From Moniliella sp. 'wahieum' (taxonomy: Eukaryota): a stretch of 64,000 nucleotides of DNA. The DNA is taken from the NCBI GenBank assembly GCA_003971905.1, contig RSEE01000081.1:186001-250000 (forward strand), in the 5' to 3' direction. Below are positions 1-64,000 of this stretch, piece after piece. A program made the position numbers and the translations under genes. Every line of letters begins with the position of its first letter. The stretch's first letter is position 1. Under the pieces are notes generated by a model. It had not been told where the DNA came from. It saw only the letters and a list, made by a program, of their open reading frames with translations, and made no database searches.

Positions 1-1000
1 GATTCTCATAGCCAGACCAGGCCAGACGCCCGGGTGAAGGTGAAGATCCAGATTCAGATTCACCGATGCGTTCATCGAGTTCAATGCCCACAGGCCCACA
101 TACGGGTAATTGCGACTTAGCACCTAGCCCTTAGCCCTTATACGAACCCTCTTATGCGCAGCAGTTACGTCCGTACGTACTTACTATTGTACCACTGACA
201 GGCAACACGTGCAGCCCTACGGCCTACCCCAGGAATGTGCGGGGTAGTGTCTCAGGCGGCTCTCGGATCAAAACATTGTCGGGTCACTTATTCGTAGTAC
301 CAGCAGTACGCAGTAGGTACCCAGTCTGAAAACTCAGCACACCTCCTAGGATGTTTCCACCCCCGCGCACGCGCCCTGTGGGCGCACAGACCACCCCCTC
401 TTCCGCGGAAGCCAGCGCCACTCTCGGCGTCTGCCGCGCCGACAGGTGGGTAACCGGTATAACAGGTAACCGGTAACCCCGGGTATCGCCTTTGTGCATC
501 GCGCGCCTCGAGAGGAAAAAAAGAGAGAACATCGACCATCTCATAGTTAGTGCATCAGGAGTGGCGTGCACACACAATCAGCTGCTTTGCGTGTCTGTCT
601 CATGGCATCGCCTCCTTTCACCCGTCCGCAGTACGAGCCCGCACAAGAGAGGGCACGCGTCTTCAATGGCTTGTACCTCAGCGTACGCTTTGAGCCTCCC
701 TGTATGTGCCCAAGTGTCTCGCTCATGCATCATGAATCATGCGTACGTAGACTGCCCATGAGCCTTTTGCTGTGTTGCCTCTCTTCCCTTGAAGCTTCAG
801 GTGGTGAGAGAATCAGCAAGCCCCCATTAAGAGCGATGCTGGGGCGTATTTAAAAGGGCTGGACACCACGAGTCAATGAACGCTAGAATTCTTCAAGAAC
901 ACACCCCAGCATTTCTTCTGCAACACCTCCCACACAACAGACTCTGTCTTTTCAGCTTTTCACTCCTACTACAGCTCCCTTTTCCCTACTCATCCACACA

Positions 1001-1963
1001 ATGTCTACCACCTCCACGCACAACTCGGTTCCTACAGGCGCTGCCCCTCGCTTTCTTCCCGGGCTTTCGCTGACGGGCAAGTCGGCGCTGTTAACGGTGC
1101 AGCTCGCGGGATTGGCAAGGCGATCGCCCGGGGCTACATTGAAAGTGGTGTGAACCGGATGGCGATTTTGGACTTTCACGAGGCGGATGCCAAGCAGGCC
1201 GCGCGGGATTTGATTAAGGAATACGAGGAGGAGAAACACTTGGTGCCCAAGGGCACGTTGGCCATTGAAGGGTTTGGTGCGGATGTCGGCGACGAGAAGC
1301 AAGTGGAAGTGGTGATACCCAAGGTGGCGAGCTACTTGGGTCAGATTGACATTCTGTTGCACGCAGCGGGCATTATTGCCAACTTCCCCTCCGAGGCGTA
1401 TCCGCACGAAGATTACCGCCGCATCCGGTCCACGGACATTGATGGTGCATGGTTCGTTGCCACGCACTGTGCTCGTCATGCGCTCGAGAATAAGTACCCG
1501 GCCTCGTTCATCCTCATTGCCAGTATGTCGGCAACGATTGTCAACCACCCGCAAAAGCAGTCGCCCTATTGTTTCAGCAAGGGCGCGGTTAAGCATATGG
1601 GCGCCGCTTTGGGCGTCGAGTGGGCCAAACAAAAGATCCGTGTCAACACCATTTCTCCGGGTTATGTTCTTCTGAGCCGCAGCGTGCTTGAGAATGCTCC
1701 TAATGGTCATGAGATGTACGAGGATTGGGTTCGGAAGACCCCGCTCGGCCGGCTGGGCGAACCGGTACGTAAAGACACCTCACCTCCTTATTCCTTCAGC
1801 TCTGTTGTGACGCAGACGTCAACGAAACGAGTACTGACTTTTCTTGGACGTCGGTCTATAGGAAGATATCCAAGGCCTCGCCGTCTTCCTTGCCTCGGAC
1901 GCTTCCGCCTACGTCACCGCGACCGACGTGCTTATCGACGGAGGATTCTGCAAGCAAGGATGA
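1001..1963 (+). CDS. Short-chain dehydrogenase/reductase (arabitol/sorbose reductase-like polyol dehydrogenase)
   Basis: ATG at 1001; TGAARGIG Rossmann motif after restoring one G near 1096; HAAG, YCFSK (YxxxK), IRVNTISPG; intron 1765-1861 (GTACGT..ACTGAC..TAG); last exon EDIQGLAVFLASDASAYVTATDVLIDGG, TGA at 1961-1963. Confidence 0.9.
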
Positions 1964-2344
1964 AGTCATGCACGGAACACAGTGCTCTCGGTAATGAACC
2001 ACTTTATTTTGCCCCACCCCACACCTCTCTTGCTCAAGGTGGCCAGCGTTCAGTTGTAGAGGATACTGCGGTACTGTCACAGACCGGGGATAGGTCGGCC
2101 TCAGAAGGAGGAAGCAGCATCGTAGATTGTTGTTGATGAACAGAAACAAAGCCTCCGCGAACGCAGTCTTTGATCGTCGGGTACTGGACCACTTTTTACG
2201 CCCGACATAACTCTGGCTCCCGTTGGGGGAATGATGGTCAGGGAGCAGTGAGTGTTGCCAATTGGATGCAGAGTAGAGAGAATCCACTTGAGGAGGGAGT
2301 GCGAGTAGTAGCGACTAACAAGAGCTAGTCAAACTCACTTTCCC

Positions 2345-2389
2345 TCAAGTCACTAGTCACTTGAAACTTGAAGCTTGACTAGTGACTAG
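2345..2389. repeat. 7-bp periodic TGA/TCA-N4 array
   Basis: TCA-CTAG-TCA, then TGA-AACT-TGA-AGCT-TGA-CTAG-TGA-CTAG, upstream of RPS11. Confidence 0.7.
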
Positions 2390-2460
2390 CCTCAGGATCA
2401 TGGCATTGAAATTTCATCCAACTAAACCCTACTCGAACGGCAGGTAGACCATCTTCGCTC

Positions 2461-2487
2461 GGCGCAATAATTATGTTGGCAGTCACA
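2461..2487 (+). promoter_or_regulatory. Putative ribosomal-protein promoter element overlapping a Homol-D-like CAGTCACA
   Basis: GGCGCAATAATTATGTTGGCAGTC (2461-2484) matches the reverse complement of 61173-61195 upstream of RPS18 at 21 of 24 aligned columns; CAGTCACA at 2480-2487. Confidence 0.55.
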
Positions 2488-2714
2488 TCACTGCCGCAGT
2501 GCTGGACAGTTGGAGATGCAGCACTGCACCTGTGTGAAGATCGGAGGCACTAGGGCTGCTTTGCATCTGCGTCGCCTGCCTAGGCCAGCCCAACGTCGTG
2601 GCATCCCAACTCGCCGACTCGACACCTTCACCACCCGTTGCTCTCAAGGTACGCCACGCTTCAGCCACGCGTACCGTCCGAAGCTAACCGCTCCTTTCTC
2701 CTTAGCCACCCACC

Positions 2715-3203
2715 ATGTCCAACGTAGAGCTTGGTGTGCAGCACGAGCGCGCTTTCCAGAAGCAGCCTCTCTTCCAGAACGCCAAGGTGGCCGCTGGCAA
2801 GAAGGTCAACAACAAGACCAAGCGGTGGCACAAGGACATTGGTCTTGGTTTCAAGACGCCAGCTGCTGCGATCGGGGGCACGTACATTGACAAGAAGTGC
2901 CCCTGGACGGGCTTGGTGTCGATCCGCGGCCGTATCCTGACTGGACGTGTGGTGTCGACCAAGATGACGCGTACCATCATCATCCGCCGGGAGTACCTGC
3001 ACTTTGTGCCCAAGTACAACCGGTACGAGAAGCGGCACAAGAACTTGGCTGCCCACTGCTCGCCTGCGTTCCGTGTTGACGTTGGGGACGAGGTGACGGT
3101 AGGCCAGTGCCGCCCGCTTTCGAAGACGGTGCGGTTCAACGTGCTCAAGGTGACCAAGAACAAGGCGCTGGAGAAGGCAGCGAAGCAGTTTGGTCGTTTC
3201 TAA
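2715..3203 (+). CDS. RPS11: 40S ribosomal protein S11 (uS17)
   Basis: Intact, intronless 162-aa ORF with [28 protein letters not shown] and [14 protein letters not shown]. Confidence 0.98.
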
Positions 3204-3552
3204 CTTGCATCCCGTGCATCCCTGTGTTGTGCGTGTGGCGGAGGGAGGTGGCTATGTGGCTGATGGGCTTGGGACCCCTTATGCTTTGTCTCTCTCTGAC
3301 CTTGACACCTTCGCCTGTCGCCTGCTCAGCGAAGAGCAAGTCGTCACCAAATAAAATTCCAGCCAGCCGCTCTACCCCTTGTGCATGCGCCTCGTGTACA
3401 CTGCGCATCCTCCGTATCCGTCGGACGCCCATGCATCTATGCCTACCTTTTTGGGGTTTTTTGTAGCTCACTTCTCCGGTTCACCGGGGAAGAGGAGAAA
3501 GAAAGAAAGCAGAGCAAACGGATGATGCAGATGTTGGATTGCGCTAGAGCTC

Positions 3553-4318
3553 CTATTGTGAATTTGGAACGGTTGTCTCATCGTCCTCTTCTGGCTCTGG
3601 CTCGCGGCCGGGCAAGTACCCCGTCAAGCTGTTCCCGCTCGGATCTAGGCCATAAGCAGCGGCAACAGATTGGATGCCCATCTGCTGTCCGCGCAGGCTG
3701 CCCACCAAGTAGCCTGGGATGGAGATGCAAAACGATATCCACAATGCCTGGAGCATCGTGAACCGTACCCGCTCCATAGCGGCCAATGTGCGATAGGTGA
3801 AACGAAAGCGGATGAAAATGCGTGGGAGTTTCTGGGGTGGTTCAGAGGGGCTCTTACGATCCCAATGAACTTTACCACGGGGGGAGGTTTTGCCCATTGG
3901 CTGCATCAGGTCCGGGGTCGGCCCGTTTCCAGAGGAGCTCGAGAGCCGAGCGGAGGGAAGGGAATCTGCGCCTCGGTTGGGATGTTGGCGGGGAAGGGGG
4001 GGTTCAGTGTCCCTCACTGGCTCACGGGGGGCGGACTGGCTTTCCTCTGGCCAGCAATGCGGCGGGGGGGAGAAGGGCCAGCGGAAGGAAGGGGTTTCTT
4101 GCCGCCGGACGAAGCCCATCTTTGGAGAGAGGGAAAAGCCGGATGGACCGGGGGACCAGCGAGGGCAAGCTTCATCTGCCCGGCCGGTCCGCCGCGGGCG
4201 ATGGCGCTCAACCGATTCATCGCGCCTGAAGCGTCACTTGGGCCGGGGTGGGTGTGTGCCGTCGTCAGCTGGCCAGCCAATCTTCTTGCGGCGGACGCGA
4301 GCGAGCCGAGAGAGCCAT
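3553..4318 (-). CDS. Hypothetical protein, possibly a mitochondrial single-pass membrane protein
   Basis: Arg/Ser/Ala-rich start (MALSARSR..RRLAGQLTT..QRWASS, across frameshifts); hydrophobic segment LQALWISFCISIPGYLVG; acidic tail EPEPEEDDE. No family recognised. Confidence 0.45.
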
Positions 4319-4472
4319 GGCCAGCAGCGCTGAAATGTTCAGGCGGGGCTGCGGGCGGGCGGAAGGCCAGCGGCGGCGGAACGAAGGTTGTCGGGTGGGT
4401 TTAGTGTGGGTTTTACCACGCCCTCCCGCTGGGCGGCCGGGCTTCCTCTCCACCAGCGTTGCCTCGGCCGCC

Positions 4473-5972
4473 ATGCCCGACGCTTCTGCGCCCGATGCTC
4501 CTGCGCCCGATGCTCCTGCGCCCGATGCTCCTGCGCCCGATGCCTGTCCCTGAGGCTGCTACACTTGACCCTCCTCCCGACCCTCCTCTGTCCCCGTCTT
4601 GTCCCGTCCCCTCCGGCACACGCAAGCGGCCACGCGACGGCTCGCCCCGTCTGTCCGCTGCTGCGTCCAGCTTCCAGCCCAAAAGCCCAAGATGCGGTCG
4701 TCGTCTCCTGAGGAAGAAGGTGAACTGACGCCTGATATGGAGGAAGGAGAAGTCCCTCCTGGCCCCACAACGCCCCCACGGCCCCTACTCCCACTTCCCA
4801 GCAGAACCTTGTCTGGTCCACGCACACCTCCCCGCCCTCGTCGCCCCCTCCGCCTTCAAGCATGGAGCTGGACTACGACGGCGGGCAGATGGACGCGCCC
4901 GTCGAGGCACGGGCGCCGCCGTCGTTCTACCGTGACCTGGACCACCCTTCTGCGCACTACAGGCCCCCACCACGACTCAGTGCTCCCTCGCGCCGACCAC
5001 CGCCTATGCCTCCTATGGACCGACCACCTCCGATGGACCGAATGCCTCCATGGGCCATGCCCCCTCCCGTCGGATACCAGGGTACGTCCTTCCTTGTTGG
5101 CTTTCGCTTCTGACTTGGCACCATAGGCTACGATCTCTGGCCCCCCACCTACCCTTATTCCCAAGGACCCTATCCTCTTCCAGTTGGATTTAACCTCCCC
5201 CAAGCTCCTGCGAACTATGGTGCACCAGTCGCTGCTTACCCTCCTCATGCTTTCCCAGTACCGCCGCCGAGCATGGCCCAGCCTCCGCGAGGGTACCCTT
5301 CCCCCCTCATGACGAGGGAAACGTGACCCAGACCCCCCCGCCACGGCAGGAAGAGAGCACAGAAGAAATGGTCGCTCATCTCGCTTCGCTTCGCGCCAAG
5401 TTGCAGGCCACGCTACAGGCGCAGGGCGCGCAAGGCAGAATGGCGGCGCCTAGCGTGTCTAGGTGCCTAGCGTACCAGCCGTGTCGGACCCCCCATCAGG
5501 ACCTGCCAAACCGTTCAAGTCGACTTGGACCAACCCAGAACTTGCTCGGGGTCCGTTTGTGCACGAACAGGAAGTAGTGATCCCCCTTGAAGGAGACTGG
5601 ACGGGATAAAAGGACACCCCACTTCTCTTCCCGAGCTGCAAGAAAAGCGCCACGGGTTTCTGCAATACCTGCTCACTGTCTGTCCCACCCCGCCAAGCTC
5701 GAGTGGACCGACGCCGGTACTTTCTCGGCCGAAAGCAGTGCCACGGTACCGGCCAAGGAGGTACCGCCGACCCCGCTGTGGCGCCCGCCACCGAGCTGGA
5801 GATGAAGGAACGGCAAATTCAAGAGATGCAAGCGATGATCCGGGCGATGGAGAAGCGTCGTGCCAAGGCGGCCCAAGCCCGTGCCCCGACAGTTGACACG
5901 ACTGCTTACCCCCGCGCCTGCCGAGACAGCGCAGTCAGCTTTGTGATGTTGGATAGGTATGCCCCACTCTGA
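4473..5972 (+). CDS. Hypothetical proline-rich protein with a C-terminal coiled coil
   Basis: GCCATG start; APDAP repeats; EEGEL/EEGEV motifs; PPMDR repeats; canonical intron about 5082-5126; helical ELEMKERQIQEMQAMIRAMEKRR. Several frameshifts; end approximate. Confidence 0.55.
4485..4544 (+). repeat. 15-bp coding tandem repeat, about 4 copies (APDAP)
   Basis: CTGCGCCCGATGCTC repeated. Confidence 0.85.
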
Positions 5973-6963
5973 TCTGGTTGCGTGAGGCTGAACCGGTTCT
6001 TGGTGCGTTTTGTGGTTGGGAGGACAGGTACGAGATATGGGCAAGCAAGACGCTCAAGCCATCCGCGGTCATTAGGTCCCCCTACTAACCTCCCTCCCCT
6101 CCCCTCCCCTCCCTCCCCTCGGCCTCCCCCATTCGGTACTTCCCATACCATACTCGGCACTGTCCTTTTGTGTGTGATGTGCATCGCAGGTTCCAGTCTC
6201 TTTTCTTTCATTTCGCTTCGTTTTGCTATCCACCCATCTGCATCCCCCCATCTCAGTCCAATTGCGTGAGATGCTGCTAACCCACCCACCGCCTTTATCA
6301 ATTATCGTCATTACCGTCAAGTCGACTGTTTTCATGCCAAGCTGCCCCCGCCCTTTGCCCCTCCGGAGACCCGTCGCGTGTCTCGCAAGTTCGCCAATCG
6401 CACCTTCTTGCCATTTCTCTGATGCTTCTGGAAGTAGTCTTCACTAGTCTCTAGTCACTAGTCACTCTAGTCACTGCGACGAGTCACGAGGTTGCTGGTC
6501 ACGCTCACGAGGGTTACTAGGTTGCTGGTGCGGCCGCGGTTGTTGATAGGATAGCGCTAGCGCAGGAGGTCACGGTATTAGGGAAACGCGCTCATATTCA
6601 CTCTGCGCCGGGAAGGCCCGGGTGGGCGGAGTGGAGAGATGGGCTGAGCGCATTACAAAGCGGAGTCGGCGTGCGCGTAGCAGCCGAAGAGGCGCGTGGC
6701 CGGCGGGAGAGCACACACGGAGCACCGCACGCGGGCAGTGTGCGGCGCGGCGGGGCCAGTGTGCATTTTTTGCGGGCGGAGCAGGCGGCAGCCAACATAA
6801 AATCACCGCAGGACGCGTGACGTGACATGTGACAGCCGCAGGTGGGCCCACCCGCCTTTTTGGCTTTTGTTCCCGCCAACGCCAACCCACGCCAACGCCA
6901 ACGCCATCCCCCCCACCCCCACCCGGCCCCGCCGCGCTCCCGCCGCTGTCCACGCCCTTGCCC

Positions 6964-9622
6964 ATGGTCCAGCAGTACGCGCCGCCGGCCGCCCCGCCCA
7001 GCGACGCCGCCGCCGCCAGCTCTCCTACCCGCTCTCTGTCCCACTCACCAGCTCCCTCCTCCTGCCTGTCTCCCCCGGCCCTCGCACCCGAGGGCGATGG
7101 CTCCCCGTTCGATGCCCAGTATGGACTCAACCGGCAGCGGTACGTGCCCTTCCCCACCATCACCCACGCGCCTCAACTTCTTCCTTCGTACTAACCGCCG
7201 CTCCCTCCGCCAGCCTGCTGGACGGCCTGCAACGTACCCGCCACATCGTCAACCACCTGAAAGACTACACCAATGGTTCCTGGGTTATGCAGTACCCTGA
7301 TCTGAGTGCCCCCCTGCGGGCTATTGACGACGCGCGCCCCCACCTAGAGCGAAGCCAGTCCATGTCGAGCGAGCAATCGTCGCGTGCGTCAGGCGCGTCC
7401 GTCTTGCCTCTCGACGTGGCCGGGGAACCAGATGGACTGAACATCCTACGTGTCGACTTGCAAGTGGGTCCAGGATCGAATGTACCGACGAGTCCGGGAG
7501 CGGGTGCGCGACCTTCTGTGCTGCAGTCACTGGAAAAGTCGTCGGTGGCTCAACTGTTAGCGGGTCGGATGGCGCAGGCGGTGCGGCACCTGGAAGCGCT
7601 CCGGTTGCGGATCAGTGATCGGCAGAGCAAGGTGCTGATCACGGGTGATTTGAACGCGGGAAAGAGCACGTTTGTCAACAGCCTACTTCGGCGCGACCTC
7701 TTGCCCATCGACCAACACCGTGTACCACTGCCTTTTGTGAGGTACTGGATGCGCTCGAGTTCAATGCGGGCAAGGAAGAGATTCATCTGCCTCGTCCGGG
7801 CAAGATTTACCGTCCTGAGGATGAGGATAGCTATACTCGCTACTCCCTTGAGCAGGCTGAGGAACTGATGGCCGCTTTTGAGGAGGGAGAAGGCTCATCT
7901 TGTTGAAATGTTACTGCACGGATCGCCGTGGGACCCAGGAGAGCCTGTTGCACAATGGCGTGGTGGACATTTCGCTGATTGATGCACCGGGTCTGAACCG
8001 CGACTCGCTCAAGACGACCGCTCTTTTTGCTCGTCAAGAAGAGATTGACATTATCGTGTTTGTGGTATCGGCGGAAAACCACTTTACCTTGTCCGCCAAG
8101 GAGTTCTTGTGGAACGCCTCGAACGATAAGGCGTACGTGTTTGTTGTGGTCAACAAGTTTGACCAAATCAAAAACAAGGACAAGTGCAAGCGTCTGGTGT
8201 TGGAGCAGATTAAGCAACTAAGTCCCCGTACCTACAATGACGCTGAGGAGCTGGTCCATTTTGTCGATTCGGAAGATGTGTTCCCCCAGGAAGACGAGAC
8301 AATGCAGCCCGGCGATCGTCAGCTGGCCTTTACGCGTTGGAACAGTCGTTGCGCAAATTGTCTTGCTCAAGCGATCAAGTCCAAGTTGCTCCCAGCGCAG
8401 GTCTACGTCCTTCGTCTTGTCGGATGTGATCCTACTTGCGGCACGAACGCCTCGTATGCCCATGCAGAGGAAGCAAATGCCACCTCGGCTCTGGCCATTG
8501 CCAAACCGGCATTGCACGAGTGCCGTCGGCGCGCTGAGAGGTTGACCTCCAAGCTGGAGGAGAGGAGGACAAGACCGTGTCCGAGGCAGAAGAGGCAGCG
8601 AACGATCAGCTGACCCGAGCGTTAGCTTGTATCCAAGCTGGTCGCAGTGCTCATCCCAGCATCACCCTGCCGGTCTACCCAGGGGTCTGGGAGGCGTGGC
8701 ACTACGCGAAGAAGTGCGGCAAGCCATGGTCGACTCGCTCGAGGCTGCGATCCGGGAAGCCGAGCAGCAATCCCGTCAACTGACCACGGACGCAGTCAAG
8801 GCGGTGAAAGAGCTTGGCGAAGCGCACCTTCCCGCGGATGTAGAACGGTCTTCCCGCGTGTTCTTGCCCGACGCCATGTTCTCCAGTAAGCGTGCTCATG
8901 CCCGGCGGGAATCGCGTGCCAGCATGGCGAACCATATGGCTTGGCTCGGCCTGCCCAAGGAGGCACTTCACTCGCCCGCGACCGATTTGCTCGACGTACC
9001 CTTCCTGGTCGCGGGGCTACTTGCGCCGCTCGACGCTCAGCGGAAGCAAGCCCAGAAACTTGCTCCCTCAAGTTGGCTCTCTGAGGTAGAACATCACCTC
9101 GTTGGGAGTCTTACGCTCGGTCTTGGCGCTCTGAGCTTGGTGGGAGGGAAAGCGTTCGGGGCCAAGGCGGCGATTGAAGGGCTGATTCGGGTGGCAGATT
9201 TGCTCGGAACCAAGAGTGTGCGGAACGCTGCTGGTCCCCTGTTTGCCCTTGCCGTTGCTGGGGCAGCAACGTACGTGATACTTGATCTGCCTAATACGAT
9301 TCCGCGCAACGTGGGACGCTCGCTCTGGTTGGCCGCTTCGGCCAGTGTACCCGAAGGCCACGATCTCAGTGCGCAACACACCGTTCGGATCTCGCGTGAA
9401 GTACGCAAGGTGATGCGGTTGGCCAGCTGGGACTTGCAAGAAACGTTCCGTGCGGCGCTTAGTGCCCGGGCGGCCCAGGTGGCTGCAGCGGAGCAACAAG
9501 TTGCCCAAGCCCGGGAGGCTGGGATTTACTTTGACCGCACGCTCACCAAGGCGCTGGAGGTGAGGGAAGAAGTTTCCTCTGTGCATATTGGAGACGACGC
9601 GCCCGCTGAGCCTGTCGCTTGA
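6964..9622 (+). CDS. FZO1: Mitofusin, mitochondrial fusion dynamin-like GTPase
   Basis: G1 VLITGDLNAGKSTFVN, G3 LIDAPGLNRDS, G4 NKFD; two C-terminal hydrophobic segments, DLPNTIPRNVG and a coiled coil; intron 7140-7213 with TACTAAC branch; several frameshifts. Confidence 0.93.
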
Positions 9623-10013
9623 TCCTCGTCGCCACTTGATCTTTTCTTTCGCTGGCATGCCAACGAACAAAAATGGGAGGGGTTGGGGGGGGGAAGAGGA
9701 AGAGGAAGAGGAAGGGGGGGTAGGAGGCTTCTAAGCCTACCTCCTGCATGCCCCCCCCACCTTACCGCCCCTTAGCGTTTTTCTGATGTTGACCGATTTC
9801 CTGTGTGTTTCTTTATCTGTACTACTTACTGCTCATCGTGAATACCGATGCTGTCTATGCTCTCCATATGGTGTGACATGTAACACGAAACGCAGAACGC
9901 CTCACTACGAGAACTAGATGAGTTCAAGCCGAGCCGGGGGATCGGGACGGGGGGGGGGGGGGGGTACACATGAGATGGAGATGTGCCTACAACCAGAGGC
10001 TGAATCGAATGAA

Positions 10014-13000
10014 TTACTGACCCTTGTACCGCTGTGCTTCCCAAGCGGACCAAACGCGTTTGAGCACCGCGCGTGCCGGTGGGGCGAGGTGGAAGCGGAG
10101 AGCCATATCGCGTCCAGCGGGGGCCAAGGCCGCTGCGTCGCACAGCGCAAACAGGCCGGGCTCCAGCACCCGTTGCGTCTCGGGGGACACATGGCCCTGG
10201 TCCATGGGCACGGGAGCAGGGCGGTCCAGGGGGTTACGGGCGAGGTCCTGGGCACCAAGCAAGGTGCGCGCATAAATGAGCAAGAGGGCGTGTGCGTGTG
10301 GAGCAAAGTGGTCTGCGAGCGAGAGGGTAGTTCCACCCTGCCGATTGGCCATCCCTTTGAACGTGATGGTCTCCAGTGTGTGGGAGAGGGTGGTGGCGAG
10401 GCGCACTGTCAAAGGGGCATCCAGTGCGCTCATCCAGCTTGGCACAGTGTTGGCACCGACTCGCAAGAGGGGCAAGAAGAGTCCAAGTACCGCTGCAAGC
10501 GCAGAGAGCGAGTCACGGAGCATCTTGCGTCGTTGCCGCATGATCAAGCCCAATGCGGTGAGAAGATGAACCAGGGCTTCCAGCGTTCGTGTCGGGTCCA
10601 GGGGAGGGGCATTCTCGGTCCCAGCAGGGGTGAGGAGACCCGCACTAAAGGCAAGGAGCTGTTGGACGTGGGCACGGTCAAACCAGCTGTGGTGTGCGCG
10701 GACCAGGCTCGCCGCAGCGGAAGCAAAGGCCAAGCCAAGGATGGGCGTGGAGGCATGACCTGTGCATACCAGAGCAGCAGTAGAGAGAAGACGAAGCATG
10801 GATGTGCGTACCGCTTCTTCGTCCTTGGTAGCTACGATGCACCCTACCAGAGCATCCATCCGCGCAGCCACACGGCAGGCCAGGCCAGGAGATGATGTGG
10901 CAAGGTGGATGCCCAAGTCCTCATCGAATGCCGGGAGAAGCTTCTGGAGAAGAGCAGTCTGTTCGTCCACAGGAAGCGCAGCCACTCCCGAACGAAAGAC
11001 CGCGGTGTGGAGCTCCCCTTTCCCAGCCGTACCACTGAGATAGGCAGCCTCTCGAGCATAGACATACGTGGTTACCAGCTGCTCCGTCTGCCTCGAGACG
11101 AGGTGTAGTTCCAGCAGGGAGAGAAGAAGGCCGTCGAGTACGTCCGCGCGGGATGGGTTCCGAGCTCGTTCGGCCGCGAGAGAAGGCACAAGCCCAGTTG
11201 AGATAACGATGTCTTTCTTCTCTGAGAGGGAGACCGAGATGGCTGCGTCCCGCACGGTGCGTTCTAGCGTGCTCACCTCCTCGTCTGTGGCGGAAGCCGT
11301 GAAGGTCTTCACGGCTTGACGGGCTCGGGTGAAAGCAGTAGGGTCGACAGAGAGAAGGTCCGGATGAGAGCGGCCATAAGTCCTCATGACGCTGGAAGAA
11401 AAGGTGTACAGCACCCATTGTTGCTGGCTGAGGAGGGTGCGAGCCGTCTTGATAGCATCCTGTCCTCCCGTGCGGAGGCTTGGGCATTGACCCACGCGCG
11501 CACAAAGAGAGCGGTCGAGGGCCGGATCTCTTTCGCCTTTCCGGCCGCGGCGACAAACGTCAGCAGCTCCTCGGGGGAAAAGATGGAGTCGCCGCCCTGC
11601 GTCTGAGCCAACAGTTCCCGAACATGACCAGCTATGGTGAAAGAGCCATTGGCGATCAAGACCTCGTCCGCTTTGCGCGCTGCAGCTTGGATCAAAGGGA
11701 GGGCACTCTGCCAGTACAGGCGAGGGAAGTGTCGGGCTCCGGCCAATTTGGAGGCGTCCCGTACTGGTTTGGAGCTGGTTTCCAACACATTCTGGACAAT
11801 CGCGTCGCGGAAAGAAGCAAGTTCGACGAACTGGGCGTTTCCGGCTGTGAGGCGAAGAATGAGGCGATGCCTGTCTTCTGTGCCGTCCCAAGCCTTGATA
11901 AGCGCCCTAGCGACGGGCATGAGGTCCTGAGCGGGGAAAGGTTGAGTCCTTCGGCCCAGGTGGCGACCATTTGCCACATGCCCACCGACAAGACAGGGTC
12001 GGGCGACTCAATCGCCTCGAGGACATAGACAACAACCTTCCTTGGGTCTGTAATTTGATCGGCGATGGCACAGCGCAGGAGAGTATCCGCCTGGAAAAAA
12101 AGTCAGTACATATTGCACAAGACACACTCCTTAGGGAATGGGCGTACCAGGTCCAGGCGAAGCGCAGTGTTGCAACCCGCTTTAAAGATATTGTGAAGGT
12201 GGGGGAGGTGGGGCCGGATGGACAGGGTAACGGTGGAGAGGGCCTCCAAGTCGGGTGCGTACTTCTCGTGCCGTCGGCGAAGGGGGCATAGCATTCTGCG
12301 CCCTAGAGAGTGCAGTATATGCGGATCGCCAAATGGCCAATGTGGCTCGAACGGTAATCTCATCCTCGGCTCCTGCTCCCTTCTTGATCTGTTGGATACG
12401 ACTTGAAAAGTTGCCCATCGCTGTGTAGGCTGCAACCCATGCCGCCAAGCCTCCAGCATCAGGCACCAGCGTGGCTGTCGACAAGATCTGCGAAGCCAAG
12501 TACGCCTCCACAGCCCATGGACCCTTCTCCGCTTGGGCAAATGTGGTCTGCCGCTGGGCCAAAGTCTGTACCAATCCCACCGCCAATGGCGGGGAGAGAT
12601 TGCAGTGCTTCTGCACAAAGGACAAGCGCTCGAGGAGTTTGGGGCAAGGGAGTGCCTCCCAAAAAGTTTGGAACCAGAGCCGAGGCTTCCTGCGCAGCAT
12701 CCATCAGAGCAACGGCAAGTTGCGACACGCCACGTGCTCTCCGGGCCGTTTCAAAGATGGAACGAAGCAATGGCTCGGCCGCGGCAATGCTCGTCGCATC
12801 TGTGGTGGTCCACATGGCCCGTAGAATGGCACCTAGATGGCTCGAGACCAAGGTGCTATCCACCGTCCACAGGTTATGAAGGGCTCTGAAGTCCGTCGAA
12901 CGTCCTTCCCTTGGTGTACAAGGCGAGCGAGCAAGCCCTCCAAGCAAGTAGAGAGAAGAGAGGCCCAGGAAAACCCCTGTCCATCGAGGTCGGGACCAGG

Positions 13001-14157
13001 GCGGTAGAGTCCGACCGTAGAGGTAGCGAAAAATGTTTGGGCAAGAAGCTCGGTTTGTTCTTCGTCAGCCACCCCGACAGCCGAAATGAGATGGGACAGG
13101 AAGTGGAGCATGGTGATGCGAATGGTTTCTCCTTTTTGGGAAGTTCGACGGGCAGAGCTCGCATTCGTGCGGTAAGGGTCTGTACCAAGGCTGGGGCGAG
13201 AGTAAGGGATTTGGTACAACGAGCCGCTGCCTGGGCCGTGCGCTTTAGCACATCCGTCTTCTCAGGGGTGAGAAGAAGAGTCCGGAGCGTGTCAGGAAGA
13301 AAGAGCGTGTCGTAAATGAAGGCTTGCGCATGGGACGCAAGGCTCGAGGATGGCTCCTCAGACACAGACCTCTTTCGCTTTCCAGTGAGTTTCGTCGAAT
13401 GGGAAGACACGAGCGTAGCGCAATCCTGGAAAGACTGGAGGGCAACCTCGATCCCGACTTCACGGCGGGCGGGACTGGCTTGGGCAAAGGCAGGAAGATA
13501 CGAAGCGAGGACAGAATGAAGGACCGAGCTGATCCCTGCTTCTGCTTCTATTGCTGATGCTGGAAGGGAGAAGCAAAAGAGAGAAGTTTGGAAATGGCTT
13601 CAGGGAGCGAGGAAAGACGTTCTCGCGCTGTGGCTGTAGTTGCCCCAGCGCTGATGACGGGGTTTATCAGAGCACCCAGAACAGGCCCTACCAATGCAGC
13701 CAACTCCAACAAAGGTTCTTCTGCCATTTCATGGAGAGGGAGGCAAACACCTCGACCGCGCGGATAAGGGCGGGAGCATGGCGACTGGCCAGGACGCTGT
13801 GCAGCTGGGGCTCAGCCTCGAGGATGCGCTCGAGAAGGACCCAATAGGAAAGACGAACGTCCTGTTCGTTCTCGGTCAGTGCGTGGGACCCCTTTCCCTT
13901 CCCCTTTCCCTTTGCCTTGGAACTAGCGCCAGTGTTTGCACTGGACTGAGCCTTGGGTGAGAGGGCAAGGACAAGCCAGTCGGCGAGGAGCAGGCCCTTG
14001 TCCGGAACAAAGAAGGTGCTGGGGGGGCGTTCCAAACGGCGGTGGCGACCTCGATGGCGGAGGGGGATGCGTTGGCGGGAGATGTCTTGAGGTAGCGCAC
14101 AAGAGCGGCGGTGGATGCGATGCCCGCGTCGGCAAGCACATCGGGAGCCAACGCCAT
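10014..14157 (-). CDS. URB2: Nucleolar pre-60S assembly factor Urb2/Npa2
   Basis: About 4.1-kb Leu/Ala-rich helical reading frame broken by frameshifts; ends in the Urb2-type tail LEPGLFALCD...ARAVLKRVWSAWEAQRYKGQ. Confidence 0.75.
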
Positions 14158-15358
14158 GAGGGGCAGATGGATGTCGGTGGACGAGGGGGGGCAGAGCTTT
14201 TCCTTTTTTCTTCAAGCGACAGCCGCTCTGGTGAAAAAAATGTCGCAGCATGCAGCATTGCCCATTCGATGCGATGTTTCAAAACGACGCGGATGGAAGT
14301 TTCAAATCGCATCCGGCTGCTGCTTCCCGCCACACACCTCCCTCCCTCAAGACCAACTGTTCCATAGCACCAAACCCAACCCAAGTTCGGCATGCTCTTC
14401 CTGCGCCATATGTCAGCGTCCCGTAGCATATGAGAAGGAGGGCGTCGTTGTGACCATATAGATTGTGCTCTGTCTGCGCACCGCCTTGTCATTGTTAGCT
14501 AGCACTGGCGTTCGCAAGATTCCCAGGCCAGCAAAGAAACAAGCAACAGGGAAGAACTATTAAATGAGTGTGCACTTTTCCGAGGGGAGAGAGGTGCCTA
14601 GTTGTCCGTCCCCCCGGCTAATTTTGTTTGCACACTCATCGATCATCCACTGCTTTAATGTTCCGACATTTCAGTTCCGCGTCAGGCATCGAATAGGTCA
14701 CTAGCACTAGTCACTGATCACCGTGATCGAGTGAACATCGATCATTCGCCGCCGGCCGCAAGTAGCCGTGGAAGTCCAACCCGCCCCAGATTGGCTGTGT
14801 TGCTGGATGGGTCAAGCTTCGCCAGAGCAACTCGTCAGTACTCGATTGCTCATTTTCTTTCCGATTGGAGATGGTCGCTGATCGATGATGATTCAGAGTC
14901 GGAAACAAGCGGCGGTCTTTGACCAACTCCAAGCCAACTCAGCCTCGGCCAGCCATGCACCAACAAGTCAAGCTTCAAAACCGATGCGTGTGGCCAGTGT
15001 GACATCGACTGCGGCCTCTCTTGCTCGGTGCGATCCGTAGCGGGGTATCCGGTATCGGGTGGGACAAGACCTATTCCGACAGGGCCCGTGCGCTGGCACA
15101 CTGGCTCTGTGCCGTCCCGCGGCGTCGGAGCCACGGGCGCACACTGCCCCCCTCTGCCCTTCTGGGCTGGGCGCTAGCAGTTCGACTGGCTGCTGCTAGT
15201 TCCCCCCTGCCCTGCACCATGGCCCGCCGTCCCGGGCCGAATTTTTTTTTTCCACCTCCCCGGCATGGCAGCTATCGCGCGCACGGCGTATAAAGCACTT
15301 GTCGTCCCCGCACTCGTCTGCCGCACCATCCCTTCCTTCTCCCCGCTGTGTAGCCACC

Positions 15359-16901
15359 ATGTCCGCCGCGCAGAACACGGTATTTGCCAAGATCGACGCG
15401 AACGAGGATGCGTACATCCAGCGCCTCGCCGAGGCCGTCGCCATCCCTCCGTCTCGGGCTCGGTCAAGTACCGCAAGCACGTGTACGAGATGGCTGACTG
15501 GCTCGTAGCCCAGCTCAAGAAGGTGGGCGCGACGGCCGAGCTTAAGCCCCTTGGCAAGCAGACCCTTGATGGCCAGGAGATCGACTTGCCCCCCGCTGTC
15601 TTTTCCCAACTGGGCACCGACCCCAAGAAGAAGACCATCCTTATCTATGGTGTACGTAGTGTCATTGCCCATCTCCCGTCATCCCTTTCTCCCTTTCTCA
15701 TTTCCCCCCTTCCACCTCCCTCTGCCTTCGCTCTTGTTCCCAGCCACTGACAAATTTTGGTACAGCACTACGATGTGCAGCCGGCGCTCAAGTCGGATGG
15801 GTGGAACACCGAGCCTTTCGAACTGGTGGTTAAGAAGGACACGGACCAGATGTTTGGTCGTGGTTCGACCGATGACAAGGGTCCCATTCTCGGCTGGTTC
15901 AACGTGATTGATGCGCACCAACAGAGCGGGGTGGAGCTTCCTGTGAACATCAAGTTCTGCTTTGAGGGGATGGAGGAATCTGGCTCGGTGGGTCTGGACG
16001 ATCTGATTGTGCGGGAAAAGGATGGGTTTTTGTCTGGTGTGGATGCGATCTGTATCTCGGACAACTACTGGTTGACGACGACCAAGCCGTGCCTGACGAA
16101 CGGGCTGCGTGGGATCCAGTACTTTAAGCTGCACATTGAAGGTCCGGGTGCCGACTTGCACTCGGGTGTGTTTGGCGGGATGGTGCACGAGCCAATGACG
16201 GACCTGTTCAAGATCATGTCGCAACTCGTCACGCCTTCGGGGGAGATCCTGGTGCCTGGGATTAAGGAGCTGGTGCAGCCCTGACCGCCGAGGAACGGAA
16301 ACGGTACGAGGTGATGGACTTCTCCATCTCCAGCCTCGACGACAATGTCCAAGCCAAGATTTCCACCTCGGATGAAAAGGAGAAAGTGTTGATGGCGCGC
16401 ATGCGGTACCCTTCGCTCTCGTTGCATGGGATTGAAGGTGCCTTTCCGAGGCGGGGACCAAGACGGTCATCCCGGCCAAGGTGGTGGGCAAGTTCTCGCT
16501 TCGTCTTGTGCCTGACATGACGCCAGAGAAGGTGGTGGCAGTGGTGACCAAGTATGTGAATGAGCTGTGGGCTCAGGGGCAGCAAAAACAAGATGACGCT
16601 CGAGGCCGAGCCTGGTGGAAAACCTTGGCTGGCGGACCCTAACCACTGGAACTACGCTGCTGCCTTCAAAGCGACTGAGGAGGTGTACGGCGTGACGCCC
16701 GACTTGACCCGTGAGGGTGGGTCGATCCCCGTTGCTCTCTCCTTCTCTGAGATCCTGGGCAAGAACCTGCTTCTTCTTCCCATGGGCCGCGCTGACGATG
16801 GCGCGCACAGCATTAACGAGAAGCTCAACTTGTCCAACTTCCTCAAGGGATCCAAGGTCATGGCTGCCTACCTCCACCAGGTGGCCGCCTTGGCTCAGTA
16901 A
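15359..16901 (+). CDS. DUG1: Cys-Gly metallodipeptidase (M20 family)
   Basis: YG|HYDVQP across intron 15652-15765; GRGSTDDKGP, FEGMEESGS, ISDNYW, DLHSGVFGG, TREGGSIP, DDGAHSINEK. Confidence 0.95.
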
Positions 16902-17572
16902 AGGACGACGGCGTGCAGCTATGAACGTCCCCGAATCCATCCAGGTGCATATCCATACATTACAGCATCAAGCTTGGCATGTGAAACGGCGTTGAGGTGA
17001 AAGTGAATCGAGTCGATCCACTCAAGTATGTAGTTTGAAAAGGTGCTTTCCATAGGCACGTCGAAAAAAGCATGGCGGGAGAGAACCCCTGTTCAGGCTA
17101 GATGTAACCTGCTTGAGCTGCAAGCTGCATGAATATGGCAAGAATTGCGCAGTGAATGAACCGTTTCTGTTTGGGTTGCGTTAGTGGAGAACTGTTCTCA
17201 CGGGGTGGATAGAAAATGTTTGCATTGCGGCGAAAAGGGGAAAGAATCAACCCAGTCGAAGGGGTGTGCTTGATGGGAGAACCAGTTGTTAAGGGTGATA
17301 CATATGGTGGCGGCTCGCACCACTGCAGCGTACCATCGCCCTTGGAGTTATTAGGGAGAGTGGTACAGTTCCGGCGCCGGGGGGGCTGGGCCTGTTTGAA
17401 GAATACCTCCTCTATGGACTACTCAGCTTGTACCAATGTCATCACTCACATAATCACGGGCTAGCATGCGCGTGTGGCGTCCTTTCTCGTCCGATACAAC
17501 CACAATCCTACTTCTATGGTCCCCCTCCGAGAGAGTAGAAGTGCTGAAAAACCCGGGTAGAAGTAAAATTTT

Positions 17573-18557
17573 TCAAGCAAAAACCCGACGAACCGAGAGC
17601 TCGTCCTCGACCGGGGCGAGAGCTGCGCGCTTCTCCTTGAGTTGTTGTTTGCTCTCGACCGTCTCGGCGTACTTGTTTGACTTTTTCCGGCGCATAGCGG
17701 ACCGAATGGCGTTGGGCGACACGTACTCTGGGTTATCAAACAGGACCGCACCGGAGAAAGAGCCTTCAAAGATTTTGATGGGCGTCAGAACAAACCGGGG
17801 CCCAATCTCGGTCAATGTCGAACAGCAATCCCGTCTGATTTCTTGGTCTTCTTACTGGCGTTCCCGCTCAGCTGGGCAGCAAGCGCCGCTTGCATCTCCG
17901 ACTCGTTCTCGTGAGCCAAAGGCTCAACAATTTGAAAGTTGCGGAACCAAATCTTGCCGTCCAACAGGGAAAAGGATAGGACGTGGTCCACAAACGGTTT
18001 GGTCCGCCGCGACGTTTGCGGTACACCAAGATCTGGATGAGCATTTCCTTGATGAGTTGCAGGTGAGGTTCAGCGTCAAAGCCAGCGTCAAAAGTGACAA
18101 TGTGCCGACTTCCCTTCAAGCAGTTGCCGGTCATCTTAAGTTCGTCCATGGTGTGGATGTTGTTTACCTGCAACTTGACGGTAGGGCCGTTGGGTGCCTT
18201 GCTCATCCACATAAACAGGTCAAGGTGCTTGCGTGCCTCAAAGAAGAGAGTGTCTGTGCAAATGTTAGAACTCGATCGGGCGGCAAAAGAGAGGAGGCAT
18301 GCATACGTTGCAATTGTTGAGCTCTGCAAGCTCGTTGAGCACGTGAAGCTGATGCTTCGTATCCAACTTAGCGTCCCGCTTAGAGTGCGGCATGAGCGCC
18401 TCGAGGTCCGAGATGAGGTGCCGCATCTGGCTCGTCACGCCCCGCGAGGGGACCATCAGTACACGCTGCCTGTTCTTGCGGAGGGGAGCAACGCTCTCGC
18501 CCTCCCCGTCGTCATGCTTGCGCTTGCCCTTGACACGGCGGCAAACTTGGTCGCCAT
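17573..18557 (-). CDS. BRX1: Ribosome biogenesis protein Brx1 (Brix domain)
   Basis: SRGV..RHL..DL..LMPHSK, FFEARKH.DL, GPTVK, HTMDELKMTGNCLKGSR, EIGPRFVLTPIKIFEGSFSG; intron about 18254-18306. Confidence 0.95.
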
Positions 18558-19791
18558 TGGAGTTAGTAGGTGGATGGGTGGATGGGTGGTCTAAAGCAGC
18601 ACGCCGTGATTCGAGAGAAAAAAGAAAAAAGTTGGCGCGTCGATTGAAATTGCATTTCTCGTCTTTGCAGCCCTGCAGTTCCGCCGGTCGGTGGCAACAG
18701 CCTCGGAAGAGGGAGGTGGTGTACGTAAGCCAGCAGGACAGCCGCTACGCGTCCACCCGACAGCCATGGACAATTAAAGTACGCACCGGAGCCTATAGCT
18801 GCATCGCATGGCTGGAGGCGTGAAGTGGGTCTCTTTCTCCTGACCACGCAATCGGAAGATGGCCAGCTGGGTCTGTACAGCGCGCCCCCCGCACCTCCGG
18901 CGCCTACCTGAGGAGATCCGAAAATTGATACCGTCAGGCTTCTGGGGCAAACCATCACAAAAAGCCACGAAACGGTGTTGAACGCCCCGGTACGTTCGGG
19001 TGGGGGAGAAGGGAGTGCTGAGGAAAAAAATCTGATGAAACCCCCGGGCAAAGCAAGCGCATGCTTCCTTACCCGAAGAAGGGAAGAAGGGGCTTGGGGG
19101 TCAAAAAGAGAAAGAAAGAGGAGAGGTCGTCGAAGTTACGCAAAGGAAGCGAGCAAGGCTCGAAAGAATAGGCGAAACGCGTGGAAGAGGAAGAAACGAT
19201 CCTGATCAATGGTAAAGCGACGGAGCCGGCATCTGAATGCAAGGCTGACGTAGACGCTGAGGAAGAACGATGGTCTCAACACATATCAAAAAGCGATTCG
19301 ACTTTGTGTTCAATGCCGTGGGCATAAACGCGTAACACTTGCGTGTCAAGCACAAAGAGGGGTATCTTTTCGCCAATGGTCCTGCAGGGCCTTGGTAGTT
19401 TCCGCAAATTGGTTGGCCCGGATCATCGAACATCACTGTCCTTGCCTGAAAAGTAACATTCACCCATCCAACACGATACCGATGCACGCTCGCGTTTACC
19501 CCGAGACGCGAGGCCGTAGAAGCGGTAGAGAGCCTATAGTTTTTGGAAAGATTGCTACGCCTATCAATGTGGATGGCTCGTGGGCGCGTTCAGGGATCAA
19601 GCCTCAAGTACAGTCGATGAGACGGCTGTTGCGTGTTGCGCACGGTGGTCTCTCCTAGTGAGTTCCATGCTAGCTGCTAATCAACCCCAACGAAAGGACG
19701 AACCCAACTCCTGACTCTGGTGGGGTACCTGTGGCCAACGGTATGGGACTGCAGCGCGATAGAAGCACAGATCTCAGCGGGAACAAGTGAA

Positions 19792-20219
19792 TTACTTGGA
19801 GGTCTTTTCGAGTTCAGCCCTAGAGGGGGAACCAAGGGGGTTAGAACCTTGGACAACAGACAGCCACACACACAGAGAGAGACACACGGGGTCGAAAAGT
19901 GAACATACCTCAATGCCTTGCTAAAGTCATCTTCAACATCATCGTCGTCCCAATTGTCCGCCCAGAGGTGATCTTCTCCCGTGCGTCCCGAGGCGCCACC
20001 GACAATCGACAGGCCTACCGCGCTGCCCGGGGCCGAGGGGGCAGCTGCAGCCATTGGAAATGTAGACGTTCTTGTCGGACAGATGGGCCAGCGCCGTATC
20101 GGTATCGTTCCAGTCTTGCGCGTCAAACTCCTCAAACTCGTCGTCCTCGTCCAGAACGCCCAGAGGAGGCAGGTCCTCAGCGGAAAATTGAGGCGGGGGG
20201 AAGGCACTCGTGTAGCCAT
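19792..20219 (-). CDS. SEM1: Sem1/Dss1 proteasome lid subunit
   Basis: LDEDDEFEEFDAQDW and LWADNWDDDDVEDDFSKALR|AELEK; intron 19820-19908. Confidence 0.92.
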
Positions 20220-20406
20220 GGTCACTCCAGTGGGTGGTGGTGGGGGCAGCTCGCCCTACGCCCGGCCGAGCGGCCTGGCAACCATCGGTGTCCCGCCCAA
20301 CGCGTGGCCGCCGCTCATTCCGCCCAGTATGGATTCCGCCCACCCACGGGAGTTTCAGCAGGTTCCAACTTTCATTTCGGTTGTCTCTACGATCAAAAAT
20401 GATGGC

Positions 20407-20517
20407 TGATGCATGATGACCGGTGATCGATGATCGATGATTAATGATTAAATGATTGCGGGTGGGTGGTGCTTGAAGCTTGAAGCTTGGAGCTTGAAGC
20501 TTGAAGCTAGCTTGAAG
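20407..20517. repeat. 7-bp periodic TGA-palindrome arrays
   Basis: TGA-CCGG-TGA-TCGA-TGA-TCGA-TGA-TTAA-TGA-TTAA (20417-20451), then about 5 TGA-AGCT units from 20474. Confidence 0.85.
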
Positions 20518-21793
20518 GGTCGATGATCGCCCGATCGGCCAATTGGCCAAAACGCACCACAGCGCCTCGCACTTGGCCAGTCTGGCAGGCAGCAAGCATA
20601 ATGCATCAATGCATCAACCATGCAATGACGATGCCCCCCACCACCGCCTAATCCGTCTCGACCATCTTGTTTCCTAGGCAGGGTGGTCGACGCACGCACA
20701 GGAGACGGTTGAACGTGATACTGTCCTCCCCCTTCGCCCGCGCACCGCAGCAGGCGCAGGCGCAGGGCACGGGGGGTATACGTGCGACGAGTACGAGGTT
20801 GTTATGGAAGGCTAGTCTGCGGGTGGATTCTGAGATTGAGATGTGAAAGCGCACCGACTTCGTGATCCGCGTCGATGTTGCGGGCCCGGGTACCCCGTCA
20901 TGCATCATGGCCAACATCCAACGTGGCATCCTGTGCACCTCGACGCACGGTGTCGGGTGTGAGGCATGTGAGGCCTGAGGAGCGGAGACTTGCGTTTGGC
21001 TGGTGGACCAAGGCTACTCCAGAGGAAGAGCTGTATGTGGACCGAACCACGTTCCACCCGATTCCCTGGTGGGAGAAGGGTTTGGCCAGGAGTATGAGCC
21101 ACAGTATGCCCACTATAGGTCGGTTGCGTGACGTGCACGGTTTGTCTTTTTGCGTTCGTGATGCTATGTCGTGTTACCGGTTTTGTTAGCCACCATTTCT
21201 TCCTTCTGTCTTATTTCTTTTATGTTCATGTCGCGTCTTACTCCCCGGCAGGGGGCTTGCTTTTCCCCTCGTTGCATGTCATTCATGATTACTATTTACA
21301 GGCGGTCTGCTGTGCCTTTCACTCTTTCCCTCCTCGACGGCGACTACTGTTGTGCAAACACGAATGCAGGACGTAGCTGCATGGGTACGCTAATCGTAGC
21401 CAATCCGGTCCCATGCAACTGGGGCATAACAGACGAGGAGACCAGACCTACCGTGGGTAGCAGTTTTGCGTGTTTTGGCCTTCCTCACGTACGAGGAAGG
21501 AATAGGGAATGGGGAAAGGGGGGGGGGGGGGAGTGACAGAGGGGAGGATGAGGGGCGGCACGGTGAGAGAGCATGAGGTGGACTGGTTGGAAATAAGTAA
21601 AACAAAAAAAAATGAGACCGAGTGACTCCCGTGCAGAGTAGGTGCAAGTGCAAGTATGTGCAGGTGCACGAGCAGGGCGAAGCGCAAGCCAGGCGCGCAG
21701 GGCGGCGGGGGGGGGGGGGAGAGAAAAGAAAGAGAGGAAAGTACACACGTAGAACGTGGAACGTTCCACCACGGTCCAGGAGCCTCCCAAATG

Positions 21794-21857
21794 CAGACCA
21801 AGACCAAGACCAAGACCAAGACCAACACCAACACCAAAGCCAAAGCCAAAGCCAAGC
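21794..21857 (+). repeat. Compound hexanucleotide microsatellite
   Basis: (AGACCA)n grading into (ACACCA)n and (AAGCCA)n. Confidence 0.8.
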
Positions 21858-22097
21858 GACGAGGAAGAACGAAGCTACCGGCTCCACGGGTCGGCCAAAC
21901 GCAACGAGCGAAGGACGATGGGGCGGGAGCCGATCTTGGTCGGAGTCAGAGTCTAGGTCGGGGTCGGGGTCAGGGTCTGGGTCCTGGGACGGCAAGCGAG
22001 GCGCACAGGAGGCGGGGGGAGGTACATCCCCTCGACCTTTCTCCACCTCCATGCTTTCCCGCGTAGGTCCTCCCCCTCCCTACTTCCGTCCCTGTCC

Positions 22098-23849
22098 CTA
22101 TCCACGTCCCCATCCATGTTTCCAATCCACGTTCCCATCATGTTTCCATCCACGTCCCATCCGGACCGACGCGCTTCTGCCTGCCGCGGTCATCGATCCC
22201 GATCCGTTTGCACTTGCATTTGCATTTGGGTTTGCATTTGTGGTTGGGGTGCGGTCGCGACGGGAGAGAAGATGGGTGGGAGGGACCGTCCCCGCCGCCG
22301 CTCGAGCCATGGGGCGCCCAAGAGTGGCGATGGGATTGGAGTGAGCTGAGCGTGTGTGTGTTGGGGTGTGAGGGTGGGGTCGATGGGGCGGGTGTTGGTC
22401 TTGGACTTGGCATTGGTTGTCGCCGGTGGCCACGTCGACACTCGCTCGTCGGTCCGGACTTGGTCGCTGATGGTACTGACGGTACCCACGGCAGCCACGG
22501 CAGCCACAGTAGCTACGTCGACACTTGCCGTCGGTCGGGTCCACACGAAATTCGCGACGCCGTTTTGCGGCGGCGCAGCCCTGGAATGAGTCAGGACAGA
22601 CCACGGTGGTTAGACGGATACGAGGCGCACATTCAACCAAGTAAACCAAAAACCAACAGCACCAAGCACCAAGCACCAAGCACCAGCACCAAGCACCAAG
22701 CAGCACGAACCTAACACCAAGCAGCAAGCCAACCGTGGCGAAGGCGAGACGGAGACAGGAGGCTAACTAACAAACATACCTTGACCAAAATATGACGGTT
22801 GAGCGCATCTTTGCGGGAAAAGGGTTTGTGGCACTCGGGGCACTCAAAGGGCAAGGTACCCAAATGTTTGCGGATGGCGGCGCAGGTCGTGGTTCCGGGC
22901 AAATGCCGCGCCGCACGAGACGCACTTGAACGGTCGCGGGGGAGCGGGGACAGGTGGCGCACGAGGTAGCGAGGTAGCGGCGGAGGACCAGCGGGGGAAG
23001 GTACGTGTACCCCACCAGGCACCTCGTCTATCTGGCCCCATGGCGCTGGGCGCGTCGGTCCATGTGCATAGGGTAGGGAGAGTGGGAAGCGTGGGGGGCA
23101 GCAGGCTGGTGAGGCAGCAGAGAAGAGCGCTCGTACGGCAACGCAGGTGGGGCGGGGAGGTGGGCAGGATGGGCAGGATGGGCAGGATGGCAGGATGGGC
23201 GGGGTGAGAGTAAGGGTCAGGGCTGGGGCCGGACAGACTGCTGCGCGTATAAGGCAGCGGGTAGGGAGGCATCGCACGGGGCGTATGCGGGGGGCATAAG
23301 AGCGTCTTCGTGCGCCCGGTCGCTCCCATGTGGCCGGGGGCGGTGAAGGGGCGGCGGGAGCAGCAGGCGCGGTAGTGGGGACGGGGTAGGGCGGGTGGGG
23401 CGCCCAATGGCCCGGCGCAGACACAAGCGAGGAGCGGCGATCGGAGGCAGGCGGGTCGTACGGGTGGTAAGCTTCGTACGCTTCGTATGCTTCGTACGCA
23501 CTGCCGCGGCGGGAGGAAGGGGCGGTGGTGGTGAGGGGAGGCAGACGGGGTCGCTCGCCAGTGAGGACGGCCGTGGGGCCAGAGAAGCTGGCGCGGGGGC
23601 CGAGGGGCGGGCGGAGATGGGAGGGGGGCAGGCTGCGTGGCTGGCCGACGGGAGGCGCGTGGGCAAGACCAAAGCCTGGACGATGGAGGGCAGGCGGCTG
23701 CGGTGGACGGCGGGGCGGTGGGCGAGAGGGAGCGGGAGCGGGCGCGGGCGGAGGCGGAGCGGGGCGGGGGGCAGCGGGGGCATGGACCGCGGCGCGTGGC
23801 TGCTGCTGGCTGCGGCCGACGGCGACAGCGGGGACGGCGCGGAGGACAT
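22098..23849 (-). CDS. C2H2 zinc-finger transcription factor (two fingers, low-complexity flanks)
   Basis: RPFKCVSCGAAFARNHDLRRH...PFECPECHKPFSRKDALNRHILVK|GC; intron about 22581-22779; Pro-rich N-terminus. The C-terminus is uncertain and may run to about 21900. Confidence 0.8.
22660..22720. repeat. (CACCAAG)n heptamer repeat in an intron
   Basis: About 6 imperfect copies inside the C2H2 gene intron. Confidence 0.8.
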
Positions 23850-24984
23850 GGCGGGAGCAAGGCGTGGGTGGGTTGGGCAGAACAGACAGATGGGTTACTG
23901 GGCCCTGGAAGGCGGTCGGAAGTCCTGGAGCACACCAACGCTGATCCAGCGCTTAGTAGTCCACCTGCCCAGACGCGAGGACAGAGCACGTTGGGCAGCT
24001 AGCTCGGCTGTTTCTTGCACCCGCCATCGCCAGCCAGCGCCTCAGCCTCGCCACCCGCCCCCCGCACGGGGTACTGCACCCTACATCACACACCTCCCTC
24101 ACCATCACCATCGCCATCACCATCACCATCGCCGCCCCCCGCTGCGTCCCCCCACGTCCCCTTGCCAGCCGCCCCACCCCCGCCCAGCTGGTAGGATCAC
24201 ATGCACCCCCAGGCTGAGGCGCTGAGGGCCTGAGCCTCAGGCCTGAGGCGGCCATGCCCCTCGGTTCACACACTGGGCCATCCAGTGCATTTTGCCACCC
24301 TCCCCCACATGGATCTGCATCACAATCATATCAACAACACACCAGCGGTACACAGCAGCACGCCCCTCATCCATCATCCATCGGTGTCTCCCTTGGGCCT
24401 TAGGCCTTAGGCCTTGCTGCTGCTACAAGATGCAGATAGCCACAATCCAGGAGCATGTGACACTGTGACATGTGGTGGGCCACGAGTGGGCCACACAGTA
24501 CAAGGCAAACGCTAAGCACCTTGTAGCACTGGGCACTTGGCACGTATATTCCAGCAGCTCAGCCTGAGTGCCCACCTGGACCCCCAGCGCCAAGACAGCT
24601 GCACCCGTGCTGGTGCTGCCCGAGCATCTCCTAGCGCATGTCAAATTGTCAAACGTCAAGCCCACCTCTCGAAACCATCTGCTGCCGCGTAGTGCCGCGC
24701 TGATGCCCTCGCCGAACGGCTCGGCCTCAGGTCCTCAGGCTGAGGCCTCACCTCACTATTCAGTCCGGTTCCGTTCCACTTGAAGCTTGACGAGCTTGAC
24801 GCTTGACTAGTGGAAGTTCAATCCAGGAACCTCTCCCTGATGCACACTGTCTAGTACTGGCTCCTTTTTCCTTCTGCCAGACGGATGGGCCTGCCGGATC
24901 AACGAGGAACGAGCAACGAGCAACGAACAACAATAAACGATTCACGTTCACAGCTCCACCATGGGCCATACGACTGACCTGCCA

Positions 24985-25022
24985 TCTAAGATCTAAGATC
25001 TAAGATCTAAGATCTAAGATCT
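24985..25022. repeat. (TCTAAGA)5 heptamer repeat (TAA-GATC lattice)
   Basis: TAA at 24987, 24994, 25001, 25008 and 25015, each followed by GATC. Confidence 0.9.
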
Positions 25023-25482
25023 CCATAGATGTAGCCTTGGGTTGAAGAATGCCATGTATACTGTGGCTCAACAAGAACCGTGGTGCGCGGATGGCGCTGT
25101 GGAATGCACGTACCCCGCACCGCGAACGTCCCACTGCATGGTCCCGAACATCGAGCGCCCCAAGCGGGGCTAAAGCTGAAGCTTGAAGGATTAATATTTA
25201 ATGACCGACCGGAAGGGACCTTAAGCCAGACCAGAGGGACCAGAGGAGTCGGAGGAGATCGGAGGGATTGGAGGGATTGGAGGGAGTCGGAGGGGATTGG
25301 AGGTAAAGTGCACCGGCAACCCAGTGGGTTTAGTTGAGCCACCTCCCCCCCGCGGCCACCGGCCTTTCGCAGCAGGTTGATAAGGAGGATTGGTTGTGCT
25401 GGTGCCGGTCGGGCCAGGCTCACATCCCAGACCTCTCTCATCCCCCACCTCCCACCTCCCACCTCCCACCTGGGAGAACGGA

Positions 25483-26196
25483 TCAGAAGGCAAACGAAGG
25501 ATCCTCCTCCTCGGCAAAAAACGCATGGTAAGTGACCATGGTGGAATACACCAGGGCGCCACCTACGATGGCCATGGCGCATGCGGAGGTTGAGAGGAGG
25601 GCAGCATGAGCCAAGGCCAAAGGGAGGGCGATGCCACTGACGAGCATGATGGCTGTGAGAAAGTTGCCGAGGTCACAAAGGCCGTGTTGTAGTCTGCTGA
25701 GTAATCGTCGTGCCCAGCCAAGCGGGAACAGAGCGAGTTGGGGATCGGGGCGAGGACGAAAAGTAGTGCTGTACCCATGCAGAGAAGGGAGTGGGATTGG
25801 GGGGGTTAGTGTGTCGTACGGAGCTACTGAGCCCAGCGGAGAGAAAAGGTGGTCTGCGCATAGTTTCCTGATCCAAGTGCGAAAGCAGATGTACATATAG
25901 GACGCGGACAGTGAATGCAGGGAGGGGGAGGAGGGAGAGACGTACCAACCAAAAGGGGGTACCAGTTGGACCAAAGTGCACACGAAAGAATCAAGAGCAA
26001 AAACCCAAACGCCAAAACAAACGCGAGCCAGATAACCGCTGTCGACGACAACCCCGTTGGTTAGTACTTGGTACTTAGTACTTAGTCCAGATGCAAGATC
26101 CATCCTGGGACCCGGCTCGGGAGTCCTAGCCATTGGACAATAACCAATAGCCATTAGACATTGGACATTGGACATACTGCGAATCCCGGACGCCAT
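25483..26196 (-). CDS. VPS55: Vacuolar protein sorting protein Vps55
   Basis: Spliced MASGIRT|VIWLAFVLAFGFLLLILSCALWSNWYPLLV|ALLFVLAPIPN...LGNFLT...SGIALPLALAH; introns 26039-26177 and 25769-25945; four hydrophobic segments. Confidence 0.92.
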   Translation of the reverse strand: MASGIRSMSNVQCLMAIGYCPMARTPEPGPRMDLASGLSTKYQVLTNGVVVDSGYLARVCFGVWVFALDSFVCTLVQLVPPFGWYVSPSSPSLHSLSASYMYICFRTWIRKLCADHLFSPLGSVAPYDTLTPPIPLPSLHGYSTTFRPRPDPQLALFPLGWARRLLSRLQHGLCDLGNFLTAIMLVSGIALPLALAHAALLSTSACAMAIVGGALVYSTMVTYHAFFAEEEDPSFAF

Positions 26197-26792
26197 CGTG
26201 CCAAAATCAAAGGTGTCCACGACACGAGCAAAGCCAGCACGGTGGAGTTCCAACAACAACGGCCGCCAGAGCGAGCGAGCAAGCAAGCCAGGGAGAGGGT
26301 GAATGGTTGAACGTTGATGGGCTGCCCGGCCAGATGGCGCTCGTAATCGTAATCGATAATCGACGTAATCGCTGAGCTGGACAACGCCACTGCGCGCTTA
26401 CTTCAGCACCGTCGTACTCCTCGACGCGGGTTAAATTGAATTGTTCAGGAGCTGCTATCATCACCACTGTTACTTGGCCCCTCGCGATTAAAATTGGTGC
26501 CAACGATCTTGTGAGATCTGGCTCGATTTCAGAGTGCGGCGACTGCATCCCCGAAACTGGGACCGAATTGGCTGAGACGACGCTCAGCTGGAACCGCGCC
26601 CGCACCATGCACCATGCAACACACAACGCCACTAAGCGCCCAATAGGGGACCCGGGACGTCGTCCTACTCTCTTTGGTTCTCTTGTTGGTATTGCTCGCT
26701 TGCCACCTTCTCACCACTGCTCTTGAAGCTTGAAGCTCAAAGCTTGACGAGCCAAGCCTCTTCGTTGGTTGAGATCCATCCTCGGCACCACC

Positions 26793-27505
26793 ATGGCCAC
26801 CATTTGGAACGCGATCTGGAGCTTGATCCCACAAGGTTCTCCTGTCCCGCACGCGGTACCTCAAGTGGGGAACAAGCGCCGCCGCACCCTGTGCTGAATG
26901 GCAAGCCTACCATTATCGCTTTCCCGCGGCACTGCGGGTGTCCCTTTGCTCAAAAGGAGGTCTTGACCCTCGGCGAGCTGACCAAAACGTACAAGGACAA
27001 GGATAAGGACTTGCATGTGATCATCGTCCAGCACTCGCCCCAAGACGTTACCCAGCAATGGTTCGATGCAATTGGGTACGTTCCCCCCCCCCTCTCTCCC
27101 GCTTTGCACCTTGCCTTTTCCCCCTCTTTTCTCCCCCCGCTCCCTCTCACCGAAACAGGTGCACTAACGCTACGCCCTACGCCTATGTGGAACGAATAGC
27201 GGTCCCGCTGCGTTCGGCGATGCTTCGCGGTACACGTTACTGTCCGATCCTTCGCGGGAGCTTTATGCGCTGTGGGGGGTGGGTACGTTAGGATGGACGT
27301 CGCTGTTGGATCGCGGGGCGTTGGGTAAGATTTCGCAGTTGGCCAAGGAGAATATTTCGGTCACTACGTTTGCTGGGTCGTACCGCTGGCAAAATTCAGG
27401 TGGGTTGCAGTGACGGAGCAAGGTACGGTAGCTTGGTGTCATATCGCAACCACTGCGAGCGATATGTGCGATTACGAAGCGGCGGCAAAGAGTTTGTTCG
27501 AGTGA
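26793..27505 (+). CDS. Thioredoxin-fold AhpC/TSA-like (PRXL2-type) protein
   Basis: IIAFPRHCGCPFAQKE, LLSDPSRELYALWGVG, RWQNSGG; intron about 27076-27199; frameshifts. Confidence 0.8.
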
Positions 27506-28403
27506 TTCAAATGGGGAGATAAGGTGGTGTAGGGCCCGCGGGGGGGGGAGCAGAGCGGGTTCCTGTTCCCTTTCCTATGTCGTATGTTGTGCGAGTGAAG
27601 GTGCTTATATACCTGCAAAGAGCAGGAGGTGCGAACATGGGTTGTTACGACGTATGGTCGATGATATATGATGCAGGATGCAGGAAGGCGGCGAAAGAGA
27701 GAGGTATAGGCACGTGAAGCAGGTGGCAAAGTAAAGACAGAACGCCGACCTGAGCGCTGAGCCTGAGCAGAGAAGGGCAACCGTTACTCAGTTCGTCAAT
27801 GACGTTCAAGATTACCATTGGTATGCACCACGTTTTTCACGTGTTGGAACAAAGTTGTCTGGCGACGGTGCTCTCTGTTTCGGTAACGATGTATCATGAA
27901 CCACGGGGCCCGACAGACGTGCCATCATTGATGATATGTGACAGCCTACTGTATTTATCTGGAGCCTGTCCCCACGGCTCTCCTTCGTGATGCTTGCACT
28001 CCTACTAGAGCCATCGATTCGGGGTACCCTGATCAGACCTACTCACCCGACTGGCATCGCTGCGGCTATATAATGTTTCCCCTCCACGCCGTAGCCACCC
28101 CTTCGCCCTGAGGTAGGCTTAACCAACCGAACCTCCGTTTTTCACCGAGAGGGGATGTTATATCAAGAGAAACGTAAGCCAAGATACCGTCTCATCTTCT
28201 TTTGCACTGCCCCCCCCCCCCCCCTCGCTCTCCGAGGGCAGGCCCAGATCATGCACATTGGCATTGGGTTCTCGGTGTTTCCTTCCAGTCCTCGTATGGA
28301 GCAAACGATCGCTACAAAGGAAATAGAGGGCACAGGGAGACTGAGTAGTGATGAAGTCGATGAAGCTTGAAGGAGATACGCGGTGCCGAAATGATTGATG
28401 ATA

Positions 28404-28557
28404 CTTGAAGCTTGAAGCTTGAAGCTTGAAGCTTGAAGCTTGAAGCTTGAAGCTTGAAGCTTGACAATCGACAAGATTCCGCTGTCCCTCAGGCCTCCTC
28501 TCATCCGCCAGATCTAAGAAAACTTCAAGCTTCAAGCTTCAAGCTTCAAGCTTTAAG
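28404..28557. repeat. Inverted pair of heptamer arrays, (CTTGAAG)8 and (CTTCAAG)4
   Basis: Eight copies at 28404-28459; four reverse-complement copies at 28523-28550 plus CTTTAAG. Confidence 0.92.
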
Positions 28558-30982
28558 GGCTTCAAAACATGCTCTCAGAACTCCGCCATCTGCTCCACCT
28601 GGAGAGCATGCCGGATGGACCGACATGATATTGAACGTCCTGGGATCCTGAGAGCCACAGGTCTCAGGCTGAGCGCTAAGGCCGGTTCAGGGGGACTCAC
28701 TGATGCGTCCCACACATGCATCATCACGCATCGTCAACGACCGTTTGGTTCGGGCCCTCAGGAATGGTAAGAAATGGTATGATCAGTATATCAGTGCGCT
28801 GAATTGTTGGGATGACGGTCATCCTCCGCATCTTGGCGTTGTTCTTCCCACGCGTCTTCGGGCCAACATGGCGTTGCTCGCGAATCCTATAATTAAGTGG
28901 TGGGTGTGTTGTGCCTGCATATGTGGCGCCTCCCTTTTTTGACGGAGGTGTCAACGTGTCAGCCACAGCGAGTTGCACGTTGCTGGTTTGTCCGATTGGG
29001 CCTTTCAGGTCCTCAAGTCCCAGGGGGGGAGAGTGGGCGGGGGGGGATAGGTCGACTAGAGGACGACTTGAAGAAAAACTTGAGGTCGTTACTCGTAGTA
29101 TAGTACTTCATTGTTACCGTGGGATGATGGATGACGGATGAGTGTGGGTGGGACCGAGTGTAGATGGCTAACACACATCAGTATGGAGAGAGGCGTTTAG
29201 GCGTGGCTGAGAACTGAACCTGAGGACCGAGTTCAGTGCGGCGGGATATAGTCCTGTTGAGTATATACTGCAGAGTACTGAGAGTATATACTGAACCGTC
29301 GACGGCAGAGCTTTTCCTAGACCTAATCGACCCCACTGGGCACGAGAATGCACACATCCACAGCGAATGGAGAAGCGCCGACAGTCTGTCTGGCGTTGAT
29401 GTCCAGTAGCTAGGAGCGACGGACAGCAGGACGCAACGCAGTCGTTGGCGTGTGTACCACGAGTCTATACACGCAGTGCGGCGCACTTGTCCAGTCATTC
29501 GATCCTCGATCAATAGCGATCATCGATCCCCGATCTTGTCCAGATCGATCTCGATCAGATCTTGCGCCGCCATGGCGCATGGGGGCATTGTGCGGGGGCG
29601 TACTGGGGTGCATATGCGAGCCATGCCAGCCTGCTCCCTCGGCCTCGCCAGCGCTGCGGGTCGCATGCAGTCGTGTATATACTTGGCTGCAGCGCGGCAT
29701 TACGCGGTACGCGTTGCGCCGACGCGGTATATGCGTCGCATGTTACATGTTACAGCCGCCCGCACTGGGCCAGTCTTGTTGCTCCCCAAAGGCCAGGCAC
29801 GCACGGAGTGTACAGAGCAGAGGGCTAGCATAGCAGGCATAGCTGCCACTCTGCACCCCAGCGAGCGACCACACCCGCCTCCAACGCCACTGCCTTCTTG
29901 TCTGCTGGCCCTCCACCACACCTCTCGCTGGCAGCAGAGCATCCACCTGTCCCTGCCACCACAGCCACTGCCCCTGTCACTGCCACCCCCTTCTCTCTGC
30001 ACAGCGTGTATACGCGTCTCGCTCCACACACTCCTCCCTTTCTTTCTCCACCCTCCACCCCTCTCTGCCATTGGCTTGTCCGCACATCCTCTCCAGGGGG
30101 ACCACTCGGTCCTCTGCTTCTTCCTCTACCTGAACGCTCGCCACACAAACACACCACCCGATCCTCCTTCAGCTTAGTACAGCCTCGCTTTCCATCCTAT
30201 TTTGGCCATCAGCACCAACAAAACCCTTCAGCCATTCCACCCGCCCCCTCTTTCCCATTTCTTTTCTCTTCTAAGCAGCCGATGACGTTCTGCATCCCCC
30301 CCCCGCCGGGTCTCGTCCCTACGACTCCCATTCCCACATCGAACCACCGTCCGTGTGCCCTTTCGCTTTCTCCCCACCCAACGCCTCGTTTTCCCTGTCG
30401 TCTGCGTCTGTGTTCTTTTTGCACCCGATTCTCTGTGATCAAGAGCTCTCGTCGCCCCTTTTTGCCAGCAACACGCGAACGCACCAGCGTCTCTTCTGTT
30501 GCCCAGGCTCTTTATTTACCCCTCCATTGTCCAATGACCCACTAAGTTCCTACATCCCCAGCTTTAGACCTTCCGTGAGTGTCGTTTCTGGCCCCCGAAG
30601 CGCATCCATTCTTTCATCTCGTGTGTTGCGCTGGCCTGACCATGTATCTTCACACCACAGGATATCGTTAAGGTCGTTTCGCTCGACATTGTACAACGCG
30701 TCTTTCTGTCGTTGTACCTTGCTTGAGCATAACACTATTATTCCAGCACTTGCTTTGCTCTTTACATTTCCGCTTCATCCTTTTGCCTTGCTTTACTCCT
30801 ACAAGCAATTGTGTCCGTTACTTTACTTTTCCGTATCTCCTATACCCTTTTGGTATAGAACCCCTCTGTTCCATTTCTTTTTGGCGTCCGGTAACGTTAC
30901 GCCTCCCTCGTGGCATTCCCTCCTTTCCGTCCCTCCGTCTCCCATACTCCCAACAACATTATCAAACAACTAAGAACCTGTC

Positions 30983-33900
30983 ATGAAGACCGTGACGGAT
31001 TCCGATCCTCTTGATCTCGAAGCTTTGCTCGAGAGTACGGAATTTCAGGCCGCAGAGCCTTTCTCGGGTCTTAATCCAACGATGGAAGCATTGATGGATC
31101 CGTTCAGATTGGACGGTGACGGTTCTCGTCTCTCCTTTCAAGCAATGTCGACATGGACAATTTCGGTTTGGAAGGCTTCCCTGCCGGCCCCAACCTATCT
31201 CTGACCTCGCATTTTCTCATCGGGCCAGATGCCATTCTCTGACCCCGCCAATTTGCAGTTTGACCATCCATTATTATCGGATATGGATATGCCAACTTCG
31301 GGGAAGATAATGGAAGCAACAAAAATGCGGAGGTGGGATTGCCCTTGCGCGAAATATTCCCTTCTTTGGCCGGACATGCCTCTGATTCAGACGGCATGAC
31401 TTCATTTTCTCCTCCATCCCGGCCGTGGTGCAGCAACACACCCTTCCCTGGATCCAGCCCGAACCGAACTGAGCACATTTTCCCTTCCGTTTGTAGTGGA
31501 AACTCAGGGCGTACCAAGGGAAAATGTCACAAACCTCGTTCCATCCAAACCGGTGAACTCAAGCCACGTTACAAAACGTATCATCAACGTATCCGTCAGT
31601 ACCACCGTATCCGTTCCCAGTATTGGCTCGGGCGCAAGGCTTGCCTACTGCCCGGCCAATCACAACAACAGGGAACGATCGGCTGCGGGCCGCGGATGGC
31701 TGGTCCGCAAGCAGGGGTGTCTCTACAAGATCGTCGGCGCCAACGCCACCTGAAGCAACAGCAACCTATTTTTCTAGCCCAGCCCTGGTGGGAGCGTCAA
31801 ACCCATTTGAGCTCTTCTTTCCCTTCGCTGATTCCGGAAAAAGGCAAGAAGCGCACTTTATCTGTGACAGAGCCAGCACCTGATTTGTCCGCGCCTCCTA
31901 CCAAATTTGCACGGAAGGCTACTAGTGCTTGGCAGCTTATCCCCTCCGTCCAAACACTCCCCTACATCCCAGCCTGCCTTCACTTCATGTCTTGACGGAT
32001 ACGTAGGGGAGATGAAACGGGCATGGGCATGCCTACTGCCACTATCACTTCGAACACGGTGTTGCCAAATGTGGTTAGTCCGCAGGTGTGATGCCAGCAA
32101 CCGAGCACATTCACGGTGCCACTTCATCTTTATCAGGGTTTGACGTCCTCACCGCCCTGGCGAAGGTAGCCGCCCGCCCAAATCCGGAATCAACATGGGC
32201 CCAGTGGACGAGTCATGTTCATTACTGTGGATGTGGACCTTGCGGACCAGCCTGTGGTTGTACTGCTCTGACGCATTCCTGCAATTGACGGGATACGCGA
32301 AGCACGAAGTCATTGGTCGAAACTGTCGCTTCTTCAAGCACCGGCTGGAATTGTACCAAAGGGATATCACCTACGGCTACGGACCCCAGGCGATTCGACA
32401 CTTGGCCATCCTCTTATCCCAGAAGAAAGAGTGTCAGGCGAGCTTGATCAATTACCGCAAGGACGGCCGCCCTTTCATCAACTTGGTCACCATTGTTCCC
32501 ATCCGATGGGACGATCCGGATGCATCAAGTAATGGTAGGATTTCAAATCGACTGATTGAACAACTGGATCGATGTGGAGAAGAGAGCGGACGGATCGTAC
32601 ATTGTCAACTACTCGTCCCTCACCCCCTTGCCGCTTCCACAAGGTTCCGCCAGTATTGGGCATACAGAGCCGGCTTCGCTGTCCCACTCAAGGAAACATC
32701 CACCGTTGGTTCTGACGGATGAGGAACTTGACGCTGAGCGTACTCTAGAGAATGCGTTTAACGTATCGGATGCCGTGAGCGGTAACATGCAAGATCCGCA
32801 AGCTCGAGCCTGCCTGATCCTCGAGAACTCTCCTGACGTGACATATGTTTTGTCATTGAAGGGTACATTCTTTTACGTCTCCTCATCGGTCGAGTACATT
32901 CTTGGCTTTAAGCCATCGGAGCTGATTGGCTGCTCGATTGCCGACTTTATGCATCCGTCGGACGTTGTGCCCGTATTCCGGGAGCTGAAGGACTCTACCT
33001 CGAATGCCGCCATTGCCGCCTCCGCTCAATCGGCTTCACATCGTCGTGGGTGTAGGAAAGAGCTGCAGGACCTACGGTCAACCTCATGTTCCGTATGCGG
33101 TGCAAGGACAACTCGTACCTCTGGATCGAGTCGGCGGGAAAGCTTGTTATCCAGCAGGGCAAAGGACGCAAGGTAGTAGTTTCGACCGGTCGTCCCCGAC
33201 CAGAGTATCATCTTGGAGAGAAGATCGTAACTGAATCTGCCTTGACCCAGCAGGGCTTCTGGGCCCGCGTTTCGACCGACGGCTTGTTTCTCACTGTTCT
33301 CTCTCCGTAACCCATGTTCTGCATCTTTCTCCATCTGCCTTGATCGGACATGGCTTCAAGGACCTTTGTGATCCACTGGCTGTCCCAGCGCTGATTCGGG
33401 CGGTACGCATGCCCACACCTACCTCTGTTCTTCACACTCTACCTACCAGCAACGGGGCTACATCACTGGTCGTATCGAGCTTTTACCCAAGCGCTCTTCA
33501 ACGTCCTGATGGCACCCCCACTCTCCACTCGGAATGTAAGTGTGTGGGTTCACATCGCCCGTGCCACCCCCAACCAGTTGGCCAATCTGATTCCCAATGT
33601 AACCCTGGCCATTGACCCGGGCCTCATCGCCCTGTCTTCCCAAGGCCAGGACGATACATTTGCCGAACTGGATACGCTGCGCGGATCCAACTGGAGCTAC
33701 GAACTGCATCGGCTGCAGAATACTAACCGGCATTTGAAGCAAGCCATCCACCTCGCTCGCTGCAAGCGCGTCGCCTCCCTGGGACCCGACGGATCTTGCG
33801 TCGGTCTCTCGCCGTCCCTCGACCCAGGTGAACGACAGGGCAGGACAAACTGCGTCGGCCGGACCGACACAGGGTACGGTAGGGGACATGTTGGATGACC

Positions 33901-34190
33901 CACGTGCGCCATATGCGTCCAGATCCAGAGCGGTCCTGTCGAACCCGTTGGCTCTGATTCGGAACACACGCCCGAGCCAGACACCTTCTTCGTCTTGCGA
34001 CTCAAGTTCCGGGGTCAACTCGAGGGTCAGCTCGGGCTCAGGCTTACTTTCCACCACCTCGACTGGGTCTACCTTGGCCGCACGCGCGTCCACCAGGGCC
34101 ACTTCGTCCCTGTCGTCGACAGTTATGTCATCGGACGAGAGTGGAAAAGATAGTACCAAGCCAGATGCGGTTGGTGGGTCTAGCTCTTGA
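30983..34190 (+). CDS. wc-1: White collar-1 blue-light photoreceptor (LOV plus PAS domains)
   Basis: SGFDVLTALAKVAARPNP, GPVD, LOV core LTGY..HEVIGRNCRF(LQ), INYRKDGRPFINLVTIVP; PAS VLSLKGTFFYVS..HPSDVVPVFRELKDS; GKGRK; SNWSYELHRLQNTNRHLK. Many frameshifts; both ends approximate. Confidence 0.9.
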
Positions 34191-36354
34191 CCACGGGGAC
34201 GAAGCTCAGGTGAGAATCTTCCAACGTCGGAATCGACCATGGCATGAGAGCCTACCAAGGTCCGGTTCTTCCCTGGACAAAACCGTTGGGCTTGAGCATG
34301 AGTCAGTCCTCTCTTCCTTGACCCTGGGCTTCGACTATGTCAAGGTTCAACGTCCTATGCCAACACAGGAGATGAACATTATCATCACAAGAAGGGTCCG
34401 GACCGAGGCCCCGTGCAGCCATAGGTGTAAACAGGATGCAGGCACTTCCAGAGAGGTGGAAAGGCCAATATGCAGAACCCGTGTTTTCAAAGGTCCTACG
34501 GACGCTGCGCAGTCAGACGCAGCAGATGAACGGGTCTATACCAAGATTGGGCGCGATGAATACAATAAAGCATCGTAGTACAAGGGGTATACAGTCTCTT
34601 GGAGACCCTACGGTCGACCCACCGTAAATTCGCTTGGATTGTTAGTGGATCGGATGCGGGGGGGGGGCGGGTATATAAAGACAAAGAGTGCCCTCTCGGA
34701 GTATATAGCAGAAGAGACGGCTGTAATGAATATGGCGAGGCTTCTTCTGCACCGCAGCTTAGGCAGTAAACTTGACGTATCTGAAGCCTCCAGGGCTTTT
34801 CGCTGAGACGGGAAAGTGCACTGCCATCCAGAGCTGTAATATAGTAATACTGGACCGGGACGGGCTTCGGTGTGGTTGGAACGGGACTCTGCGTCCGGAG
34901 ATAACAGGAGCGCCCTGTACCCTTGTCCTCTATCCTGTTCTTATATCTCTCTCTTTCCTACATGCAGAAAGCAGCCAGATGTTACACGTGTTACATGTTA
35001 CACCGGATTTGAACTGCATCCGTTCATGTTCACACATTCACCTGGCAACAGCCAGGGTGGTTCGGGGAAAAGCCGATTAGAAAATGGTAGAGCTGTGCCG
35101 GACTATATAGACATCTACTAAGTACTAATATGGGACCGTGACGAACTAGTACAAAGAGGTTCTATCCGCTGTGAAGATATGACTTGTTGTCAAAGATCTG
35201 TCGATACGGGTTGATCGACATCGTATATCTCTGATCGATCCTGTGCGCGCTGCGCCCTGACGCATCGCGTGACTATGTCTGTGCCTCTGACATCTGAGAT
35301 TGAGATACGAGAAGACGCGCACCAGGGGCTGCAGCTCCGCGGTGGTGGTGGTGGTGGACCCACCGAATCATACTGTTCATGTTGTATCGAGGGTTATTGT
35401 TAGCAGCAGTAATCGGTAACCGGTAACTTCTAATAGGTTCTAGCAACCGGTTTTGCCGATGCTATATGGCCCGAGCTACGTTCCCTTGGCGTTAGTCCTA
35501 TTAGATTTCTGCCACAAACTAAACGTACAAAGGTCCCGTCACGCGTCACATCACATGCACATGTTACTTGCACACGTCACGTCACGTGCACCCGCGCCGG
35601 CCACCTTGGCCACCCATTGTGCGGGCCCGGTCGGAACCACCGTCCTACGTCAGTAATACTACACTCGGTAGTCAGTACGAGCATCTGGACTTCCGACCCC
35701 ACTGCACGCGAGGCAGGCTAGGCCTCAGGCCGGGACCTACCCCGAGCAAGCCGGACCCTCATCGATCATCCGTGCAGGCCCGCCCACGCTCTCTTCTGCC
35801 CCCGTCCCTTCAGGCACACACCTGTCCCTATACCTCACTCATCGATCATCCCACTGCGCCTCACGCCCCACGTGCAGCTATTACTCGTGGCGCCCAGCGC
35901 CTTCTCTCTGCACCGGGCCTTCTCTTTTTCCGCCACACGACTGGAGCCCCTTCTGCTACCCCTGCACACCACACCCCACGCAGACACAGATGAGACGGTA
36001 TATAGTAGTGAGTACTGAGTGGGTAACGCTCGACCAGCAGACACTTTTCCCGGCGGCGGTCAGTACTATACCCAGTACTCAGTGGTCCGTACTGAGACTC
36101 AATACTCACTATATTGGGTTGGTTTGTTCCATCTCAATCAGGAGTGACTGGAATGACTGTGTATGATACATCATGCTGACAAGAGTATGACTCATGCAAG
36201 CTAGCTTGAAGCTTGGCTGGCGTTATATAGAGCTTAGTACCCACGACGGGCGCCTTTTTGGAACCCTTGGCGCGTATTACATGTTACAGTGCCTCAAACA
36301 ATAACCCCCTGGTAAAAGGGTTTCTCAGCCGCCGCCTTGTTCAGCCTCGACGTC

Positions 36355-36441
36355 TCAGTGCTCAGCCTGAGCCCCGAGCCCCGAACCCTGAGCCCTGAGC
36401 CCTGAGCGCTAAGCGCTGAGGCTGAGACTCCTCAGCGCTCA
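36355..36441. repeat. 7-bp periodic TGA/TCA-N4 array (GCCC/GCGC spacers)
   Basis: TGA-GCCC-CGA-GCCC-CGA-ACCC-TGA-GCCC-TGA-GCCC-TGA-GCGC-TAA-GCGC-TGA...TCA-GCGC-TCA. Confidence 0.8.
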
Positions 36442-37369
36442 GTTTTTGCATGTACCACGACACGGACCATGGTCCGGAGTCTCTCGGGGAACAGCTCGGC
36501 AACCGGTAACCAGTAACCGGTACCCATTAACCGTGGAGTGTTACACGTTAAACGCGGCAGCTGTTCCATTCTGTGCACTCATGCCCACACTCACGACCTT
36601 CAATTCTTTCGCACGTGCCTACTAACCCAACCACATGCGTGCCTCAGCGAGCCTTACTTCTTGGCAGCCTGAGACGTAGCCAAGCTCAGGCTGAGCGTTG
36701 AGCTTTTGAGCCTCCGCGCTGAAAATGACGACCTGTGCCCGCCCCTAGCGTCAAAAGCCGCTTTAATCAGTACTTAGTGCTCAATTTTCAAGCGTTTTCA
36801 AAAGCTTCACCTTCAAGCTTCGCAGCTCCAAGCTTCACCACGGTATATTAGTACATGTCACACGTAGTCACCCTGTCACCTGGTCACCACGAGTTAATCC
36901 CAAACACGGGGCGCAGCATTTCGGCGAATAGTACTCTCTATCTTTTTCCCTTCCAATGCCCAGTCCCGAGGCTCAGGGCTCTTTCAGCTCCGGTATGAGG
37001 CCCTGAGACGGATCTGAGGTGACTGTCACCCATGCTACTCTGCCTGTCCTGCCTGGTAGGTCCAAGAGGCGGTGATAATGTTGGATAGTTGTCGATGACC
37101 CGATGATCGATCGATGACCACTCTATGACCGCGCCGTAAGGCGTAAAGGAGCCGGTGTGACTTGTGTCTGTGATATGCGTGGCGGTCCGGTTTGTAGGTG
37201 TCGGGTCTGCTATATCCCCCCCCCCAGCATCTCCGGCTATCTATTATTGCCACCGCGCCTCATCTGCTCAACCTCTTTATTGTTCTTCTGTTAATCCTGA
37301 GAAGACCTCATCTGCATCCCTCTCGCCACCACAACCACCTCTGCATGTACCCTATTCTTGGCAGTGGCC

Positions 37370-39931
37370 ATGTCGGGTACGAGCACAGAACGCGCTACGA
37401 ACCAGAACGCCAATAACGGCTTTATTTCCACCATCTGTCGTCGCCTCAGCCTAACCGCCAACCTTAAATCCCCCCAACTGTCTGCCGGGATTAGCACCCA
37501 GCACCCACACAAGGAGTATGGGCGGTGGCGCAACGTGCTTGGAAGCGGGGCGGGGCGGGGGGTACCGTGCGCTTGGTCAAGCGACCGAGGGACAACCTTA
37601 CGTTTGCCATCAAGGAGTTCCGTCCTATCCAGGAAGGCGAGTCGGAGCGACACTATGTCAACAAAATCACCGCCGAATTTTGTGTCGGCTCAACTTTGGA
37701 CCATATCAACATCCAAGACCACCGACATTTTCCGGTACCAGTCGAGTTACTTTCAGGTGTTTGAGTATGTTCCATACGACCTGTTTGCTGTGACCATGGC
37801 TGGTCGCATGTCCCGCACCGAAGTCTACTGTATATTTCGCCAGATTGTCGATGGGGTGGATTACCTGCACAACCTCGGCTTGGCCCATCGCGATCTCAAA
37901 TTGGACAATTGCGTCATGACGGAGGACAACACGATCAAGATTATTGATTTTGGCACGGCCATTGTCTTCCACAGTCCGGGAAAGAGCAAGGTCTCCGCGG
38001 CAGGCGTAGTGGGATCCGACCCTTACCTTGCACCCGAGGTGATTACCAGTCCAAAGCAGTACGATCCGCGCCTAGCGGACATTTGGTCACTTGGAGTGAT
38101 CTTTCTGTGCCTCTACCTTCGTCGATTTCCTTGGCGATTGCCGGATCCGAACAAGGACCCATGTTTCCGGCAGTACGTGGACGAACACCCGGAGCCCCCC
38201 TACCCTCCCCATTCAAGCTTTGCCGAAATGGTCGCCCAACCGGTATCGAGTCTTTCGTCCGCCCTAGCGTCTCGCGCCGAGGCGGCCATTATCCTCGAAC
38301 CCAAGTCCGGTGGAGGGGAATGCTGCCACCAAGTTCAATCCCGACCTTCTTCCGGCGTTTGACCCAGACGTGGGAGCATCTGTGATGGAGCAAGGGGGAC
38401 CAGGGACGAGGGCGAGCTCGATCAGCAGCCACAGTTCCAGCTCCGAGATGGCGATGAACAACGAGACGCCCAGCACGGCACCGTCTACCGCGCAGAGCAA
38501 ACGCTCGCTGATAACCCTCAAGCACTCACCCCCGTCTAGCTCTGTGCTCCGGTCGGACCGTGACAATCCCACCATCTCTAATCGTACGAAGCAGACGGGA
38601 CGTCCTGGTTCTCGCCCCCTTCCCACCAGTTGTCCTCCTGTGACGAGGAATGCGCACGCGTACCAATCCGACACTGCTTTGTCCCCGGCCATTTGCCCCG
38701 AGACAAGTCGCCACGTCGCTGTATTGAAACTGGAGCCGAACCCAAACGAGTTTCTTCGGCTTCCGAACCAGGACATGCCCACTGAAGTAGTCCGGGCCTT
38801 GGCCGAGCAATCAGGTTACGCGCGATTTGCCCCGCCTCCGTCTCCCGCCTCTCCTCGCGCACCTAGGGGGCCTTTTTCATTGTCTGAAGGCGGGCCTGGC
38901 CCATATGAGGGGATCCCTACCGTCAGCGAGACAGAGTACGAGATGGACGATCCGTTGTACTGCTTCTCCTTCCGAATCGCTGTGGACCCACAGGCCCACA
39001 AGGGAGAGGGCAGAGGTGCTGCGTGCTGAAAGAGTCTCGCAGGGAGTGAGTACGCTCAACCCGAGCCCTGGCTCAGAAACAAGGACCTCAGCGTCGATCA
39101 TGATTCCGAGAAACCGGCGCGGCTCTTCGGGTCGGCCCAACACCGCGTCGGTCCACGTACCATATGATGCACACGGCTGGACCGTGGAGGGAACCGAGCC
39201 CTCGCGCAATGCGGCACTCAATAGCAGGCCAACCGAGGAACTGGCTAGGGCCGGCATGGCTGGTTCGCCTCGGGTCTATCTCCATGGAACTTCGCCCAAG
39301 ACGAGCAAGCAACGTGTGTTGTACCCGTCTACTCCGACCTTGGAGGGCAAGCGGCCCATTCGGCAGCACACGGAGCCCATTCCCCGACCCTCGTGGTGTA
39401 CCACGTCGACGTCCTCAATGGACCGGGTGAAGACTGTGGGCGCAAGGGCCGAAGAGGTGGTCCCCAAGCCCCGCCGCACGACAGTTTATTGAGTCTCGCT
39501 CCGCTCGAGGCACGCCCGGCACTGCAACGCATGCTCATGATCAACCCGGCTCGGCGATGCACACTAGGGGATTTGCTCCGTGGTCCGCGGTACGCAGACA
39601 TTCTTTCGCCACTTCACCATTTGCCTGGGCAGAGAGCAGAAGAGCCACCGGAAGGACTTGTTGGATCATCCACCTTGCCTGGTGCACCTTCACTCTCCCC
39701 GGTGGGGAGTCCCAAACGCGCTCGCTCTGCTCCCAAACTGCGCGGGCTACAGGACCTAGGGGAGACCCAATCCGACCCCTGGCTCACCAGCATCACCACC
39801 TGCTCCTCCCTCTTGCTCGAGGGCAATGGAGAGACACCGTGCCACACCCATCACCACCCGATCCGTCCGGAAGTGCCGGACGAACCGCCGAACGGGGCAA
39901 GGCCTTCCTGCCAGGCCTGTTTACTTCGTAA
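37370..39931 (+). CDS. HAL-family (Hrk1/Ptk2-like) Ser/Thr protein kinase with a large insertion
   Basis: GSGAGGTV, FAIKEFR, KITAEFCVGSTL.H.NI, HRDLKLDN, DFG, GSDPYLAPE, DIWSLG, RRFPW; final subdomain (RMLMINPARRCTL..DPWL) about 1.2 kb later. End at 39931 or 40010 depending on frame. Confidence 0.9.
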
Positions 39932-40352
39932 TGTGGCCCTCGGCCGTCGGCCCTCGCCTGACGCCCGTACACCGCGCAATGATACAAGAACGCGCAAAAG
40001 CGAGTGGTAGGTTGGGACACAGAAGAATATAGACAGAAAAGGCTGAATAGACTGAGCAGAGGAAGGTGCAGTAAGGCTGGGATGGAGCACAATGCCCGTT
40101 GGATTTCCCCGTGTGTTGGTCGACAACACCGGCGTTGGATTGCCACCAAACGCAGATCCAGTGACACCTCTCAGGTACGTGTTCGCTTTCCATGGTACTA
40201 CCTAGAATATTTGGGGTATGTAAAGAGGGGGAGGGGATAGCATGTAATATTGCACAAACACTTTTCGTCTGTCGAGGCTGAGCCACTCGTTGGGAAATGA
40301 GCCGGGGAGGGGGGGGGGAAGGGAGAGGGCAGTGGTGGGCACAATTTAATAC

Positions 40353-42011
40353 TTAGTGGGCCGCCTCAAACTCCAGGCCAGACTCGTGGGTGGGAACAGA
40401 GGATGCGCATAGAGTTGGTCGCACCCTTGCCCGCGCGCCATCCTTGGAGGGCAACAACGGTCGAGCCCGGCTTGAGAATGCCAAGCTGCATCGCCTGGGC
40501 AAAACCAAACTTGATGCGGTTGTCCACATCTTCCTGCCATTTGCCCACAGCCGGACGCGGCTGGGTGTAGAGGAAAGGGTACGTTCCACGGAACAGATGG
40601 CATGCGCGAACGGTCTGGGGGTTGCGTGTCAAGACCAAAACAGGGCACCGCGGGCGGTACTTGGCAACGAGGCGGGCAGTGTTACCTGAGCTCGACATGA
40701 GCAGAATCGCACCGGCGTTTTGTTCCAACGAAGCTGCGACAGCAGCCATGGCCACGGTCTCCTCGGTGTGGGTCGGGGTCTGGATCACTTGCCGCATCTC
40801 ATTGAAGATGGCAGGATACGCCAATGCCGATTCGGCCAACCGTGCCGTCTGGGCCATGGCAGTAACTGCCTCAACAGGGTACAGTCCCTTGGCCGTCTCC
40901 CCCGACAGCATCACACAATCAGCACCGTCGAGCACAGCGTTGAACACGTCCGACACTTCGGCCCGGGTGGGACGGTTGTTCTTTATCATCGACTCGAGCA
41001 TTTGGGTGGCACAAATGACCGGCTTACCAGCCAAGTTGCACTGGGCGATCATCATTTTCTGTAACGAAGCAACAGCACTGGTAAGCAAACTGTACTTACT
41101 ACAACGGGTATAGGGTGGTGTTGAGACGTACCTGGCTCACCGCGACCGCTTCGGCGGGGATTTCAATGCCAAGGTCACCACGGGCGACCATGATGCCATC
41201 GGTCTCCTTGAGAATCTGCGAAAAGTTCTGTACGCCCTGATGAGACTCGATCTTGGAGATAATCTTGAGGTTGGTTCCATCCGGACCCAGAACCTTGCGG
41301 ATGTGCTTGACGTCGTTCGGGGTACGAATAAAGGAAGCAAAAATGTAGTCCAAGTCCTTTGCGACTGCAAAGCGAATGTCCGCTTCGTCCTTGGCCGACA
41401 GGGCAGGCAGATCATCTCGGTCATGGGCAGGTTGACACCTTTTTTGTTGCTCAGCACACCCGCGTTCACAGCACGCACTTTGACCTTGGTCGGCGACTCG
41501 ATGGCGAGCACTTCGAGGGCAAGAATGCCATCGTCAATGTAAATTTTCTTGCCCACGTCGATCATCTTGGGCAAGTTCTTGTAGTCAATGTAGAGGTACT
41601 CGGGGCTGGACTTTTCCGCAAAGGCGTCGTCCGTCGTGACGTAAAACTCGTGGCCTGCCTCGATGGGCGCATCCTCTCCGTTGACCATCATGCCAGTGCG
41701 CATCTCGGGGCCCTTGGTATCGAGCGCAATCGCCAGCGGGCGGCCAGGATACTGAGCCTCGACGTGGCGGGCATTGTCGATGACCGATTGGAAGTACTCG
41801 TGGGTGCCATGCGACGCATTGAGGCGCACCACGTTCATGCCTGCGTCGCGGAGGCCCTGAGGGTGGGCACATTGTTGCTCTTGGGGCCGATGGTGCAGAC
41901 GATGGCCGTCTTGCGGTCGTTGGGGTTGGACGCAGCCTCTTCGAGGCTGAGCGGATCGAGGCCGGCGAGCCACTCGATCTGGGTCATGTTGGCGTTGGGA
42001 GCAAGAGCCAT
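40353..42011 (-). CDS. PYK1: Pyruvate kinase
   Basis: [73 protein letters not shown]; intron 41059-41131. Confidence 0.98.
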
Positions 42012-44105
42012 GGGGGCAGAGGCGGGGCGGGGGGGAGGGGGGCGGTGGTGGTGGTGGTGGTGGTGGCAGGAGCAGAAGAAGAAGGCGCGCGGTGTGGGAG
42101 CCATGAGGGCTGAGGTGAATGGGGCGGCTGGGGCGGCATGGAGCTCAGGGGCGTCGGCGTCATACTGATTGCGGGTGCGGCGGAGGGGTGTTGGATGTAC
42201 TTACACGGTATAATGGGTCTGACAGGTGTCTGACGAGTGACTGCGGATGCATGATGCTTGTTGCCGCGCCCCAGAGTTGGCGGCTGCGCGGAGCTCTGCT
42301 GCGCCGCTGTGCCCCTGGCAGGCGGCACAGGGGCCGCGCGGGCACAACCAACACCGGCACCACGGCCCACTCACGCGTCACGCGTCACGAGTCACTTGCT
42401 AAGTAATCGTCCTAGTCGCCGTCCCTACCGCCTCCCCAGCTGCCCCCCAGCGCGCCTTGTCCAGGCGCAGCGCCCTCCCTTCGTACATCCGCGCTCCGCT
42501 CCGCTCAGCCGGCCGCAGTCGTTTGGCGCGGCTCGCCGTCGCACAGCAGAAACTGGCCACTCCAACCCTCTTCGTCTCCGCCATGAACCAAGTTTCGTGT
42601 GGGCTCGCCCACACTCGGCAGAAAAGGCATGCTGTCCGGCGCACAGCAGAGCCCATCAAGCGCAATGTGCGTACACAGCGCGCCCCTGCTTTCTTCGTTT
42701 GCTTTTTGGTATGTACTTAGCAGTAAATGTGGTGTAGTTGTGGAACCACCACCATCATCGACGTCATCCCACGTGCCCCCGTTCGCCAATCGCGATCTGT
42801 AGTACCAAAATAGTGGCCAGTTGAACATAGTGCACGAAACAGATGGTCAGGCTGTTCGGATCCATACTCTCACATTACCCAGAACGCGCCTTATACCCTT
42901 TCAGGGCGATTGCACGCCCAGGCATTTCCCGCGGGTACAAGATTCCCGCCAATGTTACAACACAGGTATTGGTTGTGCAGTCAAACCTATATGGGGTTGA
43001 TGAACTCTCTCTTCATCAAAAGCCCTGGGGCGCATACTTCGCTTCGCTCAGGAGCACACCACGTGTGCATTCCACGGTACTGCATGGCATGAGGTACGAG
43101 ACTGTCCCCTGGAGACATCAATAAACGTACTGACGACACAGAAGCTTGAATCTGTGCCTTCCCTCCTCGGTGTTATCGGTAATGGTGTCAGTCACCTCTC
43201 AGATCTCAGCCTCGACAGGCAAAGTTGTCTTCGTCATCTGTTCGATCAGGCCACACGTTACAGTTTGGAAGGGGGGTGCTTGACGGACATTGACTTTTGT
43301 CGCGAGGACGAGTGAAAGAGCACAATTTGCGCGGGTCCGGGCTCTATAGAAAAGAGTTTATAATAGTTGGCGTATAAGCAACACATCCGGATGAACGGGT
43401 CAGTTTAGTTTAGGTGCAGCGTTTCGTGGTCCCAGCCTTAAGCTTTGGTCAATGATATATGTGGTTACAGAATAAAAGGCCCACATATAGATGGACGAAG
43501 AGGGTTTAAACACGTTAAACGTTAAACGTGAATGATAATGATTACTCTCGCGGCGTGGCATAGCCCATCTATTGACAAAATGCGTCCACAGCAGGAGTCA
43601 TCTTGAGTCCAACCGTTGATCTTCCATCCTATCGGCCACGAAAAGGAACTCGCTCTTACGCTCCTTCCGCGTGGAGCCTCGAGACCATGGCCAGGCGTCT
43701 CTGTTGCTCTCTCGCTCTCCGTCGCGGCGGTCTACAGATGAAAAGGTCAGTGATATTATCATCGCCGTGCCGTCGAGTTTGGGAGCATATCAATGGTAAT
43801 CCCCTTCTCTCTCTCATTTCTCCTTCTCTTCAGACGTTGCTTGAAGACTTGTGGCTCACCACTTTGCCTTCACGCCTTGTCTGAAGCCTGCTTTGCAGCT
43901 GATCCATAGGACCGCCAGTGCTCCCAAGTCGCACTCTAGCACACTGCTCCATATTTCAACAGCAACAACCAAGGGTGACCGGTGACCGGTGATGCCCAAT
44001 GCGTGGCTGCGACCAGCGGTGATGCTTAGGTCAGCCCCGCGCCGCGTATAGGTCCACCCACGATCCACTGAGCCAGTCCCATTGCCGAGTCCAACCACCC
44101 CCGCC

Positions 44106-46210
44106 ATGGCCGACGCGCTGGCCCAGGCCGCGAGCCACGTAGCAAGCACCGCTGGGGACAACGCAGGCTGCGTGTGCTTCTATCCGCGCACCAGCATGTC
44201 CTAGGCGCCCTCAACAGCGGGGCGTCCCCCAGTTCTGCGGATGAGGAGGCGTGTGCATGTGTGCGGGCGGCCGGGCTGATGCCTGCAGTACTCGCAACGG
44301 CCCATGCGGCACTCCCTCTGCGATCGGGGCGCTAGCTAATGAGTGGACGGGGAATGTGCAGGCCACATTACAGTCTTTGGAGGGGCTTTTGAGGAACGAC
44401 CAGCTTTGGCTTGCTGCCGTGGGTGCTGGCCCCGCAGCTAGCCCGGTACGCGGATCGCTTCGTGACGTCCTTGGGTGACCATCCGGCTTTCTCTCCTCTT
44501 ACGAGCGCCGCCGAGACGTTGTTGGAGCACAGCTTTTCTGTGGGGTCACTTCGGACGCGCCTCCTACGTGGTCTGCCACCCTGCCTGGATCCGCATTTGT
44601 TGCCCATGCCGCCGCGCTGGGGCTGAGCCCTGCTCTGGACCGCACACTGGACATGGTCACGCTCTCTTACATTGATCGTCTGGCCAAGAAGGCCTGCGCC
44701 GACGATGGGGACCGCACAGCGCCCCAGTTGGCGTCAATCGTTTTGATCAGTTCGGGCTGTGGGGGCTTCGCATATCGCCCTCGTCCGAGCGCGGGTTCGG
44801 TCTCAGCTGGCGTGTTTCTTCCGACGATAGCGCTTCCGTTGTCTCTGCTGAAAAGAGTACGGTGGACCAAATAGTAGTGCATGGGATTCTGTCTGCACGA
44901 CTGGTTCAGTTTCGCTCCCTTGTGCTCGCGTTTCCTGCCTCTTCCCCCGCTTGAGGGACATCCAGACGTGCCTTGATGCCTTGGCATCGTATCCTTCAAA
45001 GGCGATTCCGACATATCGCCCAGATGGCGCGCACTCTTCTTGCTTCCTGGCGCACATCCATTCTCCTCCCCGCCACGCCTACCGATGCGCTGGTGGAATT
45101 CTTTGTACTACTGGTCCATGCTTGTCGCGCCACGCTTTCTGAGGGTGGACAGGTCCTGCTCTCCCATCTCGTCCCCCCTTTACGCGCTACGCTCCGCAGC
45201 CGAAGCGATACGATCGACGTGGTGGTGTCGGCACTGCTGGGAAAGGGGGCGGCATGCCAACTACTTCGTCCTGCTTTCAAGCGGGTGTCAAACGGGCATG
45301 ACCTTGATGGGGCAGACGGTCCTAGCGCGCTTGAACCTGATGACCCCGCCGACGAGGATGATTCGGACGATGAGGCGGCGGTGCAGGACAGAGCATGGAA
45401 ACCACGACCGCGCCATGCGGGGCCAGCTTATCGCCGTACAGGCCAGTCAGATGTGGTTGGGTTGCTCGTCTCCATCTTTACCGATCGCCAAGGGTTCGTG
45501 AATGCTCTTGAGCGCGCGTTCGCTACCCAGCTCCTTCACTTGCGAGGGTATGATGCGAGCGATCAGGTACGTCCCCCTAGCTTCTGCTTCTCCCTGCCTT
45601 GCGGTAGCCGATGCTGACGATACAATAGGCCCACCGCTCCAAAGCGTTGAGAGACCGGTTTGGAACGACAGCCTTGTCAAGTATCGACATGATGCTCCTC
45701 GACCTGGAGCGATCCAAGAGTGTCACAGACAAAAACCAGAACGAGATGCAGGTGGAGCCCGTCATTGTGTCGCGACAATGCTGGCCCGACCTGACGGGGG
45801 AAACGCTATTTGGGCCCGAGACGCGCTTGCGCATTCCCGGATGGGATCTGCCATCGACCTTGCGATTACCGGAACGATGGGAGAAGGCGTGGGCTGATTG
45901 GAACCATACCTGGTCCCACGTAGCCAGGGGGCAGCGTGTGTTGCCCCATTGGCGATTGGGTACCGCTGATGTGACACTGACCATGGACGATGGGCGAGTA
46001 CGCAAGTTCGAGGGACTAGATGCGGCGCAGGTGGGTGTGTTGGACCTGGCAGCTGAGCAAACTAACGTGGGTGAACTCTCTGTCTCGTTGGTTATGGAGC
46101 GTCTGGGGCTGGATCGTACCTCCGCTCGGAGGGCTATGTTCTTCTGGTCTGCGCAGGGTGTGTTGAGCGAGGAAGGGGGAGATGTGTTTGTCATTGTCGA
46201 GCATGCATGA
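44106..46210 (+). CDS. APC2: Anaphase-promoting complex subunit 2 (cullin-like)
   Basis: LL.PATPTDALVEFF, LRSRSDTIDVVVSALL, W.PRP..AG, SDVVGLLVSIF, RFG..ALSSIDMMLLDLERS, VIVSRQCWP, FW..QGVL.E; intron 45567-45628. Confidence 0.8.
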
Positions 46211-46260
46211 GCGCACGCGCATCAGAGCCAACTGGTGTTGGTTCCACCTGTGGACCGTAG

Positions 46261-48466
46261 TTAGATGCGCCGCAGTAGCCCCAACCCGTAGAGCCACCCA
46301 TTGGTCGCCCCATACAGTCCTACCACCGCTTCTTTGCCTGCAACGAGAGGGTGCGCTGCCCGCCCCCGGCTCCGCCATACCAGTCGCTCTTGCGCCCACT
46401 TTAGCTCGAGCTGGACCGCATCGAGCCACGCCCCGCTCCGCACGTGGATGGCAGCGAGGTGTTCGCCGGGACCAACGTCGAAGCGGTAGGCGGTGCCCCC
46501 TCCACCTGAGAGTTCACCCCAACGTGTGCCATCTGAGTAGTGGACCTCGATGCCATCCACAAACGCGCCCGCGCGAACGACAAAAGCAGTCAGTTGAACA
46601 GGCGAGTAACTGTCTTTAAATACATGCAACCGCTCAGGGCCGGCGAGTTGACCTGCGAGGAAGCCCTTGGCCAATCCAAAGGGCACCCCGGGCAGACGGA
46701 TGGGCACAACAAAGGCCTGCGTACGATAGTCCTCCACTACCGTCTGCCGCAGGTTGCATCCCACAATGTTGAGACGCACCGTGCGCGACGAAGGTGCAAG
46801 CACATCGTACCCGACCAGCGAGGACATCCACTTGGGATCGAGCAACAGAGAAGAGGGAGGAGCATGTCCGCCCTGCAACCCGGTAAACTCCACATGGGTA
46901 ATCAGGTCACCGTCTCCCCCCTGGCCTTGGGGCTTGGTATAGACCTCAACAGCACCGATTCCACACGCAGCACGGACTTCCAGGCCATTGACCCCGGGCT
47001 CATAGATGGGCTCAGCAGAGCACCACACGCGATACGCCTCGGGCCCACCGTGAGGGTTGTAGAAGGGAAGAGGTGGGTCGGTAGGCAGGGCCTGGGATGG
47101 ATGCCAGCGTCCCCGCACCGCCTGTAGACGGTGAAGGTAGTTCATGCCACTATCGTTGGCTGGAGTGATGGGGTTCACGTTCTCCTCGCCTGGGGCATGT
47201 CGTTGAGTGCGAGCGCCTTCGCGCGTCATAAAGGCCCGGTTCCACTCAACGTACCCGCGGAGCATGATGCCTCCCGGCCAATGGGGGTTATTGAACGCAT
47301 GGCCCACCTCGTGCACAAACGCTCCCGAACCAATATTGAGCGTCTCGAATGCGTACCCGCACTCGCCTAGGTCGTTGACGCAGAACCGCTCGTCCGTCCG
47401 CTCGTGGCTTTGCATTGTCTCCGTCACCTCATCCAGACCACTCGGCGGCCCAGATCCAGTGGCTGCCCATCACGCCAAACGAAAGCCCCCCGGATCGGCG
47501 GAGCCGACCGCGGCATGTCCGCGTAGGAGAGGGATAGAAGGGTCCCAGTGCGTGTCGAGCACAAGGACAGCAATGGGGCCTTGGCGGGCCTGCTTGATGG
47601 CCTGGGGACACTGGGGCGAAGAGAGGGCTTCGTTGGCGAAGCTGTGCATTGCGCCACCATTCTTGGCTTTGGGGTTTTGCTGGGCATTGTCGGGGTCGAG
47701 AAACTCGCGCACCGTGTGGTCCGAGACGAGGATGTGCACAGTAGGGTATTCGCTCACCTCCCGCCGCCGGTTGGCACAAGTAGGTTCGTCGTCCCCTGCG
47801 CTGTCATCAAGAGCAAAGGTCCGCCGACCCAGACTTGGCGGTGCATCTGTTCCCCATGGAACGCTTGCCACAGGTACGCCTGCAGAGCAAAGCGACGCTT
47901 CACTTCGCTCAAGGAACGCAGGCGCTGAGCCTGTTCCCCAGGAGGGGCATCGACCAAGGCACGTGGAGATGCGCCTGAGCTGGTATGGTCGGCGATCTTG
48001 CGTCCCCACTGAGTCAACAGACCCGAATGGGATGAGGTGGGAGGCCCATCCGGGGCACGGAGAGCAGGACTGTCCTTGGCTACCAGGATGGCAAGGTGAA
48101 GCGGCGGAGTTCCTCGGTCCCGCTGGTACCAGATGCTGTAGGGAGCTGGACGAGGCTGGGCTCGCGCTGCTGCCACGCGCGGTCGTCATACAGCAAAATC
48201 TGGGAAGCATGTGTGTACTCGCGCTCGAACAGCTGGAGCGTCAGCTCGTTGGGGCCAGGAGAGAGCGGGACGAGGGCTTTAAACTGGCCGTGGTTGACTT
48301 GCCAGACGAGCGGGTCGTACTTGCCGTCGCGAGAGGTGACGAGAGCGTGCCTTGCGGCGCAGCATAGTTTTCCACCACGCCTTGAAGGATGAGCACGCGC
48401 TGGTAGACCGTCTCGCGGTTGGCCACGTTCTGCACCACGATCTGGGGCACGCCCTTGGCCAAGCAT
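46261..48466 (-). CDS. Putative zinc metalloprotease with a C-terminal jacalin-like lectin domain (YIL108W-like)
   Basis: GQFKALVPLSPGPN, PPLHLAILVAKDSP, RRFALQAYLWQAF.GEQM, HEVGHAFNNPH, GIMLRGY..WNRAF; tail VRAGAFVDGIEV / VRSGAWLDAVQ / VVGLYG. Confidence 0.85.
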
Positions 48467-48762
48467 GGGTGGTGTCGGCTGTCGCAGCGCAGTCGGCGGA
48501 GGAGCGGCGGCAGCTCAGCAAAGCTCAGCCGAAGCGAATGCCCGGGCCCCTGGGTTTCAAATTGCACTTACGACGCACAGACGACTCTCTGCGTGTATAA
48601 CCCTCTCTCTCGCTTAAATACAAAAGCAAACACCCAAGATGATGGCAGCAGCGCCAACACCACACCATCTCCCTGTCCTCTGCCCTACACCTCGAGACGA
48701 CCACCCGCCACACCCCCATTCTCACCTCCCCCATCGCCTCCTTCAGTGCGACAACCAACTAC

Positions 48763-50400
48763 ATGCAGCCAGGACTGACGTCTGCCCGTCTGGAACGACT
48801 CGGAAAGGCCCACTCCTTCACCCGTGACTTCGTCGATGCGCAGCGACTCCGTCAACACTCCCAGGCTCTCCGCCCGGTACCTCTGTGATGCGCACCAGAC
48901 TGGATCCAAATCCACACACGCTGTCTGAAAGCACGAAACCCCGACCTCCAGCACATGAGCGGCGACGCACGGCCAAGTACGAACATGACCCCAGCACGCT
49001 CAAACGTGAGTTCTCCATTTTTCATCTTCCTCCTCTCTCCTCTGATTCGCACTAACACCGATCGACATTGTAGGGATGAACGAGCGCCGGGACAGGCGAA
49101 GGGGCGAGCTCATCTCAACAAGCGCCTTTCTGGTGCTTTTGGACCGGGCCGGCAGAGTTCTCGCCAGATCATGGGTCCGCCCACAAAGCGCAAAGCACCT
49201 ACTGGGAAAGCAAAACAGCAGCGCCTAACGGTACGCACCATCTTTAGACTATTATAGGCCCTGTGATTTCAGCACTGACAAGGAAAACAAGTTGGGCGTT
49301 CCCAATGGCCAACCACGCGTCCAAAGGGTTTCATCAGCATTCTTCGAACCGAGTGGACCATTCGATTCCACTTCTTTGTCCTCAGAGACTACGCTCGAGT
49401 AATCCTATTCGATCCTCCTCTCCCTCACATCTTCGTATGAGAGAAGAAGAGCAGGATAGCTCTATTCGCTCCTTAAGAAATCCCAGATCATTCAGCGTAC
49501 TCCAACGTACTCCACCAGCGAATACCAGAGGGTTGTGAGACGGACGGTTCCGCTCCCTCATCTGGTCCCTGTTCCCCTCATTCGCACAGTCCTTCCAATC
49601 CTACTATCGATACTATCGGCAATTCTGATGAGTGCCAGAATCATGGTGAGGCAGACTCTTCTCCACCACCTGCACCACTTCGCTCAGCGCCAAAGTCGTA
49701 CTTCAGTGGTAACTATTTTACTGCTAACTACACGGTTCCGAATGCTTGGGAACGAGTCGAGACCCCGTGTCACGCTTGGAACTTGAGCGCTGTCGCCGCC
49801 ATCAGTTTCACCCAGGGCTCACAAAGAAGAAGGAGCTCGAACTTCATGACGAGCACAAGGAGGCCAAGTACCAGGCCAGAAGATCAATTGTACAGGTTCA
49901 ACGCATTCCCTACCCATGCAACAAGCTGTGAAAGGGGCGCGGTCTTTCGCGAAAAATGGTACGAAAGATATCCTGCTCTGTTGTACGGGCTCCTAACTAA
50001 CTCTCTATCTCTCCTCCTTGAAGCCCAGTGCGAGGAGGCTGTCCCACGGTCCAGCCAGGTACCAAGAGCCTATGCCTACGCTGCCTTTTTGCCCACAACA
50101 GACACTGGATTTGAGTATTCACAGGGTGACTTTATCCAGTTGCTTCCACCTTCGGAAGTTCCTCCCAACCTGATTGACAGTTGCCTTCCTCCGATGAGCA
50201 AGGCCAAAAATGTTGAATGGGTCGCCCCTTGGCCACTTGAACAAACTCTCCGCGGGTGCCTATCAGTTTTAGCACGACCTCTCCCATGCTGCGGGCAATG
50301 ACGCTACTTGAAGCGCGGGAGTTGCTGGCACGGGGGATTGAGAAGGTTAATACGTGTTTGCACACGCCATGTGTACATCATGCAGGTAGCACATACTGTA
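48763..50400 (+). CDS. Hypothetical spliced gene
   Basis: Three canonical-looking introns (49006-49073 GTGAGT..ACTAAC..TAG; from 49231 GTACGC..ACTGAC; 49959-50023 GTACGA..CTAAC..AAG) linking fragmentary ORFs; no recognisable domain; boundaries are guesses. Confidence 0.35.
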
Positions 50401-51522
50401 CCATTAATTAAAGGAATGTAGTTCTCTCTCTATGCGAGTCCTTCGGACACGAAGAAAATCTTCATCTTCCTTCTGTTATTTGATTCGTTTGCACTGTGGT
50501 CACCGGAGAGTGCACCGTGGTCACCACTACTTCACTTGCTGCCACTGGGGATAGCGTACGTGGCCTTGGATACTAGCTTCACTGGCCACTCTCCGGCTTT
50601 AAGCGCTGTACTAATTGGGCATTCTATTGTGCGCGCTACTGTGGCGCGGGAAGAGCGAATGGCAATAGTCAATAGCAACTGGACAACTGCTTGCGATAAG
50701 CGCTACGCCCAAGCTCATAATGCTCCCTTTTCAAGACACACTTCTCCGCGCATCAAGCATCAAGCTCATCAAGCTTCAAGCTAGGTACGCCCTGGAGGAA
50801 GAAAGCGTGCCGAGCTACAATAATGAGCTAGTGAAAAAAGCGGTGCGGGGTGCGGGGTGTGGGGTGCGGGGGTGGCGCGCGCTGGCGATCGCCGAAAAGA
50901 CCAATAGATCGTTGGGCGTTGGGAGGCGTTGGGACGCGCATGGACCCCTGCGAAAACAGTTCGCACCGGCGAAGGGATGATTGATGTCACCGTGCTACTC
51001 TGCCCTGCTCTACCCTACTCAGCCACACGGAGTCACCGCGGCCGCCGTGCTCGCCCCATTGCGTATCGCCATGCGTTCGATGAGTCGCTGAGAGATCGAT
51101 GAGGGTCCGATCGGTGGTCACCGGTCACCGGTCGGCCAGCCAGGTTGGTCTGTGCTGTAGCTGCGTTCCACCGGTTTCCACCGTGTGGATTCTGGCGCCA
51201 GGCCGATGGGGGGCCAGGAGGGGGCTCCGTGCCGGCGGCCATGCAGCGTGCTGAGAAGAACGCTGGTGCTGGGGCGTCCTGGGGCGCGCGGGATGCGGCG
51301 CTGGCGAGCATGGTCCCCTCCCCCTCTGCGCGTAGCCACCAGCTGCCCCCGCAGCGGCGGCACCGTGTCTCTCCATTGCCCGCCAGCCCAGCGGGATGCA
51401 CGGACCATGTGTTTTGCACCGGGCCTCCGCCGAGATATATTCCGGCCAGAAACCGCCAGCTGTAGCCTGCGCACGACATCCCCCCCCCGCTCTCTCTTAC
51501 TCTGCACGTCCTGACTTCCACC

Positions 51523-52746
51523 ATGCCCCTCAACAACAACTCTATCCCGTCCCGGTTGCGGACGGCAACAAGTCGCTTGTCCTCGGCAAGGTTGACACCA
51601 TCTACTACGAGCAGCGCCCCGTCAAGCCCCTGGCCCCAACGAGGTCCAGGTCAACATCCGCCAGACTGGTGCGTCTTGCCCTTGCCCCCTGCCCCTCTTC
51701 GCCTCAGCACTGACCTTCGGCTCCCACCCAGGCATTTGCGGTAGCGATGTGCACTACTGGAAGCACGGCTCCATCGGCGAGTTTGTTCTCACCGCGCCCA
51801 TGGTCCTGGGCCACGAGTCGGCAGGCATTGTGACGTCGGTGGGCGCCAACGTGGACAACCTCAAGGTCGGAGACCGCGTAGCGCTGGAGCCTGGTGTTCC
51901 GTGCTTCAAGTGCGAAAACTGCTTGGGCGGACAGTACAACCAGTGCCCCAAGATGATCTTTGCTGCTACGCCGCCGTACGATGGCACGCTGGCGACGTAC
52001 TACAACCTCCACTCATCTTTTGCCCACAAGGTGCCGGACCACATGTCGCTCGAGGAGGCGTCCCTGATGGAGCCTCTGTCTGTGGCTGTGTACGCAACAG
52101 TCAACCGAGGCAAGGTGGCCCCACTGCAAAACGTGCTGGTTATTGGGGCTGGCCCGATCGGCTTGGGGTGTGCCGGTGTGGCCCGCGGTTGGGGTGCGGC
52201 GGCCGTGACGGTGGTGGACCTGATTGACGACAAACTTACCTTTGCCAAGGAGTTTGCCGCCACGCACACCTACAAGTCTTCCCGCCCGCTCGAGGGCGAG
52301 ACACCTGCGCAGGCAGCCTTGCGCAACGCCAAGGCTGCAGTGAAGGTGTCGGGCGAGGAGGTGGTTGCGAATGGCGGGTTTGATTTGGTATTGGAGTGCA
52401 CGGGTGCTCCGCCCTGTGTGGCGATGGGGATCAATGCCACCCGGCCTAAGGGCCGGTATGTCCAGGTAGGCATGGGCGTGGACAATGTGACGGTGCCGCT
52501 GGCCTATGTCAATGTGCGGGAGGTGGAGATTACGGGTTCGTTCCGATACGGGGCGGGGACGTACCGTACGGCCATTGACTTGGTCGCTTCGGGGAAGCTG
52601 CCGATCTCTAAGATTGTCACCCACCGCTTTACCTTTGATGAGGCCATCAAGGCGTTCGAGACGACGGCCGCGGGTAAAGGTCCAGATGGCCGCACGTCGG
52701 TCAAGGTGCAGATCAGCCAAGGCCCTGCTGACCCAAGTTTGCTTAG
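51523..52746 (+). CDS. Xylitol/sorbitol dehydrogenase (zinc-dependent MDR)
   Basis: GICGSDVHYW, LGHESAG, structural-zinc C..C..C...C, EPLSVAV, GAGPIG, GSFRY; intron about 51669-51732. Likely stop at 52744-52746 (…DPKFA*) if one C is missing; the raw ORF runs to 53020. Confidence 0.93.
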
Positions 52747-53209
52747 CCAACACTTCTCTTTCCTTTCTGTCTGGTGGCTTTATGTTCCCTTAAATTGTCA
52801 CCCCCTTCATGTACTTGCTAGTGCAAGCCCCTCATACCATGTTCCCCCGCTGGCGAGGCTCGAGGGTCAGATGAAGCCCTACTTATTTTTTTTGCGAGCG
52901 AAACCCGTACCAGCCGAAACTGATCAGGGACGTCTTAGTCGTGTGCACGTCAGTATTCAAGGCGGAATAGTTCCCATGCTCGAATTTCGCGTGAGGTCTG
53001 AGAGCGATCAGTCGTTTTGACAGCCAAGGGGGCATGGTCAAAGTGGATCGCTCAGGGACGATTTTGAATCTACTCACTGGTCAGTGCTCATCTTGGTCCT
53101 GCAGTGGCGTCGACAGCAGTGGGAGCTGCTAAGTCCTAGCCTTTAGGTGCGCGGGGCATATGGCAAGAATGAATTGATTTTGCGAGAATGAGAGGGTTGC
53201 TGTGGCTCC

Positions 53210-55067
53210 TTAAGCTCGTTGTAGTATGCAAATGCTCTGGGCATGGCTGTAATAGACTGGTTAGTCGAATTCATCGAGTGTGGAAGAGGAGAGACGTACC
53301 GGGTCTGCGGGAACAAGTCAGCAGCACGCAGGGAGAAGAAGGTGTAGGCTGGGTCGTGGCTGAGGAGGTAGCCAACGTCCCGAGCTTGGGCATGAATGCT
53401 GGCCGACACATAGATGACCAGTCTGGGGCGTAGCTTGAGCAGTCCTTCGAGGAAATCGTCATCGCAGCCACGCCGTGGGGGGGTAATCACTACCGTCGTC
53501 GAGTCGGGCTTAAAACTGTCGATGCGGGGCGAATGGAAATCTCCTGAGCCGGGCCCACGTGGAAACTCACTTCGCCCAAGTCGTTAGCCATTGCGCTATG
53601 CACTGCGCATTTGACGGCTCTAGGCGAAAATTCTACCCCACCACTTGCTTGAACATGGAGGCTAACGACAATGCAAACAGTCCCGGGCCACAGTAAGCGT
53701 CAATCAGGTACTGTGGCTGGACTCGCTGGTCCGCAGGAAGAGTGGACGCCAACGCACAATCTCGTGGCGTAGGTACTCGACAAAGGGGAGCAACATGGAA
53801 CGATTGGCCGGGAAAGAGTCATAGGCTGGGCCATGGACCCAGATGCTTCCGACTTTCTCGTACGTGATATCATTCTTCAAGTCGGTCAGCACTTGGGACC
53901 CATCGGTTCTTCTTGCGAAAGCGATTTCGAATCTTGGGGGTCAACGAATCGCGAAGCATTAACGGCTTTCCGGTGAGACGGAGATGGACGGTTTGCCGAG
54001 CCTCTTCGCGTACGATTGGCAAACGGTTGTTGATCGCGTCAGTGGCAACAGGACAAGCATCGATATCCAATAGTTGGCCGTCATCCCATTGAATCCAATG
54101 GGGCAGGGGTCAGGATCGGGTGGGGGGATCACAGGTTTGGATAGGTCCAAAGGCGTGTGGGTCAACTTGGCATGAAGTTTTTCCTCTTTCTGCCACTGCC
54201 GCACCACGGCAGGAACGACGAAGTGAACCTCCAGTTTGGTGCGATAGCCATATTGCTTTGGAGAAGGTAGCGTTTCGGCTGCGGGCGGGACAAGCGCAGG
54301 GTTCAACCCACTATAATTAGCGAATGCCGTGTCGACAGCATGGCGTTTCAGTTCGAGCTGTTGTGGATAGGACAACATCTGGTACTGACATCCACCGCAG
54401 GAGTGAAAGACCTCACAAGGAGGTGTCTGTGTCCGCATCTTGGATGGTACCAAGATTTGCTCGATGATAGCCACAGAGTGCATCTCCAAATTAAAGGTGA
54501 CCCGCACCATCAGCTCGTCCCGGGCAACGATTTAGGAACAAGGATGGCCCAATCATCATGCCCCGGATCGCGCGCCACGCCCATTCCGATGGTGGTGATT
54601 CTTTCGACTTTTACCCGAAGGATACTTCCGATGGGGTACACAAACTCAGTAGTTGTGCCCTTGGCCTTGCGTCGTTCCACCGCCTCTGGCCCCAAGAACT
54701 GATGCACCTCCAATATGCTTGGGTCCACAGCAAAGGCCTTGGCCCTCTTAACCGAGGCCTGTAATGCGGGTCGTCTACTAGGTTCCGGAGGAGTCAAAGG
54801 GGGCAAAGGGATGTCTTTGCGAGGAGTACCTGTGGGAACACCCACAAGTTGCATGGCGTCCAGACGATGCCCAGAGAAGGGCGAGTGGGTTTGGCGGCCC
54901 GGTTGGCGCCGGAGCACACGGGAGGCTAATTTGCTCTTATCGGGGAGCGGATGCGCTGAAGAAAGGGATGAGGAGGAGGAGGAGGAGGAGGAAGATGATG
55001 AGCATAATGCGCGGGCTTGACCCACCATGTGGGCCGGAAGAGCAGCCAATGCGCGACCGCTCGTCAT
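53210..55067 (-). CDS. TRM2: Trm2/TrmA-family RNA (uracil-5)-methyltransferase homologue with catalytic residues substituted
   Basis: TRAM-like segment, CEVFHSCGGCQYQ, PSPKQYGYRTKL, DIDACPVA, LIDAYCGPGLF, PPRRGC, IYVS..HAQARD, DLFPQT; intron 53247-53299; stop at 53210-53212. Confidence 0.88.
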
Positions 55068-55647
55068 TCCAAAGATGTTGGCGTGGAGAACAGCGAAGAG
55101 GCTCCGCTCCCTCCAGACAGGAAAAGGGTCTAACTCCGCCCCAGAGCGGAATCACTATTTATCCCGCGTTTGGTCGTGGAGGAGGCTCAGCCTGAGCCTC
55201 AGCCAGAGAGCATTGCGTATTTTTTTGTACTACACCCATGTGGATCCGCTAACAACCTACTTGGCGGCGTTCACGGGAGGGGTTGGAGGAACCACACGCG
55301 ATGACGTCTCAGTCTGTGGCGAAAGTGGTATGAGTAGTAGGGCCGCCGAACCAGGAGGAGCTAGGTTTCTTTCTCGGCATCTCGTTCATCCACCTGCAAC
55401 GAAGCTGGCGGGGCGTTGGTGTCATCACGGACTACCATTGGGCACATTGACGTCCTAAGGGATAACTTCATTCGCCTTTGGCTTCCAATCATGAAAAGCA
55501 TACACTCTTCCCTCCATGTACACGGGGTGGATAAGGATAGCTGCAGTGAGATTACCCGTCATACTCGCTGATGCTGTCCACTTTAGACCATATTAAACAC
55601 GTGGTAGAAGGGCTGGAACAATTCATTCACTCGCCGGCTTACTGTTG

Positions 55648-57223
55648 TCACTGGGACGGAGGAAGAGGCGGGAAACCGGCGGCCGACTGGGTGCGTTGAA
55701 TCGCATCACGAATCGCTTCGTTGACCGAGGCGGCGGCTTGGACACCAATGCATGGCCTCCATTCTCAACCCAAACAGGAGTGGCATGGCGCATGACCGAA
55801 ATGAGGTGGCGAGAGTTGTTTGCGTTGACCATATGGTCCCAAGTCCCGCTGATGACCGTCAGTCGCGAAACGCCGCCGGACGACAACGATTCGTCAATGG
55901 CTTGAAGGACCGAGGTCTTGACCTGGTGAGTCTGCGTCGATGAGATTGCCGCGATAGCCGCTACAGCATCAGGGCTTGGCTGAAGCCGAGCCATCACGGC
56001 GGCCCGCCAGAGCGCCACAGCATTCCAGTATGTCCAATTGGAAGTACTCTCCTCTCCTTCGGGGCCGTGCCAAAGATCTTCCTCTCTCACACCCTTTTGA
56101 CGGAGTGCCTTATTGTTGCGATTAGTGTTTCAGAGGGGGTACGGTTTAACCACTCGGGCGGGTACAGCACCTTGTTTGCGCGCTCCACCCGACTCATGGG
56201 CGTGTCACGCCCAAAATTGACTGCACGATCGAAATGGCCACCATCGCAACCCCCTTAAGAGGAGGCAATCCGGTACTAAGCTTCTTCACTGCATGGCTGG
56301 GATCCACAACAGCAGGCAAAAGTTCAACTGCTTGCACATCTGCCGCATATAGCGCGTGACCCGAAGTCGTAGAGATCAGGCATGCGGACGCTGCGACTGT
56401 TGATTCTCCCTGTACCAGGGTAATCCGGAGCAGTTCCAAGAGGATCATGCCCCCCATGGAGACTCCGGCAAATGGACCTTTTGGGAGGCGGGGGAAAAGC
56501 TGAAAGATTCGCTGGCAGGGGCAGGAGGGAGCCAGCCAACCCTTCGAAGAAAGTAGCATCAGCACGTCTTGCGCCATGAGGGTCGTCCTAGACCATGTCA
56601 GTCTGATGCAAAGTAAAAAAGGAATATGAAGAGAACATACGTATACCGCCCTCCTGGCGCCTCGGAATTGCCCCAGCCACGGTTGTCAAAGACGAGGACC
56701 GAGTACGTTTCTGGATGGCGCATGAAAACTCGACTGGGGATGTCTGTCAGATACGATGCATGGATCTCAAGGGGAAAGATAACGCACTCTGAGGAAGCCA
56801 TGCCACATGGCTTATATTCATTCCCATAATAAGGCAGATGTGCACAGGTCCATGGCCATGAATCTCATAGTACAAGCCCACCGTCTCGCCCGTAGTGATC
56901 TGTTTCGCCCCCCACAAAAAGGAGGACCAAGGCGTGATGTAAAGCGGGATGCGTGCAACCCCACGGGCGGTCCGGGTTGCCGGATTCAACAGCGAAGGAA
57001 GCACGGTCCACTCGCCTTTGCCACCGGCAGGCGTGGGGGGCAGCTCCTGGGCCCCCTCAGGGCGAGGCAGGGGCAGACCCATGACCGGAGCCGTGAATGA
57101 CGATTGGCGCAGGACAGGCTGGCTGTCCCACATGTCACGGAGGATATCGTCGTAGCTGGCACCTAGGTAGGCTGCGCCAGGCGGCGTCGGCCCGTTGAGC
57201 ACGTCCGTCGTCCAGTCGGCCAT
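55648..57223 (-). CDS. Alpha/beta hydrolase
   Basis: LYYEIHGHGP, LIMGM, VFDNRGWGNS, nucleophile elbow GVSMGG, SGTWDHMV, GGHAL (Ser-Asp-His triad); at least one intron near 56589-56643. Confidence 0.88.
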
Positions 57224-57954
57224 GGTGAGGAGGATGGGTGGTGGTACGAAACTGGCGTTGTGTGAAAGCGCCAGGACTCCGAAACGCTGAAGATTGAATG
57301 ATCGATGGTCGACGGTCGGTGGTCGGTGATCGATGATCTCTTCCGGTGCCATTGTGATAGCTGGCTGCGCTCAGCCTATGTGAATGTGAAGATTTAATAT
57401 GAACCAACTACTACGATCTTGTCTCTCGGCGTTCCCCGTTCTCCCACCCACCCCCCCTCGGGCATGCTCGGCATTCCCTGGCTTTCCCCGCTCTCTCAAC
57501 ATGGTTGAGATGGTGGAGATATCGGAGCTGCGAGGGTGGCCACGCTGTATAATAACGTCCAACGCACTCAACATTGAGTTCGACGTCTCCTACATGGAAA
57601 CCGATGTGCAAGGGGTACACCTACGGTGGAAGCTGTTGGGCAGTATAATTATTACCGCACGTCTTCTGGGTCACGCTGTTTGCATGTCCGCGCTGGCTGC
57701 CATGCAGCAGCGTTCAGGCCGAGCCCGATACTCCTACTCCATATATATACCACCTGCAGAGCTGCGACTGCGCGCAGCACTCCCGAGTCCGCTCTGCAAA
57801 GCTAACCGTAACCGTTTGTTCTCCGCGCTGGAAACTATCCATATGCTGGGCTACACAGCGCAAGTACAAGAAACGTGCATCGAGGTGGGAATGGGTGAGG
57901 ATGCCATCAAGACCACGCGTGTGCATCCCTCTAGTCAGGCGTCCGGCACAAGTT

Positions 57955-59257
<1,303 letters not shown>

Positions 59258-59506
59258 AACGTACAATGGGGACAGGGGTGGTAAGGGCGGGCGGGGTAGG
59301 AAGGGCGGAGGACGGCCAGAGTCAATCGAAATGGGCGTCTATTTTTTTCGCCCAACGGGACTCTAATAGCATAGCAGCGTAGTTTATTAGTTACCTCAGC
59401 TGCCTCCTCGAGGCCATTCCGCCCGCACGGCTTCCGCCCCTGCGCCGCACCAGGCCAACGGCAGCAGCACAGCGGGCAGGCCGCCTGGCTTCGCTTGGGC
59501 GCACCA

Positions 59507-60840
59507 ATGGCCGAGTGGGACGCTGCCCCAGCCGAGCCCGGTAGCCGCCACACCTACCCTCCCGCCACCCCCGCCCGTCCGCGCCCAAGGCCCCCTCGGC
59601 TGGAGCGCATAATCATGGCTGCCGTGCGCCTCCTGGGCCTGCTAGCCTGGATTGTGCCCCTCAACCTCCTCCCCCGTCTCTCGTTCCTCCTCCCCGGCAC
59701 ATTACAGGATGTTGCCACGCCGGACGATGCTGCCTCGGAGTACCGCCATCACCTCGAACAGTTCTGCCGCGCTTACAACCCCTCCGACCACATTGACTCC
59801 CAGCCCTCGTCGTCGGCGTCTCTGGAAGAAGAGGGGCTCCTCCGGGTCCCCCGCGTCTTGCTCCGAGGAACGTACGACGAGGCCATTAGCCGCGCCAAGC
59901 ACGATGCCAAGATCCTTATGGTTGTGCTTGAGTCTGAAGTGCATCAACACACACCCGCTTCCGCACTGAGACGCTTCTCAACCCCCACCTAGAGAGGCTG
60001 CTGGCTCAAGAAGACATCTTGCTATGGGCCGCGGATGTAGGCGGACGTGATGGAGCCCAAGGTACGTGTGATCAGCCGCGAAGATAAATGCTCTGACATG
60101 CATTTTTTCTAGTCTCTCAACTTCTTCAGGCTACAATGTACCCTTTTGTCGCCTTCATTTCCACCCAACCCAAACCCAGTCCCACCTCGGGTGTACGAAC
60201 GCGCATGGCTGTCCTATCCCGGCACGAAGGGCTGGCTGGGGTGGGGCTTGCAACCCTTTCGGAGCATATCCGCACCGTCCTTGTTCCCAGGGTCGGGGGC
60301 TATTTATCTCGCCTTCAACGAGAGCAAGCTCTGCGCAAAATCGGCGCTTCCCTCCTCGCGGACAGCCTTCTGAGCCAGCACCCCAGTATGACCCTAGCAA
60401 GAAGGCGTACCTCGCCTGGCGGCGCTGGGCGCTATCCCAGAAGGACGATGCAAGGCTACCCAAAGAGGTCGATCGAAGCGATGCTGATACGATTACATTC
60501 GTGGTGCGCTACGCCTCGGGGCACAGTAGCGTGATCTACCTCCCACAATCTGCCCCAGTCGAAGCACATTTGCTGCTGTTGAACTGGACGCTCTGCCAAC
60601 TTTGCTGTGAGCGAGCCCGTGGAAGTTGGAGAAGAGAACCCCCCCTGGCCGAAGTACAACTTTCTGTTCACTTTAACCAGTAGTCATCCCTCCCGCACCT
60701 TTACTCCTGACGAGGAGACGCTAAGCCAGCTTATCGGTACATCGGGCCTGTTAGTACAGGACGATGATGCGTCCAGTCACAATCGCGCCACCTTACTGGT
60801 GGAAGGCGCTCCGGGTTGGCACGTCGCATCGTACCCATGA
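59507..60840 (+). CDS. UAS/UBX domain protein (FAF2/Ubx3-like)
   Basis: Hydrophobic hairpin, GTYDEAISRAKHDAKILMVVL.SE.H, LLWAADV, ATMYPFVAFI, AVLSRHEG, YNFLFTLTSSHPSRTF, TLLVE; intron about 60062-60112. Confidence 0.75.
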
Positions 60841-61172
60841 CAATCGCATTAGTTACATGTTACCCATGATTCTGAACATGATGAGTGCTGCTGAAAGGGG
60901 GAATTACATGCAACAGGGTCAATCAATGCAAAGCGCGACAATTATCAGGACGGGTAGAGCCGTAGTCGATAGAGATGATGGCGGGTACGCAAAAATGTGC
61001 CTCTTGGCCGAATCGAACGACCGATCTTCTCATGTCCCAGTATTTCTACTAGTGAGATGCTTTACCACTGAGCCAAAGAGGCTTGATGCTTGGTACCATT
61101 CATCGAATAAAAAATACATAACACCTTACATAAACTTCAAACCCCCTCAGTGAGGCTGCATTTGCGCTGCGG

Positions 61173-61211
61173 GAGTGCCAAATATTTATTGCGCCATAGT
61201 AACCCTATCCT
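61173..61211 (-). promoter_or_regulatory. Putative ribosomal-protein promoter element plus telobox/Homol-E-like site
   Basis: Reverse complement GGCGCAATAAATATTTGGCACTC (61173-61195) matches 2461-2484; TAACCCTATCCT at 61200-61211. Confidence 0.55.
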
Positions 61212-61319
61212 GGCTTTTGCGACGACCGCTCCTGACCTCCTTCTCCCGACAGCCGAGTCGTGGGAAGGTAGCCTTGCCTCCCTGTCACGCCCAGCAGTCG
61301 CCAATAGTCCCTTGTGCCT

Positions 61320-61901
61320 ATGGATGCGTCCCAGAGCTTTGCGCACATTCTGCGCTTGCTCAACACCAACGTGGACGGCAGGGTCAAGATCATGTACGCT
61401 CTGACCCAAATTAAGGGTGTGGGTCGTCGCTTTGCCAACATGGTATGCAAGAAGGCCGACATTGATCTCAACAAGCGGTATGTGGTTACACCTTCTGCCC
61501 CTACTCATTCCCTGGACGTAGCAGGCGATGTATTTTCCGCCTCCGTTCTCGCCTCCCGAGTCCCTCTACCTTAGTTGTTGTGAGCATGGGCTGATCTTTT
61601 GACTCGCAGTGCTGGTGAGCTCAATTCCGATGAGCTGGAGCGTGTGGTCAACATCCTCCAGAACCCGCAGGAGTTCAAGATTCCTGACTGGTTCCTCAAC
61701 CGGCAACGGGACGTAACGACGGGCAAGTCGTCTCAGCTTGTGTCGAACAACATTGACTCGGCGCTGCGCGAGGACATTGAGCGTCTGAAGAAGATTCGTG
61801 CTCACCGTGGTATTCGTCACTACCTCCAGCTCCGTGTGCGCGGGCAACACACCAAGACGACCGGTCGTCGTGGTCGCGCCATTGCTGGCAAGAAAAAGTA
61901 A
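61320..61901 (+). CDS. RPS18: 40S ribosomal protein S18 (uS13)
   Basis: [30 protein letters not shown] (intron 61478-61609), [29 protein letters not shown]. True start is probably near 61305 (MSLVP). Confidence 0.97.
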
Positions 61902-63011
61902 CTTTCCTTGCTTTCTTACGCTTCAACGGGCTTCTGCTGTATTATTCGCATTTCCCTCGTCGAGTCACGGCTCGGTTTGGCCCTCCTATCTCGCCCACGC
62001 TGCTACGCCCATCTTCCGATACTCCCGGCCTCTGTACCCTCACACTGCATAAATGGCACATACCTCGAGAGCCCTGAGCCTGTGTTCCCTGTAGATGGCT
62101 GAACCTCAGCCCTGACCGTTGTTTTATTGCTACGGCAACTCTTGGGTCATCGGTCATCCTGCATTGGGCTGAGTTCATCGAGTTCACCTCAAATCAGTGC
62201 TCATACCGCACCATTGGAAGGGGGCGTAACTTCTTCCCTTGCGTTGCACCCCCACCGGCCTTTTTTCGCCACCAACATCAAAGTCTCTACTTTTTGGCAA
62301 ATGGGATACTGTAAAGGATTTGTATACTGTCGAAGTAATAGCGACGAAGAAACTAAAATAGTTGATGTTACGTTACAATGATTATCCGTCTGGCGGTAGA
62401 CTCTACAAAAAGTCTGATACCCAGCTCCATCCTAGCTGCATCAACTACATCAACGTCATCAAAGTCAGTGGATGAGTCGCAGAGGGAAGATCGAGATCTT
62501 GTGTCGCGCGTCGGCGCGTCAGCGCGTCAGCATCGACCGTCATCGAAATGGTACTGTCACGCTGAGTCTCAGCGCTGGCGCGGCTGATGCATCCACACGC
62601 AAGCTCTTTTATATACGCGAGTTAGAAAATGTGCCGAAATAGCCCCTTCCCTCTCTTTATCGATTATCGGATTATCGCTCTGCCACCATCGGCGGCATAA
62701 CCAAACGGCCCACACCTCTGTTGGAACTCCGATAACTATCTCCAACAATCCATATTTGATACTCTGGCACACCGGCGACATTCTCTAACTATGGTACACA
62801 GTGTGGCGAATCACCTGATCTGGGCGCCTTCGCCCGCGGCAGCGCTACTCCCGCATTGGCTCCGAAAATGGGTGGGGGTTTAAAAAAATGTATAGCGCCG
62901 TACGCCAATGAGGGTAGGTATAGGCCGCACCCATTCGCAGACGACCTCAGTTGGATCTCTCACGCAACGGTCCATTGGTCACTCGAAATACCTCGTACGG
63001 TAGGCGACCGT

Positions 63012-63054
63012 TCACCGTGAACGTTAAACGTTGAACTTCAAGCTTCAACGTTGA
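63012..63054. repeat. 7-bp periodic TNA-N4 array
   Basis: TCA-CCG-TGA-ACGT-TAA-ACGT-TGA-ACT-TCA-AGCT-TCA-ACGT-TGA. Confidence 0.8.
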
Positions 63055-64000
63055 ACGAGAGGAACACAAATGATAAATGCACAGGCCTGGGCAGCTGGGC
63101 AATTGGGGCCTCAGCCTGAGGCAGCAGAGGGGCTGTGGAGTCGAGAAGGGATCTCCGCAGTGTGCCGGCGCAACGACTTACTCTAAGGAGAGTCCCCCTG
63201 AGCTGGGGTCGCGCTGATAAAGTGCCGATAATGTGTTCTTTTCAGCCGATTTGCCGACAGCTGCTCGCTCCCCTCTCAGTAGGCTTATCTGGGCTTAGCG
63301 TTACAGCGCTGACACACGCGCCCTGGGGATGATACTGGACTCCGCAGTTACACCGCGAGAGCGAGAAGGAACCAAATCGTCTTTGTCGCACTGGATCGTT
63401 GTTTGTAACGCGGTTGTAGGCCGCTGGTGGCGCTGATGGCGTTGATGCAGCAGATGGTACCCACAGAAGAGAGACTCAGTGGCCCACACAAAATCTCTGC
63501 TGAAAAGGCTCAGCGCGCTCGGCCCAAGGTCTATAGGGGGGGGTCTCTCCCTGAGCGCCTGAGAGCCCTGAGGCCTGAGGCCGCCTGAGGCTTATGTGAC
63601 TATTGACTTGGTTATTGCTATCCGCACAGTACAGGGGGCGATGCATGTCCAACCGCCCTGATTCTGTAGCCGACGTAATTTCGTCGCTCTGTTGCAAAAA
63701 CCCGATGCTGCTGTGTGGCTACCGATACACGTGAGATACAGGGGGGAGTCAAGCTATCAAGCTATCAAGGGCTACCATACCTGCTTCTTTGAATGACAAG
63801 TGACAGGCGCAGGACTAATCATACACTACATACGCCCACTGCAGTGTTTAGGGGCTGTGGGGGCAATATAACCCCCAGCCTGTGGCGACACAATGGGGAT
63901 GGAGGTACTTCCCGCCGAATTGAGCTGCCCTATCCGTCCGCACCCACCCACCCACCACCACTTGCTCTTTTTCACCATCAAATCACTGCAGCCTCATGTC

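What the first reader, a model, noticed from the sequence alone, without database searches (positions are those of the whole stretch)
53210..55067. Trm2-like m5U methyltransferase with all four catalytic residues replaced: probable pseudoenzyme
Seen: motif X FFQNN reads SFPAN (53801-53820, Q to P); motif IV DPPR reads TPPR (about 53473-53484); motif VI YVSCN reads YVSAS (Ala codon 53401-53403); motif VIII H.ES reads HAQS (Gln codon 53237-53239). The scaffold is kept: Cys cluster CEVFHSCGGC plus DACP, SAM motif DAYCGPG, QARD and DLFPQT. Established: in the TrmA/RlmD/Trm2 family these Gln, Asp, Cys (nucleophile) and Glu (general base) form the active site, and Cys-to-Ala or Glu-to-Gln changes block turnover. 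These are in-frame substitutions, unlike the indel errors elsewhere; only the D-to-T change lies beside a homopolymer. Inference: a catalytically dead paralogue kept as an RNA-binding or chaperone factor. The Arg/Ser/Ala-rich N-terminus suggests mitochondrial import.
Basis: partly seen in the sequence, partly recalled or inferred. Interest (0 to 1): 0.78.

Follow-up and report, generated by a model that had tools for sequence, protein, structure and literature searches.

The report
Catalytically dead fungal Trm2 tRNA methyltransferase
A fungal copy of the enzyme that methylates uridine 54 of tRNA has lost its whole catalytic centre while the rest of the protein still looks conserved, so it is probably kept as a non-enzymatic tRNA-binding factor, as already proposed for cattle TRMT2B.

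Summary
On the minus strand, 55067..53210, lies a TRM2/TrmA/RlmD-family gene. Its motif X reads SFPAN, motif IV TPPR, motif VI YVSAS and motif VIII HAQS, at the stated codons.

- **Loss is lineage-specific.** The two closest relatives, P0200 (54% identity) and P0183 (46%), keep FFQNN, DPPR and YVSCN. Cys is present in 225 of 226 aligned homologues.
- **Frameshifts look like assembly errors.** The reading frame is broken 6-7 times by one-base homopolymer indels. Pyruvate kinase in the same window has 3 such breaks, and the Brix, Vps55 and peptidase genes are also split. There is no premature stop by substitution.
- **The rest of the protein looks constrained.** With P0183 as outgroup, window-only against P0200-only changes are 11 vs 3 inside the four active-site blocks. 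Outside them they are 50 vs 37 (p=0.16) and equally conservative. All four catalytic residues fall among the 9 changed of 66 near-invariant columns (p=1.7e-4).

Best reading (about 0.58): a pseudoenzyme kept for tRNA binding or folding. 'Paralogue' is not supported: in the tree it sits where the lineage's TRM2 orthologue would. A recent pseudogene remains possible. Precedent: TRMT2B of Bovinae and rat.

The parts
53210..55067 (-). Whole TRM2-like gene: ATG at 55067, two exons, TAA at 53212-53210. Conceptual product about 602 aa once 6-7 one-base indels are read through.
53300..55067 (-). Exon 1, read in changing frames because of the indels.
53247..53299 (-). 53-nt intron with GTACGT donor, CTAAC branch site and CAG acceptor. 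P0200 and P0183 gene models run off into unrelated sequence at the same point, which suggests a shared intron position.
53210..53246 (-). Exon 2: (R)HAQSICILQRA plus stop. Holds motif VIII, with Gln (CAG 53237-53239) in place of the general-base Glu.
53803..53817 (-). Motif X reads SFPAN where homologues read FFQNN. The TrmA F188 equivalent is Ser, the Q190 equivalent is Pro, and the first Asn is Ala.
   Evidence: residue roles from PMC1904294
53473..53484 (-). Motif IV reads TPPR where homologues read DPPR. The Asp is replaced by Thr and the Arg is kept. It adjoins a C7 homopolymer.
53398..53412 (-). Motif VI reads YVSAS(IHA) where homologues read YVSCN(VHT). The nucleophile Cys is replaced by Ala, with three further changes beside it.
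53681..53701 (-). SAM-binding motif I, DAYCGPG(LF), retained.
54388..54417 (-). CEVFHSCGGC: three of the four Fe-S cluster cysteines (C-x5-C-x2-C), retained.
   Evidence: RumA cluster cysteines from a PMC5614603 passage
54050..54061 (-). DACP: the fourth cluster cysteine, retained.
54522..54623 (-). N-terminal TRAM/OB-like RNA-binding segment (ILRVKVE...VPKSLP).
   Evidence: Pfam TRAM E=0.095, below cut-off; alignment
54520..54521 (-). Frameshift 1: one base missing in a G run (cccGGGac).
54086..54087 (-). Frameshift 2: one base missing at aatGGGat.
53908..53935 (-). Frameshift 3. Either one extra base (C5 run, guide P0183) or two separate one-base losses at 53935 and 53909 (guide P0200).
53744..53745 (-). 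Frameshift 4: one base missing at cgtCCac.
53640..53641 (-). Frameshift 5: one base missing in a G run (gtGGGGta).
53539..53540 (-). Frameshift 6: one base missing in a T run (gagaTTTcc).

Best explanation
This is the TRM2 (tRNA m5U54 methyltransferase) gene of a Ustilaginomycotina-like basidiomycete, and its product can no longer methylate.

What is lost: the nucleophile Cys, the general-base Glu, the Asp that holds uracil and SAM, and the Phe and Gln that recognise uracil. All are replaced.

What is kept: the TRAM/OB RNA-binding domain, the four Fe-S cysteines, the SAM-binding motif I and the Rossmann-fold framework.

Inferred mechanism: the protein still docks on the tRNA elbow and T arm. 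SAM may act as an affinity-raising ligand, as in E. coli TrmA C324A. The protein would then act as a tRNA folding or stabilising factor, with no covalent chemistry.

Shown here: the substitutions, their restriction to this lineage, and the contrast between drift in the active site and constraint elsewhere.

Inferred only: that the protein is expressed, that the frameshifts are assembly errors, and that it binds tRNA.
For: 1. Substitutions confirmed at the stated codons. T and A pair with the DPPR Asp and the SCN Cys of solved RlmCD and PabTrmU54.
2. The nearest relatives P0200 and P0183 keep FFQNN, DPPR and YVSCN. 225 of 226 homologues keep Cys.
3. In 66 columns that are at least 95% conserved, the window differs at 9, including all 4 catalytic residues (hypergeometric p=1.7e-4). 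P0200 differs at 3, two of them intron read-through artefacts.
4. Tajima relative-rate test with P0183 as outgroup. All 491 columns: window-only 61 vs P0200-only 40 (p=0.037). Inside the four motif blocks: 11 vs 3 of 43 columns. Outside them: 50 vs 37 of 448 (p=0.16).
5. Window-only changes outside the blocks are as conservative as P0200's: mean BLOSUM62 +0.26 vs +0.11.
6. The conservation gradient is intact: 88% changed in the least conserved columns, falling to 14% in the most conserved.
7. There is no stop codon by substitution. The intron signals are canonical. GC1/2/3 of 0.60/0.45/0.62 is coding-like, against about 0.53 in noncoding stretches.
8. The frameshifts resemble the window's assembly errors. 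Pyruvate kinase has 3 in 1.6 kb. Brix has 2, Vps55 has 1 and the peptidase gene at least 1.
9. Literature, passages read. TrmA C324A and E358Q are inactive. C324A still binds tRNA at 30 nM with SAM. Catalytically dead yeast Trm2 rescues a tRNA-Ser mutant (PMC7641329; PMC7237155).
Against: - The gene carries 6-7 frameshifts in 1.8 kb, about 3.5 times my crude background of at least 7 in about 7.9 kb of other genes (binomial p=0.03). Against pyruvate kinase alone the difference is not significant (p=0.32). Detection in the other genes, by Pfam coordinates, is less sensitive than in this one. Some of the frameshifts could be real.
- Even outside the motif blocks the window has somewhat more changes than P0200 (50 vs 37). 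It also differs at several near-invariant non-catalytic columns: T280E, P281V, N492S, Q543G. This would also fit general relaxation.
- Frames were chosen by similarity to homologues, which biases slightly towards conservation.
- There is no expression, binding or modification data, and no DNA of relatives for dN/dS.
- trm2 deletion has no growth phenotype in yeast (PMC7641329 passage), so simple gene loss is plausible.
Confidence: 0.58

Rival explanations
1. Recently dead unitary pseudogene. TRM2 is dispensable, the gene is decaying, and at least some of the 6-7 frameshifts are real.
For: - Frameshift density is about 3.5 times the crude background of other genes.
- All 108 outgroup homologues are closer to P0183 than to the window protein (0.395 vs 0.334 mean identity). 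Pyruvate kinase shows no such asymmetry (0.608 vs 0.610).
- There are extra changes at near-invariant non-catalytic columns.
- trm2 deletion has no growth phenotype in yeast (PMC7641329 passage).
Against: - No stop codon by substitution in about 600 codons.
- Every frameshift is a one-base homopolymer event of the kind that also breaks pyruvate kinase and a Brix-domain gene in the same window.
- Decay is not uniform. The motif blocks have 11 window-only changes in 43 columns; the rest has 50 in 448, not significantly above the intact sister.
- Two catalytic codons need two base changes each (TGY to GCC, GAY to ACC). The active site has therefore drifted for long while the rest has not.
Confidence: 0.22
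2. An active enzyme misread. The apparent substitutions are consensus errors of an error-prone assembly, and the true gene encodes Q, D, C and E.
For: - The assembly clearly has indel errors.
- The D-to-T codon adjoins a C7 run, where a lost G plus an extra C would give the same reading.
Against: - Pyruvate kinase shows 1 window-specific change in 184 near-invariant columns, so substitution errors are rare.
- C-to-A needs two substitutions in a non-homopolymer context.
- Eleven changes cluster in the four motif blocks.
- No alternative local frame restores FFQNN or CNVHT (read).
Confidence: 0.04
3. A repurposed SAM-binding protein with a new activity or a sensing role. It could carry out a methyl transfer that needs no cysteine nucleophile, act as a SAM-dependent RNA-binding regulator, or retain only the nuclease-type role once claimed for yeast Trm2.
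For: - SAM motif I and the motif II Glu (GVEFS) are kept while the uracil pocket is rebuilt rather than deleted.
- An endo-exonuclease activity independent of the methyltransferase domain has been claimed for yeast Trm2 (PMC7237155 passage).
Against: - No new conserved motif is seen. The replacements (S, P, A, T, A, Q) look like loss, not gain.
- No sister sequence shares them, so there is no conserved new state to point to.
Confidence: 0.1

Closest known systems
Fungal Trm2 / E. coli TrmA / RlmD (RumA): RNA (uracil-5) methyltransferases, COG2265, Pfam PF05958
   Same: - Same domain order: TRAM/OB domain, then a central domain with a 4-Cys cluster, then a Rossmann methyltransferase domain.
- Same motif I, PPR, QARD and DLFPQT.
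- tblastn E about 1e-66 to Thecaphora TRM2.
- Sits inside the basidiomycete TRM2 tree.
   Different: The residues that do the chemistry are gone. In TrmA numbering: F188->S, Q190->P, D299->T, C324->A, E358->Q. G220 and R302 are kept (roles from PMC1904294 passages).
TRMT2B of Bovinae and rat: a natural catalytically inactive m5U54 methyltransferase homologue, proposed to act as a tRNA chaperone (PMC7237155, passages read)
   Same: Natural loss of the nucleophile Cys, with the rest of the sequence conserved and 'not indicative of gene decay'. The same proposed residual function.
   Different: - There, one residue is changed (Cys to Tyr in Bovinae) in the mitochondrial paralogue, and an active TRMT2A remains.
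- Here, five functional residues are replaced in what looks like the lineage's TRM2 orthologue.
- Yeast Trm2 is credited with m5U54 in mitochondrial tRNAs too (PMC13401042 passage). No second copy is known here, and this could not be tested.
Engineered TrmA C324A / E358Q and catalytically dead yeast Trm2
   Same: The same two substitutions that laboratories use to kill the enzyme. C324A keeps nanomolar tRNA binding with SAM. Dead Trm2 stabilises a mutant tRNA-Ser (PMC7641329; PMC7237155).
   Different: Those mutants keep the uracil pocket (F, Q, D). Here it is also remodelled, so base flipping into the pocket may be weakened.

Membership tests
RNA (uracil-5) methyltransferase family (TrmA/RlmD/Trm2, PF05958) | Sequence homology along the whole length to family members | tested here: met
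   tblastn E=1e-66 (P0002) and 4e-66 (P0183). 54% identity to P0200 over 552 positions. Placed within fungal TRM2 in the tree. Pfam on the separate frame pieces is only weak: PF05958 E=0.018, and no hit for the C-terminal piece.
RNA (uracil-5) methyltransferase family (TrmA/RlmD/Trm2, PF05958) | N-terminal TRAM/OB RNA-binding domain | tested here: inconclusive
   Pfam TRAM E=0.095, 13 bits against a 21-bit cut-off. The segment aligns with the homologues' TRAM region.
RNA (uracil-5) methyltransferase family (TrmA/RlmD/Trm2, PF05958) | Four cysteines of the Fe-S cluster (C-x5-C-x2-C ... C) | tested here: met
   C218, C224, C227 and C339 all match columns at least 85% conserved. Coordinates.
RNA (uracil-5) methyltransferase family (TrmA/RlmD/Trm2, PF05958) | SAM-binding motif I (D.YCG.G.F) | tested here: met
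   DAYCGPGLF; D457, Y459, C460, G461, G463, L464 and F465 all match conserved columns.
RNA (uracil-5) methyltransferase family (TrmA/RlmD/Trm2, PF05958) | Motif X Phe and Gln that recognise the target uracil | tested here: not met
   F418S and Q420P, where 108 of 109 homologues have F and Q.
RNA (uracil-5) methyltransferase family (TrmA/RlmD/Trm2, PF05958) | Motif IV Asp (DPPR) | tested here: not met
   D530T, where 109 of 109 and 211 of 226 have D. Pairs with the D of RlmCD DPPR. Caveat: adjoins a C7 run.
RNA (uracil-5) methyltransferase family (TrmA/RlmD/Trm2, PF05958) | Motif VI nucleophile Cys | tested here: not met
   C557A, where 109 of 109 and 225 of 226 have C. Pairs with the C of RlmCD SCN.
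RNA (uracil-5) methyltransferase family (TrmA/RlmD/Trm2, PF05958) | Motif VIII general-base Glu | tested here: not met
   E594Q, where 105 of 109 have E. Depends on the predicted splice 53300/53246.
RNA (uracil-5) methyltransferase family (TrmA/RlmD/Trm2, PF05958) | m5U-forming activity | not testable with these tools
   Needs an enzyme assay or tRNA nucleoside analysis.
Naturally inactive m5U54-methyltransferase homologue kept as an RNA-binding factor (TRMT2B-of-Bovinae type) | Catalytic Cys replaced while the remainder is conserved, not decaying | tested here: met
   Outside the motif blocks, window-only vs P0200-only changes are 50 vs 37 (p=0.16), with equal BLOSUM scores. The conservation gradient is kept.
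Naturally inactive m5U54-methyltransferase homologue kept as an RNA-binding factor (TRMT2B-of-Bovinae type) | Intact open reading frame | tested here: inconclusive
   6-7 one-base indels of the same kind as those in pyruvate kinase. No substitution stops.
Naturally inactive m5U54-methyltransferase homologue kept as an RNA-binding factor (TRMT2B-of-Bovinae type) | An active paralogue elsewhere in the genome | not testable with these tools
   Only one window is available. There is no second locus in it: tblastn of 5 homologues gave no other hit below E=0.1.
Naturally inactive m5U54-methyltransferase homologue kept as an RNA-binding factor (TRMT2B-of-Bovinae type) | tRNA binding or chaperone activity | not testable with these tools
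   Needs a binding or folding assay.
Ordinary pseudogene | Disabling mutations plus uniform loss of constraint | tested here: not met
   Frameshifts are present but ambiguous. No nonsense substitutions. Decay is confined to the active-site blocks.

The most novel reading that the evidence does not exclude
This is the only TRM2 gene of the fungus. In that case its cytosolic and mitochondrial tRNAs would all lack m5U54 (ribothymidine), yet the protein is kept under selection purely as a SAM-assisted tRNA folding factor. That would be a natural separation-of-function experiment for a T-arm modification enzyme.
Probability: 0.25. Interest if true: 0.75.

Novelty: new member of a known kind. Interest (0 to 1): 0.52.

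Why it matters
It is an open question why near-universal but dispensable T-arm enzymes such as TrmA/Trm2 and TruB/Pus4 are conserved. One idea is that the protein, not the methyl group, is what matters, because it acts as a tRNA chaperone.

A natural lineage that has erased the whole catalytic centre of Trm2 but kept the rest of the protein would support that idea from evolution. It would also offer an organism in which m5U54 loss and Trm2 presence are uncoupled without engineering. The mammalian precedent (TRMT2B of Bovinae and rat) concerns only a mitochondrial paralogue.

My literature searches for a fungal case found none ('Trm2'+'pseudoenzyme' gave 0 papers; 'Trm2'+'Ustilago'+'tRNA modification' gave 0; 'Trm2/TRMT2B/catalytic cysteine/fungi' gave 9 papers, 7 listed, none on fungi as judged from the listing). 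These searches cover only the held library.

Tried and rejected
- **Pfam on single frame pieces** gave only sub-threshold hits, so it is useless for membership. I used homologue alignments instead.
- **PDB search with the motif-X piece** gave no meaningful match (E above 1). The motif X mapping therefore rests on fungal alignments only.
- **A spurious N-terminal 'intron'** (54917-54759) produced by my aligner with guide P0183 was rejected. P0200 aligns through that stretch in one frame.
- **Compensating frameshifts as the cause of the motif changes** were rejected. The other two frames of those stretches do not give FFQNN or CNVHT (read).
- **Higher homopolymer content as the cause of more frameshifts** was rejected. 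Runs of 3 or more number 53.8 per kb here, against 45.9 (PK), 44.9 (SDH) and 49.4 (whole window).
- **A lineage-wide fast clock as the cause of the long branch** was rejected by the pyruvate kinase control.
The organisms of the nearest relatives stay unknown.
- **Not done:**
  - Structure prediction.
  - A presequence predictor; none is on hand.
  - dN/dS; no DNA of the relatives.
  - Scans of metagenome contigs and viral contigs, which are closed.
  - A scan of genome contigs, which holds only bacteria and archaea and was not used.
Full report
**What is there.** The stretch 55067..53210 on the minus strand encodes a homologue of fungal TRM2, the tRNA m5U54 methyltransferase of the TrmA/RlmD family.
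- No single frame is open. Stop-to-stop ORFs of 213, 190, 79, 78, 61, 69 and 146 aa follow each other in changing frames.
- tblastn of five fungal homologues hits only this locus, in three frames, with E down to 1e-66. No other place in the window scores below E=0.1.
- I wrote a frameshift-aware protein-to-DNA aligner and ran it with the two closest relatives as guides. It gave six (guide P0183) or seven (guide P0200) one-base events.
- All the events lie in or beside short homopolymers: near 54521, 54087, 53932 (or 53935 plus 53909), 53745, 53641 and 53540.
- A 53-nt intron (53299-53247; GTACGT, CTAAC, CAG) separates the last 11 codons.
- There is no stop codon other than those caused by the frame changes.

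**The observation.** These are SFPAN 53803-53817, TPPR 53473-53484, YVSAS 53398-53412 and HAQS 53234-53245. The retained motifs are CEVFHSCGGC, DACP, DAYCGPG, QARD and DLFPQT.
- The C-terminal piece aligns to solved RlmCD (5zq1 and others) and P. abyssi TrmU54 (2jjq). The window's T pairs with the D of DPPR and its A with the C of SCN.
- Among 226 homologues aligned to that piece, 225 have Cys. 211 have Asp; 9 are unaligned there; the rest are Q x3, S, T or a gap. The pool was the 62 proteins, the 17 and the 150 listed. That makes 228 ids, of which 226 gave an alignment.
- In an alignment with 109 homologues of 440-760 aa, 103 columns are at least 85% conserved. The window differs at 24 of them, one being an X at a frameshift. 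P0183 differs at 5, three of which come from intron read-through in its gene model.
- The motif X piece alone finds nothing in the PDB. Its mapping therefore rests on the fungal alignments.

**Are the substitutions real?** Yes, as far as one window can show.
- Pyruvate kinase (42011..40399, minus strand) serves as an internal control. In 184 columns at least 95% conserved among 100 other kinases, the window differs at 5. Four of those are shared with its closest relative P0063, which leaves one window-specific change. Substitution errors are therefore rare.
- C-to-A (to GCC) and D-to-T (to ACC) each need two base changes.
- The other two frames across the motifs do not restore the consensus.
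- Only D-to-T adjoins a C7 run. There, a lost G plus an extra C would mimic it.

**Are the frameshifts real?** Probably not, but this stays open.
- Pyruvate kinase has three: two one-base losses and one near the C terminus scored as a +1 event, which I read as a two-base loss.
- Pfam coordinates show direct frame changes with no room for an intron in a Brix-domain gene (2), Vps55 (1) and a Metallopep-family peptidase gene (at least 1).
- No frameshift was seen in the domains of the sorbitol dehydrogenase, SDR, uS17, uS13, Urb2 and M24 genes.
- The crude background is at least 7 events in about 7.9 kb, against 6-7 in 1.8 kb here. The binomial test gives p=0.03, and p=0.32 against pyruvate kinase alone.
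- Detection is more sensitive here than elsewhere. Homopolymer density is similar.

**Where the gene belongs.**
- The window's pyruvate kinase is 86% identical to unnamed P0063 and at most 68% identical to named species (Ustilago, Ceraceosorus, Jaminaea, Tilletia, Malassezia). The organism is therefore a Ustilaginomycotina-like basidiomycete without a close annotated relative.
- In a quick IQ-TREE tree of 49 rows, the window protein is sister to P0200 (support 99). P0183 joins next (support 100). This trio is sister to the group holding Thecaphora frezii TRM2 (support 99).
- That is the position expected for the lineage's orthologue. There is no sign of an old paralogue.
- P0200 and P0183 both keep FFQNN, DPPR and YVSCN, so the loss is specific to the window's lineage.
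Strictly, P0200 being an intact copy in the same genome cannot be excluded.

**Pseudoenzyme or pseudogene?** Three tests bear on this.
- *Conservation bins* (108 outgroups). The share of columns where the window departs from the consensus falls from 88% in the least conserved bin to 14% in the most conserved. This runs parallel to P0200 (85% to 5%) and P0183 (89% to 5%). The excess lies in the top bin, 9 of 66: T280E, P281V, F418S, Q420P, N492S, D530T, Q543G, C557A and E594Q. All four catalytic residues are among them (hypergeometric p=1.7e-4).
- *Tajima's relative-rate test*, with P0183 as outgroup. Over 491 columns, window-only changes number 61 and P0200-only changes 40 (p=0.037). Inside the four motif blocks (43 comparable columns) the counts are 11 vs 3. 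Outside them (448 columns) they are 50 vs 37 (p=0.16).
- *Nature of the changes*. Outside the blocks, the window-only changes are as conservative as P0200's (mean BLOSUM62 +0.26 vs +0.11; Mann-Whitney p=0.72).

If the whole gene had drifted for as long as the active site has (26% of its columns changed, two codons hit twice), the other 448 columns should carry on the order of a hundred extra changes. The observed excess is 13. The simplest reading is that catalysis was lost first, the active-site residues were then free to drift, and the fold stayed under selection.

Against this stand the higher frameshift count, the slightly raised rate outside the blocks, and the loss of a few near-invariant non-catalytic residues.

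**Mechanism, from literature passages I read.**
- In E. coli TrmA, C324 forms the covalent bond to C6 of U54 and E358 abstracts the C5 proton.
- C324A and E358Q are 'not active'. Q190A is 4-fold slower in vitro (PMC7641329) and leaves 14% of m5U54 in vivo. F188A leaves 22%. D299A leaves almost none (PMC1904294).
- TrmA C324A still binds tRNA with KD 0.03 uM when SAM is present, against 1.08 uM without it. TrmA also acts as a tRNA chaperone through its RNA-binding domain.
- Catalytically dead yeast Trm2 rescues one tRNA-Ser(CGA) mutant.
- The window protein keeps the RNA-binding domain, the Fe-S cysteines and SAM motif I. I therefore infer non-covalent, possibly SAM-assisted, tRNA binding and folding or stabilisation.

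**N terminus.**
- The N terminus has no acidic residue in the first 42 residues, two Arg and a 12-Ser run. This is compatible with a mitochondrial presequence.
- Thecaphora P0002 and unnamed P0004 have presequence-like N termini too. Yeast Trm2 is credited with m5U54 in mitochondrial tRNAs (PMC13401042 passage).
- The feature would therefore be ordinary for fungal TRM2. No predictor was run.

**Comparison with what is known.**
- The kind is known. TRMT2B of Bovinae (Cys to Tyr) and of rat is predicted inactive. Bovine mitochondrial tRNAs lack m5U54. The authors argue for a chaperone-only role because the rest of the protein is conserved (PMC7237155 passages; also cited in PMC7641329).
- This case differs in three ways. 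It is fungal, five functional residues are replaced rather than one, and the gene appears to be the lineage's TRM2 orthologue rather than a specialised paralogue.
- I found no fungal case in three searches of the held library.

**Verdict.**
- The pseudoenzyme interpretation is the best-supported reading (about 0.58), with a recent pseudogene as the main rival (about 0.22).
- 'Paralogue' is unsupported.
- Novelty: a new member of a known kind.
- Interest is moderate. It would be higher if this turned out to be the only TRM2 copy.

Noticed in passing
window 40399-42011 (-): The pyruvate kinase gene carries three frameshifts, near 41855, 41415 and 40404, and one 73-nt intron (41131-41059). Otherwise it is 87% identical to unnamed P0063. 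This shows that the assembly has homopolymer indel errors.
   Followed up: yes
window 17815-18744 (-): The Brix-domain ribosome-biogenesis gene is split over three frames. Two junctions are direct; one is a TTT-to-TT loss at about 18025.
   Followed up: partly
window 47470-47472 (-), within 46264-48514: The Metallopep-family (PF12044) peptidase gene with a jacalin-like C terminus has an in-frame TGA between two ORFs of the same frame, and at least one direct frameshift near 47833. Whether the stop is a tiny intron, an error or a real mutation was not resolved.
   Followed up: partly
window 25486-26060 (-): The Vps55 gene is split over three ORFs, with one likely intron and one direct frame change near 25660-25686.
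   Followed up: no
window 54965-55003 (-): A run of 12 Ser codons (TCA/TCT/TCC) in the N-terminal region of the TRM2-like gene forms a microsatellite-like stretch. It is absent from P0200 and P0183.
   Followed up: no
window 60997-61082 (-): One tRNA gene. ARAGORN in bacterial mode calls it tRNA-Ser(aga), 86 nt. By eye it looks more like an intron-containing eukaryotic tRNA with anticodon AGT. Its T loop reads TTCGATT, so U54 is encoded.
   Followed up: partly
window 51596-53020 (+): A zinc-type sorbitol/xylitol dehydrogenase-like gene converges on the 3' end of the TRM2-like gene. Its domains lie in one frame with no frameshift.
   Followed up: no
protein P0210: An 895-aa library protein matches the 80-aa C-terminal query in 13 separate stretches at 28% identity. 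This is an odd repeated arrangement of the DPPR-to-SCN segment.
   Followed up: no
window 32144-33173 (+): Two PAS domains lie in overlapping ORFs of different frames. This may be a light-sensor-like (White Collar type) gene, again broken by a frame change. The White Collar label is my recollection, not a tool result.
   Followed up: no
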